Source: Berkelbacteria bacterium GW2011_GWE1_39_12 (GTDB lineage: Bacteria > Patescibacteriota > UBA1384 > UBA12157). From it: 64,000 nucleotides of DNA. Location of the stretch: assembly GCA_001029735.1 (NCBI GenBank), contig CP011213.1, forward strand, positions 268,087-332,086. Direction: 5' to 3'. Both the position numbers and the translations under genes were made by a program. The notes below the pieces were generated by a model. The model was given only the letters and a program-made list of their open reading frames with translations. It was not told the origin of the DNA and did no database searches. Below are positions 1 through 64,000 of this stretch, in pieces; positions within the stretch are counted from its first letter, which is position 1; each line of letters starts with the position of its first letter.

Positions 1-130
1 TGTAACGCAAAGGCCACAACCAATACATAAATCTGGATCAACTGTCGGCGTTTTGGCCGTATTTTCTTCTGACATGTTTTCTCCTTATTATTATTTCCCT
101 TCCTTTAGTTTACCTAAAAATAATCTTTTT

Positions 131-237
131 GCAACCTGCAAAAGCATTTGGAGGAATGTGCTGTGTACTCGCAGTGCAACCTGCAAAGACATTTTGGAGG
201 AATGTACTGTGTATTCGCAGTGCAACCTGCAATAGCG
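131..237. repeat. tandem direct repeat, ~46-bp unit x ~2.3 (gcaacctgcaaa..ggaggaatgt.ctgtgta.tcgcagt)
   Basis: Seen directly: unit at 131-175, 176-221, partial 222-237. Intergenic, 3' of the ZIP transporter gene. Confidence 0.8.
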
Positions 238-246
238 AAATTATAG

Positions 247-993
247 TTAAAAAGCTATTTCTAATAAAAAATACAATATGAAAGAAACGAACCCTCCGGC
301 AACGAGTACTCTTTTTCTGCCGATTCTTAGTGAGGTCGGAATTAACTCATGAAACGAAATAAAAAGCATCGCGCCAGCTGCTATTGAGAGAAATATCGGA
401 TTTAGAAAAGAAAAATAATGTATTAAGATCACACCGAGAATTGCCCCTGAAAGAGTCGATATTCCCGAGAATAATGCTGATTTATAGAAAAATTTGTTAC
501 AATTATATTTTGCAGAAGCAACCGTTAGGACATATCCTTCTGGAATATTATGGATGAAAGTTGCGGCTACCAATAAAAAACCAAGATCTGTTGATGATTC
601 AAATGAGCTGGGGATAGCAAATCCTTCAGGAAAATCATGCAAAATCAAACCGATCGCCAAAAGATAGGACATTCTGACCATACATTTTCCGTCACAGTCT
701 TCAATCGCTTTAACAGAGTGGATATGAGGCAATATTCTATTTATTCCCCAAACTACACATGCGCCGATTGTTACCCAAATCAATGATTTAAATTGAATGA
801 TAGAATAAGCGCCAGGTATCAGTTCAAAAAAAGAAATCAAAATCATAACACCGGCAGCAAAGGCAGTCCCGAAAGCAATATGAGTGGCTGACCTTTTGCC
901 ATGACTCCCAAGGATCACACCCAGCAAAGTAGCCAATCCTGAAAGAAAGGCCAAAACTAACACGGGTAAATTTTTTACGATAAACTCAAACAT
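247..993 (-). CDS. ZIP family metal (Zn/Fe) transporter
   Basis: Multi-TM protein with HNIPEG / HDFPEG / HELIP ZIP signature motifs. The longer ORF overlaps tRNA-Glu, so start placed at the MFEF Met (ATG 991-993). Confidence 0.75.
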   Translation of the reverse strand: MFEFIVKNLPVLVLAFLSGLATLLGVILGSHGKRSATHIAFGTAFAAGVMILISFFELIPGAYSIIQFKSLIWVTIGACVVWGINRILPHIHSVKAIEDCDGKCMVRMSYLLAIGLILHDFPEGFAIPSSFESSTDLGFLLVAATFIHNIPEGYVLTVASAKYNCNKFFYKSALFSGISTLSGAILGVILIHYFSFLNPIFLSIAAGAMLFISFHELIPTSLRIGRKRVLVAGGFVSFILYFLLEIAF

Positions 994-1031
994 GTATGAA
1001 TCAAGCTCTTCTTTTGGTTGACTTTTTTGTT

Positions 1032-1108
1032 TGGCAGCGCGGACGGGATTCGAACCCGTGATCTCCTGGATGAGAACCAGGTATCCTAGGCCTCTAGACG
1101 ACCGCGCC
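1032..1108 (-). tRNA. tRNA-Glu (anticodon CUC), CCA encoded
   Basis: Cloverleaf read by hand: acceptor GGCGCGG/CCGCGCT, D-arm GTCTAGAGGCCTAGGAT typical of tRNA-Glu, anticodon loop TTCTCAT, T-arm ACGGGTTCGAATCCCGT, discriminator G + CCA. Confidence 0.8.
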
Positions 1109-1164
1109 ATAAATTATAATTTACTGTAATATTTTTATTTAAGTACCTCTGCTCGATGTCTTCG

Positions 1165-1257
1165 GCCGCTGAAATTTTCTGCTGAATTATGGTCAAATTG
1201 ACATTTGCCGCTGAAATTTTCTGCTGAAAATTATAGACTTCTAGACGACCGCGCCAT
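1165..1257. repeat. 22-bp perfect direct repeat x2 (gccgctgaaattttctgctgaa at 1165 and 1207) plus an 18-bp copy of the tRNA-Glu 5' end (1240-1257 = 1093-1110)
   Basis: Seen directly in sequence, immediately upstream of tRNA-Glu. Confidence 0.8.
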
Positions 1258-1376
1258 ATGAAGTAATTCTAGCAAAAAAACGATAAAAACTCAATATTAA
1301 TTTGCAGATGAAAAAACCACTAGTTTCCTAGTGGTTAAATATCCCCATATATGTAAGTGACATTTCTACCGTCACT

Positions 1377-1658
1377 TTAGCGATATTGGTAATGTAGATC
1401 CCGGAGAGCTGACTCGGTTTGCCGAAGCAGTTTCTCTGTATCTTCCACGCTTTGCTTGCGTGAAAGATGATAACAGGATCTGACCCGGTCAACATAATAG
1501 GCGCGGCAAAGTTTACAATATGCCATGCCTTTTTTATCGATACAATCATGGCAGAGCTTCTCATGAAGAAGCCCTTTGCCAGCGCAAAGAGCACATTCAC
1601 CGAAATATAATTTGCCTCGGTTCTCTAGTGCCGTCCAAGATGGTATCATCCCTTTCAT
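1377..1658 (-). CDS. small Cys-rich (CxxC x3) zinc-ribbon-like protein, function unknown
   Basis: ORF with GGAGGAG RBS 4 nt upstream of ATG at 1658 (MKGMIPSW...). Motifs CALC...CHDC...CKLC. Same strand and immediately downstream of the STAS gene. Confidence 0.5.
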   Translation of the reverse strand: MKGMIPSWTALENRGKLYFGECALCAGKGLLHEKLCHDCIDKKGMAYCKLCRAYYVDRVRSCYHLSRKQSVEDTEKLLRQTESALRDLHYQYR

Positions 1659-1822
1659 TAGTCTCCTCCTGTAATACAACTAACGAACTTTCCTAACGTG
1701 CACTTGATATTGTACTCTTTTTTTAAAAAATGTCAATAGATCAAGCCTTCTTTAGCAGAATCTGACTATCAAATACTACAAAAACAAAAGCCGCTGGTTA
1801 AGAACCGGCGGCTGCATGATTG

Positions 1823-2224
1823 TTAGTTGTGCCATGGGGATGGCGGCTGTTCGAGTTTTTCGAACTGTTTGTATTTTTCGAGGAGGCTATGGGCTGAGGA
1901 GATATCGTCACACAACGCAACATACTTGTCCATTTCGCTTATTTTGAAGATCTTTCGAAAATCAGGAGAAACCACAACGATCAGTCGATTTACGTTATGA
2001 TTAATTAACCAAGACATTATCCACTTAACGCAAATTGAATCGCAGTAAGTAGCTTTCGAAAGATCAAAAACCACAGCGGAAACATTACCAATCTCCTTTT
2101 CCTTTTCTCCCATCTGTTCAAGCGACGATATATCGATTTCACCAGTAAGAGTAACTACCGGGATGTCCAGATACTTAGAAATCTCAATACCAAAATTAGC
2201 CATCTCATCCTCCTTCTCTGACAT
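1823..2224 (-). CDS. STAS-domain protein (anti-sigma-factor antagonist, SpoIIAA-like)
   Basis: Pattern VVTLTGEID..SS..L.......VVFDLSKATYCDSICV...L.........L.VVVSP..RKIFKIS..D matches the anti-anti-sigma STAS fold. Confidence 0.65.
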   Translation of the reverse strand: MSEKEDEMANFGIEISKYLDIPVVTLTGEIDISSLEQMGEKEKEIGNVSAVVFDLSKATYCDSICVKWIMSWLINHNVNRLIVVVSPDFRKIFKISEMDKYVALCDDISSAHSLLEKYKQFEKLEQPPSPWHN

Positions 2225-2552
2225 GGCTATACTAATAGATCAGAAATCATATTTCATTATAGAAAGAGACAATTTTAATCTTCAGTTTTGTTTTTTGAAA
2301 ACCAAAACAGCATCGGCGAAAATAAAACTTGCCCCTAAACCAATAAAGAAAGCCAAAAAACTATCAAGATTGTCATTCTAATATTCTATAAGCTCAGCGT
2401 ACCGCCAAACGGAATTTTTAATAAATATTTGCCAATACCTGCAAGCCCCGTTTCTTATCACACTATTTATCTTCCATTAACACCACACCTCAAAAATATT
2501 TTCATTAAGCTTTAATCTTTGTCATACGTTTGTCACTTCTTGGTTCTCAGCT

Positions 2553-2596
2553 CAAGATCAAAACAAAAACAAACCAACATGTGGCTTGTTTTTGTT
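2553..2596 (-). terminator. hairpin (14-bp stem aaacaaaaacaaacc / ggcttgtttttgttt) + U-rich tract immediately 3' of tRNA-Gln
   Basis: Inverted repeat read directly; on the minus strand it is followed by a T-rich run. Confidence 0.45.
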
Positions 2597-2670
2597 TGGC
2601 TCCGGGACTTGGATTCGAACCAAGATACCTACCTTCAGAGGGTAGTGTCCTGCCGTTAGACGATCCCGGA
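2597..2670 (-). tRNA. tRNA-Gln (anticodon CUG), CCA encoded
   Basis: Acceptor TCCGGGA/TCCCGGA (U1-A72 as in bacterial tRNA-Gln), anticodon stem CTACC/GGTAG, loop CTCTGAA, T-arm TTGGTTCGAATCCAA, G + CCA. Confidence 0.8.
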
Positions 2671-2674
2671 ATAA

Positions 2675-3448
2675 TTAATTGCTTTTCCGATAAAGTTCTC
2701 GATACATTTCTAAGGTTGAGGCAAAAAAACCCTCGGCAAATCCAGATACGTTATTTATTTCACCTTGATATTTATTTAAGCCCAAAATTGCATCGTCATA
2801 ATTTCTTGCCTCTAGTTGGCTTACGTTCATCCTCATCGCTTGTTTTTTAGATTCAAACTCTTCGTCAATTGGAACTAGGCGATTGACATAGATCGGGGTC
2901 CAAACTTGATACGCCCAAATTTCCAAATACTGATCAAGTTTATTTAAACTCATCAGAATTTTATTGACCGCTCGATGATCGGGGTGATTATCTAAAAAAG
3001 AAGGCACAAATATTATATCAGGTTTAAACTCCTCAATCAACTTGCTGAGCGCTTTAACTATAATTTTATCAGCTTTTAAATTACCATCTTCGAAACCAAA
3101 AAAAATTTGTTTTCGTATTCCTAAAATTTTAGCTGATTTCTTTACTTCTTTTCTTCTTATTGCTGCAAGTTTTGGATCTTTTTTAGTTCTTCCGTCTGTA
3201 CCAGCCGATCCGTCACAAAAATAAACAACCATGATCTTGCTGCCGTTTTTCGAAAGTTTTTTAAGTGCGCCGCCGATTCCAAAAACCTCATCATCAGGAT
3301 GAGGCGCTAAAACTAAAACTTTTTCATAGAGAAGATCGTTGATTTCTTCGACATGAAAGTTAAATTTAGTGGCGGAAATGAACTTACCAAAACCGACTGC
3401 TTTCCTTAAACTATTGAGAGATAGCAGAATTTGCCACAACTTGTTCAT
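2675..3448 (-). CDS. PIG-L/LmbE family N-acetylglucosaminyl deacetylase
   Basis: LVLAPHPDDEVFGIGG motif (HPDDE) and downstream His/Asp motifs of the PIG-L family. 38-bp overlap with the upstream GT gene. Confidence 0.7.
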   Translation of the reverse strand: MNKLWQILLSLNSLRKAVGFGKFISATKFNFHVEEINDLLYEKVLVLAPHPDDEVFGIGGALKKLSKNGSKIMVVYFCDGSAGTDGRTKKDPKLAAIRRKEVKKSAKILGIRKQIFFGFEDGNLKADKIIVKALSKLIEEFKPDIIFVPSFLDNHPDHRAVNKILMSLNKLDQYLEIWAYQVWTPIYVNRLVPIDEEFESKKQAMRMNVSQLEARNYDDAILGLNKYQGEINNVSGFAEGFFASTLEMYRELYRKSN

Positions 3449-4529
3449 AGGTTCTTTCTAACTCGACCATCATATCTTTGATATTAAATCTCAATTTTGC
3501 TTCTTTCTGTGCCATTTCCCCCATTTTTTTCGCCATTGATGGATGCCTTAACATTTCCAATATTGCATCTGAAAGCGTTTCTGAATTCGATGGCTCAACC
3601 AATAGACCGGATTTACCCTCCATCACAACTTCGGGAATACCACCTGTGTTGGTAGCTACAACTGGCAAACCAACATCCATTGCCTGGACCATCGCCAAAC
3701 CAAAACTCTCCGAAAGAGAAGGCTGAACATAAAGGTCAAATTTCTCTAAATACTTAACTGGATTAGGAACAAAACCGGTAAACTTTACATAATTTTTAAG
3801 CTTAAGCTTTTTTACCTGGTCAACTAAATGTCGACGATATTCACCATCACCAATAATTTCTAATCTGATTCCAGGAAATTCCTTAATGACTTTTGGAAGT
3901 GCACCAATTAAATACTGAACTCCTTTTTGCTGATTTAATGTCCCGACGGTCGCCAAAAGAAATTCTTGTTCACTTTGAAAAATCTTGGCCTGATGGCTTG
4001 TAGGCTCAATCCCGTTATATATGACTTTGACTTTTTCATAACGAGAAATACTAGAAGAAACCATAAATTCTTTTACAGCTTCCGAAACAGCAATGTTTAA
4101 TGTTGTAAAAATATCTAAAAACCAATTAGCGCTATAGTGAACAAAGTTCATCCATTTACTCTGCAACTTAAATTGCTTGGTCCAAAGATGTTCAGTGTAA
4201 ATAACTGGTTTATTGGCACCTATCGCTGCCAGTCTCCCTAAGACACCAGCTCGGGTTCCGTGAACATGAATAATTTGCGGATTAGACAGTTTAATTTCTT
4301 TTCTAATACGTCGAATTGCTTCCATATCAAAACGGTCATTCATCGGAATTACTTCCAAATCGATGTGTCGATGTAATTTTCTAATTTCTCCGGCTAGAGG
4401 CCCAGGAGGACAAATGCAGTGAAGCGCAAACTTTTCCGTATCTATGTTTTCCAAAATACCTAAAAGATGACGCGGCGCGCCAGCAAGAGAAGAGTCTCCA
4501 ATAATTTCTAAGATACTAATTTTTTTCAT
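3411..4529 (-). CDS. glycosyltransferase family 4 (GT-B, GT4/GT1)
   Basis: C-terminal ESFGLAMVQAMDVGLPVVATNTGGIPEVV motif. Start chosen at MKKISIL (ATG 4527-4529, AAGGA upstream). ORF track extends to a TTG at 4559. Confidence 0.8.
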   Translation of the reverse strand: MKKISILEIIGDSSLAGAPRHLLGILENIDTEKFALHCICPPGPLAGEIRKLHRHIDLEVIPMNDRFDMEAIRRIRKEIKLSNPQIIHVHGTRAGVLGRLAAIGANKPVIYTEHLWTKQFKLQSKWMNFVHYSANWFLDIFTTLNIAVSEAVKEFMVSSSISRYEKVKVIYNGIEPTSHQAKIFQSEQEFLLATVGTLNQQKGVQYLIGALPKVIKEFPGIRLEIIGDGEYRRHLVDQVKKLKLKNYVKFTGFVPNPVKYLEKFDLYVQPSLSESFGLAMVQAMDVGLPVVATNTGGIPEVVMEGKSGLLVEPSNSETLSDAILEMLRHPSMAKKMGEMAQKEAKLRFNIKDMMVELERTYEQVVANSAISQ

Positions 4530-4572
4530 TATAACAATCCTTAGAAATTTCCTCGGCAAACAGCAGTTTGCA

Positions 4573-4605
4573 CATAATTTCTAAGATACTAATTTTCTTT
4601 GCCAT
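4573..4605 (-). repeat. near-exact duplicate of the GT4 gene start (ataatttctaagatactaatttt; 4501-4523 = 4575-4597), creating an out-of-frame 29-codon uORF whose ATG (4603-4605) abuts the gltX stop
   Basis: Seen directly. Copy 2 encodes MAKKISILEIM..., copy 1 MKKISILEII... Confidence 0.6.
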
Positions 4606-4606
4606 C

Positions 4607-6109
4607 TTACTTAGAGTTTAGCATATCAATAGCGGTTTTAATACGTTCCAATGTTTCGTTTTTGCCAAAAAATGAAATCAATTCGAAAGTACCCGGGGAG
4701 GCAGCTTTGCCTGAAAGAGCCACGCGAATTGGCCACAAAACCTCCCCTGCCGAAACACCAATGTTTTCAGCCATAGCTCGTAGTAATTGCTCAATCGAGT
4801 CACGAGTAAAATCAACTTCCTCAGTTAAAACTTTGTAAGATTCTTCAAGCGCTTTCAAAGTTATTTCTTTGGTGGATTTTTTAGCAATTAAAAGCTCGGC
4901 GTCATATTCAGGCTTTTTAAAGAAAAATTCTGTCAGCGCTGGTGCTTCAGATAGCTTTTTCATTCGTTCTTGAACCAGACCAATTACGTCTAATAATTTT
5001 TCGTCTTCTTTTTTAACTAAACTGGCTTTTTCCATATAAGGCAAACATCTTTTTGCTAATTCTCCGAGCTCCATTTGACGAATATAATAACCGTTATAAA
5101 AATTTAGTTTTTCCACGTCGAAAACGGCTGGGCTTTTCCCTACTTGTGAAAAATCAAATTCTCCCACTAATTCATCTAACGTAAAAAACTCTTTATTAAT
5201 CTTAGGCCCGCCTGCATCAGCTGTGCTGGAAGCACTGCGGGCAGGCGTCCATCCCAAAAAAGCCATGAAGTTGATTACTGCTTCTGGCAGATATCCTTCG
5301 TCTCGAAAATCGTGAGTTATCGAAGTCGGATTTTTACGTTTGCTCATTTTAGTTCGGTCAGGATTCAATATCATTGGCAAATGGCCATATTCTGGAACTG
5401 GTAAATTCATTGCATCTGCTAACATCAACTGTTTTGGCGTGTTAGCTAAATGATCATCTCCTCGAACTACATGGGAAATTTTCATTTCAGCATCATCGAC
5501 AATGTTGGATATTAAAAAGATCGGATCGCCATTTGGTTTAACGATAACAAAATCGCCAATCAAATTGGAATCAAATTCCATGGGTCCGTGAATCAAATCT
5601 TTCCATTTGATAGTTTTATTTTCCGGCACCTTAAATCGGATTGCCGGTTTTCTACCTTCTGCTTTGCACTTATCAGCATCTTCTTTCGACAAGTTACGGC
5701 ATCGGCCAGAATATTTAGGCGGCAACTTTTTTTCTTCCAATTCCTTGCGTTCTTTATCTAATTCTTCTTGAGTACAATAGCAATAATAGGCAAAACCATC
5801 TTCCACCATCTTTTTGGCAAATCTTTCATAAATAGGAAGTCTTTCGCTTTGGCGGTAAGGACCATACAGATCAGGTGTTTCCGGACCCTCGTCCCAACCC
5901 AAACCAAGCCAAGAAAGTGCTCCTTCAGCGTCTAGTTCATATTCTTCAGTGGACCTCTCACGGTCAGTATCTTCTATTCTCAAAATAAACCGGCCATCAT
6001 GTTTTTTAGCAAACAACCAGTTAAACAAAGCCGTTCTTGCACTACCAAAATGAAATAAGCCTGTAGGTGATGGTGCAATTCTTGTTCGGACTTCTGCATT
6101 ATCTATCAT
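4607..6109 (-). CDS. gltX: glutamyl-tRNA synthetase
   Basis: HIGH-region (RIAPSPTGLFHFGSART), KMSKRK (KMSKS) motif, length 500 aa. Confidence 0.93.
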   Translation of the reverse strand: MIDNAEVRTRIAPSPTGLFHFGSARTALFNWLFAKKHDGRFILRIEDTDRERSTEEYELDAEGALSWLGLGWDEGPETPDLYGPYRQSERLPIYERFAKKMVEDGFAYYCYCTQEELDKERKELEEKKLPPKYSGRCRNLSKEDADKCKAEGRKPAIRFKVPENKTIKWKDLIHGPMEFDSNLIGDFVIVKPNGDPIFLISNIVDDAEMKISHVVRGDDHLANTPKQLMLADAMNLPVPEYGHLPMILNPDRTKMSKRKNPTSITHDFRDEGYLPEAVINFMAFLGWTPARSASSTADAGGPKINKEFFTLDELVGEFDFSQVGKSPAVFDVEKLNFYNGYYIRQMELGELAKRCLPYMEKASLVKKEDEKLLDVIGLVQERMKKLSEAPALTEFFFKKPEYDAELLIAKKSTKEITLKALEESYKVLTEEVDFTRDSIEQLLRAMAENIGVSAGEVLWPIRVALSGKAASPGTFELISFFGKNETLERIKTAIDMLNSK

Positions 6110-6126
6110 AATTTCCCCATTAAATT

Positions 6127-6480
6127 TTATGATTCCTCGACCGCATTTACAATGTGTGTGATGCTTTCATTTTCCACATTTATAGCCACCACGTCAATTC
6201 TGACCGAATGACTAGGATAAAGTTGCCAAAGAGCTTTAGCTAATTGAACCAACTTTTTCTTTTTAAAAAAATCTACCATATCTTGTGGTGAGCCAAATTC
6301 ATCATTGGTTTTTGTTTTTACTTCACAAATCACGAGATCATCGCCGTCTTCCATCAATAAATCGATTTCGCCACAAACAAGCCGCAAATTCTTTTTGACA
6401 AATTTATAGCCCTTTTTTACCAAATATTCTTTGGCGAGTTCTTCACCTTCGTTACCTAAACTTTTGCTTTGAAAAGTCAT
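6127..6480 (-). CDS. yraN: YraN/UPF0102 family endonuclease-like protein
   Basis: GE(ID)LL...D.LV.(CEVK)TK pattern typical of YraN, ~117 aa. Confidence 0.75.
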   Translation of the reverse strand: MTFQSKSLGNEGEELAKEYLVKKGYKFVKKNLRLVCGEIDLLMEDGDDLVICEVKTKTNDEFGSPQDMVDFFKKKKLVQLAKALWQLYPSHSVRIDVVAINVENESITHIVNAVEES

Positions 6481-6532
6481 TAATTCTTCCTAACGAGAGA
6501 TAGAGTTATAAAAGAATAAACCGAGATCGATC

Positions 6533-7075
6533 TTACTTAGCTTCAGGAGTTTCAGCTGGCTTTTCTTCTGTTGCTTCTTCTATATGAGAGGCGACCGCCT
6601 GTTCAAATTTATCTTTTAGCTTAGCTTCTTCTTCGGCTTTTTGAGCTGCTTTTGCTTCTGCTAATTTAGCTTTTTCAGCTTCAATTTTGGCGACTTCTTC
6701 TTCTCCCATCGCCTCTTCCCAAAGCCCATAGCTCTTAATTTCAGACTTTCTCTTTTTCTTTTTGCCAATTAAGTCGCGTAGAAAATAAAGTTTTGCTCGA
6801 GAGACCTTCACGGATTTAACTTTTTCAAATTTAGTAATAAGTGGCGAATGTAGTGGAAATGTTCTTTCAACACCTATACCGCTGGAGATTTTGCGGACCT
6901 TAACGGAACCGTCTAAGCCTTTACCGTGCTTTAAACCAATACACATACCTTCAAAAATCTGAATACGGGTTTTATTACCTTCAGTGATTTTGAAATGAAC
7001 TTTAATGGTGTCACCCGGACGAATTTCCGGAACATTTTGCTTGCCGAATTTTTTGATTAAATTTTCTGTCTGCAT
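6533..7075 (-). CDS. rplS: 50S ribosomal protein L19 with K/E/A-rich C-terminal extension
   Basis: N-terminal 115 aa match L19 (IRPGDTIKVHFKI.EG.K.RIQIFEG..I). Then a 65-aa low-complexity tail. Confidence 0.88.
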   Translation of the reverse strand: MQTENLIKKFGKQNVPEIRPGDTIKVHFKITEGNKTRIQIFEGMCIGLKHGKGLDGSVKVRKISSGIGVERTFPLHSPLITKFEKVKSVKVSRAKLYFLRDLIGKKKKRKSEIKSYGLWEEAMGEEEVAKIEAEKAKLAEAKAAQKAEEEAKLKDKFEQAVASHIEEATEEKPAETPEAK

Positions 7076-7175
7076 TTTTACTCTATTATTTTTTATTAAA
7101 TTCTTATTTTTATTTATTTTAAATTCTTATTCTTACAACTAATTTTAACACAATTCAATTGTTCTGTCCACACCT

Positions 7176-7219
7176 TAAGAAATAAGGGCGGCGGATCGCG
7201 TATTTTTACAATCCGCCGC
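7176..7219 (-). terminator. hairpin gcggcggat/atccgccgc with U-rich tract, 3' of the 7219..7935 gene
   Basis: 9-bp perfect inverted repeat read directly. Confidence 0.45.
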
Positions 7220-7935
7220 TAATTAAATATGGACATAACCTGTCCAGTAAACGCTCGAATAAACTTCAAGAAAAACGAATTACTCGAAGGTTTTTCGATG
7301 TCTTTCTCGGCTCTCACCGGTGTGAAACGGGCGACCTTTCGGACAAGGACAGACACTAAATCCATCTCTGTTCCGGCCAAGATTCGACTAACTGTTTCTG
7401 ATGCCAAATCAAGGCAGGTCATCACTAGCGGATCGACAGACGGGCCCAAGTCATGCATCAGCCAAAGCTTGGTCGATACTTTCTTCTTCGTCCAGACCGA
7501 TGGAAGAACAGTACCTTGAAATGATACAACTGAATCACCGCCTTGGCTTAAACGAATCGAATCAAGCACGAAGCGGCTAGAAGCGATTGTCAGATATTCA
7601 ATCGCTCTGGGAATGTCGAAATTATCGATTGCATCATCTTTACTAACACCATTAGTAATATAGTAATACGATCTTCTGTATTCAGATGGTAGTCTTTCCA
7701 CTATTGAATAGATTGTCTCTTGGACTTTTTGCAAATGACTTTCAGAAAAGATCATATTTCGGTCTGATTCAACCGATACTATCATTCTATAAGGCATTCC
7801 AGGATCAAAACCCTCTTGCCATTCACCCGGATAATCACGAAGCAGTTTAATTATCGGCGCACGATTTATCAGACGCCTTGATTTTGCTGCATAGCAAATT
7901 ATCGGTTGAGATGCTATCACATCTTCTGCGACCAT
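7219..7935 (-). CDS. hypothetical protein (GC-rich island)
   Basis: Long ORF. AAGGGGG RBS 6 nt before ATG at 7935. No family recognised. Base composition clearly GC-richer than the flanking ribosomal genes. Confidence 0.5.
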   Translation of the reverse strand: MVAEDVIASQPIICYAAKSRRLINRAPIIKLLRDYPGEWQEGFDPGMPYRMIVSVESDRNMIFSESHLQKVQETIYSIVERLPSEYRRSYYYITNGVSKDDAIDNFDIPRAIEYLTIASSRFVLDSIRLSQGGDSVVSFQGTVLPSVWTKKKVSTKLWLMHDLGPSVDPLVMTCLDLASETVSRILAGTEMDLVSVLVRKVARFTPVRAEKDIEKPSSNSFFLKFIRAFTGQVMSIFN

Positions 7936-7962
7936 CTTTTTCACCCCCTTTGCATGAAGAGA

Positions 7963-7990
7963 GGGGACGGCGCATCGCCGTCCCCTTTTT
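7963..7990. terminator. GC-rich hairpin ggggacggcg-cat-cgccgtcccc followed by TTTTT on plus strand (A-rich on the other side). Possible bidirectional terminator/attenuator between two minus-strand genes
   Basis: 10-bp perfect stem read directly. Confidence 0.4.
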
Positions 7991-8009
7991 CGCTGGATCG
8001 CTATAGGAT

Positions 8010-8264
8010 CTACTTACTTAGTCGAAGGCCGACCAGACCATCGTACTTACGTACATGGTCTGCAACATCGGCTGCGTAGAGTTCACTAGAACTCGTGTAG
8101 TTTGTTGAAAACGCTGCGTTCACCTGAGTGATCGCACTGGCTGACCTTCTTGACCTCTCGTCTGAGATCATTTGTCCTTGTCTCGGATCTTGGCTTTTGT
8201 CTCCATGACTTATTGGCTGTATCCAGAAACCAGATTTTTCTCGACTGTAAATTCCATCCTTCAT
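8010..8264 (-). CDS. hypothetical protein (GC-rich island)
   Basis: ORF. Start placed at MKDGIYS (GAGGAAG upstream). ORF track extends to a TTG at 8297. Confidence 0.35.
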   Translation of the reverse strand: MKDGIYSREKSGFWIQPISHGDKSQDPRQGQMISDERSRRSASAITQVNAAFSTNYTSSSELYAADVADHVRKYDGLVGLRLSK

Positions 8265-8497
8265 AATCTTCCTCACTTCATCGTTCGTAAAATGCAAAAT
8301 ACATTGTAAATGCTAAACGACGAAGCGAGTCACGGTCCCATTTTTTCTTCCATGCTGACGCATAGACCCCCTTCCTGTCAGATTGCTCCCCTTGTTGTTT
8401 TTCAACGTGCGACCGATCTTGTGTCGGTCTATACCACAGTCATGTCAGATAAAGCCAAGGCCCCCTTGACCTTAGGTTCGATCTGAATGCTTTATAT

Positions 8498-8770
8498 TTA
8501 CTTAACAGAAATAAAAGACTTTTGAATTTTCATACCAGAAAAACGTTTGACTGCTTTTTTCTCGAAAGAAACAGTCCCCGCTTTTTTGGCATATAGAGTA
8601 TCATCTTCGCCTTGACCGACGTTTTCACCAGCATAGAACTTACTGCCGCGTTGTCGAATCAAAATCTGGCCAGCGAGGGTTTTTGCGCCACCAAAAATCT
8701 TAACGCCTAAGCGCTTTGCCTGACTATCGCGACCTAATTTAGATGTACCCTTGGCTTTTGTATGTGCCAT
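8498..8770 (-). CDS. rpmA: 50S ribosomal protein L27
   Basis: [28 protein letters not shown]...QRG..F..G.NVG.G.DDTL.A matches L27. Start at MAH. Confidence 0.9.
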
Positions 8771-8953
8771 ATTGAACTCCAAACTCGTAATCCGCCAAAC
8801 GGCGAAATTTATAAATATTTTTTAGAAAAAACTCACAAACGATATCTCAATTAAATCATATTTGCCCTCTGTTGTCAAGAAATAGTAAATCTTATTTACC
8901 CATGTTAATATATTCATATACGTTATGCCAAATAAATACATCGCTAATTTTTT

Positions 8954-11900
8954 ATGAAAAATTTCGTTCACCTTCATGTTCACTCTCATTATTCTTTATT
9001 AGATGGTCTGGGAAAAATCCCCGATCTAGTTTCGCGTGCCAAAGAAATGGGTATGGATACCTTGGCGTTAACAGATCACGGCGTCATGTATGGGGCAATC
9101 GAATTTTATCAAGAATGTAAAAAACAGGACATAAAGCCAATTATCGGTGTGGAAATCTATGTTTCTCCTCGAAAAATGACCGATAAAGAACCGGGGATAG
9201 ATAAAACGCCTTATCATTTAGTTCTATTAGCCCAAAACGAAGCAGGCTATTTGAACTTACTTAAAATTACAACTGCCGCTCATCTTGAAGGATATTATTA
9301 CAAACCGCGTGTCGATAAAGCATATTTAAAAAAACATTCCGAAGGATTAATTGCCACAACCGCTTGTTTGGGCGGGGAAATCCCATCGCACGCTAAAAAC
9401 GGCAACATAAAAGCCGCTGAAGATGCCCTTTTAGAATATTTAGAGATTTTCGACAAAGATCATTTTTATCTTGAGTTACAAGATCATCCGAAAATTCCTG
9501 AACAAAAAAAGGCCAACAAGATTTTAATTCATTTAGCCGAAAAGCATGGCATCGGACTCATTGCTACTAATGACGTTCACTATATAAATAAAGACGACGC
9601 CGAAGCTCAAGATGTTTTGCTTTGCATTCAAACCGGTAAATTCCTCTCCGATACCAACCGCATGAGCATGACTGCCGGCGGAGAATTTATTGATATTTCC
9701 TTCCGGTCACCGGAAGAAATGATTGAAACTTTTAAAGAAACGCCTGAAGCCATAACAAATACCGTTAAAATTGCCGAGAGCTGCAATTTAGAAATTGAAC
9801 TAGGCAAATTTAAATTTCCACCTTTTCCCCTACCGGAAGGCGAAACTTACGAAACTTATTTAAGAAAGCTAATTGATGAAAGATTACCAAAAGTCGTCGA
9901 TGTAGTCACGCCGGAAATGAAAGAGAGAATTGATTATGAGTTCGGTGTCATCAAAGATAAGGGCTATCTGGGTTATTTCTTAATTGTTCAGGATTTTTTT
10001 CACTGGGCCAAGGAACATGAAATTCCAACTAATACCAGAGGTTCGGCCGCCGGTTGTTGCGTTTCGTTTGCCTTAGGGATCACTGCACCAAAATTAAATC
10101 CGCTAGATTTCAACTTGCCGTTCGAACGTTTTTTAAACCCTTTTCGCCCATCTGCACCTGATATTGATATTGATATCGCTGACTCAGGCCGTGATGATTT
10201 GATTGCTTATGTGACGGAAAAGTATGGCGCCGACCGTGTCGCTCAAATCTGTACTTTTGGAACAATGGCGGCAAAAGCCGCGATTCGTGATGTCGCCCGT
10301 GTCTTGGGTTTCCCTTATGATTTTGGTGATTATTTAAGCAAGCTAATTCCCCTTTCGACCCAAACTCACTATATCGGCATCAAAGACTCAATAAATTTGG
10401 TTGCAGAATTAAAAAGTAAATACGAAACTGATCCAGACACCAGACGAACTCTTGATCTAGCCGCCAGACTTGAAGGCTGTGCTCGACACGCTTCGGTTCA
10501 TGCCGCTGGCATCGTGATCGCTCCTGAAGAAATTACTAATTTTACGCCGCTAATGCGTGATAACAAGGGTGGCCGAATTGTCACACAGTACGAAATGCAT
10601 GCTGTCGGCGAAGATGGCGTTGGCTTAATTAAAATGGACTTTTTGGGCTTAGCCAACCTTACAATTATTCAAAATGTTTTGAAAATTATTAAAAAAACTC
10701 GCAATATCGATTTGAATTTAGACGATATTCCGATTGATGATCCAAAGGCATTCGAACTTTTAGCTCGAGGCGAAACGATTGGCGTTTTTCAGCTTGAGTC
10801 TGAAGGCATGCGCAAATATATTAAAGAATTAAAGCCGACTACCATTTTCGATATTATGGCCATGGTCGCGCTTTACCGCCCTGGTCCGATGGCTTTTATT
10901 CCTGAGTATATTATGCGAAAAAGAAATCCGGCGCGTATTAAGTATTTGGATCCACGCATGGAAAAAATTCTAAAAAACTCCTTAGGTCTAATTGTTTATC
11001 AAGATGACGTTTTGATGATCGCCATCGAATTGGCAGGCTACAACTGGCAAGAAGTCGACAAATTCCGTAAAGCTATTGGTAAAAAAATCGTCAAAGAAAT
11101 GTCCGCCCAAAAAGAAAAGTTTTTCTCCCAAATCATTGAGCGCGGGATGAAAGAAGAAATCGCCATCGATCTTTGGACTCAAATCGAAACTTTCGCCGGC
11201 TATGGTTTTAACAAATCACACGCTGCCAGTTATGGTTTAGTCGCCTATCAAACCGCATATTTGAAATCTCATTTCCCGTCCGAATACATGGCGGCGCTAC
11301 TTACTTCAGAACAAGCAAGAGACTTAGACAAAGTCGCTTTTGCTTTACAAGAAACTAAGAGAATGAATATTGCCGTACTTCCGCCAGACGTAAATAAATC
11401 CTTTGTCGATTTCGGCGTTATTCCAGAAACTTGGGAAATTAGTTACGCTTTGGCATCAATTAAAAATGTGGGTAAACAATCCGCCGAAACTATTGTTGAA
11501 GAACGCAAAACTAATGGTTTATTTAAAGATTTTCCTGATTTCCTCCAGAGACTTGGCGGTAAAGTTCTAAATAAAAAAATTATCGAGGCCTTGGCACAAG
11601 CCGGCGCTTTAGACAGCTTAATCGAGCGTAACCGGGTTTTGGTTAATATCGATATTATTCTAAAATCCATTTCTGACCAAAACAAAGCCGCTGCCAATCA
11701 AATGGGGCTTTTCGGAGAGACAGCCTTACCTAAAGCGGAACTTCATTTGATCGATGTCCCTCCCGCCGATAAAAAACAAAAACTTACATGGGAGAAAGAG
11801 TTGTTGGGCATGTATGTTTCCGAACATCCCTTAGAAGGCTTGGAAAGATTATTGATGCAAGCCGGAACACCGATTATCACGTTAAAAGAGAAGAAGAAAG

Positions 11901-12400
11901 ACGATCAGGTCACAATTGCCGGTATGATTACGATGGCTAAAAAGATCACCACTAAAAAAGGTGATCCGATGCTTTTTGCTCAAATCGAGGATCAAACGGG
12001 TAAAATTGAAGCCGTAGTTTTCCCAAGAGTTTTGGAAAAAGATCAGGATAAGTGGGTTGCCGATAAAATCGTGGTAGTTAAAGGACGGATTAGCGACAAA
12101 GACGGCCAGATTAATCTTATTGCTTCATCTATCAATATTTTGGATGAAGATCAAAAAATCGTCGAGACAGCAGAGCCAACCAGACTCTTAATCCATTTGA
12201 GCAAAGATGCCACGAGAGAAAAATTAGCCGAAGTCAAAGAAATTTTGGCTAACTATCCCGGCGAGTTAGCAGTCATCTTAAAGGTAGCGCAAAACGGTGG
12301 ATTTACTGAAGTCCAAACTAAAGCTAAAGTCATGCGCGACTACACAATGTTGCAAAAGCTAAAAGATTTATTACCTAATGGGAAAATTATCTTTGACTAA
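8954..12400 (+). CDS. dnaE: DNA polymerase III alpha subunit
   Basis: N-terminal PHP domain (FVHLHVHSHYSLLDG), polymerase core, OB-fold. 1148 aa. Confidence 0.93.
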   Translation: MKNFVHLHVHSHYSLLDGLGKIPDLVSRAKEMGMDTLALTDHGVMYGAIEFYQECKKQDIKPIIGVEIYVSPRKMTDKEPGIDKTPYHLVLLAQNEAGYLNLLKITTAAHLEGYYYKPRVDKAYLKKHSEGLIATTACLGGEIPSHAKNGNIKAAEDALLEYLEIFDKDHFYLELQDHPKIPEQKKANKILIHLAEKHGIGLIATNDVHYINKDDAEAQDVLLCIQTGKFLSDTNRMSMTAGGEFIDISFRSPEEMIETFKETPEAITNTVKIAESCNLEIELGKFKFPPFPLPEGETYETYLRKLIDERLPKVVDVVTPEMKERIDYEFGVIKDKGYLGYFLIVQDFFHWAKEHEIPTNTRGSAAGCCVSFALGITAPKLNPLDFNLPFERFLNPFRPSAPDIDIDIADSGRDDLIAYVTEKYGADRVAQICTFGTMAAKAAIRDVARVLGFPYDFGDYLSKLIPLSTQTHYIGIKDSINLVAELKSKYETDPDTRRTLDLAARLEGCARHASVHAAGIVIAPEEITNFTPLMRDNKGGRIVTQYEMHAVGEDGVGLIKMDFLGLANLTIIQNVLKIIKKTRNIDLNLDDIPIDDPKAFELLARGETIGVFQLESEGMRKYIKELKPTTIFDIMAMVALYRPGPMAFIPEYIMRKRNPARIKYLDPRMEKILKNSLGLIVYQDDVLMIAIELAGYNWQEVDKFRKAIGKKIVKEMSAQKEKFFSQIIERGMKEEIAIDLWTQIETFAGYGFNKSHAASYGLVAYQTAYLKSHFPSEYMAALLTSEQARDLDKVAFALQETKRMNIAVLPPDVNKSFVDFGVIPETWEISYALASIKNVGKQSAETIVEERKTNGLFKDFPDFLQRLGGKVLNKKIIEALAQAGALDSLIERNRVLVNIDIILKSISDQNKAAANQMGLFGETALPKAELHLIDVPPADKKQKLTWEKELLGMYVSEHPLEGLERLLMQAGTPIITLKEKKKDDQVTIAGMITMAKKITTKKGDPMLFAQIEDQTGKIEAVVFPRVLEKDQDKWVADKIVVVKGRISDKDGQINLIASSINILDEDQKIVETAEPTRLLIHLSKDATREKLAEVKEILANYPGELAVILKVAQNGGFTEVQTKAKVMRDYTMLQKLKDLLPNGKIIFD

Positions 12401-12491
12401 CTGTTTGACAATCTTTTAGATTCAATCTATGGTAAAATTAATTTAGTGATACTATCACAAAAAATAAGTCCATTTGGACAAAAGGAGGTTT

Positions 12492-12833
12492 ATGGAAGAA
12501 CACCACACACCATCTCAAAACAGTCTCGACCCTAAAGTTTCCGCTTTGCTTTGCTACTTAATTGGTTTTGTCGGGGGCATTGTCTTTTACGCTATTAGCA
12601 AAGATAAGTTCGTTCGCTTTCATGCCATGCAATCGATCTTTTTAAGTATAGCCGTAGCCGTAATCTTGGCTCTTCTCTTTGTGATTTCAATTGCTTTGCC
12701 TTTCATCTTTTTATTGACTTGGCTGTTTAATCTTGGCGTTTTCGCTATTTGGATTATCATGATGATCAAATCTTACAGCGGTGAAAAGTACAAGCTTCCT
12801 TTTATCGGTGATATGGCCGAAAAATACGCTTAA
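12492..12833 (+). CDS. small membrane protein, DUF4870-like
   Basis: AAAGGAGG RBS before ATG at 12492. Two TM segments, C-terminal YSGEKYKLPFIGD. Confidence 0.55.
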   Translation: MEEHHTPSQNSLDPKVSALLCYLIGFVGGIVFYAISKDKFVRFHAMQSIFLSIAVAVILALLFVISIALPFIFLLTWLFNLGVFAIWIIMMIKSYSGEKYKLPFIGDMAEKYA

Positions 12834-12929
12834 TTTATTAGTAAAAAAAATACGAAAATTCTCCGATTCAAGAATGTTATAATGTAATCAGATTTTCGTA
12901 TTTTTTTAATTTAAATTAAAAGAGTAAAA

Positions 12930-13157
12930 ATGCAAATAAAAGTTTATTCTACTCCAACCTGTCCGTACTGCGTTCAAGCAAAGCAGTATTTCAAAAGTAG
13001 AAACATCGATTTTGAAGATATTGATGTTTCTCTTGACCATGAAAAAGCCCACGAAATGATTGACCTTTCCGGTCAAATGGGCGTGCCTGTTATCAAAATC
13101 GACAACGATGTAATCGTCGGTTTCGATAAGGCAAAGATCGACCAACATTTAAAATAA
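12930..13157 (+). CDS. glutaredoxin / NrdH-like redoxin
   Basis: CPYC active site at residues 11-14. 75 aa thioredoxin fold. Confidence 0.8.
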   Translation: MQIKVYSTPTCPYCVQAKQYFKSRNIDFEDIDVSLDHEKAHEMIDLSGQMGVPVIKIDNDVIVGFDKAKIDQHLK

Positions 13158-13161
13158 TATT

Positions 13162-13719
13162 TTATTTTTTGAGTGCTCTCTTGCGCATTTCGGATATTTT
13201 GTTATGGACAAAATATGGGTTTTCGATGTTTTTAACCTTAATACAATCTGTATAATCGCCTTCAGTCGTTAACTCAATCGTGCCGTAATTTAATAAACTC
13301 GCCATCGGACCTTCAATCTTGTATGTCATATTGTAGATATTATCCAAATCGACCTCCTGCACGATTCGATTAAACAAAGAACCCTGATAAACGTTGATCA
13401 CTCTTTGATTAGTGATAACAAAAACTGAGTTTTTATAGAGAAAGCCTCGTAAGAATCCGTACAAAATTATGATCAATCCGGCCACCGAAAGAACTATCCA
13501 GCTAGCTAAAGCCGTTTTCCAAACTAAAAAGGTGGCAACGACCGCTCCAGTTAAAATTATTAAAATCAGTCCCGCTTTAGCCAGAACCCAAGGGTGCTGA
13601 TGACGTACCAAAATAATTTCCTCATCACCACGTTGATCCTCTAAATCGTAACCCTCATCATCGATTGGCTCGTCGCTTAGTTCTTCTGAGATATCGGTGA
13701 TCTCTGATTTGTCTGCCAT
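13162..13719 (-). CDS. bacterial PH-domain membrane protein (YdbS/YdbT-like)
   Basis: Two TM helices followed by bPH_2-like domain. GGAGGGG RBS before ATG at 13719. Confidence 0.6.
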   Translation of the reverse strand: MADKSEITDISEELSDEPIDDEGYDLEDQRGDEEIILVRHQHPWVLAKAGLILIILTGAVVATFLVWKTALASWIVLSVAGLIIILYGFLRGFLYKNSVFVITNQRVINVYQGSLFNRIVQEVDLDNIYNMTYKIEGPMASLLNYGTIELTTEGDYTDCIKVKNIENPYFVHNKISEMRKRALKK

Positions 13720-13730
13720 TACCCCTCCAA

Positions 13731-14066
13731 TTAAGCTTGCTTTGTGTGCTGCTCGTTCATCTTGTCCCAATTCCAAGAACGATCTTTATTGTTTTCCATC
13801 TTATCTAAAATACTTTTTTCTATATCAATATCTAAAACACCGCATAGGTGCAAAATTCGCTGAATTGCATCACCTAGCTCTTCTTTGAACCCGTCTTTGC
13901 CATCGATATTCTTATGGCGATAGGCTTCAAATGCTTCTGATACTTCTGAATGTATCAGTGCTATTTTCTCTGCCACATTGATATCTTCCGACTTTGTTCC
14001 GAATCCTTTTTCTTTTGCTTGTTGCATTATAATTTCGGTCAAAACGCGAATCGAAATATTTTCCAT
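13731..14066 (-). CDS. MazG-like nucleoside triphosphate pyrophosphohydrolase (small all-alpha NTP-PPase)
   Basis: EVSEAFEAYR...EELGDAIQRILHL pattern of the MazG/HisE family. Confidence 0.65.
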   Translation of the reverse strand: MENISIRVLTEIIMQQAKEKGFGTKSEDINVAEKIALIHSEVSEAFEAYRHKNIDGKDGFKEELGDAIQRILHLCGVLDIDIEKSILDKMENNKDRSWNWDKMNEQHTKQA

Positions 14067-14161
14067 TTTTTCCTTATTACCACAATTCTGTAAAGAATGG
14101 CAAAATTGTGCCTAAAATTAGTACTGCGATTACTGCAATAAAAAACGCTCGCTGGCATGAT

Positions 14162-15265
14162 TTACTCTTGAACACTCGTCCTCCCTCTTCTCCATTGAAG
14201 AATAAGTAATACAATGATTAATATGGCCATAATTCCCAATAACCAAAATAGCGCTTGAATTTTTTCTTCCGTACCAGAAAGAACTGCCACGACCCCAAAT
14301 GCGGCAGCCGCGAAATACAAGATAACAACTGCCTGACGCTGAGAAAAACCAATTGCCAATAACCTGTGATGAAGATGCATTCTATCGGCCACAAACGGCG
14401 ATTTTCCGTGAGTTAAACGGCGTAAGACCACCCAAACGACATCAAGTAACGGTATGCCTAATACCAAAAAAGCAGTGGCTAGTTTTCCACCGGAAATTAC
14501 CGATAACACTCCGAGCATATAACCCAGAAACATGCTGCCGGAATCCCCCATAAAAATTTTGGCCGGATTAAAATTCCAAGGTAAAAAACCAAAAACAGCG
14601 CCTGAAAATATAATCGCAAGTAGCGCTGCCGCCGGCTGGCCTAAAGATAAGCTTAAAAAGAAGATGGCGATGCCGGCTATTAAACTTACACCAGACGCTA
14701 GGCCGTCTAATCCATCTAAGAAGTTCATCGTATTAATCATTAACACAATCCAAAAAACAGTTAACAGATCGCCAAAAACCACAAAGTGATATGTATGTGT
14801 AAATAATGTTATTGGATAAACAAGGTTAGTGAGTTCAACATGTAAGCCACCAGGCAGGCGAATGTAATTCGTACTTACGCCAAACGCCACCACCATCGCC
14901 GCCGCCAAAAAATGTCCGATTAATTTTTGCCAGGGTTTCATCCCGCGTATATCGTCAACGACACCAATAACCAATAAAATCAAAATACCGAGGAGTGCTC
15001 CGAATAATTTTTTATCAAACATAAAAATATGGGCTGAGCCAAAGTTTAAACGGGTTGATACTAAATTATAGCCAATCGCCAAGCACAAAAAAGCCACCAC
15101 AATCGCTACTCCACCCAATCGCGGTGTTGGCGTAGTGTGAACTTTACGAGGTGAAGGAAAATCAGCCCACCCAAATTTTTGCGCCACTTTGATTACCGAA
15201 TAGGTTAAGCCGCCAGAGATTAAGGCTGCAACCACAAAAGGCGCCACATAAAGACTTGTTACCAT
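14162..15265 (-). CDS. MraY/WecA-family polyprenyl-phosphate HexNAc-1-phosphate transferase
   Basis: 10-11 TM helices, DD..GMK, NFLDGLDGLASG, MGDSGSMFLG motifs. No dcw neighbours, so WecA/TagO-like is more likely than MraY. Confidence 0.75.
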   Translation of the reverse strand: MVTSLYVAPFVVAALISGGLTYSVIKVAQKFGWADFPSPRKVHTTPTPRLGGVAIVVAFLCLAIGYNLVSTRLNFGSAHIFMFDKKLFGALLGILILLVIGVVDDIRGMKPWQKLIGHFLAAAMVVAFGVSTNYIRLPGGLHVELTNLVYPITLFTHTYHFVVFGDLLTVFWIVLMINTMNFLDGLDGLASGVSLIAGIAIFFLSLSLGQPAAALLAIIFSGAVFGFLPWNFNPAKIFMGDSGSMFLGYMLGVLSVISGGKLATAFLVLGIPLLDVVWVVLRRLTHGKSPFVADRMHLHHRLLAIGFSQRQAVVILYFAAAAFGVVAVLSGTEEKIQALFWLLGIMAILIIVLLILQWRRGRTSVQE

Positions 15266-15278
15266 AATTACTCAATAA

Positions 15279-15872
15279 TTATTTCTTAATTTTTCCCCAA
15301 TTTTTTTCGTACAAAACGGTTTCTGTAACTAGATCGTAATTTAAAATTTCACTTGGCGTAAACCAAATTTTGATTTCTGCTTCCGCTTCATCAGCTGAAC
15401 CTGAAGCATGAACTAAGGTATGAATTGCGCGTTCAATATCGTCAGCCATTTCATAACTTTCAGTGCTGTAGTCGCCACGGATTGAGCCCATATCTGCGAG
15501 CAAAGGATTTGTTGCACCGGCGGTCTTTCTGCCTAATGCACAGGCGTGTGGACCTTCCCAGATCATCAAAATAATCGGGCGGTCAACTAAATGTTCAATC
15601 AAGCGGCGGCGAGTTCTCTTCGCTAAATCGATCGGGCCCATTCCCGGGTCGATTCCTCTGGCCTGGTAATTTTCAAGTGTCTTGGTGCCTGAAGAGACAT
15701 ACCACTCTTCGTCATCGGGATAGTGTTTTTCAACCTGTTCTTTTGTCGGCGCCACCATTTTACTAGCGATTAATTTCAAACCCCGTCTTTCGAATTTTGA
15801 AACGAATTCACCAATCAAATGACGCTGAATTGACTCAGGTTTTATAAAAACAAGTGTGCGTTCTTTCTGCAT
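15279..15872 (-). CDS. ndk: nucleoside diphosphate kinase (with insertion)
   Basis: ERTLVFIKPESIQRHLIGE..FE..G...ASKM motif. Active-site region ...NP...SIRGDY. GAGGAGAG RBS before ATG at 15872. Confidence 0.8.
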   Translation of the reverse strand: MQKERTLVFIKPESIQRHLIGEFVSKFERRGLKLIASKMVAPTKEQVEKHYPDDEEWYVSSGTKTLENYQARGIDPGMGPIDLAKRTRRRLIEHLVDRPIILMIWEGPHACALGRKTAGATNPLLADMGSIRGDYSTESYEMADDIERAIHTLVHASGSADEAEAEIKIWFTPSEILNYDLVTETVLYEKNWGKIKK

Positions 15873-15997
15873 TTCTCTCCTCGTCAGAAATCGCTGAAGG
15901 GATGTATTTTGCGAAGGCCGGCGTCCCGAATGAAATTCGAGACAGGGCTTGGCGTGGGAGGCCGAAAGCAAAAGATATCTCGAGGCGATTTCGTTTT

Positions 15998-17284
15998 TTA
16001 TTTAAACTTTTTTAATAAACTCATAAATTTTTCTTCGCCAACTGGCGAATTCTCAAATGGTCCAATGATCGCTAAATTCAAATTCTCCGGTTTCATAAAC
16101 TCATTGGCCAAATTCTTCACATCTTCCTTGGTCACTTTCTGCGTTTGCGCTACGACTTGATCTGGATCATCGATTTTATTCCAGAACATTTCCTGCTCGG
16201 CTAAGAAATGGGCCACTGACATCGATTCTTCTAACCCTAAATATAAATGCCCCTTCATATTTTCTTTAGCCCGTGTCAATTCTTCGTCGGTTATATCTTC
16301 AGTTTTGAGTCTTTCAAACTCTTTCAAAATAACTTCGATCGCCTCTTCGATTCTTTTAATATCAACTCCGGCGCCTACATACCAGAAACCAGTGTCGATA
16401 TAATCCGCCATATCTGACGAAACATAATAGCAAAGACCGCGCTTCTCCCTCACTTCAATAAACAGTCGCGAAGACATTGTTCCGCCCATTAAATTGTTCA
16501 AAACTTTCAAAATTGGACGGCGAGAATCTGTTCTTTTTATCGCCCGAAAACCCAACATAAAATGAGCCTGGTCAGTCTTCTTTTCTTCGATTTTAATCTT
16601 GGGTTCTGTTTGAGCTTCTGTTACTTTTTCTTCGACGACCGTACCCATTTTTGGTAAAGCGCCGAAAACTTTTTCAATTTTCTCATTCCAGGCTTCCCCA
16701 TTACTTCCTGCTGCCACAACGACAATATTTTCCGGGTGGTAAAATTTATTTTTAAATTCAACAAACGTATTGCGATCGAATTTTGTCACAGTCCCCGGCA
16801 CGCCAGTGATCATTCGACCCAACGGCGTGTCACCGTATAGCAGATCCTTCATCACATATTCAATCTGTGCCTGCGGCACATCTTTAATCATGTTTATTTC
16901 TTCTAAAATCACGCCTTTTTCCTTGGTGATCTCCGTTTCGTCAAATTTTGAATGAAGCAACATATCGGATAAAACATCCAGCGCCATATCAAAATGAGAA
17001 CTTTCAGCACGGATATAGAAGCCAGTGTATTCTTCCCCTGTAAAAGCGTTAAAACCTGCCCCAACGGAATCTAACTCTCGAGCAATATCCACTGTATTCG
17101 GACGTTTGTCTGTGCCTTTAAAAAACATGTGTTCTAGAAAATGCGCAATACCATTATTTTCTTTATTTTCGAATCTGGAACCGGTACCAACTAAAATAAA
17201 AAGACTAACCGCTTTGGTATTTTTAAGTGGGGCCGTAATTACTCTTAAACCATTGTCCAGTTTTTTGATTGAATAATCTAACAT
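15998..17284 (-). CDS. M16 family zinc peptidase (insulinase-like)
   Basis: Inverted zincin motif GIAHFLEHMFFKGT (HxxEH), length 428 aa. Confidence 0.85.
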   Translation of the reverse strand: MLDYSIKKLDNGLRVITAPLKNTKAVSLFILVGTGSRFENKENNGIAHFLEHMFFKGTDKRPNTVDIARELDSVGAGFNAFTGEEYTGFYIRAESSHFDMALDVLSDMLLHSKFDETEITKEKGVILEEINMIKDVPQAQIEYVMKDLLYGDTPLGRMITGVPGTVTKFDRNTFVEFKNKFYHPENIVVVAAGSNGEAWNEKIEKVFGALPKMGTVVEEKVTEAQTEPKIKIEEKKTDQAHFMLGFRAIKRTDSRRPILKVLNNLMGGTMSSRLFIEVREKRGLCYYVSSDMADYIDTGFWYVGAGVDIKRIEEAIEVILKEFERLKTEDITDEELTRAKENMKGHLYLGLEESMSVAHFLAEQEMFWNKIDDPDQVVAQTQKVTKEDVKNLANEFMKPENLNLAIIGPFENSPVGEEKFMSLLKKFK

Positions 17285-17451
17285 TTATATGCTCACATTC
17301 TAAAATATTTTTTGTTCGCATTTTCAATATACCTCAATAAATTTATATTTTCAATCAATAATTTATACAAATATCCTACATGATAACCACCAGCGATGCT
17401 GGTGGTATCTAACCTGCCGGCTAATCACCGGCGAAAAGTATTCTCTTCTCC

Positions 17452-17552
17452 CCTGTCATTCCAGACTGAATGGTAATATCAGATCTGGAATCCAAAAACA
17501 AGGCCATAAACTGGATTCCCGATGTCGGATTACAATCCGACTCGAGAATGAC
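17452..17552. mobile_element. gene-less hairpin element (MITE-like) closed by a ctgtcattc / gaatgacag inverted repeat; related to the TIR modules around the GIY-YIG gene at 62.2-62.6 kb
   Basis: tgtcattccagac..tctggaatcc (17454-17493) parallels tgtcattccggac..tccggaatcc (62563-62600). Internal palindromes ggaatcca..tggattcc and cggatt..aatccg. Confidence 0.45.
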
Positions 17553-17612
17553 AGATTAAATCAATGCTTTAAAACGCACACACCGGCTAAAGCCGGTAGT
17601 ATTTTCTTTTAA

Positions 17613-17651
17613 CAAAAAAAGGCGCTGTTCGTGAGATAAGCGTCTTTTTTT
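17613..17651 (+). terminator. hairpin aggcgc..gcgtct flanked by A7 / T7 (bidirectional-type intrinsic terminator)
   Basis: Read directly. Confidence 0.45.
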
Positions 17652-17737
17652 GCCCTACTTGAGCGAAGGCTGGCTTTTATATTTTCCATCTTATTTTTAG
17701 TGGAGAAATCCGCAGATTTTCAGCTTGGCTGGAAATC

Positions 17738-17884
17738 TTACTTTAAGGCCGAACCTTCACCGTTTTCGATCCCGTTTTCTTGCTGAATAGTTCCGTCGGC
17801 GGATAAAGTGTATTGAATAGCTTCGTCAACTTGTTCAATTTCTTCTAATTGTTCCGCAACCGGTACTCTATTTTCTTGTTCCAT
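17738..17884 (-). CDS. unannotated small acidic protein (48 aa: MEQENRVPVAEQLEEIEQVDEAIQYTLSADGTIQQENGIENGEGSALK)
   Basis: Not in ORF track (<60 aa). AGGAGAGG RBS 4 nt upstream of ATG 17882-17884. Clean frame to TAA. Confidence 0.5.
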   Translation of the reverse strand: MEQENRVPVAEQLEEIEQVDEAIQYTLSADGTIQQENGIENGEGSALK

Positions 17885-18004
17885 TTTCCTCTCCTTTTTT
17901 AAATTTTGTTTTTGTTTTAAGTTTCCTGCCCTTCCTTTTTTTGAGCATTAAACCATTGTAGCAAAATTTTCAGCGATTGTCAAGTATTGAGGTTTTAGGT
18001 ATTT

Positions 18005-18036
18005 GAAAAGGACCGCTCGTATGAACGGTCCTTTTT
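18005..18036 (-). terminator. hairpin aggaccg-ctcgtatgaa-cggtcct with flanking A/T runs
   Basis: 7-bp stem with T5 on plus and A5 on the other side. Lies 3' of the 18049..18165 minus-strand mini-gene. Confidence 0.55.
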
Positions 18037-18048
18037 CGATAGATGAAA

Positions 18049-18165
18049 TTATGATTCTGAGAAAGCTTCGTATTCTGCAACCAATTCTGCCGCAGCCTTA
18101 CCGAATACTACACAGGTTAGCACTACGACGGTGATCAGCGATGTTGAAATTGCCGCTAGTATCAT
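18049..18165 (-). CDS. 38-aa hydrophobic peptide (MILAAISTSLITVVVLTCVVFGKAAAELVAEYEAFSES)
   Basis: GGAGGTG RBS 6 nt before ATG at 18165. Single TM helix, followed by terminator. Not in ORF track. Confidence 0.45.
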   Translation of the reverse strand: MILAAISTSLITVVVLTCVVFGKAAAELVAEYEAFSES

Positions 18166-18331
18166 TGTGTTCACCTCCGTTTCGTCTTCGAATATTCTCT
18201 GTAATGCGGTCTCGGTCCTCACGCCGGGAAATGATTGATCGATAGAGGCAAGTGCCGTAAACTATCAGGCACACCAGTATCGGTATCACCTTCAGGGTTA
18301 CCGGAACAAAGCTCAGATAATATGAAACCAA
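18098..18331 (-). CDS. hypothetical 77-aa TM protein (TTG start). Overlaps the 38-aa peptide gene in another frame
   Basis: GGAGGAGG 7 nt upstream of the TTG. Only one of the two overlapping calls is likely real. Confidence 0.25.
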   Translation of the reverse strand: MVSYYLSFVPVTLKVIPILVCLIVYGTCLYRSIISRREDRDRITENIRRRNGGEHNDTSGNFNIADHRRSANLCSIR

Positions 18332-18442
18332 TACTCTACCTCCTCCATCACCAGATTCTGCTTCCGTAAATGAAGTAAAGTCTGGGATGAAGGACTAACT
18401 TTGAAAGGTTAGTCCTTGTCTCTTAGTTCTTGGTGGGGTTAA

Positions 18443-18757
18443 TTAAAGTCTTTCTTTCCAATATGCATCTCGGCTAGGAAGATACTTGGGCATTTCTTCA
18501 CTGACGATCGACTTTGACTTGGTTCTCCCTTGCCAAAGAATTATATCGGCAATGAAAAGTACTATCCAGCCCCAATACTCATACTGTGGAACGGGTTGCC
18601 AGCTAACCGGATATTCAGCAGGCATACTCTCAAGCTGGAGGAAACATCCAACTAACAAAAGAGTTGTACCAAACCAAAAACCAAAACCGCAATCCTTTTT
18701 ACGCTCAATTCTTACAATAAATAGCATTAATGCCATAAACGTTAGGAAAATGAACAT
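18443..18757 (-). CDS. hypothetical membrane protein (3 TM), GC-rich island
   Basis: ORF with hydrophobic segments. Hairpin aaggactaac/gttagtcctt at 18391-18418 just 3' of it. Confidence 0.45.
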   Translation of the reverse strand: MFIFLTFMALMLFIVRIERKKDCGFGFWFGTTLLLVGCFLQLESMPAEYPVSWQPVPQYEYWGWIVLFIADIILWQGRTKSKSIVSEEMPKYLPSRDAYWKERL

Positions 18758-19100
18758 ACCCTACCCCCATCGCTTTTTCGATTTCCCACCCTGGAAAACA
18801 CCTAACTTTGCAGCCGTTCTCCAGGTTGGGAATTCGATTTTTAAGGTTCAAAACTATACAGTATAACACATCTATTGCCAAAAGTCAAGTCTTATAACAG
18901 GTTCATTTTGGGCTTTTTTAGCCTAAGTGTCAATAGCCAGGAAAATGCTGATTTTTTCCCTCAATAATTGCTTTTTTTAGCGAGGGATTATATGATTAAA
19001 CTGTACATTATTAAGGAGTTAAACGAAAGCAAAAAGAGACTAAAATGTCCTGAAAAATTAGCTTTAATCTTTTTAGCTTTCAACCCACAAGGAGGTTTTT

Positions 19101-19994
19101 ATGGCTTACAATCCGCTTCGAGTAACGCTTTCCAACATTATCCCGCTTACGGAAGCAAGGGATCATTTTTCGCAGATCGTAAATGAAGTTCAGAAAGACA
19201 AGCTTTATGTTTTAACCAAGGGCGGTAAGCCGGCTGTGGCAATTGTTGATGTTAAATATTTAGAACAAATCACCGGCGGCAATGTAAACACCAGTCATGT
19301 TGAACAAGAAATTCAAAAGAACCCGGCTAAAGTTGGCCGACCTGAAATGTTAAAACACGAGCCAACGAGGACAACATCTACACCTTCAGTTTCATCGTTC
19401 ACCCCAACGCCGCAAAATACTCCACTATCTTCGTCAGTTACTCATCCAACTCCACCTGCTCCACCAAAACCTTTTACTCCACCACCGGTACGACCAAAAC
19501 CCTTTACGCCGCCGCCAATGCCGCCGAAACCGGCTCCGATGCCACTAACACCGCCAATTGAACATCATGAAGCACCTAAACCAGAATTTCATCCTAATCC
19601 CCCACAAACACCAGTATCGTCTCCAACCGCACCACTTAGTTCATTTCCTTCCACTCCTCCTGTTCCAAGCCAAGTTATTTCACCTAAACCAGTCGAAAAG
19701 CCTGCAGAGAATAATACAACTTTAAAAATGCCACCGGTTGTTAATAATGCAATTCCTACTTCCCCAATAGACAAATCGTCAACAACTATGGCTACCAAGC
19801 CTGAGATTATGGCTACTAAGCCTACGACTATGATTGATGTTCACACTATTGACGACGAAGAGGAAGAGGACAAAGACACTTCGCGCAGTGACAATAGTCG
19901 AGTCGAACCAGACGATAAGCCAAACCCGGCTCAATACTCAGGCGGTTCAGCGGTTTCTGGTCATCCAGAACCAGATGACATGCTGATCGATTAG
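19101..19994 (+). CDS. Phd/YefM-like antitoxin-fold N-domain fused to a long Pro/Thr/Ser-rich repetitive tail
   Basis: AAGGAGG RBS. N-terminus ..LTEARDHFSQIVNEV.KD.LYVLTKGGKPAVAIVDVKYLEQI matches YefM/Phd. Tail contains PPKPFTPPPVRPKPFTPPPMPPKPAP repeats and ends acidic (DDEEEEDKD). Confidence 0.6.
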   Translation: MAYNPLRVTLSNIIPLTEARDHFSQIVNEVQKDKLYVLTKGGKPAVAIVDVKYLEQITGGNVNTSHVEQEIQKNPAKVGRPEMLKHEPTRTTSTPSVSSFTPTPQNTPLSSSVTHPTPPAPPKPFTPPPVRPKPFTPPPMPPKPAPMPLTPPIEHHEAPKPEFHPNPPQTPVSSPTAPLSSFPSTPPVPSQVISPKPVEKPAENNTTLKMPPVVNNAIPTSPIDKSSTTMATKPEIMATKPTTMIDVHTIDDEEEEDKDTSRSDNSRVEPDDKPNPAQYSGGSAVSGHPEPDDMLID

Positions 19995-20022
19995 ATCAGA
20001 TAAGCTGATCGATAATTAATAT

Positions 20023-20049
20023 CAAAAAACCGGATTTCTCCGGTTTTTT
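20023..20049. terminator. bidirectional intrinsic terminator aaaaaa-ccggatttctccgg-tttttt between convergent genes
   Basis: Read directly. Confidence 0.6.
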
Positions 20050-20062
20050 GATAAACAATTAT

Positions 20063-20680
20063 TTACTGAGAGCGTTGTTTTAAATGTCTTCTAACGTACC
20101 AAACTATGCCGACAATAATTAAGGTGAGAATAACCCAATCCAACCCATGAAAATAACCACGAAGACTTTCCCAATTATCGCCTAATTCTTTACCAAAGTA
20201 AGCCAAGGCTAAGGACCACGGGAGAGAACCTAGAAACGAGTAAAGAAGAAATCGGCCAAAATGCATGCGTGAAATACCGGCCGGGAAAGAGATAAATGTT
20301 CGTATAACCGGAAGAAGCCGACCGACAAAAACCGTCATCTCGCCTCTTCTTTTAAACCAGCCGTCGGCCAAATCTAAATCATGATGAGAAATCAAAATAT
20401 ATTTACCATATTTTTCAATTAAAGGTCTGCCGCCAACTGCGCCAACCCAATAAGATAACGCCGAACCCCAGGCGCAGCCGACTGCTCCGGCGAGTCCCAC
20501 CAACCACAAATTCAATTCTCCTTTAGAAACCAAAAAACCGGCAAAAGGCATAATTATTTCGCTTGGCAAAGGAATATTAGCTGATTCGATTCCCATCAAC
20601 AGAACAACACCGCCATAGCCTAAGCTCGAAATTACTGACATAATCCAAGATGCAACCGCTCCTAATATCGCTGAAGCCAT
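20063..20680 (-). CDS. DedA/TVP38 family membrane protein
   Basis: ...VFVGRLLPVIRTFISFPAGISRM.F..F...S.LGS.PW motif characteristic of DedA. Confidence 0.8.
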   Translation of the reverse strand: MASAILGAVASWIMSVISSLGYGGVVLLMGIESANIPLPSEIIMPFAGFLVSKGELNLWLVGLAGAVGCAWGSALSYWVGAVGGRPLIEKYGKYILISHHDLDLADGWFKRRGEMTVFVGRLLPVIRTFISFPAGISRMHFGRFLLYSFLGSLPWSLALAYFGKELGDNWESLRGYFHGLDWVILTLIIVGIVWYVRRHLKQRSQ

Positions 20681-20692
20681 GAAAAACCTCCT

Positions 20693-21313
20693 TTAAAAAT
20701 ATTTAAAACCCCAAAAAACTACGGCAGTTAATATAAAAGCGAGTAGTGATCCTGCCAACGCTTGTAAGATAGTGTGTTTTTTTCGATGCACTCTGGACCA
20801 AGCCAACGGAAGAAGCAAAAAGTAAAACCAAGCAAAATTATATCCGAACAAGATTACAGCGACCGTAATAATAGAGGTCAATAGCGCCATGTGAATACTG
20901 ATTTTCCAATAGGCAGTAATAACAGCTACAGCCAAGGCATTAACAGCATAAGTTACAGCCATAACGATCACTGGACGGGCAGCGCCTAAAATAATTAATA
21001 ATACTGCGCCAATCGTTGAAGAAATCCCGGCAATTAAGAAAGGTATTTTTCGCTCATTCCTATCTGAAATATGAATGTCGTGAATTTTTTCTGTTTCCAT
21101 AAGCCATAAAACATATATTCCAGGGATGATGATGCCAAAAACTAGGAAGGTTAAAACCCAGGGTAAAAACTGCGAAAGATTTTGTGAATAGTTATAAGTT
21201 AATAACACTACAAAAAGAACAGCTACGACATATGGGCTAAAAATCGCCGAAATGCCAAAGGCAAGGAAATCTTCCCAAGTTTTAAATTGTTTACCTTTAA
21301 CGTTTTCTTTCAT
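20693..21313 (-). CDS. hypothetical polytopic membrane protein
   Basis: Six or so TM helices, no recognised motif. Sits between the DedA and PAP2 genes on the same strand. Confidence 0.5.
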   Translation of the reverse strand: MKENVKGKQFKTWEDFLAFGISAIFSPYVVAVLFVVLLTYNYSQNLSQFLPWVLTFLVFGIIIPGIYVLWLMETEKIHDIHISDRNERKIPFLIAGISSTIGAVLLIILGAARPVIVMAVTYAVNALAVAVITAYWKISIHMALLTSIITVAVILFGYNFAWFYFLLLPLAWSRVHRKKHTILQALAGSLLAFILTAVVFWGFKYF

Positions 21314-21319
21314 GATATC

Positions 21320-21883
21320 CTACGCCAATCTAATTTTTTTGGCGATATTGATTAACCAGTTATAGGCTACATCCAAATATTCATCAAGTAATTTAATTAT
21401 CCAAGCGGAAAGAAGTCCAACTACAACACCGGCTAAAATATCTGTTGGCCAGTGAATACCGGTTGCGACTCGGAAAAAACAAGTAACCGCAGCAATTGCA
21501 AACATTGCATAAGAAAGCTTTTTGTAACCGGACAGATAAAATGACATCGCAACAGCAAACAACGCAGCTGCGTGATCTGACGGAAAAGAAACCGTTGGAC
21601 GGTGAAAAATCAATTCCTGAACGCCTCCGGAATTAAACGGTCTGTCCCGATTAACCAACTTGCCGATCGTTGACGCTAAAATTGGCCAGGCTAAAATCAC
21701 CGAAAAACCGGCTCTTAATGCCACTTTCTTCGCATTTTCCGGCCAAAACCACAGAGCGATCAAAATCAATGGTAAAGAATAAGTTAAATATTCGGCAAGA
21801 AATTTATTTAAAAAGCCCCAATTAGCAAAAATATGATTCAATTTTAATAAAACTTTCAAATCTAAACTTTGGATCTTATCCAC
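21320..21883 (-). CDS. PAP2-family phosphatase (undecaprenyl-diphosphatase/BcrC-like)
   Basis: KLVNRDRP, SFPSDHAA and GIHWPTDILAG motifs of the PAP2 superfamily. Confidence 0.8.
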   Translation of the reverse strand: MDKIQSLDLKVLLKLNHIFANWGFLNKFLAEYLTYSLPLILIALWFWPENAKKVALRAGFSVILAWPILASTIGKLVNRDRPFNSGGVQELIFHRPTVSFPSDHAAALFAVAMSFYLSGYKKLSYAMFAIAAVTCFFRVATGIHWPTDILAGVVVGLLSAWIIKLLDEYLDVAYNWLINIAKKIRLA

Positions 21884-21922
21884 AAAAGCTCCTTTTCTTT
21901 ACTTTATCAACAATCTTTCTTT

Positions 21923-21952
21923 TTGACAATCAGACTCCATGCGTCGTAAAAT
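21923..21952 (+). promoter_or_regulatory. sigma70-like promoter TTGACA-N18-TAAAAT upstream of the recombinase gene
   Basis: Read directly. Divergent intergenic region. Confidence 0.4.
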
Positions 21953-22056
21953 AAGCATTGAGCAACACTTTTTACAAATTGTCGCTAAACACCCTTGGAT
22001 TTTGCAACGCAATTAATATTTCATCGCAAAATCCAAGCCAATTAAAGGAGGGTTTT

Positions 22057-22995
22057 ATGACTATCTCGTCTAGCATTATCGATTTTTTAGAATATATGGA
22101 AATTGAAAAAGGGCGGTCTCTCGCCTCGGTCAAAAACTACGACCGTTATTTAAGAGATTTTGCGGGTTTTGCCAAGCAAAACGAAATTATAGACCCAGAA
22201 AAAATTGATCAGGATATTGTCCGAAAATATCGACTTAACCTAAATCGTAAAGAAAAAGTAATCTCTAAAAAAACTCAGAATTATTATTTAATCGCACTCA
22301 GATCTTATTTAAAATTTTTAAACCGCCGAGGCATTAAAAGTTTGGATGCCAATCAAATTGAGTTGGCTAAAAGCGATGGTCGACAAATAACATTTTTAGA
22401 GGTAGATGAACTTGATAATTTACTTTCAAAGCCTGACTTGAGTACAATTCAAGGTGTTCGCGATAAGGCAATTTTAACTCTACTCTTTTCTACCGGGCTA
22501 CGTGTTTCAGAAGTCGCCAATTTAAAAAAAGATGATATCAATTTGGAAAAAAAGGAATTTTCGGTTAAAGGCAAAGGCGGCAAGGTTCGCGTAGTTTTTA
22601 TGGATGAAATTGCTCGCCAAGCTTTAAAAAAATATGTCGCTGTGCGACACGACCCATCTGACTATTTATTTATTGGTTATGGCCACACTAATCATCCCAA
22701 CGATAATATTGTTGCAAAAGAAGAACGAATTACGTCCCGTTCGATTCAAAGAATGATAAAAAAATATGCCGCCGAAGCTGTCATAACTAAAGATGTGACG
22801 CCTCATGTTTTGCGCCATAGTTTTGCTACTGACCTTTTAATGAATGGGGCCGACTTACGCGCAGTTCAATCACTGCTAGGCCATTCATCAATCACAACAA
22901 CACAAATTTATACCCATGTTACCGATCAACATCTGCAAGATGTGCATGAAGCTTTTCATGGTAAACGCCAAAACCATCAACAGGAAGACGATTAA
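22057..22995 (+). CDS. tyrosine site-specific recombinase XerC/XerD family
   Basis: AAAGGAGGG RBS. C-terminal HVLRHSFATDLLMNGADLRAVQSLLGHSSITTTQIYTHV with catalytic R..H..R..Y pattern. Likely chromosomal dimer-resolution Xer, since there is no adjacent mobile gene content. Confidence 0.85.
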   Translation: MTISSSIIDFLEYMEIEKGRSLASVKNYDRYLRDFAGFAKQNEIIDPEKIDQDIVRKYRLNLNRKEKVISKKTQNYYLIALRSYLKFLNRRGIKSLDANQIELAKSDGRQITFLEVDELDNLLSKPDLSTIQGVRDKAILTLLFSTGLRVSEVANLKKDDINLEKKEFSVKGKGGKVRVVFMDEIARQALKKYVAVRHDPSDYLFIGYGHTNHPNDNIVAKEERITSRSIQRMIKKYAAEAVITKDVTPHVLRHSFATDLLMNGADLRAVQSLLGHSSITTTQIYTHVTDQHLQDVHEAFHGKRQNHQQEDD

Positions 22996-23258
22996 GTTTT
23001 TGGATGATTTCGATAGAAATCAGCGATTATGTCTTCGGCAGTCTTAACATGCGGCTTAGGTTTTTTCGCTTCTTCTTCCAACACTTCATCCAATTTTTTG
23101 TCTCTTGCTTCTACTGTTTCTTCTAAAAACACATCCATTTCAACTTCATTTGACTTTGGTTTGCGCACCAATTTCTTTTCATCTTCCGCTTCCATTTGAG
23201 CACGCCAAACTGGATCCTCTTCAAAACCAAAAGCTGGTTGTCCGTTTTCTCTTGACAT
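22992..23258 (-). CDS. hypothetical acidic protein (88 aa)
   Basis: ORF overlapping the xer stop by 4 nt. Low-complexity E/K-rich. Confidence 0.45.
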   Translation of the reverse strand: MSRENGQPAFGFEEDPVWRAQMEAEDEKKLVRKPKSNEVEMDVFLEETVEARDKKLDEVLEEEAKKPKPHVKTAEDIIADFYRNHPKT

Positions 23259-23321
23259 ATTTTACTCCTTGAGTTTAATATAACATGTATTTTTCCCCAA
23301 AAAAACGATCTATTTCCATTT

Positions 23322-23342
23322 AAAAAGGGCGCCGAACGCCCT
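23322..23342 (-). terminator. hairpin gggcg-ccgaa-cgccc preceded by A5 (U-tract on minus)
   Basis: 3' of the RsbW-like gene. Confidence 0.5.
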
Positions 23343-23357
23343 GCAGTACTATTAGAT

Positions 23358-23810
23358 TTAGATTGTAAGATTAGCCGCAAAGATATGGCCAATTTGTGCC
23401 TCTGAGTAATCAGCGAGATTAAGAAGAATCGTTCTCCCCATCCCACCGTTTTCACAGTCGACTGGGCGCTCAGGTAGCTTAGGTTCCTTCTCAACTTGTT
23501 CATAAGCCGTATTACTCACTGTAACTGTATAATGATTTTCGACAATAGAAATGACTACAATTACCAAACCAAATCCATGCCGAAATGCATTTGTCACAAC
23601 TTCACCGATTGCAATTTCTGTAAACTGGTTCTCGAAAGGACCTAAGATTTGCTGAATACGCATCCTTACAGTATGAGAGCGTTTGTGATCCTTAGAATTA
23701 CGTTTTTCCCAATCCCGACGGATTGGGTAAACATAAACACCGTGATCATCTCTTGCAACTATAGAACCCCGAAAGAAGCCCCCTGTTCCTACGCTAGCAA
23801 GCATCTTCAT
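23358..23810 (-). CDS. RsbW/SpoIIAB-like anti-sigma factor (HATPase_c serine kinase)
   Basis: GEVVTNAFRHG (N-box) and ENGGMGRTIL (G-box) motifs. 150 aa. Confidence 0.65.
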   Translation of the reverse strand: MKMLASVGTGGFFRGSIVARDDHGVYVYPIRRDWEKRNSKDHKRSHTVRMRIQQILGPFENQFTEIAIGEVVTNAFRHGFGLVIVVISIVENHYTVTVSNTAYEQVEKEPKLPERPVDCENGGMGRTILLNLADYSEAQIGHIFAANLTI

Positions 23811-23885
23811 GCCTCCTATAAAGGTTCGTTCGGACTCTACATTAATAGTACTCTACTGCTTAGAAAATAAATATTTTGTCAAGAA

Positions 23886-23916
23886 TTTAAAAAGCGGCTC
23901 TCAGCGAGAAACCGCT
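23886..23916 (-). terminator. hairpin agcgg..ccgct + U-tract, 3' of the PRTase gene
   Basis: Read directly. Confidence 0.45.
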
Positions 23917-23973
23917 TGTATTTGACTGTTAGATAGTAGACTTGCCCTCCAAATATTCCTTGCCCTTACCGAC

Positions 23974-24675
23974 CTATTTGGTAATAGGAACGCCGTCTTT
24001 ACAAAGCGGACAATCCGCTGCTTCGTAGGATTCCATATCAACCTCAATTAGGTTAGTAAGGTTAGGGGCATCGATCATTTCAGCGGTCACCTTGCCGCAA
24101 TTTGTCATGCAGGCAGCGGCCACTACGATACCGCCAATCTTTTTGACAGCACTGATCACTTTGGCAATAGTGCCGCCAGTTGTCAAAATATCGTCGACAA
24201 CCAACACGCGTTTCCCGACAATCAGCTTGTCATAGCCTCGCTTGAAGATCATTGTCCCATCATCGATCAGGACAGTTTGGCCTGGCAATACTTCTGTCAC
24301 TTTCTTGGTGGCAGATCCTTGAGTGATGATGACGTGAGCGCCAGCTGCTCCTTTATAGAACGCCTGTAGATTCTTCTCAGCGAAAACCGCTAACACCTCT
24401 CGACCGTACTGATTTGAAAGGTGATAAGCGACCCACTGAGAAAGAATTACGCCGCCAACAGTTGGGCCAACGACCACATCTATGCTCTTGTCGTCCACTA
24501 TCGCGGCAATATATTGCCCCAGCTTGGCGATGTCGTGGGTATGCGGATACACCGCATCTTTGTTGACATAAATCTGACCATGTTTGCCAGATGTGTAAAC
24601 AACGTGCAATCCAACCATCATTGCCTTACACTTTTCCAAAATCTCTTCTGCTTTACCCCTGATTACACCTAACAA
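23974..24675 (-). CDS. phosphoribosyltransferase-domain protein (type I PRTase) with C-terminal CPLC
   Basis: VLVVDDILTTGGTIAKVI PRPP-binding motif. Start placed at a TTG preceded by AGGAGG (24675). ORF track extends to 24759. Confidence 0.65.
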   Translation of the reverse strand: MLGVIRGKAEEILEKCKAMMVGLHVVYTSGKHGQIYVNKDAVYPHTHDIAKLGQYIAAIVDDKSIDVVVGPTVGGVILSQWVAYHLSNQYGREVLAVFAEKNLQAFYKGAAGAHVIITQGSATKKVTEVLPGQTVLIDDGTMIFKRGYDKLIVGKRVLVVDDILTTGGTIAKVISAVKKIGGIVVAAACMTNCGKVTAEMIDAPNLTNLIEVDMESYEAADCPLCKDGVPITK

Positions 24676-24856
24676 TATTTTCCTCCTGCTCAGCGCGTTA
24701 AGAAATCTCCCCTTACTCACTGTTAGTGACAGATTAACATAGCAATAAGAAAATTCCAAGATTTACTCTTCAGTTAACCTCTTGACAAAAATTTGATTTC
24801 AGGTTTTTGTTTGCTACAATCGCTTTGTCCGGACTCTACTTTTTGGAGGATTTGAG

Positions 24857-25201
24857 ATGATAACGGGCATTACAGAAATAAGCGTAAGGGATATTGGGGA
24901 GCTTTTCTGCGTCGAGACTCACGAGAGCGATGTCGCCAACTACACTTACTACCTCTATGTCGGCATCGGTGCTGAACTGGTTTTTCAGCATCAGGACTAC
25001 AGAAGATATCACGAACCATTCAACTGTCGACCCAAAGAGGGCGACAGGAATTGGCCAATCGTCGTTGGCAAAGACCTACCCATTTTCACCGACGACAGTG
25101 GCAGGGAAGTTTTTTACAGGGGAAAGGTTTCTCAGATCACTCAACTCGAAAAGGGTGATGAAGCAGCCGTAAAAGACTGCCGGCTCTTTGACCGCATTTA
25201 G
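24857..25201 (+). CDS. hypothetical protein (114 aa)
   Basis: GGAGGA RBS before ATG. No family recognised. Followed by terminator. Confidence 0.55.
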   Translation: MITGITEISVRDIGELFCVETHESDVANYTYYLYVGIGAELVFQHQDYRRYHEPFNCRPKEGDRNWPIVVGKDLPIFTDDSGREVFYRGKVSQITQLEKGDEAAVKDCRLFDRI

Positions 25202-25233
25202 TGAGTCATTTTCCCCATTTGTCATTTTATCTC

Positions 25234-25256
25234 AACCGCCATCTGGCGGTTTTTTA
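25234..25256 (+). terminator. aaccgcca-tc-tggcggtt + T6
   Basis: Read directly. Confidence 0.6.
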
Positions 25257-25429
25257 ATATATATAGAGATCAATTATTCTTTCACTTCTTTGTAGAAAAA
25301 CACAAAAAAGCACTTTTATTATTATGTTACAATTTTTACTCGCAGCTTAACAATTTTTTGCAGTATAAGTTATCGTCTCTTGATGATAACCAATCTGTTT
25401 GCAAAGATTAGCTGCGGAAGGAGGATGAC

Positions 25430-26119
25430 ATGAAAAAGCGTCTGTTAGTTATTTTCTTGCTAATTCTATCCACTCCTCTTACTGCTGAAACGATCGACAT
25501 TGCAAAGATTCAACACGAAAATCACTTTAGCCAATCGGTCCGCCAAAGCGAAAATTATCAGATTTGGCGTAAAATGGGTCATTCCGCGCTAGCTGCTTGC
25601 CACCGAGGTGAGTTGAATTTTAATGCTAAACTTCTAGCCCAAGCCATTCAACACTGTGAACTTTCAGATATCTGCCCAGGTTTAAGTCTTCCGGAAACAC
25701 ATAAATATCTTGCAAAAGATTGTTACTATCAGTGTAAACAAGGGAAATTTATCGATAATGCCAGCAATCTTCAAAAATATATTCAAAAGCTTCACATTCC
25801 GCTGACCAAGATCGATCGGGATTTTAATCAAAAAGAGTTGGTGTTTTTCCTGTCCAGAGAAAAAGCGATCCCTCAATTGATTCAAGTTGAACCAAAAAAG
25901 CTTTCCAGTGAAGACGTCGTGAACTTCCTAATCGCCTTTTCTATTCCATCCTATATGTTTATACACGTTTTATGTAAATACGGGTTAAGCCGCAAAAACC
26001 GACGCCATGCCATAACTATATTGAAATATAACTTGAAAAGATGGGCTGAGCATAAATTTCATCATACCAACTGGCCAACCAGAGGAATTTATTTCCGAGT
26101 TTACCAACAGCTAGAATGA
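25430..26119 (+). CDS. hypothetical secreted protein (signal peptide MKKRLLVIFLLILSTPLTA)
   Basis: GGAAGGAGG RBS, N-terminal signal-like hydrophobic segment. Confidence 0.55.
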   Translation: MKKRLLVIFLLILSTPLTAETIDIAKIQHENHFSQSVRQSENYQIWRKMGHSALAACHRGELNFNAKLLAQAIQHCELSDICPGLSLPETHKYLAKDCYYQCKQGKFIDNASNLQKYIQKLHIPLTKIDRDFNQKELVFFLSREKAIPQLIQVEPKKLSSEDVVNFLIAFSIPSYMFIHVLCKYGLSRKNRRHAITILKYNLKRWAEHKFHHTNWPTRGIYFRVYQQLE

Positions 26120-26133
26120 TAATAGGAGGATCT

Positions 26134-26520
26134 ATGCAAATCCTGATTATTGAAGATAAAAAGTCAAAACTTAGATTAATGAAAGACATATTTGAGAATG
26201 AAATTGGAGTTCCTGCTAATGAAATATCTGTCGCGCTAAATTTAGAAAGCGCAAAAAGAATCATCAGTGAACATTTCGCTTCTCTAAAAATCATTGTCTT
26301 CGACGGCAGAGTCCCACTATCAGAGCTAAATTACGAGCTGGTAACCACAATCGCATTAGTTGAGGAAACCGCCAAAAATGGCTTTCTCGGACTAATGATA
26401 GCCAATTCAGGCGATCTTAATAACTCCCTTCTAGTGGCTGGCTGCAATATCGCTTTCGATTCCGTCATGTTCGACACTTTTAGCATATTTTTGCAGACCA
26501 TCAAAGACTCCTTAGCATAA
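26134..26520 (+). CDS. stand-alone receiver (REC/CheY-like) domain protein, degenerate
   Basis: TAGGAGGA RBS. ILIIEDKK...IIVFDGRVP resembles the REC fold but lacks a clear output domain. Confidence 0.4.
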   Translation: MQILIIEDKKSKLRLMKDIFENEIGVPANEISVALNLESAKRIISEHFASLKIIVFDGRVPLSELNYELVTTIALVEETAKNGFLGLMIANSGDLNNSLLVAGCNIAFDSVMFDTFSIFLQTIKDSLA

Positions 26521-26539
26521 CCATCCCGCCGGCGCATAA

Positions 26540-26557
26540 CCGCTTCGGCGGTTTTTT
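26540..26557 (+). terminator. ccgcttcggcgg + T6
   Basis: Read directly. Confidence 0.6.
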
Positions 26558-26584
26558 AATCTTTTTCGAATGTTGGTTAACTGG

Positions 26585-26613
26585 TTGAAAAACTTTAATT
26601 TAAAGAATATAAT
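26585..26613 (+). promoter_or_regulatory. sigma70 promoter TTGAAA-N17-TATAAT upstream of ychF
   Basis: Read directly. -10 ends 6 nt before the ATG region. Confidence 0.5.
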
Positions 26614-26619
26614 GACTTT

Positions 26620-27735
26620 ATGAGCCTATCCATTGGCATTGTGGGTCTACCAAACGTGGGTAAATCCACTTTATTTAATGCCTTAGTCAAAAATTCGCAG
26701 GCGCAAGCCGCCAATTATCCATTTTGTACCATCGACCCAAACGTCGGTGTAGTTGAAGTACCTGATAAAAGGCTAAAAGTTTTAAGCGATATTTCTCACT
26801 CGGCCCAGATTGTTCCAGCCATTGTAGAATTCGTCGATATCGCCGGATTAGTTGCCGGCGCTTCCAAAGGCGAAGGCTTGGGCAATAAATTTTTAGCTAA
26901 TATCCGTGAAACCGACGCCATCTGCGAAGTCGTTCGAGTTTTCGAAGACGAAAAAATCGTTCATGTGGCCAATAAAATTGACCCAATTTCCGATATCAAA
27001 GTTATTGAAACAGAACTAGCAATTAAAGATCTAGAAACTGTTGAGAAACGGTTACAATCTTTGGAGAAAGACAAACGAGCTGGCAACAAAGAAGCGATCA
27101 AACAATCTGAGATCTTAAATAAGATCAAAGTCTTGCTTGACGAGGGCAGGATGGCTCGAGAAACTAATTTAGATGAGGATGATGCTGCAGCTATCAAGGA
27201 ACTCGGCCTTCTGACCCTAAAACCGGTTTTCTATGTTTTTAATGTTTCTGAAAAACAACTCGCTAATCCGGTCATTGCGAGTGAAACGAAGCAATCGATT
27301 GAAAAGATCGCCGCGGCCTCCGGCCTCGCGATGACAAATATTATTATTTTATGCACCAAAATTGAAGCCGAGTTAAATGAATTATCGGATGAAGAAAAGC
27401 AAGAATATTTAAACGAATTAGGCATTGAACATTCAGGCATGGAAGTACTCGCCCAAAAAGCTTATGATGTTTTGAATTTACAAACCTATCTAACCTCTGG
27501 TGAGAAAGAAACTCGCGCTTGGACAATTAAAAAAGGTGCCACTGCACCTCAAGCTGCCGGCGTTATCCATGGAGATTTTGAACGCGGCTTTATTGCGGCT
27601 GATATCGTCAAATACGACGATTTTGTCGCTAATAATGGCTGGGCCGGCGCTAAAGAAAAAGGGTTGGTCAAAACCCAAGGTAAGGACTATATCGTTCAAG
27701 ATGGTGATATCGTAATCTTTAAGTTCAATGTTTAA
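26620..27735 (+). CDS. ychF: ribosome-binding ATPase YchF (Obg family)
   Basis: [19 protein letters not shown]-loop, coiled-coil insert, C-terminal TGS domain. 371 aa. Confidence 0.9.
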
Positions 27736-27816
27736 ATGATGCAATCCGCCAGCTGGCGGAGGCGGCGTCGTTCTATTCAAATTTAACGTTTAAGTACTCA
27801 AACCTGTAAACACGCC

Positions 27817-27845
27817 TTGATTTTTGCACTCTTGAGGTTTAATAT
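27817..27845 (+). promoter_or_regulatory. sigma70-like promoter TTGATT-N17-TAATAT
   Basis: Read directly upstream of the 27860 gene. Confidence 0.35.
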
Positions 27846-27859
27846 GTTGACATAAGGGG

Positions 27860-28516
27860 GTGATTTCGTTGCAGATCACAAAGCAAATTGATCCGCCGGT
27901 TTTGCCTGTCAAACCCACTTTATACAAATCGGATGCACTGGAAATTGTAGTCCGTATTATTGAGGCGGCTTTATTCCTCTTCGGATTGTTTTTGTTTTCG
28001 AGTATTCTCAACCGCCTCCATACGTTCGGAAGAAGCATGGTTATCTTGATGGTGCTAATCGGTATTTTTGCGTTGGATAGGTTCTTCGACTACTTGTTTT
28101 CATTTTTTCCCGACAACCGCGAAAAGTTCAATGTCTATCGCAACAAGAAGAAAAAGATTCTTCAAGATCACCAGCAGGACATCGAAGTCAAGACACAGCA
28201 ATTCCGATCGATCATGCACCCTTTGGTTTGCTGGGAATACTACCCTCATTCTTTTGCACCGCACTACGAGGTGACCTGGTACTTTGGCGGTAACGAACCG
28301 GAAACTAATGAGTTCGGTGGCGTCTACGTCACCCGGGTCAAAGGTAATGGCTCAGTCCAATTCCCCGAGGCATATTTTGACCGTCAAGGCCAACTTAATC
28401 TGGGGAGCAAAATTGTTCTTTATGTGAAGTCAGAAATTGGTGATTTTACCGTTCCTCAGTCCATCATCAACAACATCACTGTTTTTAATGACGACTCAAC
28501 GACAGGAAGAAAGTAA
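27860..28516 (+). CDS. hypothetical membrane protein (2 TM N-terminal)
   Basis: AAGGGGG RBS. GTG at 27860 or TTG at 27869. No family recognised. Confidence 0.5.
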   Translation: MISLQITKQIDPPVLPVKPTLYKSDALEIVVRIIEAALFLFGLFLFSSILNRLHTFGRSMVILMVLIGIFALDRFFDYLFSFFPDNREKFNVYRNKKKKILQDHQQDIEVKTQQFRSIMHPLVCWEYYPHSFAPHYEVTWYFGGNEPETNEFGGVYVTRVKGNGSVQFPEAYFDRQGQLNLGSKIVLYVKSEIGDFTVPQSIINNITVFNDDSTTGRK

Positions 28517-28659
28517 TTTCTTCCTTTTTTAAACTTAAAAATTTAGTACTTAAAAAGGGCTAAATAAATAGCCCTAACGCTCTCCCCAAGATAGATCTGG
28601 GTGTTCAAAATCGATAAATTACTTGTTCATATATGGTTCGACCTCAGTGATCGAAAACT

Positions 28660-28716
28660 TCAAATCCCCCGAGTGACACGTACATCAAAGGCCAAATGAG
28701 CTAATGAATCAGGCAT
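28660..28716 (-). CDS. possible 18-aa peptide (MPDSLAHLAFDVRVTRGI)
   Basis: GGGAGGA RBS 7 nt upstream of ATG. Terminator-like hairpin agggcta..tagccct at 28548-28573 on the same strand. Speculative. Confidence 0.2.
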   Translation of the reverse strand: MPDSLAHLAFDVRVTRGI

Positions 28717-28795
28717 TGTTAAGTTCCTCCCATCTCAACAGAACAACTAAATATACCAAACTTTTATATAAAGGTAAAATAATAAGCCATTACAC

Positions 28796-28824
28796 TTGAC
28801 AAATTATCTCTACGGGTATATAAT
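28796..28824 (+). promoter_or_regulatory. perfect-consensus sigma70 promoter TTGACA-N17-TATAAT
   Basis: Read directly. 40 nt upstream of the ATG at 28865. Confidence 0.6.
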
Positions 28825-28864
28825 ATTGGCGCATTCTACGAACGTGTCTAAAAAGGAGGATATT

Positions 28865-29227
28865 ATGATTGGTTCGTTCGGGAAAAGAATAGAATGCGCG
28901 ATAGAGTGCGACGGCAAAAATTGCATTGTGATGATCAGCCATGACGGGGTTGGCTGTGAAACAGTGCTTGAAGCCTTCCAACGACTTAAAAGGGTGGCAT
29001 CGCCCCAACAAAACGTCGTTTTGATCGTCGACGATGATTGCTGTGCCGGTGAGTGCATCGCCGGATTAGTGGTTAGCATAAGACGATGGCAAGGCGGCAA
29101 TGGCGGCCGCACTATAATCGCCGCCGATTCATCCGCCTTTCGGAGGAATTTCGCTCACTTCGGTTTCAAGAATATCGGAATTCCTGTCTTCAGAGACACT
29201 TGCGAAGCATTCCAATTGCTCGCATAA
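28865..29227 (+). CDS. Cys-rich N-terminus + STAS-like C-terminal domain protein (120 aa)
   Basis: AAAAGGAGGA RBS. CAIECDGKNC..C..., then VVLIVDDDCCAGECIAGLVVSIRRW...GRTIIAADSSAFRRNFAHFGFKNIGIPVFRDTCEAFQLL, which resembles STAS/anti-sigma antagonists. Confidence 0.5.
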   Translation: MIGSFGKRIECAIECDGKNCIVMISHDGVGCETVLEAFQRLKRVASPQQNVVLIVDDDCCAGECIAGLVVSIRRWQGGNGGRTIIAADSSAFRRNFAHFGFKNIGIPVFRDTCEAFQLLA

Positions 29228-29236
29228 TATATTGAC

Positions 29237-29262
29237 AAGCCTACCAACAGGTAGGCTTTTTT
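29237..29262 (+). terminator. aagcctacc-aacag-ggtaggctt + T6
   Basis: Read directly. Confidence 0.6.
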
Positions 29263-29356
29263 AGTTGACAAAAATTTTCAAATCATTTAATAATGGAATA
29301 TAAAACATTTCGATCGCTTTCTGATCGGATATTCCACTGCCGCTCGGAGGTAAGCC

Positions 29357-29599
29357 ATGATAAAGTCAGGTGAAGGCGAAGACGGCGACATTGGCGTCGT
29401 TACTAGTAACGAATGCTCGCTGTATTCGAGTTGTACCTATAGAGACCAGAAGAGACCAACCCCAACCGACAACCAAGCTGGCGAGCAGCTTGCCGAATTT
29501 CACTACCAAAATACCGGAAAAATAGGCTGTCGTCCGGAGACTTGTCCTCATAACCCTGATCGTCATGTTGGCAGCCCTGGAGATTTTGGCCACCCGTAG
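29357..29599 (+). CDS. hypothetical small protein (80 aa, Cys-containing)
   Basis: GGAGG RBS. Followed by strong terminator. Confidence 0.5.
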   Translation: MIKSGEGEDGDIGVVTSNECSLYSSCTYRDQKRPTPTDNQAGEQLAEFHYQNTGKIGCRPETCPHNPDRHVGSPGDFGHP

Positions 29600-29623
29600 T
29601 TCTTTACTTTCTCTCCTATCCCT

Positions 29624-29646
29624 CCCCGCGTTCTGCGGGGTTTTTT
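29624..29646 (+). terminator. ccccgcg-ttc-tgcgggg + T6
   Basis: Read directly. Confidence 0.65.
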
Positions 29647-29657
29647 AAATCAAAGTA

Positions 29658-29686
29658 TTGCTAAAGAAAAAAATATATGGTAGAAT
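29658..29686 (+). promoter_or_regulatory. sigma70-like promoter TTGCTA-N17-TAGAAT for the rpsF-ssb-rpsR operon
   Basis: Read directly. Confidence 0.45.
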
Positions 29687-29772
29687 CGTTCTAGATTGCA
29701 TATTCCCGTTTTTAACAACAACGGTTCCATTGTTTACTTTTAAAGTAAGCAGATAGCAGTCAGAAAGGACAA

Positions 29773-30360
29773 ATGAACAATTACGAAATCACGTTTATCA
29801 CCCGTGAAAATTTGGGTGAAAAACCAGTTAAAGATGTGTTGGATAATTTTTCCGGCCACATCTTGGGAATCTCCTCAATTGGCGAACGACAATTTGCTTA
29901 TCCGATCCAAAAAGAAACTCGCGGTGTTTACACTACGATTCTTTTCGAGTTGGATCCGTCAAAATTTGCTGATCTAAACCGCAAATTGACTTTAACCGAA
30001 GAGATCCTGCGATTTCTTATTACGACCAAAAAGCCATCGGCAATGAAGGCGTTGGAAGAAGTGGCAGCCGAAGTTGAGCAAGCAGAAATTACAGCTCCTA
30101 TCGCAATTGCCGCACCTGCAGAAATTGCCGCACCAGCAGAAATCAAAGAAACTATCATAGAAGAGCCAAAGGTTGAAGTTGAGGTCAAAGAAGAAGTCGT
30201 AAAAGCCGAACCAAAGAAAGTCACGAAAGCCAAAAAAATCGAAGCTCCAGTTGAAAAGAAAGCTTCAAAAGAAGTTAAAGAAATAGAAGAAGAAACCGAA
30301 TCAGAAGAAGATCGCTTAAAAGAATTAGATAAAAAATTAGACGAATTATTAAAGGATTAA
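29773..30360 (+). CDS. rpsF: 30S ribosomal protein S6 with long acidic/Ala-rich C-terminal extension
   Basis: N-terminal ~95 aa match S6 (YEITFI...). Tail has APIAIAAPAEIAAPAEI repeats and a KE-rich end. Confidence 0.88.
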   Translation: MNNYEITFITRENLGEKPVKDVLDNFSGHILGISSIGERQFAYPIQKETRGVYTTILFELDPSKFADLNRKLTLTEEILRFLITTKKPSAMKALEEVAAEVEQAEITAPIAIAAPAEIAAPAEIKETIIEEPKVEVEVKEEVVKAEPKKVTKAKKIEAPVEKKASKEVKEIEEETESEEDRLKELDKKLDELLKD

Positions 30361-30369
30361 AGGAGAAAT

Positions 30370-30867
30370 ATGTTTAGTTTAAATCGTGCTCAAATCGTTG
30401 GCAATTTAACCCGCGACCCCGAGATGCGATCCACTCCAAACGGTCAATCCGTAACCTCCTTTTCCGTCGCCACTAATCGCCGCTGGAAAGACAAAGACGG
30501 CACCACCCAGGATCAAACAGAATTTCATAATGTTGTGGCTTGGGGCAAGCTTGCCGAAATTTCCAGCCAATACTTAAAAAAAGGCAACAAAGTTTATATC
30601 GAAGGCCGCCTTTCAACCAGAAGTTGGGAAGGCCAAGATGGCAGTAAGAAAAACCGCACCGAAATCGTTACTGAAAATATTATTTTCTTAACGCCAAAAG
30701 GCGCTGCCGGCGAAGCTGTTCCTTCTGCTCCAGACATGGAAGAATTTCCGATCGAAGAAAAAGCTGCTGACGCACCTAAAAAAGATAAGAAAGAAGCCAA
30801 GAATCCGCCAGCTGGCGGAAAATCTGACGAGTTAGACGAAATCAACCTAGACGATATTCCATTTTAA
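30370..30867 (+). CDS. ssb: single-stranded DNA-binding protein
   Basis: OB-fold (VGNLTRDPE.R.TPNG..V..FSVAT......W.....EF...V.WGKLAE). Gly/Pro-rich linker and acidic C-terminal DDIPF tip. Confidence 0.9.
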   Translation: MFSLNRAQIVGNLTRDPEMRSTPNGQSVTSFSVATNRRWKDKDGTTQDQTEFHNVVAWGKLAEISSQYLKKGNKVYIEGRLSTRSWEGQDGSKKNRTEIVTENIIFLTPKGAAGEAVPSAPDMEEFPIEEKAADAPKKDKKEAKNPPAGGKSDELDEINLDDIPF

Positions 30868-30965
30868 ATAAGGTAAATTATGGCCAAGCTACCACTTGGC
30901 ACGGAATTTTACAGAAAGTAAAAATAATTGGCAAAAGCCAATTTCTGAAATTTAAGGATTAAATT

Positions 30966-31190
30966 ATGAAAAAAACATTTTCAAACGTAAAAAAACATTG
31001 CTATTTCTGCAAGAAAAAAATTGACGACATCGACTACAAAGATACCAATCTTTTAGGCCGATACATTACCGCATGGGCAAAAATGAAGGCTGGCCATGAT
31101 ACCGGTGTATGTTCCCGCCATCAACGTCGCTTAGCAGAAGCGATCAAACGAGCCCGCTACATGGCTTTAATGCCATACGTCAAAAGATAA
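30966..31190 (+). CDS. rpsR: 30S ribosomal protein S18
   Basis: CYFCKKKI..IDYKD..LL.RYI.....RHQR.LA.AIKRAR..AL.PY. Conserved rpsF-ssb-rpsR order. Confidence 0.9.
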   Translation: MKKTFSNVKKHCYFCKKKIDDIDYKDTNLLGRYITAWAKMKAGHDTGVCSRHQRRLAEAIKRARYMALMPYVKR

Positions 31191-31226
31191 GTTAGTTATA
31201 GGCTTTCAGACTTTAAGGACTGAATT

Positions 31227-31790
31227 ATGCTGACAATTAGCGATCTAAAAATCGGTACAAAGATTATTTTTAATGATGAACCACATCAGGTTATTTTTGC
31301 GCAACATTCTAAACAGGGCCGTGCTGGCGCAGTTTTGCGTAGCAAATTAAAAAATTTGCTTAACGGTGCAACAGTTGACCATACCTTTGCCGGCGCAGAA
31401 AAAATCGAGGAAGCGGAATTACAGCTTAAAAAAGCTCAATATTTATACAAAGCTGAAGAACCACCGGTATACTTTTTTATGGACCCAACCGATTTCGAGC
31501 AATTTTCCTTAACTCAAAAACAGGTTGCCGAAAACGGTAAGTTTCTTAAAGAAGGCGAAGAAGTTGATATTTTGTATTATGACGGCGAAGCAATCAATAT
31601 TCAGCTTCCAATCAAAATTAAAATGAAAATTACATATACAGAACCTGGTTTTAAAGGCAATTCCGCTTCCACGGTTCAAAAACCAGCCACACTCGAAACC
31701 GGCGCTCAAGTTAACGTTCCCCTTTTCATTAAAGAAAACGATGAAGTGATAGTCGACACCCGTGATGGAAGTTATGTCGAAAGAGCTTAA
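31227..31790 (+). CDS. efp: elongation factor P
   Basis: 187 aa, three OB-like domains. Typical EF-P N-terminus (MLTISDLKIGTKI) followed by the KPGKG-region analogue. Confidence 0.88.
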   Translation: MLTISDLKIGTKIIFNDEPHQVIFAQHSKQGRAGAVLRSKLKNLLNGATVDHTFAGAEKIEEAELQLKKAQYLYKAEEPPVYFFMDPTDFEQFSLTQKQVAENGKFLKEGEEVDILYYDGEAINIQLPIKIKMKITYTEPGFKGNSASTVQKPATLETGAQVNVPLFIKENDEVIVDTRDGSYVERA

Positions 31791-31847
31791 ACTTTAGATT
31801 TAGATGTTCTCTAAAAATCGAGTGTCGCCGCGGAAATTTCTAGCGAA

Positions 31848-31892
31848 ATTATCATCGATACTCGTGACGGAAGCTACGTTGAAAGAGCTTAA
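31848..31892 (+). pseudogene. diverged duplicate of the last ~45 nt of efp (encodes ..IIIDTRDGSYVERA*), 57 nt downstream of the real stop
   Basis: attatcatcgatactcgtgacggaagctacgttgaaagagcttaa compared with the efp end gtgatagtcgacacccgtgatggaagttatgtcgaaagagcttaa. Confidence 0.6.
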
Positions 31893-31938
31893 AAAAAAAT
31901 TAGACTAAAAAGGAGCATCCGTAGATACTCCTGTACTA

Positions 31939-32553
31939 TTAAAATCGCCGATTCAAAAATTGTTTCTGCTTAACAGGTGGTTCCTGAGGACCGGCCTCGG
32001 CCATTTGAATAACTGAATTAACCCTCTGGGCGTAATCCCCGCCCAGTCTTTGAAAATCCGAAAGAACTTTCTTCAGATCTGCGACCAGTGCACGGCGGAT
32101 TCTCGGGTTTTCGCTGCCGGCAAAGTAATCCATTTCCTTAATACCTTTTTCAAAAGAGCCCGCCAACATTCGATGATATGCCCGAGAAAAAAGAGACTGT
32201 CTACGCCAATATTTTTCCGCGGCTGTTTGCGGATCAAAATTTATCCGACTTTCCGCTTCTGCCGCGAAAATGGCATGAACACGGTTCCAGCTCCTTGGCT
32301 CAATTTCTTCCATAAGAACCGGACGAACTTGGGGGTTCATGTAAAAAAGATGTTCACCGACTTTTTCAAGTACACCCAGCGAGATAAGTTCCCGCCAAAT
32401 CTCTTCCTGCTCATGTTTTCGAAAGTGGCATTCGCTCGTAAATACGGCGAAAGCTGCTGGGGAAGTGAAAATAATACCGGCTGAAAGTAAAACAGCCGTC
32501 CGCCTAAGCCTGGAGTCTTTTTTCAAGGTATTCATCATTTCGCCAATTTCCAT
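31939..32553 (-). CDS. hypothetical protein (204 aa; N-terminal hydrophobic segment)
   Basis: GGAGG RBS 7 nt before ATG at 32553. No family recognised. Confidence 0.5.
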   Translation of the reverse strand: MEIGEMMNTLKKDSRLRRTAVLLSAGIIFTSPAAFAVFTSECHFRKHEQEEIWRELISLGVLEKVGEHLFYMNPQVRPVLMEEIEPRSWNRVHAIFAAEAESRINFDPQTAAEKYWRRQSLFSRAYHRMLAGSFEKGIKEMDYFAGSENPRIRRALVADLKKVLSDFQRLGGDYAQRVNSVIQMAEAGPQEPPVKQKQFLNRRF

Positions 32554-32688
32554 CAGAAACCTCCAACGATGCGAATTCGTCCAAATCTTAACAAATATTT
32601 TGTCAAAAGTCAACCATAACCCAGCTATTTTAATGTGATATAATAAGATCGATTTAAATGCAAAATTTCACTAAAAATAAATTATCGA

Positions 32689-33195
32689 ATGTTTATCGAA
32701 GCAAAAAAAATTATTGGTTTACCAATCGCTGCCATGGACGCAGAAGCAAAAGTTGGCGAAGTCCGTGACCTTGTTTTTGATCCTAATAATGGCAATTTAT
32801 TAGGATTATTGGTAAAAATGGAAGGCCTCCTTGGGCCAACCTTAGCTCTTTCCTTTATCGATATTTTGGAATGGGATCCGAACGGCATCGTCACCGAAAG
32901 CTTAGAAAATCTCGTTCCGGCTTCAGAAATTGTTAGAATAAACGAAATAATAAAGAATAAAATACGTTTAATCGGCATGTCTGCCAGAACTGAATCTGGG
33001 AAAAGATTAGGTATTGTTCAAGATTTGCTTATCGACACAGAATTAAGTGTAATTGCAAAGTATTACCTAAAAGATTTAATTTCAGGATTAGAAAGAGTCT
33101 TACCAGCTGATAAGGTTGTAAGAATCGAGAAAGAAGTAATTTTTACAGACGATTCGGCTATTATTCCTACAGGAGTCCAAAATGCCACCGCTTAA
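32689..33195 (+). CDS. PRC-barrel-like domain protein (two repeats)
   Basis: Two ~70-aa repeats with the G..V.D.v.D...G...glvv pattern. Confidence 0.45.
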   Translation: MFIEAKKIIGLPIAAMDAEAKVGEVRDLVFDPNNGNLLGLLVKMEGLLGPTLALSFIDILEWDPNGIVTESLENLVPASEIVRINEIIKNKIRLIGMSARTESGKRLGIVQDLLIDTELSVIAKYYLKDLISGLERVLPADKVVRIEKEVIFTDDSAIIPTGVQNATA

Positions 33196-33520
33196 AGCGC
33201 ACTCCAAATTCTCAATCGATGTTATAAATATTGTTGCCCAAATCCCCAAGGGCAAGTTAATGACCTATTCAAAAGTCGCCGAAAAAGCCGGCTCACCTAG
33301 AGCCTATCGCGCTGTCGGCAGTATTTTAAATCGTAATTTTAGGAACCAAGGTAATCAATTACCTGGAATTTCAGGTATTCCAATTCCTTGTCATCGCGTG
33401 GTTCGTGCCGACGGTCATATAGGTGACTATGCTAAAGGGCCTAAAGAAAAAGAAAAATTGCTCGAGATTGAAGGCCATGTCGTGGAAAACGGCAAACTAA
33501 AATTAATGAATTTAGCTTAA
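33182..33520 (+). CDS. methylated-DNA-protein-cysteine methyltransferase family (MGMT/Ogt C-terminal domain only)
   Basis: YSKVAEKAG.P.A.RAVG....N.......PCHRVV motif with the active-site PCHR. Confidence 0.8.
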   Translation: MPPLKAHSKFSIDVINIVAQIPKGKLMTYSKVAEKAGSPRAYRAVGSILNRNFRNQGNQLPGISGIPIPCHRVVRADGHIGDYAKGPKEKEKLLEIEGHVVENGKLKLMNLA

Positions 33521-33607
33521 TTTATACCGAGTCAACGCTCTAGAATAATTGACTTTAAAGCCGGCTGTGTTAGGCTCTATTTGGAAACTGACAAGGAGGT
33601 GCACCTT

Positions 33608-34072
33608 ATGAATTACAATGACTGGCATTCATATCGGGTGTTTTTTATGCCGGCTAAAAATCAGTCTGGATTTGATATTTATCTGAAACATCTAAAAACC
33701 CTCGACACTACACTTGTAACAAGTAAAAGCATAATTCGTGATATCATCTGTTGGCACAAGAAGACCCAAGGCATGCATACGACTATCCTTGATACACGTG
33801 ATTCTGTTTTAATCAAAGTGGAGTGCAGTCATCAAGAAATCGAAGTGATTTTTGCCAAGACCTATGTTCCAGTAAAAACTGCTTCTTTCATCTCGATTTA
33901 TGATCCGCCCGAGACCCTGAATTTTGAGGATTTTCTCAGGAGCCGTACGGCTATCCTTGCCTCAATGTTCAATGACGCAGAAACTTTTTGTCAAGCGCTA
34001 CGGACCAAAGATTATTATCTGAAAGAAATTAGAAATGCCGGCTATCAAGTTGTCAGCATCAAACTTTCATGA
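33608..34072 (+). CDS. hypothetical protein (155 aa)
   Basis: AAGGAGG RBS. No family recognised. Confidence 0.5.
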   Translation: MNYNDWHSYRVFFMPAKNQSGFDIYLKHLKTLDTTLVTSKSIIRDIICWHKKTQGMHTTILDTRDSVLIKVECSHQEIEVIFAKTYVPVKTASFISIYDPPETLNFEDFLRSRTAILASMFNDAETFCQALRTKDYYLKEIRNAGYQVVSIKLS

Positions 34073-34098
34073 CCCGCTGTTATTATTAGCGGGTTTTT
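34072..34098 (+). terminator. acccgct-gttattatt-agcgggt + T5
   Basis: Read directly. Confidence 0.6.
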
Positions 34099-34100
34099 AC

Positions 34101-34129
34101 TTGACTAAAACCATTTCTTACCATATAAT
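34101..34129 (+). promoter_or_regulatory. sigma70 promoter TTGACT-N17-TATAAT
   Basis: Read directly. 35 nt upstream of the ATG at 34164. Confidence 0.55.
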
Positions 34130-34163
34130 CGCACTAACGCACCTTGTACAACGGAGGACCATA

Positions 34164-34736
34164 ATGTCGCAGTTCTCACCTAGAATCGATGTTCCAGTTA
34201 TTGGACTTAACCTTCGCTCTCCTGGGCAAGGAGATTCAACCATTTTTGCTATTCATATTGGAAATATAATCATCTCGAATGGAATCAGCGGACTTGGAGT
34301 TAAAGAGTCGCTTGATCGTATAGCTCATGCCGGCGAACTCAGTTGCGGAGGCAGGCTATACATTGTCCGAAATGAAAATGGGACAGTTGATCTAGTGTGT
34401 CAGAGATGTGCTACCAGAGTTTTGCTGGGCATGACGCCTAAAGTTGCGTATGGCCACTGGGTTAGGCTTTCGGCCATCATGAGTTATGTTACATTTGGTC
34501 CAGACAATATATCTCATCCGGCTATGAAAGCTTCTCGCATTATCAAATGCTCAGATTCGCTGAGTAAATCACTAGGAGCCAGCCATGTGATTTACTTCTC
34601 ATCTGCCGATAAGCCTGGTTTTGCCATCGCAAAAATTATTGGCAAGAAATTACCACAAGATGTCTGCAACCGACATTTTCCCGGTGTTAATGTGAACCCT
34701 GAACCACAAATCGCGCTAATCGAACAATCAATCTAA
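34164..34736 (+). CDS. hypothetical protein (190 aa, several Cys)
   Basis: ACGGAGGA RBS. GC-richer than surroundings. Confidence 0.5.
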   Translation: MSQFSPRIDVPVIGLNLRSPGQGDSTIFAIHIGNIIISNGISGLGVKESLDRIAHAGELSCGGRLYIVRNENGTVDLVCQRCATRVLLGMTPKVAYGHWVRLSAIMSYVTFGPDNISHPAMKASRIIKCSDSLSKSLGASHVIYFSSADKPGFAIAKIIGKKLPQDVCNRHFPGVNVNPEPQIALIEQSI

Positions 34737-34756
34737 CCCGCTCCGGCGGGTTTTTT
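34736..34756 (+). terminator. acccgctccggcgggt + T6
   Basis: Read directly. Confidence 0.6.
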
Positions 34757-34761
34757 CATAC

Positions 34762-34808
34762 AAAAAAACGGCCCGCCAGGTTAAGCATGGCATTTAGGCC
34801 GTTTTTTT
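34762..34808 (-). terminator. A7-cggcc...ggccg-T7 structure 3' of groEL (bidirectional)
   Basis: Read directly. Loop is long, so confidence is lower. Confidence 0.35.
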
Positions 34809-34825
34809 CACTTATCTTTTATAGA

Positions 34826-36481
<1,656 letters not shown>

Positions 36482-36552
36482 TTAAAAGTTTTTAAGTCTA
36501 TCAAGTCTGTAAAGTTTTACCTTAAGGACTACACGGACTTTTTAGTTAGACG

Positions 36553-36837
36553 TTATCCTATAACGCCGAGTATATCTTTTTCTGACAAAATTATTACCGT
36601 TTCGCCGTCAAGCTTAAATTCGTCACCAGCGTATTCTTTGTACAAAACTTTGTCGCCAGCTTTAACATTCATTTCCATCAACTTGCCGTCTTCGATTCTA
36701 CCTGGACCGACAGATAAAACTTCACCTTGGTGAGATTTCTCTTTGGCGGTGTCTGGAATAAACAATCCAGACTTTGTTTTCGATAGTTCTTCAATTGGCT
36801 TTAACACCACTCTGTCTGCAAGCGGTTTGAGTTTCAC
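36553..36837 (-). CDS. groS: co-chaperonin GroES (Cpn10)
   Basis: KLKPLADRVVLKPIEE..KT.SGL.IPD.AKEK...GEVL.VGPG. GTG start. Confidence 0.9.
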   Translation of the reverse strand: MKLKPLADRVVLKPIEELSKTKSGLFIPDTAKEKSHQGEVLSVGPGRIEDGKLMEMNVKAGDKVLYKEYAGDEFKLDGETVIILSEKDILGVIG

Positions 36838-36902
36838 TTTGTGTCCTTTCTTTTAATTTATTTATTTTAGTTCAAAAAAACTCCATCCTTGAAGTTTTTT
36901 AT

Positions 36903-36952
36903 AAGTGCTGGGAAGAAAAGCCAAGGGGGATAGACTTCCCTCCCAGCACCTT
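36903..36952. promoter_or_regulatory. inverted repeat aagtgctgggaag-N19-cttccc(tc)ccagcac upstream of groES / 3' of the 36997 gene; not a canonical CIRCE
   Basis: Read directly. Core 9-bp arms gtgctggga / tcccagcac. Confidence 0.4.
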
Positions 36953-36996
36953 ATATTCTATCCTATCAGGGTATTTTGTCAAGGTTTTTGCGGTTA

Positions 36997-37626
36997 TTAT
37001 TCTTTTATTGGGTGAAAACAGAGTTCCTTGTCTGAAACTCTGATTCGTCCTTTGGGCGATTCCAATGTTCTTTTGTCGGTTAAGATTCTTTTCTTCTGAA
37101 TTTTCCCCAATATCTTCTCTAAATTATCTCCAAAACTTCCAGATAATATTTTTTCTCCTAAGGCTCGAATAGATGGCATGATCCTACTTTCAGATACAAG
37201 TGATCTATTTTCAACAACCGGAAAATTTTCTTTTTTCATCCAATCATTCTTTTTCAAATATTTACTATATGTATTATCAATATCGGTTAACGGGATTAGC
37301 TGGGAAAAAACTCTGGCGTGATATTCGTTGTGGGGTTTAACGTCTAAATAATCCGTTGTCTGGTATCTGTTCAAGCAAATCATTCCCGCCACTTTCTCCC
37401 CTTGCCTTCTATATCCTGAAAGCTCGGTAATTAAAGTCACAAAAAAACGACAAATCCAAATGCGATGTTTTTGCGCAATAATTAAAAAGTCGATGTCGGA
37501 AGTTACCTTGGCTTCACCTCTTGAGAGTGATCCATTTAGACCAACCATCCGAACAAAAGGCGCCAGCTGTAACCAATAGGCCACCACTTTCGCGCGTCTT
37601 AAATATTCTTTTTCAAATACTTTCAT
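36997..37626 (-). CDS. nucleotidyltransferase-fold protein (Pol-beta-like NTase)
   Basis: GLNGSLSRGEAKVTSDIDFLII = GS-x(9-13)-DxD minimal NTase motif. Confidence 0.65.
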   Translation of the reverse strand: MKVFEKEYLRRAKVVAYWLQLAPFVRMVGLNGSLSRGEAKVTSDIDFLIIAQKHRIWICRFFVTLITELSGYRRQGEKVAGMICLNRYQTTDYLDVKPHNEYHARVFSQLIPLTDIDNTYSKYLKKNDWMKKENFPVVENRSLVSESRIMPSIRALGEKILSGSFGDNLEKILGKIQKKRILTDKRTLESPKGRIRVSDKELCFHPIKE

Positions 37627-37699
37627 ATCTATCTTGTATCATATTATTGGAATTGATAGAATAGGATTGAGCTTGTCAATTTAAACCTAGGAGTTTGCG

Positions 37700-38671
37700 A
37701 TGAAAATATTTTCGGGCATTCAGCCATCTGGCGTCGTTCATTTAGGTAACTATTTGGGCGCTATGAAAAATTGGGCCAATTTACAGAATTCGCCAGCTGG
37801 CGAAAACGAAGCCATTTTTTGCGTCGTTGATTATCACGCCATTACAGTTGATTATCCAAAAGACGAAATGCCGCAACGAATTATTAATGCTGCCAAAGAT
37901 ATTTTAGCCTCCGGCGTTGATCCTAATAAATCGACTTTATTTCTTCAATCCGACATTCCCGAACACACCGAACTTGCTTGGTTATTAAATACAATTACCA
38001 CTATGGGTGAACTTTCGCGGATGACCCAATACAAAGATAAAACTGCTAAACACGAGGAGCGTGCCGGCTTATTCGATTATCCTGTCCTCATGGCCGCCGA
38101 CATTATGATCTACAAAGCTGAAGGCGTTCCAGTTGGTGAAGATCAGGTCCAGCATGTCGAGCTGACTCGCGATTTAGTCCGACGATTTAACTCTAAGTTT
38201 GGCGATACTTTCCCTGAACCAAAACCACTATTAACTGAAGCCAAGCGAGTTATGAGTCTTTCGGGGTCAGGTAAAATGAGTAAATCCGACTCCCCTTCAA
38301 CCTATATCGCTATGACCGATGAACCGGATGTTATTCGCAAAAAGATATCGTCCGCTGTTACCGACGACGGACAATCCGATGATATTTCGCAATCAACTAT
38401 CAACTTGATTAATCTCTATGGCGAATTTGCCGGCCAAGGAGAAGCCGACAAATTCATGGAACAAAGAAAAGCTAAGACCATTAAATATTCAGAATTTAAA
38501 CCTGCTCTGGCCGAAGCCATCATAAATGAACTTGAACCATTTCAAAAACGCCGCGCCGGAGTAACAGATGAAGAAGTTAAAAAGATCTTCACCGATGGTG
38601 CTGCCAAACTTCGTCCAATCGCCCAGGAAACATTGAAAGAAGTTAAAGAAAAAATGGGTCTTATAATTTAA
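37700..38671 (+). CDS. trpS: tryptophanyl-tRNA synthetase
   Basis: IFSGIQPSGVVHLGNYLGA (HIGH-like) and GKMSKSD (KMSKS). 323 aa. Confidence 0.9.
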   Translation: MKIFSGIQPSGVVHLGNYLGAMKNWANLQNSPAGENEAIFCVVDYHAITVDYPKDEMPQRIINAAKDILASGVDPNKSTLFLQSDIPEHTELAWLLNTITTMGELSRMTQYKDKTAKHEERAGLFDYPVLMAADIMIYKAEGVPVGEDQVQHVELTRDLVRRFNSKFGDTFPEPKPLLTEAKRVMSLSGSGKMSKSDSPSTYIAMTDEPDVIRKKISSAVTDDGQSDDISQSTINLINLYGEFAGQGEADKFMEQRKAKTIKYSEFKPALAEAIINELEPFQKRRAGVTDEEVKKIFTDGAAKLRPIAQETLKEVKEKMGLII

Positions 38672-38682
38672 CAAGGAGTATA

Positions 38683-39162
38683 ATGTCATTAGAACAAAAT
38701 GATCAATCTCAAGAATCAGAACAAGACCAAAAACCGATCGTGGTTGAAAGTGAAGATTTTGAAATTCAGGGCGTTCGCCTACAAAAACAAAACGAAGCCA
38801 TTGCAGAATCTCTCGATTCCAAAGGCCGAAAAGCTCTAGAAATATTGCTCACGTCTCCTTATGAAGAAGGGCTTGCGACTGATCGAGTCAGTTTGCTAGG
38901 AATTCTCGTAAAATATTATCAAAACGCAGAAATACAAAACCCCGGTTGCTTAGATGAAAAATTAAATGAGGCCTCCGCAAAAATTATCGAGGTACAAAAA
39001 GAAATCGCCACGTTAGAAAAAAGTGTCGAAAAATACAGCGATAATCCAAATATTTCTGTGACTTTCAAGGGTATTTTAGATCAACGAAAAGACCTTCTTA
39101 AGTCCCAAGAGGCCTTTCTCAAGGCAATGCAAATTTTAAAGGGTGAAGAAAAAGCAGTCTAA
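38683..39162 (+). CDS. hypothetical coiled-coil protein
   Basis: ORF 11 nt after trpS. No family recognised. Confidence 0.45.
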   Translation: MSLEQNDQSQESEQDQKPIVVESEDFEIQGVRLQKQNEAIAESLDSKGRKALEILLTSPYEEGLATDRVSLLGILVKYYQNAEIQNPGCLDEKLNEASAKIIEVQKEIATLEKSVEKYSDNPNISVTFKGILDQRKDLLKSQEAFLKAMQILKGEEKAV

Positions 39163-39259
39163 AAAGAAATTTTTGCAGAAAGGTGTAAACAAATTACTAC
39201 CTTTCGCGAAAGCCATGCTTTAGAGGTTAAGAAATGGGTTTTATAATTTAATATTTATT

Positions 39260-39703
39260 ATGAATGATATTAAAATCGAACAACTAAAGAGTCTAAATAA
39301 AAAAGATTATCATGATTGCATGAACTTATTGCCCCAATTATTACCTACGGTAAAATTGCCAAGTTATGCTGAATTTGAAAAAATTATTAAATCCCCAACT
39401 ACAAATTTATTTATTGCAAGGGAAGAAAGTTCCCAACAAATAATCGGTATGCTAACTCTGATTTTTTATCGAATTCCTGTAGGCCTTTGCTCACGCATAG
39501 AAGATGTAATTATTGATGAAAATCATCGAAGAAAAGGGCTTGGCACTAGTCTTTGTAATGCTGCCATCGAAGATGCTAAAAAAGCTGAGGCAATGAAAAT
39601 CGATCTTACCTCAAACCCATCAAGGGAAGAGGCTCATCGCCTTTATGAGTCGCTTGGATTTTCCATCTATAATACAAGTGTTTATCGATTAGTCCTTCAC
39701 TAA
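39260..39703 (+). CDS. GNAT family N-acetyltransferase
   Basis: IEDVIIDENHRRKGLGTSLC (motif A with R/Q-x-x-G-x-G/A). Confidence 0.8.
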   Translation: MNDIKIEQLKSLNKKDYHDCMNLLPQLLPTVKLPSYAEFEKIIKSPTTNLFIAREESSQQIIGMLTLIFYRIPVGLCSRIEDVIIDENHRRKGLGTSLCNAAIEDAKKAEAMKIDLTSNPSREEAHRLYESLGFSIYNTSVYRLVLH

Positions 39704-39732
39704 ATCTAATCAAAATTTATTAAGGAGGGATT

Positions 39733-40239
39733 TTGAATAATCCTGCAAATTTTAATCAACCAGAACAGCAACCAGCTTCCGCCCCGGCACCAGTGGAGTC
39801 AGTTTTGGTTAATGAGCCAGTTCCAGCCCAGCAAATCCCAGCCAAACCGCTTATTGATAAAACAAAACTAACTAAAGTTATCATTATTTTGTTGGTTATC
39901 TTGATCATAGCTGTCGGTGGTGGTTTAGTTTATAGCTCATATAACAATAAGGCAAAAGCTAAGGACGCTAAAATTCGGGCTGATCTTCAAGAGATGAAAG
40001 TTTCTGCAGAGAAATATTACGATGAACATACAAATTCTTACAAAGATTGGACACCGGATCAAGGTCTAATTGCAGATGTAAAGAGCCAAGGCTCGGAGAT
40101 CCAATCCGAGATTACCGATCAACAATTCACTATCACCGCTTTACTTCCCAAAGCAAAAAATTATTATTGCGTTAAAAGAGATGCAATCATCGAAGTGGAC
40201 CAAACTACTCTCCAATCACTCTGTCCAATTACCAAATAA
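39733..40239 (+). CDS. pseudopilin/GspG-like (type IV pilin fold) protein with a non-canonical N-terminal TM anchor, paralog 1
   Basis: TTG start after AAGGAGGG. After the TM helix, NKAKAKDAKIRADLQEMKVSAEKYYDEHTNSYKDWTPDQGL parallels GspG ([38 protein letters not shown]). C-terminal Cys pair (YYC...LC). Confidence 0.5.
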   Translation: MNNPANFNQPEQQPASAPAPVESVLVNEPVPAQQIPAKPLIDKTKLTKVIIILLVILIIAVGGGLVYSSYNNKAKAKDAKIRADLQEMKVSAEKYYDEHTNSYKDWTPDQGLIADVKSQGSEIQSEITDQQFTITALLPKAKNYYCVKRDAIIEVDQTTLQSLCPITK

Positions 40240-40247
40240 GAGATTAA

Positions 40248-40715
40248 ATGAACAATCAAACTGATCAAATACTAACCCAACAGCCAATTAGTACCCCTCC
40301 GGTGAAAAAGCCTACGAGTTCTACGGCCGTTGTCTTGATTATCATTGGATCGATCATAGGGGTAATGATTATAATCGGTATTTTATCTGTAATGGTAACC
40401 GCTTCACTTGGCGGAGCAAAAGACAAAGCCAAGGATGTTAAAATCAAATCTGACGTGCACCAATTGAGGGCAATGGCCGAAACCTATTATAGCGATAATA
40501 AAGATTCTTACACTGGCTGGAAGCCAGACCAAGGAATCTTAAGCGATTTGGCCAACCAGAAATCAACCTTACAATTTGTCGCCAAAGACCAAAAAATAGC
40601 CCTCTTTGCTAAGCTAACAACTGACAATAATTATTACTGCAGTGATGAAATTCACTCCATTGTGGTTTCAGAAGTTACGCTTGATAAGGGTTGCCCGTTG
40701 CCCGTTATCAATTGA
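40248..40715 (+). CDS. pseudopilin/GspG-like protein, paralog 2
   Basis: Same architecture as paralog 1 (~35% identity): GAKDKAKDVKIKSDVHQLRAMAETYYSDNKDSYTGWKPDQGIL, C-terminal YYC...GC. Confidence 0.5.
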   Translation: MNNQTDQILTQQPISTPPVKKPTSSTAVVLIIIGSIIGVMIIIGILSVMVTASLGGAKDKAKDVKIKSDVHQLRAMAETYYSDNKDSYTGWKPDQGILSDLANQKSTLQFVAKDQKIALFAKLTTDNNYYCSDEIHSIVVSEVTLDKGCPLPVIN

Positions 40716-40771
40716 CAACTCAACCATAAGACTTTAAAATGTACCTAGATCAACACAAAGGAGACGATCGT

Positions 40772-40888
40772 ATGAAAAAGGTATTTTTAATGTTAGCCGC
40801 GATTGCCGTCGTTGTTTTGATATGCGATGGCGTCAAAAAATTCGCCTTAGATCAAGCTGATCTTGGCCTGGAAATGCTGGACGCATAA
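40772..40888 (+). CDS. 38-aa TM peptide (MKKVFLMLAAIAVVVLICDGVKKFALDQADLGLEMLDA)
   Basis: AAAGGAGA RBS 7 nt upstream. Not in ORF track. Confidence 0.45.
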   Translation: MKKVFLMLAAIAVVVLICDGVKKFALDQADLGLEMLDA

Positions 40889-40898
40889 GGAGAACAGG

Positions 40899-41021
40899 AT
40901 GAAAAAAGACGCGGACATTTCTTATTGGACTGCCTTTTTATGTCTGGCTTTCATCATCGTTTCGATTTTTATCGATTCAGCTAATAGCTTTCTAAACCGA
41001 ATCCTTCACAAAACCGCTTAA
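40899..41021 (+). CDS. 40-aa TM peptide (MKKDADISYWTAFLCLAFIIVSIFIDSANSFLNRILHKTA)
   Basis: TAAGGAGA RBS. Followed by terminator. Not in ORF track. Confidence 0.45.
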   Translation: MKKDADISYWTAFLCLAFIIVSIFIDSANSFLNRILHKTA

Positions 41022-41035
41022 CTGCGGTTTTTTTA
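41012..41035 (+). terminator. aaccgc-ttaact-gcggtt + T7
   Basis: Read directly. Confidence 0.6.
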
Positions 41036-41036
41036 A

Positions 41037-42392
41037 TTATCCTCGAATTATTCCTAGCACTTCGTCCTTTTTTTCTTCCATCAATTCTTTGGATTTTGCC
41101 TCTAAACACAATCGTAAAAGCGGTTCTGTGTTTGACGAACGAACATTGAATCGCCAATCTGGGTACTCTATCGAGATGCCATCTAACTCGTCTTGTTTGC
41201 CGTCGGCATATTTTTCTTTAATTTCTTTGATTTTTGCCTGAGCATCATTTACTTCGGTGTTAATTTCTCCTGGCATAAAGTATTTATCAAAATATGGTTT
41301 CAAAAGCGCATCTAAGTCGCCTTTTTTTGAAACCAATTCAAGAACTAAAAGTAGTGGGATAATACCGGAATCTGCATACCAAAAGTCCTTAAAATAGGTG
41401 TGTCCCGAAGACTCGCCGCAAAAAATGCCGTCTACTTCACGCATTTTTTCTTTAATAAACGAATGACCCACCCGTGAAACAACTGCGTTCCCCCCGTTTT
41501 CTTTTGCTGAATCAATTATTGCCCAAGTAAAGCGCGGATCGTAAACAATTGTGGAGCCAGGTTTTTTCTCTAGTTGTAATTTGATTAGCAAAGCGTTCAA
41601 GTAATAAGGCTCGAGAAAATTTCCGGATTTTGTGCAAAAGAAAACTCGGTCAGCATCCGCATCCCATGCTACCCCAAGATCAGCATTCGATGATTTAACA
41701 AGTTCAACAAATTCAGGTCGATTTTCCGGTCGGAACGGATCTGGCCGGCCCTTTGGAAAATTACCATCTGGAGTATTATTTAAGCCGACTATTTCAAGCG
41801 GAAGATTACCGGCTTCAATAACTTTTTTTAGCACTTCTCCCTCTAAACCAAAATTCGGATTATAAACAAGCTTTAATGGTTTAATAGCGGAAATATCAAC
41901 ATACTTTAAAACAAATTGAGCAAAGTCGACCATTATATCTTTCTTTTCGACTGAACCCTTCGTATCACTGTCCACTTTCTCTTTGCCAGCGATGATCAAA
42001 TCTCGCATCTCGTAAATACCGGTATCAGAAGATATTGGCTTTGCTTCTTCTCGAACCATTTTTAAACCATTGTATTCAGCCGGGTTATGCGAGGCCGTTA
42101 CTTGTAAGCCACCCTGATAACCGAAATTGCCGACAGCGTAGTAAAGCATTTCGGTTGAGATTAAGCCAACATCAACAACATCTATCCCCGCATCAGTTAA
42201 ACTTTTAATCAAACTTTCGGATAGTTTTTCAGACGAAAGACGAACATCATGACCAACCGCAATTTTGCCGTTAGGCTGGACTACTTTGACATAGGCTTGG
42301 CCGATTTTGTAGATCAAATCCTCGTTTATTTCCGACGGGTAAATCCCTCTAATATCATATGCCTTAAAAATTCCGGCATTAATTTCTTGCAT
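41037..42392 (-). CDS. phosphoglucomutase/phosphomannomutase
   Basis: GGLQVTASHNPAEYNGLK (phosphoserine loop TASHNP) and four alpha-D-phosphohexomutase domains. 451 aa. Confidence 0.88.
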   Translation of the reverse strand: MQEINAGIFKAYDIRGIYPSEINEDLIYKIGQAYVKVVQPNGKIAVGHDVRLSSEKLSESLIKSLTDAGIDVVDVGLISTEMLYYAVGNFGYQGGLQVTASHNPAEYNGLKMVREEAKPISSDTGIYEMRDLIIAGKEKVDSDTKGSVEKKDIMVDFAQFVLKYVDISAIKPLKLVYNPNFGLEGEVLKKVIEAGNLPLEIVGLNNTPDGNFPKGRPDPFRPENRPEFVELVKSSNADLGVAWDADADRVFFCTKSGNFLEPYYLNALLIKLQLEKKPGSTIVYDPRFTWAIIDSAKENGGNAVVSRVGHSFIKEKMREVDGIFCGESSGHTYFKDFWYADSGIIPLLLVLELVSKKGDLDALLKPYFDKYFMPGEINTEVNDAQAKIKEIKEKYADGKQDELDGISIEYPDWRFNVRSSNTEPLLRLCLEAKSKELMEEKKDEVLGIIRG

Positions 42393-42672
42393 TTTTTTCC
42401 TTTCAATATTTTAAGAAAATTCCGCAACAAGCTCAAAATTCACCAAAAATTTTCTTTCTTGGCTATAGTTTCATTTTACTTCCATGAGAATCATTTTACA
42501 AATATGAAAAAGCCGACGAAAATCCGCCGGCTGTCTCTCAAGTTCTAAGCAATCGGGACGACTTACGCGTTTTTTTACTCCGTGCGCTCGAAGTGCTTAA
42601 AAATTGAGGATGAAGATCCGATTGTAATACAGTTATTGCATTGATTGGCCTGTACAGGTCGGATCATCCCTG

Positions 42673-43089
42673 TTACAGGCTAAGACGATACTTTGAGTCA
42701 GTCCAAACCTTTTTCTGAGTTACGTATTCGGTTCGACCGACCCCAAAGGGTAGAACACCTGACGAGGCGGGCCTATCAATCCCCATCAGGTTGAAACGAT
42801 CAGCCAAGTTTGCAACTTGCTCCGCTTGAAAGCCGGGAGCCAAGGCAACATGGCCGGTCGTCCAGACGAACCCTACCAGGCTAAGACCGTAGAAGCCCGA
42901 TAGAGCGAGCAGGTGGAACGGGGTGAGCGACTCTGAAGCAACGAAATACATCCGTAAACCTCCCGCGACCAGCTCGGACAAGTGATAATTTCGGCACTCG
43001 ATTGCCGACATCGGAAATGATCCGACAAATCGAATATAGATTTTTCGCTCATCAGTGTCAAGATCTGTCAAGCGGTTATTAAACGCCAA
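42673..43089 (-). CDS. hypothetical protein (138 aa; GC-rich)
   Basis: TTG start. 11-nt overlap with upstream partner. Confidence 0.4.
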   Translation of the reverse strand: MAFNNRLTDLDTDERKIYIRFVGSFPMSAIECRNYHLSELVAGGLRMYFVASESLTPFHLLALSGFYGLSLVGFVWTTGHVALAPGFQAEQVANLADRFNLMGIDRPASSGVLPFGVGRTEYVTQKKVWTDSKYRLSL

Positions 43090-43543
43090 ACTCGGTCAGG
43101 TAGTTGTTGGCAGCTGTAATGGCCAGAAAATAATCATCTTTGTCTGACATCATCCCGTCTATTTCAAAACACATCGAGCTCTGCAGGTCGATATTATCTC
43201 CATGAATACGCGCTTCTTGCCCTAGATATATTGTCTTGAAATAACCTCGTTTCATTACCTCATCGAAAGATTCAGGCGGCAACTCAAATGTATCATTAAT
43301 CATGATCACTTTCCCGTCGGCCCGGATATCTATTAGAAAACCAAAAGCACAGTCATCAATCACGGCGATAAATAGGTTGCGGGAAGGAATCAGGCCACAA
43401 TTTGATAAGGCTAACTTCTTGATTTCGTCATACGTCTCTTCGTCCAACCCGCAATAAATTCCTGGACCGGAATTAGTGTTTTCATCTCCTTCAACACATT
43501 CGAGGAAGGCCAAAGTTTTCTCGGGTTGAGTCGCAATCAACAT
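43079..43543 (-). CDS. hypothetical protein (154 aa; GC-rich)
   Basis: ORF divergent from pyrG. No family recognised. Confidence 0.45.
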   Translation of the reverse strand: MLIATQPEKTLAFLECVEGDENTNSGPGIYCGLDEETYDEIKKLALSNCGLIPSRNLFIAVIDDCAFGFLIDIRADGKVIMINDTFELPPESFDEVMKRGYFKTIYLGQEARIHGDNIDLQSSMCFEIDGMMSDKDDYFLAITAANNYLTEFGV

Positions 43544-43634
43544 GTCTACACCCCCTTACCAAGATCTTAAACCTAATATTTTAAGTTCGTCAAATTTGAC
43601 AAATGAAAATACCATTGCTAAGTTGAAGATAACA

Positions 43635-45248
43635 ATGACCAAATATATCTTTGTCACCGGAGGCGTTCTCTCCGGACTCGGCAAGGGGGTAACAGCCGCC
43701 TCTATCGGTAATCTTTTGGTCTCTCAGGGATTCAATGTTTGGATGCAAAAATTTGATCAGTACTTAAATGTCGATGCCGGGACCATAAATCCCAATAAGC
43801 ATGGTGAAGTTTTTGTTTTGGATGACGGCGCTGAAACCGATCTTGATCTAGGTCATTACGAAAGATTTATCGATACCTCACTAAATAGAACCTCTTCAGT
43901 TATGACCGGTCAAATCTACAAAGCTATTTTGGAAAACGAACGAGCTGGCAAATATTTAGGCCAAGACATTCAAGTGATTCCTCATGTCACCGATGAAGTG
44001 AAACTCCGCATCACTCGAGCTGCTAAGGAAAGTAAGTGCGATATTTTAATCACGGAAATCGGCGGCACGATTGGCGATTACGAAGGTATGCATTTCGTTG
44101 AAGCTATCCGCCAGATGCGACACGATGTCGGTCAAAACAACGTCCTTTATGTTCACGTTGGGTTTTTACCTTATTTAGGCGCCTCGGAAGAATTAAAGTC
44201 TAAACCAATTCAAAACAGTGTTCACGATCTTTCAGGGCTTGGCATCCAACCGGATATTTTAATCGCCCGTGCCGATCATCCGGTCGAAAAATCGATGATT
44301 AAAAAGATTGCCTTATTCACTGGAATCGATGTTGAATCAATTATTCCTTTAGAAACAGTTGATTCGATTTACAAAGTTCCTCAAATTCTACAGAAATTTA
44401 ATGCCGATAAGATTGTCGCCGCCAAACTAAAACTTAAAATAAAAAATGGTAGCAGAACAAAATGGAATGAATTTATTAAAAAAATCGAGATAGATAAAAA
44501 GAAGACCGTAAAAATTGCTTTGATCGCTAAATATATGGGGCTGAAAGACACTTATTTTTCAGTTACCGAAAGTCTGAAAATCGCCGGAATTTGGCAAGGG
44601 GTCAAAACTGAAGTTGATTGGATCGATTCCGAAGAATTAGAAAATCTTCCGCCAAAAAAGATCGCTGCAAAATTTAAAGAGTACGATGGGATTTTAGTGC
44701 CAGGAGGCTTTGGAAGCCGCGGAATTGAAGGGAAAATTAGCGCTATAAAATATGCACGTGAGCATAAAAAACCGTTTTTAGGGCTGTGCTATGGCATGCA
44801 ACTAGCAACAATTGAGTTCGCCAGACACGTGGCAGGTTTGAAAGACGCTAACACTACTGAAGTTAATCCAAAAACATCTCATCCGGTTATTCATATCATG
44901 CCGGACCAAGAAAAAAAGATGCTCAAAAACGACTACGGCGGCACCATGAGACTTGGCGCATATCCTTGTAAAATAATAGATAATACAAAAACTGCCAAAG
45001 CATACGGAGAAAAAAATATTTCCGAGCGTCACCGCCACCGCTATGAATTTAATAATGAATATCGCGAGATCTTAACTAAAAAAGGCCTAGTAATTTCAGG
45101 CACTTCGCCCGATGATTTATTAGTCGAGATTATAGAGCTAAAAGATCATCCCTTTTTCATTGCAACCCAGTTTCACCCAGAATTTAAATCCAGACCTCTA
45201 AAACCCCATCCTCTCTTTTACGAGTTCGTCAAAAGTGCTTTAAAGTAA
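43635..45248 (+). CDS. pyrG: CTP synthase
   Basis: MTKYIFVTGGVLSGLGKG N-terminus, synthetase domain, C-terminal GATase (GLCYGMQ...). Start at ATG 43635, M32 of the ORF-track reading. Confidence 0.93.
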   Translation: MTKYIFVTGGVLSGLGKGVTAASIGNLLVSQGFNVWMQKFDQYLNVDAGTINPNKHGEVFVLDDGAETDLDLGHYERFIDTSLNRTSSVMTGQIYKAILENERAGKYLGQDIQVIPHVTDEVKLRITRAAKESKCDILITEIGGTIGDYEGMHFVEAIRQMRHDVGQNNVLYVHVGFLPYLGASEELKSKPIQNSVHDLSGLGIQPDILIARADHPVEKSMIKKIALFTGIDVESIIPLETVDSIYKVPQILQKFNADKIVAAKLKLKIKNGSRTKWNEFIKKIEIDKKKTVKIALIAKYMGLKDTYFSVTESLKIAGIWQGVKTEVDWIDSEELENLPPKKIAAKFKEYDGILVPGGFGSRGIEGKISAIKYAREHKKPFLGLCYGMQLATIEFARHVAGLKDANTTEVNPKTSHPVIHIMPDQEKKMLKNDYGGTMRLGAYPCKIIDNTKTAKAYGEKNISERHRHRYEFNNEYREILTKKGLVISGTSPDDLLVEIIELKDHPFFIATQFHPEFKSRPLKPHPLFYEFVKSALK

Positions 45249-45299
45249 AAATTGTTTTGCCATTGCGAGCAAAGCGAAGCAATCTTTTTTTGGATAGCA

Positions 45300-45334
45300 A
45301 AAAGCCCGCTGGTTAAAACCAAACGGGCCTTTTA
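45300..45334 (+). terminator. pyrG terminator aagcccg-ctggttaaaaccaaa-cgggcct + T4
   Basis: Read directly. Duplicated at 46181-46210. Confidence 0.55.
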
Positions 45335-45347
45335 AGTCGAGGGTTCG

Positions 45348-45668
45348 CTAGAAACGATGAAACTTAGTTATGATGGGCTGCGTCTGACCAGTACAGGGCT
45401 TTTCTCCGCTAGCATACCAGCAGAAGGTAGGGCCCGCCGAGTCTTCAGAATACATTGTGGCCAAAGTTATCTTTCGGCCTTCTCGGACTACTGAAGATCT
45501 TCTCGTATCTGCCTTTATACCTTCGTATTGAGTTCGCTCTGCTGGCACATAGACCATAATATATGGCTGCTGATCTTGAGGCATCTTCAATAGTTTTGCA
45601 AGCTCAGGGCCAACGGCATCATCGCTAAACTCAAACATAAACAAACCAATAGGCTCATCTTTTCCCAT
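45348..45668 (-). CDS. hypothetical protein (106 aa; GC-rich cassette gene)
   Basis: AGGAGGAGGA RBS. Sits between the two pyrG-3' repeat copies. Confidence 0.5.
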   Translation of the reverse strand: MGKDEPIGLFMFEFSDDAVGPELAKLLKMPQDQQPYIMVYVPAERTQYEGIKADTRRSSVVREGRKITLATMYSEDSAGPTFCWYASGEKPCTGQTQPIITKFHRF

Positions 45669-45805
45669 AGTTTCCTCCTCCTATCTTGTGATTGCTTAAT
45701 TTTTTCAAGCAACTGCATATTCTAATACATTCTTGCTTTTTTGTCAACCATAAAAAGACCTATTTGGTAGGTCATTGAATCAAAATTTGTAAAAATTTTA
45801 TTCGC

Positions 45806-46205
45806 TCGGCGGCACCATGAGACTTGGTGCATATCCTTGCAAAATAATAGATAATACAAAAACCGCCAAAGCATACGGAGAAAAGAATATTTCCGAGCGT
45901 CATCGCCACCGCTATGAATTTAATAATGAATATCGTGATCTCTTAACTGATAAAGGTTTAGTTATCGCTGGTACTTCCCCTGATGATTTATTAGTCGAGA
46001 TTATCTAAAGAATCATCCCTTTTTCATTGCAACCCAATTTCATCCAGAATTTCTTTCTCGTCCTCTTAAGCCTCACCCTCTTTTTGTTGAGTTTTTGAAA
46101 AAATGCTCTAAAGTAAAAATTGTTTTGTCATTGCGAGCAAAGCGAAGCAGTCTTTTTTGGATAGCAAAAAGCCCGCTGGTTAAAACCAAACGGGCTTCTT
46201 TTAAT
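45806..46205 (+). pseudogene. second copy of the pyrG 3' end (~250 bp, frame-disrupted by a small deletion) + its terminator; ~90% identical to 44927-45340
   Basis: ORF 45817..46008 translates [40 protein letters not shown]..., nearly identical to pyrG residues ~435-500. The downstream terminator is also duplicated. Confidence 0.8.
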
Positions 46206-46229
46206 AGTTTATTTACCCTTTTCAGGGCA

Positions 46230-46421
46230 TCAAACCTTTTCCAGATCACCTTTGCTGTCGATAACCCAGCCAGGAACACTGATTGCCCCGCTGGCGATTG
46301 CTGCTTTGAGGAAATTCCCCTGCAGTCCGTTCTCGACGCCCGGAATATGAGTACCGGAGAGCTTCTTTTGTAGCTCTTCGACGAGCTGCTGCTCAGGCTT
46401 CTTCTTGTTTCGTCCGAACAT
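46230..46421 (-). CDS. hypothetical small protein (63 aa; GC-rich)
   Basis: AGGAGGAAGAA-ATG context. Confidence 0.45.
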
Positions 46422-46612
46422 TTCTTCCTCCTAATCCCTGCCTCATCTAAAGCTGCGGGAATGCCAGAACGGCATTGAGAAATCTGGTACAAAAGCCAAA
46501 AAGGCATTAAGGTACAAATTGCGACTTTCATCGCCGAAACTTACGATTTTCGTCACAAGCTTCGGGACGAGGCCGTGGGTCAAAAGACCCACGGCCGCCT
46601 ATTTAAACCCTG

Positions 46613-46933
46613 CTACTCAGGAACAGGGCAGTAGCCCTGTTTTTTCCAACCCTCCCAACCTTTTTCTGGTCGGGAGGAGATGCAGACATACGTCCGCTCG
46701 TCCTGCTTTCGCAGGGCTTCTTTTCTAAGCGCCTCGATTATCAGACGCTTGTTCCTGACCACGTCGTCCATGCTGATACTGTTACCATCGATTTTTACAA
46801 AAAGATGGTCGTTTATCATTCTAGCCGTCACAAACTCTCCCTCAGCCACCTTAAAGGTAACCCGAGGATAGAGATCCCCTGCCGCCGGAGATGTTGTGCT
46901 GTGTAGAGACAGCACTAAGTTATTTTTTTTCAT
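46613..46933 (-). CDS. hypothetical protein (106 aa; GC-rich)
   Basis: GGAGGGAAGAA-ATG context (same RBS style as the 63-aa gene). Start at MKKNN (46933). Confidence 0.45.
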   Translation of the reverse strand: MKKNNLVLSLHSTTSPAAGDLYPRVTFKVAEGEFVTARMINDHLFVKIDGNSISMDDVVRNKRLIIEALRKEALRKQDERTYVCISSRPEKGWEGWKKQGYCPVPE

Positions 46934-47128
46934 TTCTTCCCTCCGATCCGACTTTAACTGCCACACTGGGTCAGTTGCATTTTGATAGATCAATGCCATC
47001 GAACCGATTCGAAGATTTTGCCCTGCTTAGCACGGCGTGGCCAAACATTTACCAAAGTAAATGCTCGACACATACTGCGCTAAATCTAAAATATATGATA
47101 AAAAACTTATTACAATAATTGCCAATTT

Positions 47129-47350
47129 AACCACCAGTTACACCTGTTAAGATATAAACCTGGTCATACCTGTTTAGCCTCGCAAAAACGCCATTTTGGC
47201 ATTTTTTAAGACCAATCGTACCATATTTAACCTGTTAAATTGGGCATGAGTTGTCAAAGTTCTTTGCAATCTGCCTTTTGGGCTTCCGATTGTCCAACAA
47301 GAAAGTATAACACAAAAAGACCAAAAAGTCAAGCCATTAACAGGTTAGAT
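47129..47350. repeat. iteron-like sites: ACCTGTTAA x3 direct (47143, 47170, 47229; the last a near-palindrome TTAACCTGTTAA) and one inverted (47335 TTAACAGGTTA)
   Basis: Read directly. 450-bp non-coding stretch upstream of the 46933 gene and 3' of VanW. Confidence 0.4.
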
Positions 47351-47380
47351 TGGCAATTTTACATTAGTGCTTTTTTGATC

Positions 47381-49291
47381 TTATTCGCTCGGCGGCGTAT
47401 ATCCTTCGCCATACAAAAATGTATTTGGCACTGGGACATATTTACTAGTAAAAGTTTCGTTCTCTAAAACTTTGCCGTCAGCAGCGGTAACTTTATATGT
47501 GAAACTGGCGGTGCAACCGTTGATTGCTTTCTCAACTTGTCGAACCGCACCTGGTGCCATCGTTGCAGAAAAGCTATAAACGGCGCCGCCTGGCGTGGTG
47601 TAGTTTCCAACCCATGGAGTACTTATTTCTGCTGTTCGTCCGTCTTTTGTGCCGTAAATTTGAAATTCCAAAGTATTTTGACCGGCAATCGCCCAAATCA
47701 AAATCGGCGTACTCATATTATTTACAAATCTAAAGTCTGGGGCTGGGTCATAAATTGTCGCGTCCATTCCAACAGGCGGCTCATAATAACTTACACGAAA
47801 AGAATGATTTGTTCTTTGAGTGATTTTTAGACCTGAATTTAAGGCGGCCCGAAATAAAGTGGTGGAAACTTGACATAAGCCGCCGCCATATTCCGGCGCA
47901 ACCTGAGTGCTGTTTTTTATCACAAGCTCTGGTAAAAACCCGGTTGAACCGTCAATCACTCCTATAGTTTTAATCGTCGAAAATTCCTGACCAGGCTGGA
48001 TGATTGTTCCGGAAATTTTTTGCGAACCAAGCGTTAAGTTATGAATTCTATTTGATGGTGAACCCTTCCAAGAAGTTTTGCCTTCCCCTACTAATTCGCT
48101 TAATCCCATTTGCTCGGCTGAATCAGAGGTAACCTTGGGCTGAGTTGTTTTTACCGGTAAGCTAACTGTTTTGGCTTGTCCTAGGATCGCCTGAGTAATC
48201 ATCTGAAAAGACTTTGCTTTATCTAATTCATAACCTGTTTGAGAATTTTGGAATGCGGTTACCTTGCCATCTTGAACTTGGAATTTAGCATCTTTAGCTT
48301 CTTGATTTATGCCGCCAGCAATTGAATCAAGATATTGATTTATCTTACTTTGATCGGTAGTCATTACAAGTATCCAATTTTGATCGTTATTGCTACCTGT
48401 ACTTTTTAGATCGATTTTATCCGTTAAGACATTCCCTTGTTTCACTTGACCCGTAAATTTCAACCAACCAGCAAAGTTTTCAGGTTTCAACTCAAAATTT
48501 TGCTTTTCCGTTTTCAAAATAACAGATGTGACCAATGATTGGCGAACTTCGCCAATCAAAGCTTCGGCAGCGGCTTTTTTTACTTTAGGCTGAATGTCAA
48601 CAACAGAAATTTGAAAAGTTGATTTTTCTTTTAAGTAACCGAAAGAATTTAGAACGTCGTTAACTACTTTACCGAAGTCACTCTTCTTGCCGGATTTCTC
48701 TTCGACTACTATTGGATTTAGATCTTTTATCTCAATAGTGGCATCTCTTTCTGGCACATCAATTTTATTAGTAATTTCCAAAATTTGTGAATTCAGCTTT
48801 GTTCGATCGTAATTAAAAACAATACTCTCCCGATTACCTAAAAACAAAGCTCTGAGTTGTTCCTTAATAATCTGATTGAAACTGCCTTCTCGACCGATCC
48901 GCCAAGCTTCATCAACTGAAGAGTTAACATTATAGTTAACATTAAAATCATTGGAATTGATTTTCCAATTTTGGTCTAAGTAGTTTAATTGAACTTCTGA
49001 GTGGCCAACATTGGCAATTTTGCTTTGCAAAATGACAGATGCCTCAGCCTTAGTCTTGCCGCCCAAATTCACATCGCCAAAATATGTTTTTGGCATAATC
49101 CTATTCTGGTATGTCAAATTAAATATAAAAATAAAAAGACCAACAAAAATTAGAGCTAAGCCAATTGCCAAACCTAATTTCATTAGGTTCTTGTTTTGAC
49201 TTAATTTAACAAAGCCTGCCCGCAACGTTTTCGGCGTTGCTAATGCCGGCGAGTCGATCTCTTTCCCTAATTGGCCTTTTTTTTGAGCCAC
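47381..49291 (-). CDS. VanW-domain protein (N-terminal TM + repeated beta-rich domains + C-terminal VanW)
   Basis: C-terminal region GGGLCQVSTTLFRAALNSGLKITQRTNHSFRVSYYEPPVGMDATIY is the VanW signature. Confidence 0.75.
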   Translation of the reverse strand: MAQKKGQLGKEIDSPALATPKTLRAGFVKLSQNKNLMKLGLAIGLALIFVGLFIFIFNLTYQNRIMPKTYFGDVNLGGKTKAEASVILQSKIANVGHSEVQLNYLDQNWKINSNDFNVNYNVNSSVDEAWRIGREGSFNQIIKEQLRALFLGNRESIVFNYDRTKLNSQILEITNKIDVPERDATIEIKDLNPIVVEEKSGKKSDFGKVVNDVLNSFGYLKEKSTFQISVVDIQPKVKKAAAEALIGEVRQSLVTSVILKTEKQNFELKPENFAGWLKFTGQVKQGNVLTDKIDLKSTGSNNDQNWILVMTTDQSKINQYLDSIAGGINQEAKDAKFQVQDGKVTAFQNSQTGYELDKAKSFQMITQAILGQAKTVSLPVKTTQPKVTSDSAEQMGLSELVGEGKTSWKGSPSNRIHNLTLGSQKISGTIIQPGQEFSTIKTIGVIDGSTGFLPELVIKNSTQVAPEYGGGLCQVSTTLFRAALNSGLKITQRTNHSFRVSYYEPPVGMDATIYDPAPDFRFVNNMSTPILIWAIAGQNTLEFQIYGTKDGRTAEISTPWVGNYTTPGGAVYSFSATMAPGAVRQVEKAINGCTASFTYKVTAADGKVLENETFTSKYVPVPNTFLYGEGYTPPSE

Positions 49292-49304
49292 CTTGATGTC
49301 CCCT

Positions 49305-49520
49305 CTACTTACCGTTCAATATTTCTTCTAATAAAGATTTAGCTAAATTCCTATCATCCACCCCTGGACTTCTGCTTGAATACAAATATAGGTGGCATTG
49401 ATCCTTTTCTTTCAAGCACGAAGGAAAAGAACTGGCAGGTAGACTAACTTTTCTGCCTTCAATTTCCACCTCAATCTCGTCCCCGGTTTTCACACCAATT
49501 TTGCAAGTTAGTTTAGACAT
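49305..49520 (-). CDS. hypothetical small protein (71 aa)
   Basis: ORF on the same strand between the hppA and VanW genes. Confidence 0.4.
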   Translation of the reverse strand: MSKLTCKIGVKTGDEIEVEIEGRKVSLPASSFPSCLKEKDQCHLYLYSSRSPGVDDRNLAKSLLEEILNGK

Positions 49521-49603
49521 ATGTAGCTATACTAATGTCGTAGGGATATTTGAGTGAAACCCGGTTGAAAACGAAGGACCATCCCCGAGACATTTATCAA
49601 TTA

Positions 49604-51604
49604 TTATTTCAGGAACTTTACAATCAACAAGGCTACGATGTTTAGAATCTTAATCATCGGATTAATGGCCGGGCCGGCAGTATCTTTGTATGGATCGCCA
49701 ACAGTGTCACCGGTAACCGCTGCCTGATGAGCACGCGAGCCTTTGCCGCCCAGATTACCTTCTTCAATATATTTTTTAGCATTATCCCAAGCTCCACCTC
49801 CGGAAGTCATTGAAATAGCAACAAACAAACCAGTGATAATCGAGCCAACCAATAATCCGCCCAAGGCGACTGGGCCCAAAATGAAACCAACTAAGATCGG
49901 AGTAACAACCGGGATCAAGGCTGGAACAATCATCTGCTTAATAGCGGCGGAAGTGACAATATCAACTGTCTTGGAATAATCTGGCTTGGCTGTGCCTTCC
50001 ATAATGCCTTTGATTTCTTTAAACTGTCGGCGTACTTCTTTAACAACTGCACCGGCGGTTTTACCAACAGCTTCCATTGAAAGTGAAGCGAAAATATAAG
50101 GTAACAATCCACCAAGGAATAAACCAACTAAAACTTTTGGATCAGTCAATTCAAACACAAGGTTACTACCAACGTGGGTATTTTTATAATCCTGAACGTA
50201 AGAAGCAAACAAAACTAAGGCAGCTAATCCAGCCGAGGCAATAGCATAGCCTTTAGTAACAGCTTTAGTTGTATTACCAACAGCATCCAATGGATCAGTC
50301 ACATTGCGAACGGACTCTGGCAAGTCGGCCATCTCGGCAATACCACCAGCATTATCAGTAATTGGACCGTATGCATCAATTGCTACCACGATGCCAGTCA
50401 TTGAAAGCATTGAAAAAGCGGCAATGGCAATGCCGAACAAACCGGCTAATTCGAAAGCACCCAAAATAGCAACGGAAATAAAGATAATTGGCCAAGCAGT
50501 TGCTTTCATTGAAACGGCCAAACCTTGAATGACATTTGTGCCATGACCAGTTTCGGAAGCGTTGGCAATACTTTTAACAGGTGAATATTTGGTTGAAGTG
50601 TAGTATTCAGTCACAATTACCATCGCAACCGTCAAACCAACACCGATCAAGGAACAGTAGAATAAAGATAACGGATTCTCAACTAAACCACCCATAATCT
50701 GTTTGGTGGCAAAGTAGAAACCAATTGAAGAAAAAATCGCAGCCGCGGCTAAACCTTTATACATGGCGTTCATGATTTTTTCACCTGAGAGTCTCACAAA
50801 GAACGTTCCCAAAACAGAAGCGATAATCGAAATGCCACCTAAAACTAATGGGTAAACAATCGCATCTGGCGAGGTAAAGAGTAATGAGGCAAGCAACATG
50901 GCTGCAACAGCAGTGATGGCATAGGTTTCAAAAAGATCAGCGGCCATACCGGCACAGTCACCAACGTTATCACCAACATTATCAGCAATAACAGCTGGGT
51001 TTCTCGGGTCATCTTCTGGAATTCCAGCTTCAACTTTTCCAACTAAATCAGCACCAACATCGGCTGCTTTAGTATAAATACCACCACCCAAACGAGCAAA
51101 GATTGAAATTAACGAGCCGCCAAAACCTAAACCGATTAAAGCGCCAACATCATGAGTAAAATAATAAAGTCCGGCTACGCCGAGCAAGCCCAAGCCAACA
51201 ACGAGTAGTCCTGTAACAGCGCCACCACGGAAAGCCAGTGACAAAGCTGGGGCCAAGCCATGGCGGGCTTCTTCAGCTGTGCGAACATTGGCGCGGACAG
51301 CAACATTCATACCAATATAGCCAGCGGCCGAAGAAAATATTGCGCCGACCAAGAAACCGATAGCGGTGTTTAGACCAAGAAGAAAATAAAGAATAACAAC
51401 TAATACGACAGCAATGATGCCGACCGTCTTATACTGACGGTTTAAATAAGCTTTCGCGCCTTCTTGAATTGCTGCTGCAATTTCCTGCATTTTTTTGTTG
51501 CCCGGCGATTTCTTCAAAACTTGCCAGACTAAGAATAAACCATACAAGATACCGACGGCGGCAGAGGCAAACGCAATAAGGTACGAATAATTCGTGATAG
51601 ACAT
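49604..51604 (-). CDS. hppA: membrane-bound proton/sodium-translocating pyrophosphatase
   Basis: [40 protein letters not shown] and [14 protein letters not shown] signature motifs. 666 aa, ~16 TM. Confidence 0.93.
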
Positions 51605-51697
51605 GGGGACCTCCGGGTAGGTTAATAGGTTTACAGAAGCGTTAGAAGCTATAGAAACATCAGTATTACTGTTGCCCCTATCGCACCTGTCGCCTCT

Positions 51698-52819
51698 TTA
51701 AACCTGTTTAATTATTTTTAATGTTTTTTCTGCGGTTTTTTGCCAAGTAAAACCTTGAGCGACGACTTTTCCTTTTCGAATCAAGTCAGCCCTTAAGGTT
51801 TCATCTTCTAAAACCTTTTTTATTTTATCACTTATCTCTTCTGTTTTAAAGGGGTCAAAATATAAAGCTGCGTCTTTGTAGATTTCCGGCAAAACCGAGT
51901 TGTTTGCCGCTACCACCGGTGTCCCTGCTTGCATTGCTTCAAGTCCTGGCAAACCAAACCCTTCGTAAAGAGACGGAAAGACAAAAACAGTCGCCAACTT
52001 ATACCAACATGACAGGTCTTCGTCTGTGACGAATCCCGTCAAAAGAATATCATTTTTGACTCCACTCTTGTCAATACTTTCAAAAAGTCGATGGTGCTCC
52101 GGGTCTACTTTGCCAACCAAAACAAGCTTCGACGGAATTTGCGACTTCACTTTGGCAAACGCATCCACCAAAGTGGGCAAGTTTTTATGCGGCCTGTACT
52201 GTCCTACATACAAAACGACCTGCTCGTTGATTTTATACTTTTTCTTTAGTTCCTCGACATTTTCTTGCCTACATTCCAAGACAGATTTATCGTCCGCAGC
52301 TTCATAAATGACCTCTACATTAGCCGGATCGATATGAAAAATATCCACAATATCTCGTTTTGTGTTTTCAGATATAGCGATAATCTTAGCCGCATTCTGA
52401 CAAGCACTTTTAATTACATAATTAAATGCCATTTTTTTAATCGCATTTGTGCGCTTAGCGGTATCGGGAAACTTAATTAGCGTCAGGTCATGGATTACAG
52501 TGATAAATTTCTTTTTGTAATTGACTGGATGGTTGAAATTTAAAAAAAGCATTAGATCCGGTTTTTCTGCCTCGAAAATTTTTGGCAGTTTAAGCTGCTC
52601 AGCTAAAGAATAATGTTCAATCTCTGTAATTACTACTTCAACATTGGAATTTTTACTTTCGTTGGTCAGTAAAAATTCATCAGCATCTTTTTGCGTCATA
52701 AAAAAAATATACTCGTTTTTTGAATCGAGCTGTAACAGATTCTTGATTAAGTTTTGGCTGTATCGCCCAATCCCCGCTACCTCCGAACGATACATTCTGG
52801 CATCAATCCCAATTTTCAT
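51698..52819 (-). CDS. glycosyltransferase family 4
   Basis: C-terminal PSLYEGFGLPGLEAMQAGTPVVAANNSVLPEI (E-x7-E GT4 motif). Confidence 0.85.
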   Translation of the reverse strand: MKIGIDARMYRSEVAGIGRYSQNLIKNLLQLDSKNEYIFFMTQKDADEFLLTNESKNSNVEVVITEIEHYSLAEQLKLPKIFEAEKPDLMLFLNFNHPVNYKKKFITVIHDLTLIKFPDTAKRTNAIKKMAFNYVIKSACQNAAKIIAISENTKRDIVDIFHIDPANVEVIYEAADDKSVLECRQENVEELKKKYKINEQVVLYVGQYRPHKNLPTLVDAFAKVKSQIPSKLVLVGKVDPEHHRLFESIDKSGVKNDILLTGFVTDEDLSCWYKLATVFVFPSLYEGFGLPGLEAMQAGTPVVAANNSVLPEIYKDAALYFDPFKTEEISDKIKKVLEDETLRADLIRKGKVVAQGFTWQKTAEKTLKIIKQV

Positions 52820-53229
52820 GTTGTTACCACTGTTTCCTTAAAAACCCAGAATTTATTGGCAGAAAAGTTCCAAACCATCACGACTGCAGTTGCAATTAAT
52901 AACCCGTAAAAATCAAAGATCCGTAAAACTGAAACGGTCAAATACATAATTGAAAGATTTAAGCCGAAACCGACCGTGGAAACAATTAAAAACTTTCCGA
53001 ACTCTTGAGTCTTTTGCTCATTGGCCGATTTAAATGTCCATCTACGGTTCCAGGTGTAGGAGTTAATAACTGAAACCAGGAATGATACGCCTTTGGCCAC
53101 TATATAATAAATACCCAAATACCGGGTTTCAACAAAATAGATCCCGGCATCAACAATAAATGAAGAGAAGCCGACAACGCCAAATTTCACAAACTGACGA
53201 ACCATTTTGCTTTGCAAAAAATCTTTCAT
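52816..53229 (-). CDS. GtrA-family membrane protein (glycan flippase accessory)
   Basis: 4 TM, FVKFGVVGFSSFIVDAGIY N-terminus typical of GtrA. Confidence 0.75.
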   Translation of the reverse strand: MKDFLQSKMVRQFVKFGVVGFSSFIVDAGIYFVETRYLGIYYIVAKGVSFLVSVINSYTWNRRWTFKSANEQKTQEFGKFLIVSTVGFGLNLSIMYLTVSVLRIFDFYGLLIATAVVMVWNFSANKFWVFKETVVTT

Positions 53230-53309
53230 AATTTCCTCAGGAATTTACGCGCAAAACTTTAGTTTTACTATAGTCATAATATATCTTATTTACTAATCTT
53301 TCTCAAATT

Positions 53310-53340
53310 AAAAATCCCCCTGCAATAATGTACAGGGGGA
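53310..53340 (-). terminator. ccccctg-caataatgta-caggggg preceded by A5
   Basis: Read directly. 3' of the 53354 gene. Confidence 0.55.
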
Positions 53341-53353
53341 TAAATAGCTCCGA

Positions 53354-53992
53354 TCAGACCCATCCGTGAATCAGATGGTGAACTCGAACCAACTGTTCAC
53401 GCTTGAGCCAAGCGGCTCGGTTACGAGTGTGCGGTTGGATAGACTCGTTGTCATAGACTTCAGAGTCCCAGACCGCCGCTGTCTCAATGCCTTCTACCGC
53501 CAGCATCCGGACAATCCGGTTGGTCATTCCCGCGTGATCCACCAGGTAAACGGATTCATCGGATTTGATGAACTGCTTGCCTAACTGAATCACGTTTTTA
53601 GACGTGAAGTACTTCTCGGGATCCTTGGCCGGTGGCCAAATGCCATTTATTCGGTGGCGATTGGCATAAAACCAATACCGATCGAGGCCAAAGAGAATTT
53701 CCCACTGGCAAACGATCGGCAGGATGAGCTGCGCGGCAATCTTCTGAGCTTTTTGACCAAAAAGCCGATTAGGCTCTCCGGGATCGAAACTCAATCTCAT
53801 TGCCTCGACTGTCCGATAGTCGTCGCAACCATTGGCCTCGTAGATTGCTCTGACTTTCCCTAAATCGGCGTCTGTGTAAGTGTTCCGGCCAAAAGCTTGG
53901 CCAAAAACTACTTTGGCGTCACGAGCACACTGTCTAGTCGATGGTCTCATATCTAAGACGTTCAAATATGCGACTAGCCCAACTGTTTTCAT
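53354..53992 (-). CDS. hypothetical protein (212 aa; GC-rich island within glycan cluster)
   Basis: AAGGAGG RBS 8 nt before ATG. No family recognised. Confidence 0.5.
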   Translation of the reverse strand: MKTVGLVAYLNVLDMRPSTRQCARDAKVVFGQAFGRNTYTDADLGKVRAIYEANGCDDYRTVEAMRLSFDPGEPNRLFGQKAQKIAAQLILPIVCQWEILFGLDRYWFYANRHRINGIWPPAKDPEKYFTSKNVIQLGKQFIKSDESVYLVDHAGMTNRIVRMLAVEGIETAAVWDSEVYDNESIQPHTRNRAAWLKREQLVRVHHLIHGWV

Positions 53993-54087
53993 CGTCGCTG
54001 CCTCCTTTCAACCATTGTCTGCGCTTTAATTAGCGACATAAAACTATAGCATCTAACCTGAGGAATGTCAATATGCTAATCGTTATT

Positions 54088-54807
54088 TTAGTACTTTTTT
54101 GCCCAAGTGTTTTTTTTAATTATCCAGAGGTCGTTCAAAGTGGCAAAAGTCATAAAATTTGTCACTCGAGAGTTTTCAACATTATACCAGTCAACCGCCA
54201 CTTCTTTAACCTTGTAGCCATTTTTGCGGGCGATCACTAGTAATTCCATGTCAAAACCCCAGCGATCGATGGTTTGTTTTGGAAAGATATCGAGAACTGC
54301 TTTTTCAGAGAAAAGCTTGAAACCACATTGAGTATCTTTTGATTTTATTCCTAAAAATAAGCGAATCAGTAAGTTTCCCCCTCGAGAAATAAAACGGCGA
54401 AATAGTGGCTGGGCCGTCTTAATTGAATCTTTTCTAAGGTATCTCGAGCCAACAATTATTTCACTTTGTTTTATATATTTCTGTAATTTTTTAATTTCTG
54501 ATATATCAGTCGAATTGTCAGAGTCCATCATTAAGCGCCACTGTCCTTTGGCTGCCAACATGCCGGTTTTTACCGCATACCCCTTGCCGCGGTTATTTTT
54601 ATAAGAAACAATTTTAAAATTTGGCCAGGTCTTGATCAATTCGTTAACTTTTTTACGAGTATTATCTGTTGAGCCATCGTTAACGATAATTACTTCACCA
54701 TCGTATTTTTGCTTCTCCAAAAACGCCTTAAGGATAATTAAGGTGTCAAGCAGCCTTTTTTCTTCATTGAAGGCCGGCAAAATAATTGATAAATAAGGTT
54801 TATCCAT
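54088..54807 (-). CDS. glycosyltransferase family 2 (polyprenyl-phosphate sugar synthase-like)
   Basis: LSIILPAFNEE.R.......IVNDGSTDNT...DSDNS...E (DXD) pattern. Confidence 0.85.
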   Translation of the reverse strand: MDKPYLSIILPAFNEEKRLLDTLIILKAFLEKQKYDGEVIIVNDGSTDNTRKKVNELIKTWPNFKIVSYKNNRGKGYAVKTGMLAAKGQWRLMMDSDNSTDISEIKKLQKYIKQSEIIVGSRYLRKDSIKTAQPLFRRFISRGGNLLIRLFLGIKSKDTQCGFKLFSEKAVLDIFPKQTIDRWGFDMELLVIARKNGYKVKEVAVDWYNVENSRVTNFMTFATLNDLWIIKKNTWAKKY

Positions 54808-54915
54808 AATTTCTTTCTAAGAAATTTCCGCGACAAGCTTTAGCTTGGCTATAATTTCCAAAAAAATTTCCGCGACGATCAAGCTTGTCTTAACTCAAAA
54901 CTCTATCATATTTTT

Positions 54916-56532
54916 TTAATTTTGTCCAGTAGTTAAATAGTCCCAATAATAAATTGTTTCAAATTGGCCAGTTGGCGTTTCTTTTAAAAACCATTTAAAC
55001 GGAATACCTTCTTCATTATGGAGCTTTAAGAAGTACTGTTGCGCACACATGGCAATCAAGCCGTTAACAGGTTTATCCGGTAAAGATTTTACTTTGATAT
55101 CCTGAATTGAGAGCGGCCAGGACGAGTAACAGTCAAAATAAACTTCGTTAATATTTTTTTCGCTTAAAACCTCTGAAAAACGATTTAAATTTTGCCCCCA
55201 GTCGTAATTAGAATCTGATATCTGGAGAGTCCCGTCTTTAATGCCAGATTTGTTCATAAAGGAAAGATAGTCTGGAAAGGTTAGAAGATTGGTTAAAATA
55301 GCTGCAATCGTTAAAATTAATATCACAGCCTTAAGCGATTTATTTCTGGTCAAAATCAAACCGCCGGCAAGAATATAAAGGAATGGATAGATAACCAAGA
55401 TATGTCTAACCCCAATATCGATATGCCCCGTCATGCTAAAAAGAAAATAGAATAACGGCGCTAAGATTAAAAGTAAAACCGCATGCTTTTTGTGATTTAT
55501 TTTTCTTAGATTTTTAATTACTGATAAAGCTAAAATTACAACAATAGCCAAGGGCGTTTTGTACCAAAAAGCATAAGGAAAATAGTCCCAAAAACCCATT
55601 TGGCTAAATTTGCCATTTAGGTAGGCCAAATGACCGTATTTATTGTGATCGGTCACCATGCCAAAGCCGTCCCAAAATTTCATTAGAGGTAGAATAAACC
55701 ATTTGGCCAGGTTTTTGAACCAACTGAGCCCGAAGAAGTTGTGCAGATTATATTGGTAGAAGGACCAGCGCCAATCAAACCACATGGAAACAATATAGAT
55801 CAACCAAACCATAAAAAAGGCAATCGCCATACTTACTAGAAGCTTTGATATTTTATCCCAATCCAGTTTTTGTTTTTTTAAAAAGATAAATAAGAAATAA
55901 AGCAAGGCAGCGAACAGTAAAACAGTGAGCCCTGAAAATTTGCTTAACAACAGTAAACCCGTCGCCAGTCCAAAATAAATGGCGTTTTTCCAAGAAGATT
56001 CTTCAATAAAGTTACAAAGAAGATACAAATTTAACAAAGCACTGAAAGTGATGATTACATCCGTTGTGGCCAAATGCCCGTTCGCCAATAAGTTGGGGCA
56101 AATTGCCGCCAAAAAGGTTGAAAACAAAGCTCCGTTGGCCCCCCAAAGTTTCTTTGACCAGAGGAAAACCATCGCCATCGTTGCCAAAAACAACAAAATC
56201 ACTGGAAAACGACCCCAGAAAATTATCCTTTCGGCACTATTTCCCATTTGGTAGATAAATTTATAACCGTAATCATACTGATCGAGAGCGCCTGGCGGCT
56301 CTTCCGGAAGCTTAGGATTTACAAAAACTTTAATAAATATTCCCGAAAAGTCGTTCATTAAAGGCGGATGCTCGGTATTATATTTATAGCTACCTTTAAC
56401 TATATGCAAATAACCTGCAGACAGATGAACAGGTTCATCAGCGGTAATAGAGTCGGTTTTGGCCAAATAAATCATTAAGCCAAAAGAGGCTACAAATATT
56501 AGAGCCAGAGTAATCTTTTGCCATAACTTCAT
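54916..56532 (-). CDS. polytopic membrane glycosyltransferase, GT39/ArnT/PMT-like (lipid-carrier-dependent)
   Basis: ~13 TM. N-terminal loop ITADEPVHLSAGY with the DE-motif typical of GT-C enzymes. Partner of the neighbouring GT2 synthases. Confidence 0.55.
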   Translation of the reverse strand: MKLWQKITLALIFVASFGLMIYLAKTDSITADEPVHLSAGYLHIVKGSYKYNTEHPPLMNDFSGIFIKVFVNPKLPEEPPGALDQYDYGYKFIYQMGNSAERIIFWGRFPVILLFLATMAMVFLWSKKLWGANGALFSTFLAAICPNLLANGHLATTDVIITFSALLNLYLLCNFIEESSWKNAIYFGLATGLLLLSKFSGLTVLLFAALLYFLFIFLKKQKLDWDKISKLLVSMAIAFFMVWLIYIVSMWFDWRWSFYQYNLHNFFGLSWFKNLAKWFILPLMKFWDGFGMVTDHNKYGHLAYLNGKFSQMGFWDYFPYAFWYKTPLAIVVILALSVIKNLRKINHKKHAVLLLILAPLFYFLFSMTGHIDIGVRHILVIYPFLYILAGGLILTRNKSLKAVILILTIAAILTNLLTFPDYLSFMNKSGIKDGTLQISDSNYDWGQNLNRFSEVLSEKNINEVYFDCYSSWPLSIQDIKVKSLPDKPVNGLIAMCAQQYFLKLHNEEGIPFKWFLKETPTGQFETIYYWDYLTTGQN

Positions 56533-56547
56533 GAGTCTAATCTATTA

Positions 56548-57636
56548 CTACTTTGAGTATTTAGCAATAATCGTTTGAAAAACGCTGTAGGCTTTTCTAT
56601 TAGCCACCATTTGACCAACGCCATTTGGACCATCATCAGCTTGGATCAGCCCATAGCGGTCAGTGTAGCCACCCTTAGCGTGATTAGGAAGATCAGTTAG
56701 CTCAAATGCGAAAAATCCTTTTATCGAGCCTGAATTATAAGCCCACTCTGCCATATCGCCGATAAACTGAGCTTGTTTATCCTCATTCATTTTAAATTCG
56801 GTACCGTCTTTATCCGGTCTTTGACCAACTTCAACCAGCATAACTGGTTTATTAAAAGAATTTAACCTATCCAAAATATTAGTTCCGTCGGCTAATTTAT
56901 TATCTTTCATTTGGCCCATGTCAGAAAACCAATCCCAGCCGATTATATCGTACATAACCTGTTTTTCAGCCATGATCTGCAAAAAGGCATATTGAGTCCA
57001 TTGCCCCGAAATAACTGTTTTAGCTGCAGGATCACCTGCTTTTACGCCGGCGCTCGCCCCTTTTAACCATTGGCAGATCTTTTCGGCCTTAGCTAAATTA
57101 TAATGATCGATTTTATCTCCTGAAAATTCCGCGCCTTTAAGTGACCAACTTGTGATCTCGTTCTCTAATTGATAATAATCGACTCTACCAACTTCTTCCT
57201 TGGCGATACTATAAGCTAAATTATAACCATCGGTATACGGATCAGCCGAACGAGTCATATCGCCTTTTTGGTTAATCATTATATATGGACGCATGTCTGT
57301 ATCTAAAATCTCGTTAATAATGGCATTATTGACGGCTAGTGGATCTTCTTTGCCATTAAGTACACCACCCGGCTCCCATGTCACCCGAACATAATCGAGA
57401 TTTAATTTTTTGGCTTTATAAATTTGCTCGGAAAAAACTTTTGGCTGAAAATTTGGTACCAAAGCAAAGGCACGAGTAGTTACACCCCAAACAAAAGGTT
57501 TATTTTTTCTAACAGTTTTAGCCACTTCCGTCGAGGTGGTCGATGTATTGTTATTGCCAGAAAAATACCGCCATAAAAACCAACCAGCGGCCCCAACTAT
57601 AACAATTAAAGATAAAACAATGAGTACTTTTTTCAT
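56548..57636 (-). CDS. membrane-anchored glycoside hydrolase, GH5-like (TIM barrel)
   Basis: N-terminal TM, then YQLENEITSW (acid/base NEP-type motif) and MLVEVG (nucleophile Glu). Confidence 0.5.
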   Translation of the reverse strand: MKKVLIVLSLIVIVGAAGWFLWRYFSGNNNTSTTSTEVAKTVRKNKPFVWGVTTRAFALVPNFQPKVFSEQIYKAKKLNLDYVRVTWEPGGVLNGKEDPLAVNNAIINEILDTDMRPYIMINQKGDMTRSADPYTDGYNLAYSIAKEEVGRVDYYQLENEITSWSLKGAEFSGDKIDHYNLAKAEKICQWLKGASAGVKAGDPAAKTVISGQWTQYAFLQIMAEKQVMYDIIGWDWFSDMGQMKDNKLADGTNILDRLNSFNKPVMLVEVGQRPDKDGTEFKMNEDKQAQFIGDMAEWAYNSGSIKGFFAFELTDLPNHAKGGYTDRYGLIQADDGPNGVGQMVANRKAYSVFQTIIAKYSK

Positions 57637-57657
57637 GCTCCTCCTTTTGAAAATTTA

Positions 57658-58344
57658 CTAATCAATAAACCTATATTTTATTAAAACCCAAATCGCTTGC
57701 ATACCGTCACGCCAGGTTATTTTTTTGCCATCTTTGATCGATCGGCCATGATATCTAATTGGCACATCAACGATTTCATAGCCACGTTTAGCAACTTTTG
57801 CCGTCACTTCCGGACAAAATTCGAAACGCTGGCATTTTAAAGGTATTTTTTTAATCACTTCAGACCTAAAAGCTTTGTACGCTGTCGCCTCGTCACTAAT
57901 ATGAGTTCCATAAAGCAGATTAGCAGTGAAGGTCAAAATCTTATTAGCGACAAAATTTGGCCATCTCATACCAGTAATTTCACCTTTAAATCTTGAACCA
58001 AAAACCACTTTGGCGTTTTCTTTGATAAACGGCTCCAAAATCGTCGGATAGTCATCTACAGTATACTCCATATCAGCGTCTTGAATCAAAATTATGTCGC
58101 CGGTAGAGATTTTTAGGCCTTTTCTGATCGCCGCACCTTTTCCCTGATTTTTCGCTTGAAAACAAATTTTAATTTCTGAATCAAGCGAATACCTATTAAT
58201 TAATTGTTTCGTCTGATCGACCGAGCCATCATCAACAATAATAATTTCTTTGTCCATGGTAATTGGCGCTTGTCTCACCGCCTTGATAACCTTCTCGATA
58301 TTTTTCTCTTCATTATAGACAGGAATGATAATCGATAATTTCAT
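57658..58344 (-). CDS. glycosyltransferase family 2 (dolichyl/polyprenyl-phosphate mannose/glucose synthase-like)
   Basis: LSIIIPVYNEEKNI.....IIVDDGSVDQT...QDADMEY. Confidence 0.85.
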   Translation of the reverse strand: MKLSIIIPVYNEEKNIEKVIKAVRQAPITMDKEIIIVDDGSVDQTKQLINRYSLDSEIKICFQAKNQGKGAAIRKGLKISTGDIILIQDADMEYTVDDYPTILEPFIKENAKVVFGSRFKGEITGMRWPNFVANKILTFTANLLYGTHISDEATAYKAFRSEVIKKIPLKCQRFEFCPEVTAKVAKRGYEIVDVPIRYHGRSIKDGKKITWRDGMQAIWVLIKYRFID

Positions 58345-59726
58345 GACTGGATAAGATTCCTCTCAATTTTATGGAGCGTTTTTTGTTTTTTTGCCAAGTA
58401 AAACCCTAAGACAAACAAGGCTACAAAAATCACTATCCACAACAGGTTAAGGTTTAATCCTAATTTGTGCTGAAGCGGAAACCATTTTTCAAAATCATAT
58501 GGAAAGAAGCTCTTCATAATATTCAGATTATCATAGAGATGTTTATTAATAACTGAGAACGGATCCATCTTTCCTCTTAAGCCAAGCATAAGAGACGGCA
58601 CCATAAGTAAACCAAAAAACACTCTAAAAAACCACTTAAACGGCAAAATTAAAACCTCTGCCAATGCCGGCGCTAAAACCGGTAGAATTGTCATAATCAT
58701 TCGGGCCGTTGGCGCCTGACCGCCGCTCCAATCACTGAAAATGCCTGTCATAAACCAAAGAAAACCGGCTAAATATGTGACTTGCCAAAACAATTTACGG
58801 TTATTAACGAATAATGCGCCTAGGCCTAAAAAGGCCGCCAAATAAATTGGCGCTGAAGCAATTAATCCATCTTTAAGGTTAACTAATAGCCCGATCAGGC
58901 CTTCATACTGAGAAAAGAAACTAGAGGCTTTTTCTTGGCCAGAAAAGATTGAACCATAAGCGTATAAATTAAACCCAATCACTAACAAGATACTAGCTAA
59001 AAATAAGCTAACCAAAGTTTTGTTTTTAACCCCTAGATTCCAAAAATCCTTTAATTTATTTAAACGAAATTTACTGAAATCTATGCCCGGATAAAGAAAC
59101 AAAGGCACAAAAATCAAATATTTAATATGAATCCAAGGTAAAAATGCTACTGCCAAAGAGCTCAACCAATTAGGTTCTTCCCATTTCCTCAGCGCGTAAA
59201 TAACACATAAGGCAGCAAGTGGTTCATAAAACAAAAAATAGGTTTGAACGGCGATCGGCAATGAGAGAGCCATAACAAATGGCACGAATAAAGATAAATA
59301 AAAACCATAGCCTTTTTCTCTTAACCAAAGAAAAACATTGGCTGTTAAAGTAAGAACGATAATATTCTGCAAAATCACCAGAAAAAGTCTGGGATTATTC
59401 GAGAGGAAGAAAAACGGAGTTAAGATTATAGGCCAGCCAAGCCCATGCTTTGGAAAATGTTTGGTATCAGAAATATCAACTGAGTGAACCTTAAAATCAG
59501 GTGACGGAAAAAAATTTAAAAAGTGTTTTGTGTTCTGCTCTTGAATTAAGTTCGCTGTCTTAAAGGTGGCCAAGCTGTCGGCAATAGACATATAACTCGG
59601 TTCGTCACCGACCAACGGAATAGTATTAATAAATCTTCGATCCCATCTTAAGTTAAACAAAAAAAGAACCAGAAAAACTGCTCCAATAAAAACCGTTTGA
59701 ATTATTCTTGTTTTTCTTTTGTCCAT
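58341..59726 (-). CDS. hypothetical polytopic membrane protein (probable GT-C-like glycosyltransferase)
   Basis: ~12 TM. Start uncertain (ATG 59726 or TTG 59762). Overlaps neighbours, so translationally coupled. Confidence 0.45.
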   Translation of the reverse strand: MDKRKTRIIQTVFIGAVFLVLFLFNLRWDRRFINTIPLVGDEPSYMSIADSLATFKTANLIQEQNTKHFLNFFPSPDFKVHSVDISDTKHFPKHGLGWPIILTPFFFLSNNPRLFLVILQNIIVLTLTANVFLWLREKGYGFYLSLFVPFVMALSLPIAVQTYFLFYEPLAALCVIYALRKWEEPNWLSSLAVAFLPWIHIKYLIFVPLFLYPGIDFSKFRLNKLKDFWNLGVKNKTLVSLFLASILLVIGFNLYAYGSIFSGQEKASSFFSQYEGLIGLLVNLKDGLIASAPIYLAAFLGLGALFVNNRKLFWQVTYLAGFLWFMTGIFSDWSGGQAPTARMIMTILPVLAPALAEVLILPFKWFFRVFFGLLMVPSLMLGLRGKMDPFSVINKHLYDNLNIMKSFFPYDFEKWFPLQHKLGLNLNLLWIVIFVALFVLGFYLAKKQKTLHKIERNLIQS

Positions 59727-60904
59727 CTGCTCAAGGATAACATAAACCCAAATAAAAGCCAAAAGATCAAACTAAGATCATTTTTGAAATATGGGGTGTC
59801 CACTAACCCCTGCAAAACCAGAGCTGTCATGGCCGCCAATAGCATCTTTGATCCATCGTTTTTGAATTCTGAAAATCCAGTTCTATAGAAGAAAATCAAA
59901 AGCCCAATAAAGGCAATAAAACCAAATAAACCAGTTGTTAAGTAAAACATTAGAAAAACATTATGAGAAGAAAGTGCTAAGGGCGAAATAAATTCTTTAA
60001 AATTAACCCGGTCTTTCGTTAAATCGGTAAAAGCATTTTGATAGCTTCCTAAACCAACCCCCAGAATCGGATGGTCTTTAATCATTTCGATAGATGTTTG
60101 CCAGATTTGCCAGCGTACATTATTACTGGAAACAACTCGGCCGCCCGAAGCCTTAAAGTTTGGTCTGAAAGCATAAGCGCTACCTAAAATTGCGATGGCG
60201 ATAAGAATAAATAATCCGATTCTAAGATAAGATTTAGCTTTAATTTTAGACCAAAAATGCAAAATTAATAAAAAAGTTATACCTGCAACAGTTGCAAGAA
60301 GACCAGATCTTGAACCTGTTAGATAAATACCGATGATGTTTATTAAAACAACGGCGCCGGCAATAATTGCCATTGGATATTTTTTCTTTTGCAATAAACC
60401 TACGCCGTAACCAGTTAGCAAAACTGTAAGCGGCGTCAAAAATAATGCGACATAGTTAGGATTATAACCAAAAATACCAATCACTCGCCCATCGACCGTC
60501 ACATTATGCATCAATTTTTGCACGATACTATAAACACTAACAGCAAGACTTGAGCCCATAAAACCATAGATTGTCCAACGAAAATCTTTCGGTTCTAAAT
60601 AGCACATGATCAGCCAAAAAACCAAAATCGGATCAAGAAAATAAGCTTTAAATTGACCTAAAGCTGCAGATTTAGCAGGGCTCACATACACGGAAACCAT
60701 AGCGGCGATCAACAAAATACCGATTATTAGCCAAACGCGTTTTTTTATCTTTAACATTTGGCAATAACCTAAATTAATTAGACCATAAAAGAAAATTATA
60801 TAGATGACGATTTCTAAAAGAGTTGTCGGAATCCCGCCAAAAATGTCAAAACGGATTAAATAAGTAGGCAAAAGAAGGGCGATTAGCCCTATCAAATATT
60901 TCAT
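59702..60904 (-). CDS. O-antigen ligase/polymerase-like (Wzy_C) membrane protein
   Basis: ~11 TM with large periplasmic loop near the C-terminal third (GSRSGLLATV...). Confidence 0.55.
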   Translation of the reverse strand: MKYLIGLIALLLPTYLIRFDIFGGIPTTLLEIVIYIIFFYGLINLGYCQMLKIKKRVWLIIGILLIAAMVSVYVSPAKSAALGQFKAYFLDPILVFWLIMCYLEPKDFRWTIYGFMGSSLAVSVYSIVQKLMHNVTVDGRVIGIFGYNPNYVALFLTPLTVLLTGYGVGLLQKKKYPMAIIAGAVVLINIIGIYLTGSRSGLLATVAGITFLLILHFWSKIKAKSYLRIGLFILIAIAILGSAYAFRPNFKASGGRVVSSNNVRWQIWQTSIEMIKDHPILGVGLGSYQNAFTDLTKDRVNFKEFISPLALSSHNVFLMFYLTTGLFGFIAFIGLLIFFYRTGFSEFKNDGSKMLLAAMTALVLQGLVDTPYFKNDLSLIFWLLFGFMLSLSRWTKEKQE

Positions 60905-60993
60905 TCTATATCTATTCTACTGCCGTCATTTTTTAATTGCAAAGAATTAAAAAACCCCATATCTTATGATACAGGGCTATAAATAGTTAGCGA

Positions 60994-61188
60994 TCATCTT
61001 TCTCCGAGATGAATGTGTTTCACCGCCGGCGGAAGCTTTGGCTTGCCGTGCGGCGCCGCAACTTTCTTATTCAGATCGCTCACAAAAGCCTTGGTTGCTC
61101 TCGACACAACAAGACATGTTATGACGATCGTCATGAACGCCAATAGAACGAATACGAATACCATCCATCGCTTTACACTTGGTGTCAT
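60994..61188 (-). CDS. small membrane protein (64 aa; GC-rich)
   Basis: AAGGAGG RBS 7 nt upstream. One TM helix. Confidence 0.45.
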   Translation of the reverse strand: MTPSVKRWMVFVFVLLAFMTIVITCLVVSRATKAFVSDLNKKVAAPHGKPKLPPAVKHIHLGER

Positions 61189-61217
61189 CGCTCTTCCTCC
61201 TTTGGATCACCGGCTTA

Positions 61218-61328
61218 TCATTTGATCTGTAAATTCGCTAGATAAACTCCGCAGACAGCAGAAACTATCAAAAGTACTGCTAAAATAATTTCTCCTATCG
61301 TCCATCTGTTTCTCCAAAATTTTCTCAC
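61218..61328 (-). CDS. possible 36-aa TM peptide (GTG start: MRKFWRNRWTIGEIILAVLLIVSAVCGVYLANLQIK)
   Basis: AAGGAGG 7 nt before GTG. Not in ORF track. Speculative. Confidence 0.3.
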   Translation of the reverse strand: MRKFWRNRWTIGEIILAVLLIVSAVCGVYLANLQIK

Positions 61329-61440
61329 CCAAATTCCTCCTTAACGCGTTTTGTTTCCTAAATTGTCAATAAACATTTGTAATAACTTACAACCCTACAA
61401 TATAATTACCCTTTTGTCAAGATTATATACCTTTTTATAG

Positions 61441-61473
61441 CAAAAGCCCCCGAAGCATATAGCCACGGGGGCT
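61441..61473 (-). terminator. agcccccg-N13-cgggggct preceded by A4
   Basis: 8-bp GC stem 3' of the 61494 gene. U-tract short. Confidence 0.4.
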
Positions 61474-61493
61474 CTCTTGGCACATTAGCGCCG

Positions 61494-62009
61494 TTATTCG
61501 AAATGAATGTGATCTTTGTAGATCCTATCGACGTAAACTGTCAGATTAGCCTCGCCATTCTTGCTGAAAGTCGCCGCAGTTGAAACTTGGTCTGATTTTC
61601 CCCAATTCTGGTGATTCTTAACTTGGCCAGTGATTGTAATTTCCTCTCCTGGATTTCCAGTCAGAATAAGGCAAAACGAAGATCTTGCCCTCTCTGGGAG
61701 GAGCAATAGCATCAAACCCGGATAGATACATGATTGAGATGGAAATTGCCCCATTCTATCACCAACGGGTTCAATTGTGACCAAGACGCGCTGGACTCTA
61801 CCTTTTATCGTTAATTCCAAACTCGGTCTCTGCGTAACCGACGGGTGAAGCACAATCTTCTCGTTTTTCTTCGCTTGAAGAGCGTGGTCTGCGATCCGAT
61901 TAATCATTACCGGAATGACAACAACCAGTAATATCATAACAATCAAGACCCCGATTGTACCTTCTTTATTGGTAATGCCACGATTGTTTCCAAAACCAGA
62001 TTTTCTCAT
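61494..62009 (-). CDS. hypothetical membrane-anchored protein (171 aa; GC-rich)
   Basis: ORF with N-terminal TM. No family recognised. Confidence 0.45.
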   Translation of the reverse strand: MRKSGFGNNRGITNKEGTIGVLIVMILLVVVIPVMINRIADHALQAKKNEKIVLHPSVTQRPSLELTIKGRVQRVLVTIEPVGDRMGQFPSQSCIYPGLMLLLLPERARSSFCLILTGNPGEEITITGQVKNHQNWGKSDQVSTAATFSKNGEANLTVYVDRIYKDHIHFE

Positions 62010-62185
62010 TTAGATGCCTCCTACATTTGTCTGATTTTTTTGTGTTTCTGGCAATCTTCCGCCAAATTGTTAACACAAAACTATACCCCAAAAACGTCGC
62101 TTTGTCAAGACAGATAGAGCATTAAATCTTGAATTTATCTCAAAGAATCAATTATAGATACCGGATCCGGTTGCCAACCGATCCG

Positions 62186-62641
62186 GTATGACATTTTATC
62201 TAAAAACTTGTCATCCCGGACCGGCTGCAGCAGGATCCGGGATCCAGTAGACTTGTCATCCAGGGCTTGACTTGGGATCCAGATCTTCCCAGCCCGGATT
62301 ATCTTTTTCTATTAGTTCTATCTTCCATATCCTTTCCCAATTTTTGAGCTGTTTTTCTCTTTGAAGAGCTGATTTTATGTCATTGGTTTCTTCAAAATAA
62401 ACTAGACGGTTCACATTATATTTGCCGGTAAATCCATCTGAAGTTTTAGTCTTGTGTTGATAAATTCGCTTTGAGAGATCGGATGTGACTCCAATATACA
62501 GAGTACCGTTTCTTTTACTGGCCATGATGTAAACATAGTAATGTTTCATGGTTCTTTCTTTTGTCATTCCGGACAGGTCGACGCATGATCCGGAATCCAG
62601 GATAGATACCGGATCCTGCTTTCAGCCGGTCCGGCATGACA
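62186..62641. mobile_element. GIY-YIG nuclease gene flanked by ~35-bp terminal inverted repeats (TTGTCATsCCGGACCGGCTG....CAGGATCCGG) plus extra TGTCATyCC motif copies
   Basis: Left TIR 62207-62241 cttgtcatcccggaccggctgcagcaggatccggg. Right TIR (reverse complement of 62607-62641) attgtcatgccggaccggctgaaagcaggatccgg, about 31/35 identical. Additional motif copies at 62186 (rc), 62252, 62560. Confidence 0.55.
62256..62549 (-). CDS. GIY-YIG nuclease family protein (UPF0213/COG2827-like)
   Basis: MKHYYVYIMASKRNGTLYIGVTSDLSKRIYQHKTK...NRLVYFEE...AL..EKQLK.W (GIY..YIG..R..QH..E..N). Alternative ATG at 62567 lies inside the repeat motif. Confidence 0.8.
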   Translation of the reverse strand: MKHYYVYIMASKRNGTLYIGVTSDLSKRIYQHKTKTSDGFTGKYNVNRLVYFEETNDIKSALQREKQLKNWERIWKIELIEKDNPGWEDLDPKSSPG

Positions 62642-62649
62642 ATTCAGTA

Positions 62650-63972
62650 TTAGGCTTTTTCGCCGCGTAAAATGAGGTTTTGGACAGCCATTAAAAGACC
62701 GACGAGAATCCAAATATGGATAATATATAAGGTTGAAAAGAAGTTATACTGAACCATTACTCCGACAAATGCCGCAAAAAGCCCGAACATAGTGGCGCGT
62801 AAAAACGGCTCTTTCGCCCGCTTTAAGGCTGCGAAACTTCGCCAAATAACCACCAAAAGGACCAAACCATAGGAAATCGCCCCAACCATACCAGTTTCAG
62901 CCAAAAGCTCGATAAACTGATTATTTACAATATCCCATCCTGTTTTAGGTGCAACTGGCGGATAGTCTTTGGCATATGGACCATAATTGCCGATTCCGAT
63001 CCCCAAAACCGGATTTTTCTTAAAAGCCGCATAGGCAAAATCAAAAGTACTTAAACGCCCTTGGACAGATTCGCTGCCGGTTTTCGCATCCTGCAAAGTG
63101 GCATGGGAAATAAAGTTATTTAAAGCTCGGCTTTCACTCTTCAGAAGAGCAAAATAAACTCCGCCTGCCACCGCCAAGAAGATGACAAAGATTGTAACTG
63201 TTTTACGGGTAAAAATTTGTTTAAAATAATAGATCGCAAAAAGTAGCAATGTGACTGCCAGCCCTAAATATCCGCCTCTGGAAACTGTTAAAACAAAATT
63301 AAGGAGCAAAACTGCCATCAAACTGATTAGCCACCAGCGCTTAAAAATGTTAACGTGCCCAAAATAATAAGCGAGCGCTAGTGAAAGCGGAATCAAGAGA
63401 TAGTTGGCAAAATACAGCGGCTCCATTGAAAGAGCTTGAATACGTGGAAAACCAAAAACCTTCGAATCATAACCGACCTTTAACTGAGTAATTGAATTTG
63501 GAAGTCCAACAACATTACCGCCAAATTGGAACAAGCCAAAAAGACCAATAAAACTGGCCGAAATAAACAAGGCCCAGATTGTTTTCTCGAGAGCCGATTT
63601 ATCTGGAATCATATTGACAGTCATAAATGAGAGAACGATGGTAAATAAGGAGAAAATTATCACTTCGATGCCGCGAGACAGGTTCAAAGCTTGGGTCAGT
63701 GAAAGCATTAAAGCAATAATAAACAACGATATTGGCCAAGCCAACGCATTCGGCTGAATCTTCCATTTTTTACCGTTAAACATTGAAGCCAAAAGCCAAG
63801 TTAGGATCGTTAAAAAACCAAGGATTGTATTAATTTTGACATCAACTCCCCCAAAAGCCAGGGTAGGAACACGTTCAAAGGGCAAGAAAAAGACGATGAG
63901 CAAAAATCCCAAGAATGGGTTTCTAAAAGTGAAATAAGATAAGATAATACCACCCAATAATAGCGGTACCAA
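62650..63972 (-). CDS. O-antigen ligase/polymerase-like (Wzy_C) membrane protein
   Basis: ~12 TM, 440 aa. N-terminus may lie beyond the ORF-track Met. Second Wzy_C-like gene in the cluster. Confidence 0.55.
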   Translation of the reverse strand: MVPLLLGGIILSYFTFRNPFLGFLLIVFFLPFERVPTLAFGGVDVKINTILGFLTILTWLLASMFNGKKWKIQPNALAWPISLFIIALMLSLTQALNLSRGIEVIIFSLFTIVLSFMTVNMIPDKSALEKTIWALFISASFIGLFGLFQFGGNVVGLPNSITQLKVGYDSKVFGFPRIQALSMEPLYFANYLLIPLSLALAYYFGHVNIFKRWWLISLMAVLLLNFVLTVSRGGYLGLAVTLLLFAIYYFKQIFTRKTVTIFVIFLAVAGGVYFALLKSESRALNNFISHATLQDAKTGSESVQGRLSTFDFAYAAFKKNPVLGIGIGNYGPYAKDYPPVAPKTGWDIVNNQFIELLAETGMVGAISYGLVLLVVIWRSFAALKRAKEPFLRATMFGLFAAFVGVMVQYNFFSTLYIIHIWILVGLLMAVQNLILRGEKA

Positions 63973-64000
63973 AGCGTAACCGAGAGATCCGAAATGAGCC

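What the first reader, a model, noticed from the sequence alone, without database searches (positions are those of the whole stretch)
62186..62641. GIY-YIG nuclease gene bounded by ~35-bp terminal inverted repeats: a compact transposon-like unit
The 97-aa GIY-YIG (COG2827-type) gene at 62256-62549 sits inside two ~35-bp inverted copies of TTGTCATsCCGGACCGGCTGnnnnCAGGATCCGG (left 62207-62241, right rc of 62607-62641, about 31/35 identical). Three further TGTCATyCC(G)G motif copies lie just inside and outside (62186 rc, 62252, 62560). Each motif is itself the 5' arm of a local hairpin (atcccgga..tccgggat, attccgga..tccggaat). The local GC content is higher than the surroundings. This architecture of TIRs, small nuclease gene and nested palindromic modules is that of a minimal mobile element. 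To my knowledge GIY-YIG COG2827 genes are not routinely annotated as transposable units.
Basis: partly seen in the sequence, partly recalled or inferred. Interest (0 to 1): 0.7.

Follow-up and report, generated by a model that had tools for sequence, protein, structure and literature searches.

The report
Ssn nuclease gene with cognate hairpins
This small nuclease gene, wrapped in inverted hairpin repeats, is a new CPR-bacterium member of the Ssn family published in 2025 (single-strand DNA cutters that recognise their own flanking hairpins), and comparison with related genomes suggests the gene-plus-hairpin block has moved as a unit.

Summary
A 97-aa single-domain GIY-YIG gene (62256-62549, minus strand) lies among five roughly 30-40-nt hairpin units of the form TGTCAT-stem-loop-stem-ATC.

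The system is already published as the Ssn family (Chenal et al. 2025, Nat Commun, PMC11893778). Ssn proteins are site-specific single-stranded-DNA nucleases whose genes are flanked by their own hairpin targets (NTS/SRM). That paper already notes the architecture is "identical to" an insertion sequence.

The window protein is 59% identical to the Neisseria gonorrhoeae SsnA ortholog and keeps the residues matching SsnA's tested Y6, Y17 and E64. Its hairpins are long-loop variants that the published SRM pattern misses (0 hits).

The host is Berkelbacteria GW2011_GWE1_39_12.

Mobility is partly supported:
- Five of seven syntenic relatives have no hairpin between the two Wzy_C genes. One (L088) is ambiguous, and one has only a gene-less hairpin doublet.
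- A second gene-less doublet lies at 17454-17553.
- In related genomes, 376-392-bp blocks share homology that ends at the outer TGTCAT/ATGACA.
- One such block sits in a site that is empty in a relative, flanked by a 27-nt duplication.

Verdict: new member of a known kind. The mechanism of movement is unproven.

The parts
62605..62642 (-). SRM hairpin unit E (TTGTCAT-GCCGGACC..GGATCCGGT-ATC). Its target strand is the gene's sense strand.
   Evidence: Repeat I2/D1. ssDNA fold -8.7 kcal/mol, z=-3.2. 95% identical to an SRM in L093.
62561..62600 (+). SRM hairpin unit D (TTGTCAT-TCCGGA..TCCGGA-ATCCAG). It lies 11 nt upstream of the start codon, tail-to-tail with E, forming a doublet. The alternative ATG at 62567 lies inside it.
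   Evidence: ssDNA fold z=-2.3. The strain variant L005 has G->A in its GTC at 62563.
62256..62549 (-). ssn gene: 97-aa single-domain GIY-YIG nuclease. The conserved domain ends at L90. Residues 91-97 and the TGA stop are encoded by unit C.
   Evidence: PF01541 E=1.2e-17. 59% identical to the N. gonorrhoeae SsnA ortholog. Y7, Y18, R28 and H32 are invariant and E65 nearly so.
62253..62282 (+). SRM unit C, degenerate short-loop type (TTGTCAT-CCAGGGCTTGACTTGGG-ATCCAG). It overlaps the 3' end and the stop codon of ssn.
   Evidence: No stable hairpin (z=+0.8). The intact counterpart in L001 is CCCGGGCTTGACCCGGG.
62208..62247 (+).
   Evidence: ssDNA fold -10.3 kcal/mol, z=-2.6. 92% identical to the unit just upstream of the ssn gene in L093.
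62157..62194 (-). SRM hairpin unit A (ATGTCAT-ACCGGATCGG..CCGGATCCGGT-ATC), head-to-head with B.
   Evidence: ssDNA fold -12.5 kcal/mol, z=-5.5. The second SNP against L005 lies 3 nt 5' of its TGTCAT, at 62196.
17454..17553 (.). Gene-less tail-to-tail SRM doublet (TGTCAT-hairpin-ATCCA, 19 nt, TGGAT-hairpin-ATGACA), about 170 nt upstream of the start of the M16 peptidase gene (15998-17284, minus strand).
   Evidence: ssDNA folds z=-2.8 and -4.9.
60905..62649 (.). 1745-bp stretch between two Wzy_C genes. In seven related metagenome loci nothing else from this stretch lies between the two genes (spacer about 5-150 nt). It holds all five SRM units, ssn, and two ORFs without Pfam matches (171 aa at 61494-62009, 64 aa at 60994-61188).
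   Evidence: tblastn synteny. Spacer sequences.

Best explanation
This is an Ssn-family locus: a roughly 90-aa stand-alone GIY-YIG nuclease gene embedded among copies of its own recognition element (an SRM). Each SRM is an oriented hairpin, 5'-(T)GTC | AT-stem-loop-stem-AT | C.

The mechanism is inferred by homology to Neisseria SsnA. When DNA is single-stranded (during replication, repair, uptake or transfer), the protein binds the folded hairpin on the one strand that reads GTCAT...ATC. It then hydrolyses that strand a few nucleotides 5' of GTC. Double-stranded DNA, RNA and the opposite strand are not cut.

At this locus units E and A would be cut on the gene's sense strand, and D and B on the other strand. 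C is decayed.

The gene plus its flanking hairpins behaves as a discrete TIR-bounded cassette of about 390-450 bp that was gained at this chromosomal site. Tail-to-tail hairpin doublets are its gene-less form.

Shown here: family membership, hairpin covariation, gene-hairpin linkage across phyla, and insertion polymorphism. Inferred: the cleavage specificity of this ortholog, and any role in moving the cassette or in restricting incoming SRM-bearing single-stranded DNA.
For: Family membership:
- GIY-YIG domain.
- 59% identity over 85 aa to the N. gonorrhoeae SsnA ortholog, pairwise E=1e-37.
- Y7, Y18 and E65 have the same spacing as the experimentally essential Y6, Y17 and E64.

Hairpins:
- Four of five units, and the units of both doublets (window 17454-17553 and L086), fold as ssDNA.
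- 94% of cells are paired, 5 of 12 pairs carry compensatory changes, and 0 of 500 shuffles reach the observed score.
- GTCAT and ATC are invariant, matching the positions the paper found critical for cutting and binding.

Linkage:
- 50/79 loci have TGTCAT upstream and 59/77 have ATGACA downstream, against a 4-5% background.
- The SRM type travels with the gene lineage into unrelated contexts (L093).

Gain and loss:
- In seven syntenic loci nothing else from the 1745-bp window stretch lies between the two Wzy_C genes. Five show no hairpin there, L088 is ambiguous, and L086 has only a doublet.

Published biochemistry and the architecture statistics come from PMC11893778.
Against: - The published degenerate SRM pattern finds nothing in the window, although it finds 6 sites at the gonococcal locus. 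The hairpins here have 27-31 nt between GTCAT and ATC, against about 16 in NTS. Recognition by this ortholog is therefore an extrapolation.
- The N. meningitidis SsnA sequence itself and CDD cd10448 could not be queried.
- Only 7 units are visible in 64 kb, so a genome-wide repeat family is not shown.
- The insertion relative to other genomes is 1.7 kb and includes two unrelated ORFs, not just the cassette.
Confidence: 0.8

Rival explanations
1. Autonomous mobile element. The TGTCAT...ATGACA cassette is a minimal insertion-sequence-like element whose only protein, the Ssn nuclease, initiates its movement by nicking single strands just outside each terminal hairpin. Host repair or recombination completes the move. 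Tail-to-tail hairpin doublets are its MITE/REPIN-like deletion derivatives or landing sites. This overlaps with the best explanation and differs only in claiming present-day selfish mobility.
For: - Blocks of 376-392 bp in L006, L015, L016 and L023 are 84-88% identical. Homology stops at the outer TGTCAT/ATGACA, and the immediately adjoining sequence is not homologous.
- The L006 block is absent from the orthologous L023 site, where 27 nt align to both sides of the block.
- L023 has gene-less doublets that L006 lacks. They retain about 20 nt of the ssn 5' UTR.
- Far from genes, 17 tail-to-tail pairs are seen against 0 head-to-head.
- Paralogs within one MAG share only the gene plus 30-60 nt of flank.
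- The closest homologs (72-75% aa) sit in other genomic contexts.
Against: - GIY-YIG enzymes hydrolyse DNA and are not known to form covalent intermediates or transfer strands (own knowledge).
- I saw no target duplication at the window locus or its doublets when reading their flanks.
- Copies are diverged (77-90% nt), and no near-identical copies in different contexts were found.
- In Nitrospirales and deltaproteobacterial MAGs the gene is syntenic over 85-95% identical flanks.
- P0018 occurs in many samples but a single context.
Confidence: 0.4
2. Domesticated host function, as proposed for Neisseria. [quoted passage not shown] This modulates recombination around SRM-flanked genes. The hairpins around ssn itself are then a legacy of its origin.
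For: - In N. meningitidis, an ssnA knockout raises transformation by NTS-bearing DNA about 5-fold, and mutated NTS abolishes the effect.
- NTS clusters lie next to surface and membrane protein genes. Here the locus lies in a cell-envelope glycan cluster (Wzy_C, glycosyltransferases, PMT).
- The gene is syntenic and stable in several lineages.
Against: - Competence was not examined in this organism.
- Only two SRM sites are seen in 64 kb, far fewer than the hundreds of copies in Neisseria.
- It does not explain the block-wise insertion polymorphism.
Confidence: 0.3
3. Classical homing endonuclease. The nuclease makes a double-strand break at an empty allele and the gene is copied in by homologous repair, as for I-TevI-type GIY-YIG enzymes.
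For: GIY-YIG fold. Weak sub-threshold match to the group I intron endonuclease model TIGR01453 (21.8 bits against a cut-off of 56). Filled and empty sites exist.
Against: - There is no DNA-binding domain; the protein has about 90 aa of catalytic domain only.
- SsnA does not cut dsDNA.
- There is no intron or intein context.
- The flanking 27-nt duplication in L006 is not expected from homing.
Confidence: 0.07
4. The hairpins are ordinary regulatory or REP-like elements (terminators, mRNA stabilisers) unrelated to the nuclease, and their position next to the gene is coincidental.
For: They are intergenic palindromes. One lies in the 5' leader and one overlaps the stop codon.
Against: - No terminator-like site was found, and the hairpins lack T tracts.
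- No Rfam family matches at the locus.
- Gene-hairpin association is 63-77% against 4-5% across phyla, with conserved orientation.
- SsnA does not interact with RNA, and binding to the hairpin has been shown directly for homologs.
Confidence: 0.03

Closest known systems
SsnA / NTS (SRM) system of Neisseria meningitidis and the Ssn family (Chenal et al. 2025, PMC11893778)
   Same: - Single-domain GIY-YIG protein of about 94 aa, 59% identical to the gonococcal ortholog.
- Same catalytic Tyr/Tyr/Glu positions.
- Gene flanked by oriented hairpins with invariant GTCAT 5' and ATC 3' of the stem.
- Tail-to-tail doublets upstream of the gene in both.
   Different: - The host is a CPR bacterium (Berkelbacteria, 0.9-Mb genome).
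- The hairpins have long structured loops and a CCGGA stem, and are not found by the published SRM pattern.
- Few copies are visible.
- One unit is fused to the 3' end of the reading frame.
- No biochemical data exist for this ortholog.
REP / RAYT (REPIN-RAYT) systems
   Same: A small nuclease gene flanked by inverted copies of the hairpin repeat it recognises as ssDNA. The repeats are also dispersed as inverted doublets. The gene is often single-copy and syntenic.
   Different: RAYTs are HUH/Y1 transposase homologs that form covalent intermediates. This protein is a hydrolytic GIY-YIG nuclease with no sequence relation to them.
IS200/IS605 insertion sequences
   Same: A very small element with subterminal hairpins recognised on one strand of ssDNA.
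   Different: IS200/IS605 use a Y1 HUH transposase and have asymmetric ends on the same strand. Here the ends are inverted, so the predicted cuts fall on opposite strands, and no strand-transfer activity is known.
MITEs such as neisserial Correia elements and NIMEs (dRS3-flanked repeats)
   Same: Short TIR-bounded gene-less units show insertion polymorphism between related genomes. The doublets here look like internal-deletion derivatives of the gene-bearing block.
   Different: Classical MITEs are mobilised in trans by DDE transposases and make short fixed target duplications. None is seen at the window doublets.
UPF0213 / YhbQ (COG2827) proteins, e.g. BH0048 (PDB 1zg2)
   Same: Stand-alone GIY-YIG domain of similar length.
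   Different: Only distantly related (E=1.3e-3). No hairpin association is known to me.

Membership tests
Ssn nuclease family (Chenal et al. 2025) | BLASTP similarity to Neisseria SsnA (paper's rule: E<1e-10, at least 75% of the query covered) | tested here: met
   Against the N. gonorrhoeae ortholog (L142:598-870): 59% identity over 85 of about 94 residues, pairwise E=1e-37. tblastn E=9e-27 in 7.3 Gb. The N. meningitidis sequence CAX49033.1 itself was not available.
Ssn nuclease family (Chenal et al. 2025) | Single GIY-YIG domain, under 150 aa, no extra DNA-binding domain | tested here: met
   97 aa. PF01541 covers residues 10-80. Conservation ends at L90.
Ssn nuclease family (Chenal et al. 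2025) | Catalytic residues equivalent to Y6, Y17 and E64, whose mutation abolishes cutting | tested here: met
   Y7 and Y18 are invariant and E65 is conserved in at least 90% of 27 homologs. Spacing is identical to the numbering of the 94-aa Neisseria protein.
Ssn nuclease family (Chenal et al. 2025) | Best CDD model is cd10448 (GIY-YIG_unchar_3) | not testable with these tools
   CDD is not among the libraries. NCBIfam has no specific model.
Ssn nuclease family (Chenal et al. 2025) | SRM on both sides of the gene within 500 bp, by the published pattern HGTCWYN(0-2)YYVSBRHN(0-5)WNVSBRGN(0-2)RNCYNB | tested here: not met
   0 hits in the 64-kb window. The same script finds 6 at the gonococcal ssnA locus.
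Ssn nuclease family (Chenal et al. 2025) | Flanking 20-50-nt hairpin repeats with an oriented conserved 5' GTC(A/T) and a C after the palindrome (the paper's descriptive definition) | tested here: met
   Units E and D lie upstream, C, B and A downstream. GTCAT and ATC are invariant. Hairpins are supported by folding and covariation.
Ssn nuclease family (Chenal et al. 2025) | Binds and cuts only ssDNA, one strand only, a few nt 5' of the hairpin | not testable with these tools
   This needs purified protein and oligonucleotide assays.
Insertion sequence / transposon | Terminal inverted repeats bounding the gene | tested here: met
   E versus B matches in about 33 of 37 positions by eye on the aligned units. 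Outer TGTCAT/ATGACA ends are present in TIR orientation in 40 of 76 related loci.
Insertion sequence / transposon | Encodes a recombinase of a known transposase class (DDE, HUH, serine, tyrosine) | tested here: not met
   The only ORF is a GIY-YIG hydrolase.
Insertion sequence / transposon | Presence/absence polymorphism at orthologous sites | tested here: met
   Window site against seven syntenic loci. L006 against L023.
Insertion sequence / transposon | Target-site duplication | tested here: inconclusive
   I saw none at the window cassette or its doublets when reading the flanks. A 27-nt duplication flanks the L006 block. This is a single case and unusually long.
Insertion sequence / transposon | Several near-identical copies within one genome | tested here: inconclusive
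   Only 64 kb of this genome was seen, holding one gene copy. Paralogs in other MAGs are 77-81% identical.
REP-RAYT / REPIN system | Associated gene is an HUH Y1 (IS200-like) transposase homolog | tested here: not met
   The only Pfam hits are the GIY-YIG domain and a weak related T5orf172 match.
GIY-YIG homing endonucleases (I-TevI type) | Nuclease domain joined to a separate DNA-binding domain; intron, intein or phage free-standing context | tested here: not met
   Single domain. Chromosomal site between envelope-glycan genes. TIGR01453 scores 21.8 bits against a cut-off of 56.

The most novel reading that the evidence does not exclude
The Ssn gene plus its terminal hairpins is a genuinely mobile cassette of about 380-450 bp, smaller than any insertion sequence known to me. 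It would be moved by a 90-aa hydrolytic ssDNA nickase together with host repair functions. Tail-to-tail hairpin doublets would be its non-autonomous (MITE/REPIN-like) form. This would be a mode of DNA mobility that uses none of the known transposase chemistries.
Probability: 0.4. Interest if true: 0.75.

Novelty: new member of a known kind. Interest (0 to 1): 0.4.

Why it matters
The kind of system is known, so the locus itself is not a discovery. It matters in three smaller ways.

1. It places an Ssn/SRM pair in a 0.9-Mb CPR genome, with a hairpin variant that the published search pattern cannot see. The reported figure that 71% of Ssn genes have SRMs nearby is therefore probably an underestimate.
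2. Each new cognate pair is a candidate sequence-specific ssDNA nuclease for use as a tool.
3. The comparative series found here gives concrete loci for testing the open question the 2025 paper raised but did not address: whether NTS-ssn-NTS units are, or were, mobile elements. The series consists of an empty site, a hairpin-doublet-only site and a gene-bearing site, together with blocks whose homology ends at the hairpin termini and one filled/empty pair with a 27-nt duplication.

Tried and rejected
- Terminator or promoter role: no terminator-like site, and promoter-like hits are not informative.
- Known RNA family: Rfam finds only two tRNAs elsewhere in the window.
- Literature for GIY-YIG combined with 'repetitive extragenic palindromic', REPIN or MITE gave nothing relevant. 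COG2827/UPF0213/YhbQ also gave nothing relevant. The Ssn paper surfaced only through the dRS3 link. No follow-up paper is in the library, and no supplements are held.
- Multi-context test with P0018, a protein seen on 86 contigs: it occupies a single context in every sample, so it gives no evidence of movement.
- Search for recent transposition (at least 88% identical genes in unrelated flanks): most such pairs are syntenic orthologs. Only the L006/L015/L016/L023 group and L035/L041 have unrelated flanks.
- The window-type long-loop hairpin in viral contigs: 0 matches.
- Target duplication at the window cassette and its doublets: none seen when reading the flanks.
- The idea that ATGAC, 27 nt upstream of the second Wzy_C gene, is a remnant hairpin end is too weak to claim.
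- L088 spacer: an 11-nt inverted repeat containing CGTCAT but no SRM hairpin. Left unresolved.

Full report
**What is in the sequence**

On the minus strand, 62256-62549 encodes a 97-aa protein with a single GIY-YIG domain (PF01541, E=1.2e-17). Five copies of one repeat surround it.

Written on the strand that reads TGTCAT first, each unit is (T)TGTCAT, then a stem (yCCGGA...), a loop, the return stem (...TCCGGr), then ATC(CAG). In gene orientation the order is:

| Unit | Coordinates | Orientation | Position |
|---|---|---|---|
| E | 62642-62605 | + | outer upstream |
| D | 62600-62561 | - | ends 11 nt before the ATG |
| gene | 62549-62256 | | |
| C | 62282-62253 | - | overlaps the 3' end of the gene |
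| B | 62247-62208 | - | downstream |
| A | 62194-62157 | + | outer downstream |

They match in about 33 of 37 aligned positions with one loop indel, counted by eye on the alignment.
- The 12-mer TGTCATYCCGGA with at most one mismatch occurs 6 times in the window, against 0.25 expected.
- A structural scan (GTCAT, stem of at least 5, loop, stem, ATCC) finds 4 sites, against 0-2 in shuffles.
- A, B, D and E fold as single-stranded DNA hairpins (z = -2.3 to -5.5). C does not. C supplies the last seven codons (DPKSSPG) and the TGA stop. The conserved protein ends at L90.
- High G+C is confined to the repeats.

**The same hairpin away from the gene**

At 17454-17553, about 170 nt upstream of the start of an M16 peptidase gene, there is a gene-less pair. 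It reads TGTCAT-hairpin-ATCCA, 19 nt, TGGAT-hairpin-ATGACA, with both hairpins well folded.

An alignment of 11 units from the window and relatives has GTCAT and ATC invariant. Across it, 94% of stem cells are paired, and 5 of 12 pairs carry compensatory changes, for example CCGG/CCGG against CCAG/CTGG. None of 500 shuffles reaches the observed score.

**What it is**

About 8000 homologs were scored, typically 65-77% identical across many phyla. Many carry N- or C-terminal extensions such as DPGSSPG, DSRLRGND, WIPDQVGDD or MLCHSRESGNPE. My hand back-translation of one of them (MLCHSRESGNPE) gives TGTCAT-hairpin-ATCCAG, so they look like read-throughs of the flanking hairpins.

In 80 loci from GTDB genomes, TGTCAT lies within 150 nt upstream in 50 of 79 and ATGACA within 150 nt downstream in 59 of 77. 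The background is 4-5% per 150 nt. Both are present in TIR orientation in 40 of 76, and in the reverse orientation in 9 of 76.

This is the system published by Chenal et al. 2025 (Nat Commun 16:2388, PMC11893778):

- The Ssn family consists of single-domain GIY-YIG proteins (CDD cd10448).
- N. meningitidis SsnA (94 aa) binds the hairpin repeat NTS (CGTCATTCCCGCGMAVGCGGGAATCYRG, which contains dRS3) only as ssDNA and on one strand only.
- It cuts a few nucleotides 5' of the NTS.
- The three bases before the palindrome matter for cutting, and the C after it matters for binding.
- The Y6A, Y17A and E64A mutants are inactive.
- A knockout raises transformation by NTS-bearing DNA about 5-fold.
- 71% of homolog genes have an SRM nearby, and 42% have one on both sides.
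- The Discussion states that NTS-ssnA-NTS is architecturally identical to an IS. It draws the REP/RAYT parallel and a domestication hypothesis. Mobility was not tested.

**Membership**

PLSDB happens to hold N. gonorrhoeae chromosomes labelled as plasmids. The ssnA ortholog there (L142:598-873) reproduces the paper's numbering (94 codons, Y6, Y17, E64). It is 59% identical to the window protein over 85 residues.

Window residues Y7, Y18, R28 and H32 are invariant and E65 nearly so. The solved UPF0213 protein 1zg2 is only a distant match (E=1.3e-3).

The published degenerate SRM pattern finds 6 sites in the 1.5-kb gonococcal locus but none in the 64-kb window. It finds sites in only 7 of the 80 related loci. 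The window hairpins have 27-31 nt between GTCAT and ATC and a structured loop. They are a variant of the SRM that the published pattern misses.

The host is Berkelbacteria bacterium GW2011_GWE1_39_12. Its GroEL and H+-PPase match AKM82145.1 and AKM82164.1 exactly, on a 915-kb contig. The window is ordinary chromosome carrying DnaE, GltX, GroEL and PyrG.

**Is it mobile?**

Evidence for:

1. Seven metagenome loci share the two Wzy_C genes that flank the locus, at 47-75% aa identity.
   - In all seven, nothing else from the 1745-bp window stretch lies between the two genes.
   - Five show no hairpin there, and L088 is ambiguous.
   - The closest (L086, 75%) has only a tail-to-tail doublet in a spacer of about 130 nt, at the place where the window has E/D.
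   - The window therefore carries a 1745-bp extra stretch: five hairpins, ssn, and two ORFs without Pfam matches.
2. The closest Ssn homologs (72-75%) lie in other genomic contexts. L093 nevertheless has hairpins 92-95% identical to window units B and E, while the genes are 74% identical at the DNA level.
3. In L006, L015, L016 and L023 (MAGs labelled Peribacteria, Patescibacteria or Gracilibacteria; in-frame TGA codons suggest UGA is read as sense), the gene-plus-hairpin blocks are 376-392 bp and 84-88% identical. Homology stops at the outer TGTCAT and ATGACA, and the immediately adjoining sequence is not homologous.
4. L006 and L023 are collinear at about 80% identity around the L006 block, but L023 lacks it. 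A 27-nt stretch at the start of a reverse-transcriptase-like ORF aligns to both sides of the L006 block. L023 has its own block 2 kb away.
5. L023 has gene-less doublets that L006 lacks, one of them inside that ORF. These keep about 20 nt of the ssn 5' leader next to the left hairpin, as deletion derivatives would.
6. Far from the gene, hairpins pair tail-to-tail 17 times and head-to-head 0 times.

Evidence against:

- The enzyme is a hydrolase with no known strand-transfer activity.
- I saw no duplication at the window cassette or its doublets when reading their flanks.
- No near-identical copies were found in different contexts.
- In Nitrospirales and deltaproteobacterial MAGs the gene is syntenic within 85-95% identical flanks.
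- P0018 has one context across many samples.

**Conclusion**

The locus is a new member of the Ssn/SRM kind. The most likely mechanism is the published one. The protein recognises the folded hairpin on the GTCAT strand of single-stranded DNA and nicks a few nucleotides 5' of it. For this ortholog that mechanism is inferred, not shown.

It gains comparative support here but remains unproven, and how a nickase alone could move the cassette is unknown.

One small observation fits activity at the predicted cut sites. The only two differences in 3626 bp between the window and a second assembly of the same locus (L005, 99.945% identical) lie in the G of GTC in unit D and 3 nt 5' of TGTCAT in unit A.

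Noticed in passing
window 17454-17553: Gene-less tail-to-tail pair of the same hairpin class, about 170 nt upstream of the start of the M16 peptidase gene (15998-17284). In L001 an ssn gene lies upstream of an M16 peptidase that is 44% identical.
   Followed up: partly
window 62563 and 62196 (compared with L005): The only two differences in 3626 bp between the window and the ENA contig L005 both fall at hairpin 5' ends. One is the G of GTC in unit D. The other is 3 nt 5' of TGTCAT in unit A, about where SsnA-type cutting is predicted. With only two differences this is anecdotal.
   Followed up: partly
window 60905-62649: A 1745-bp stretch between two Wzy_C paralogs. In seven syntenic metagenome loci nothing else from it lies between the two genes. 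Besides ssn it holds a 171-aa ORF with a hydrophobic N-terminus (61494-62009) and a 64-aa ORF (60994-61188), neither with a Pfam match.
   Followed up: partly
L006:2096-2550 and L023:7895-7921: A 383-bp ssn block in L006 is inserted at the 5' end of a reverse-transcriptase-like ORF, with a 27-nt duplication. The downstream copy supplies a new start codon. The L023 site is empty.
   Followed up: yes
L023:7515-7620 and L023:8261-8430: Gene-less hairpin doublets absent from the orthologous L006 positions, one of them inside the RT-like ORF. They retain about 20 nt of the ssn 5' leader, including a TATAAT-like stretch.
   Followed up: yes
L019, L023, L024, L034, L077 (flanks of the ssn gene): Tandem truncated 'heads' (TGTCAT plus about 18 nt of half-stem), repeated 2-4 times outside the complete terminal hairpin and mirrored on the other side as repeated ...ATGACA. 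Unexplained.
   Followed up: no
L006, L015, L016, L018, L023: In-frame TGA codons at conserved positions of both the ssn and the RT-like ORFs suggest these MAGs read UGA as a sense codon, which I take to be genetic code 25.
   Followed up: no
L142 (NZ_CP119142.1:1881119-1882573): PLSDB lists 2.17-Mb N. gonorrhoeae chromosomes as plasmids. In this strain the ssnA ortholog has no in-frame ATG (ATGCACGG then a frame change), so it may be frameshifted. Six NTS sites surround it, including two tail-to-tail doublets.
   Followed up: partly
L096-L141 (IMG/VR contigs): 46 predicted viral contigs encode homologs (35-85% identity over the best matching segment), many at contig ends. It is unclear whether these are phage genes or host flanks of prophage calls.
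   Followed up: no
L088:5285-5420: The spacer between the two Wzy_C genes holds an 11-nt inverted repeat (GAATGACGAAA...TTTCGTCATTC) about 55 nt apart. It contains CGTCAT but no SRM-type hairpin.
   Followed up: no
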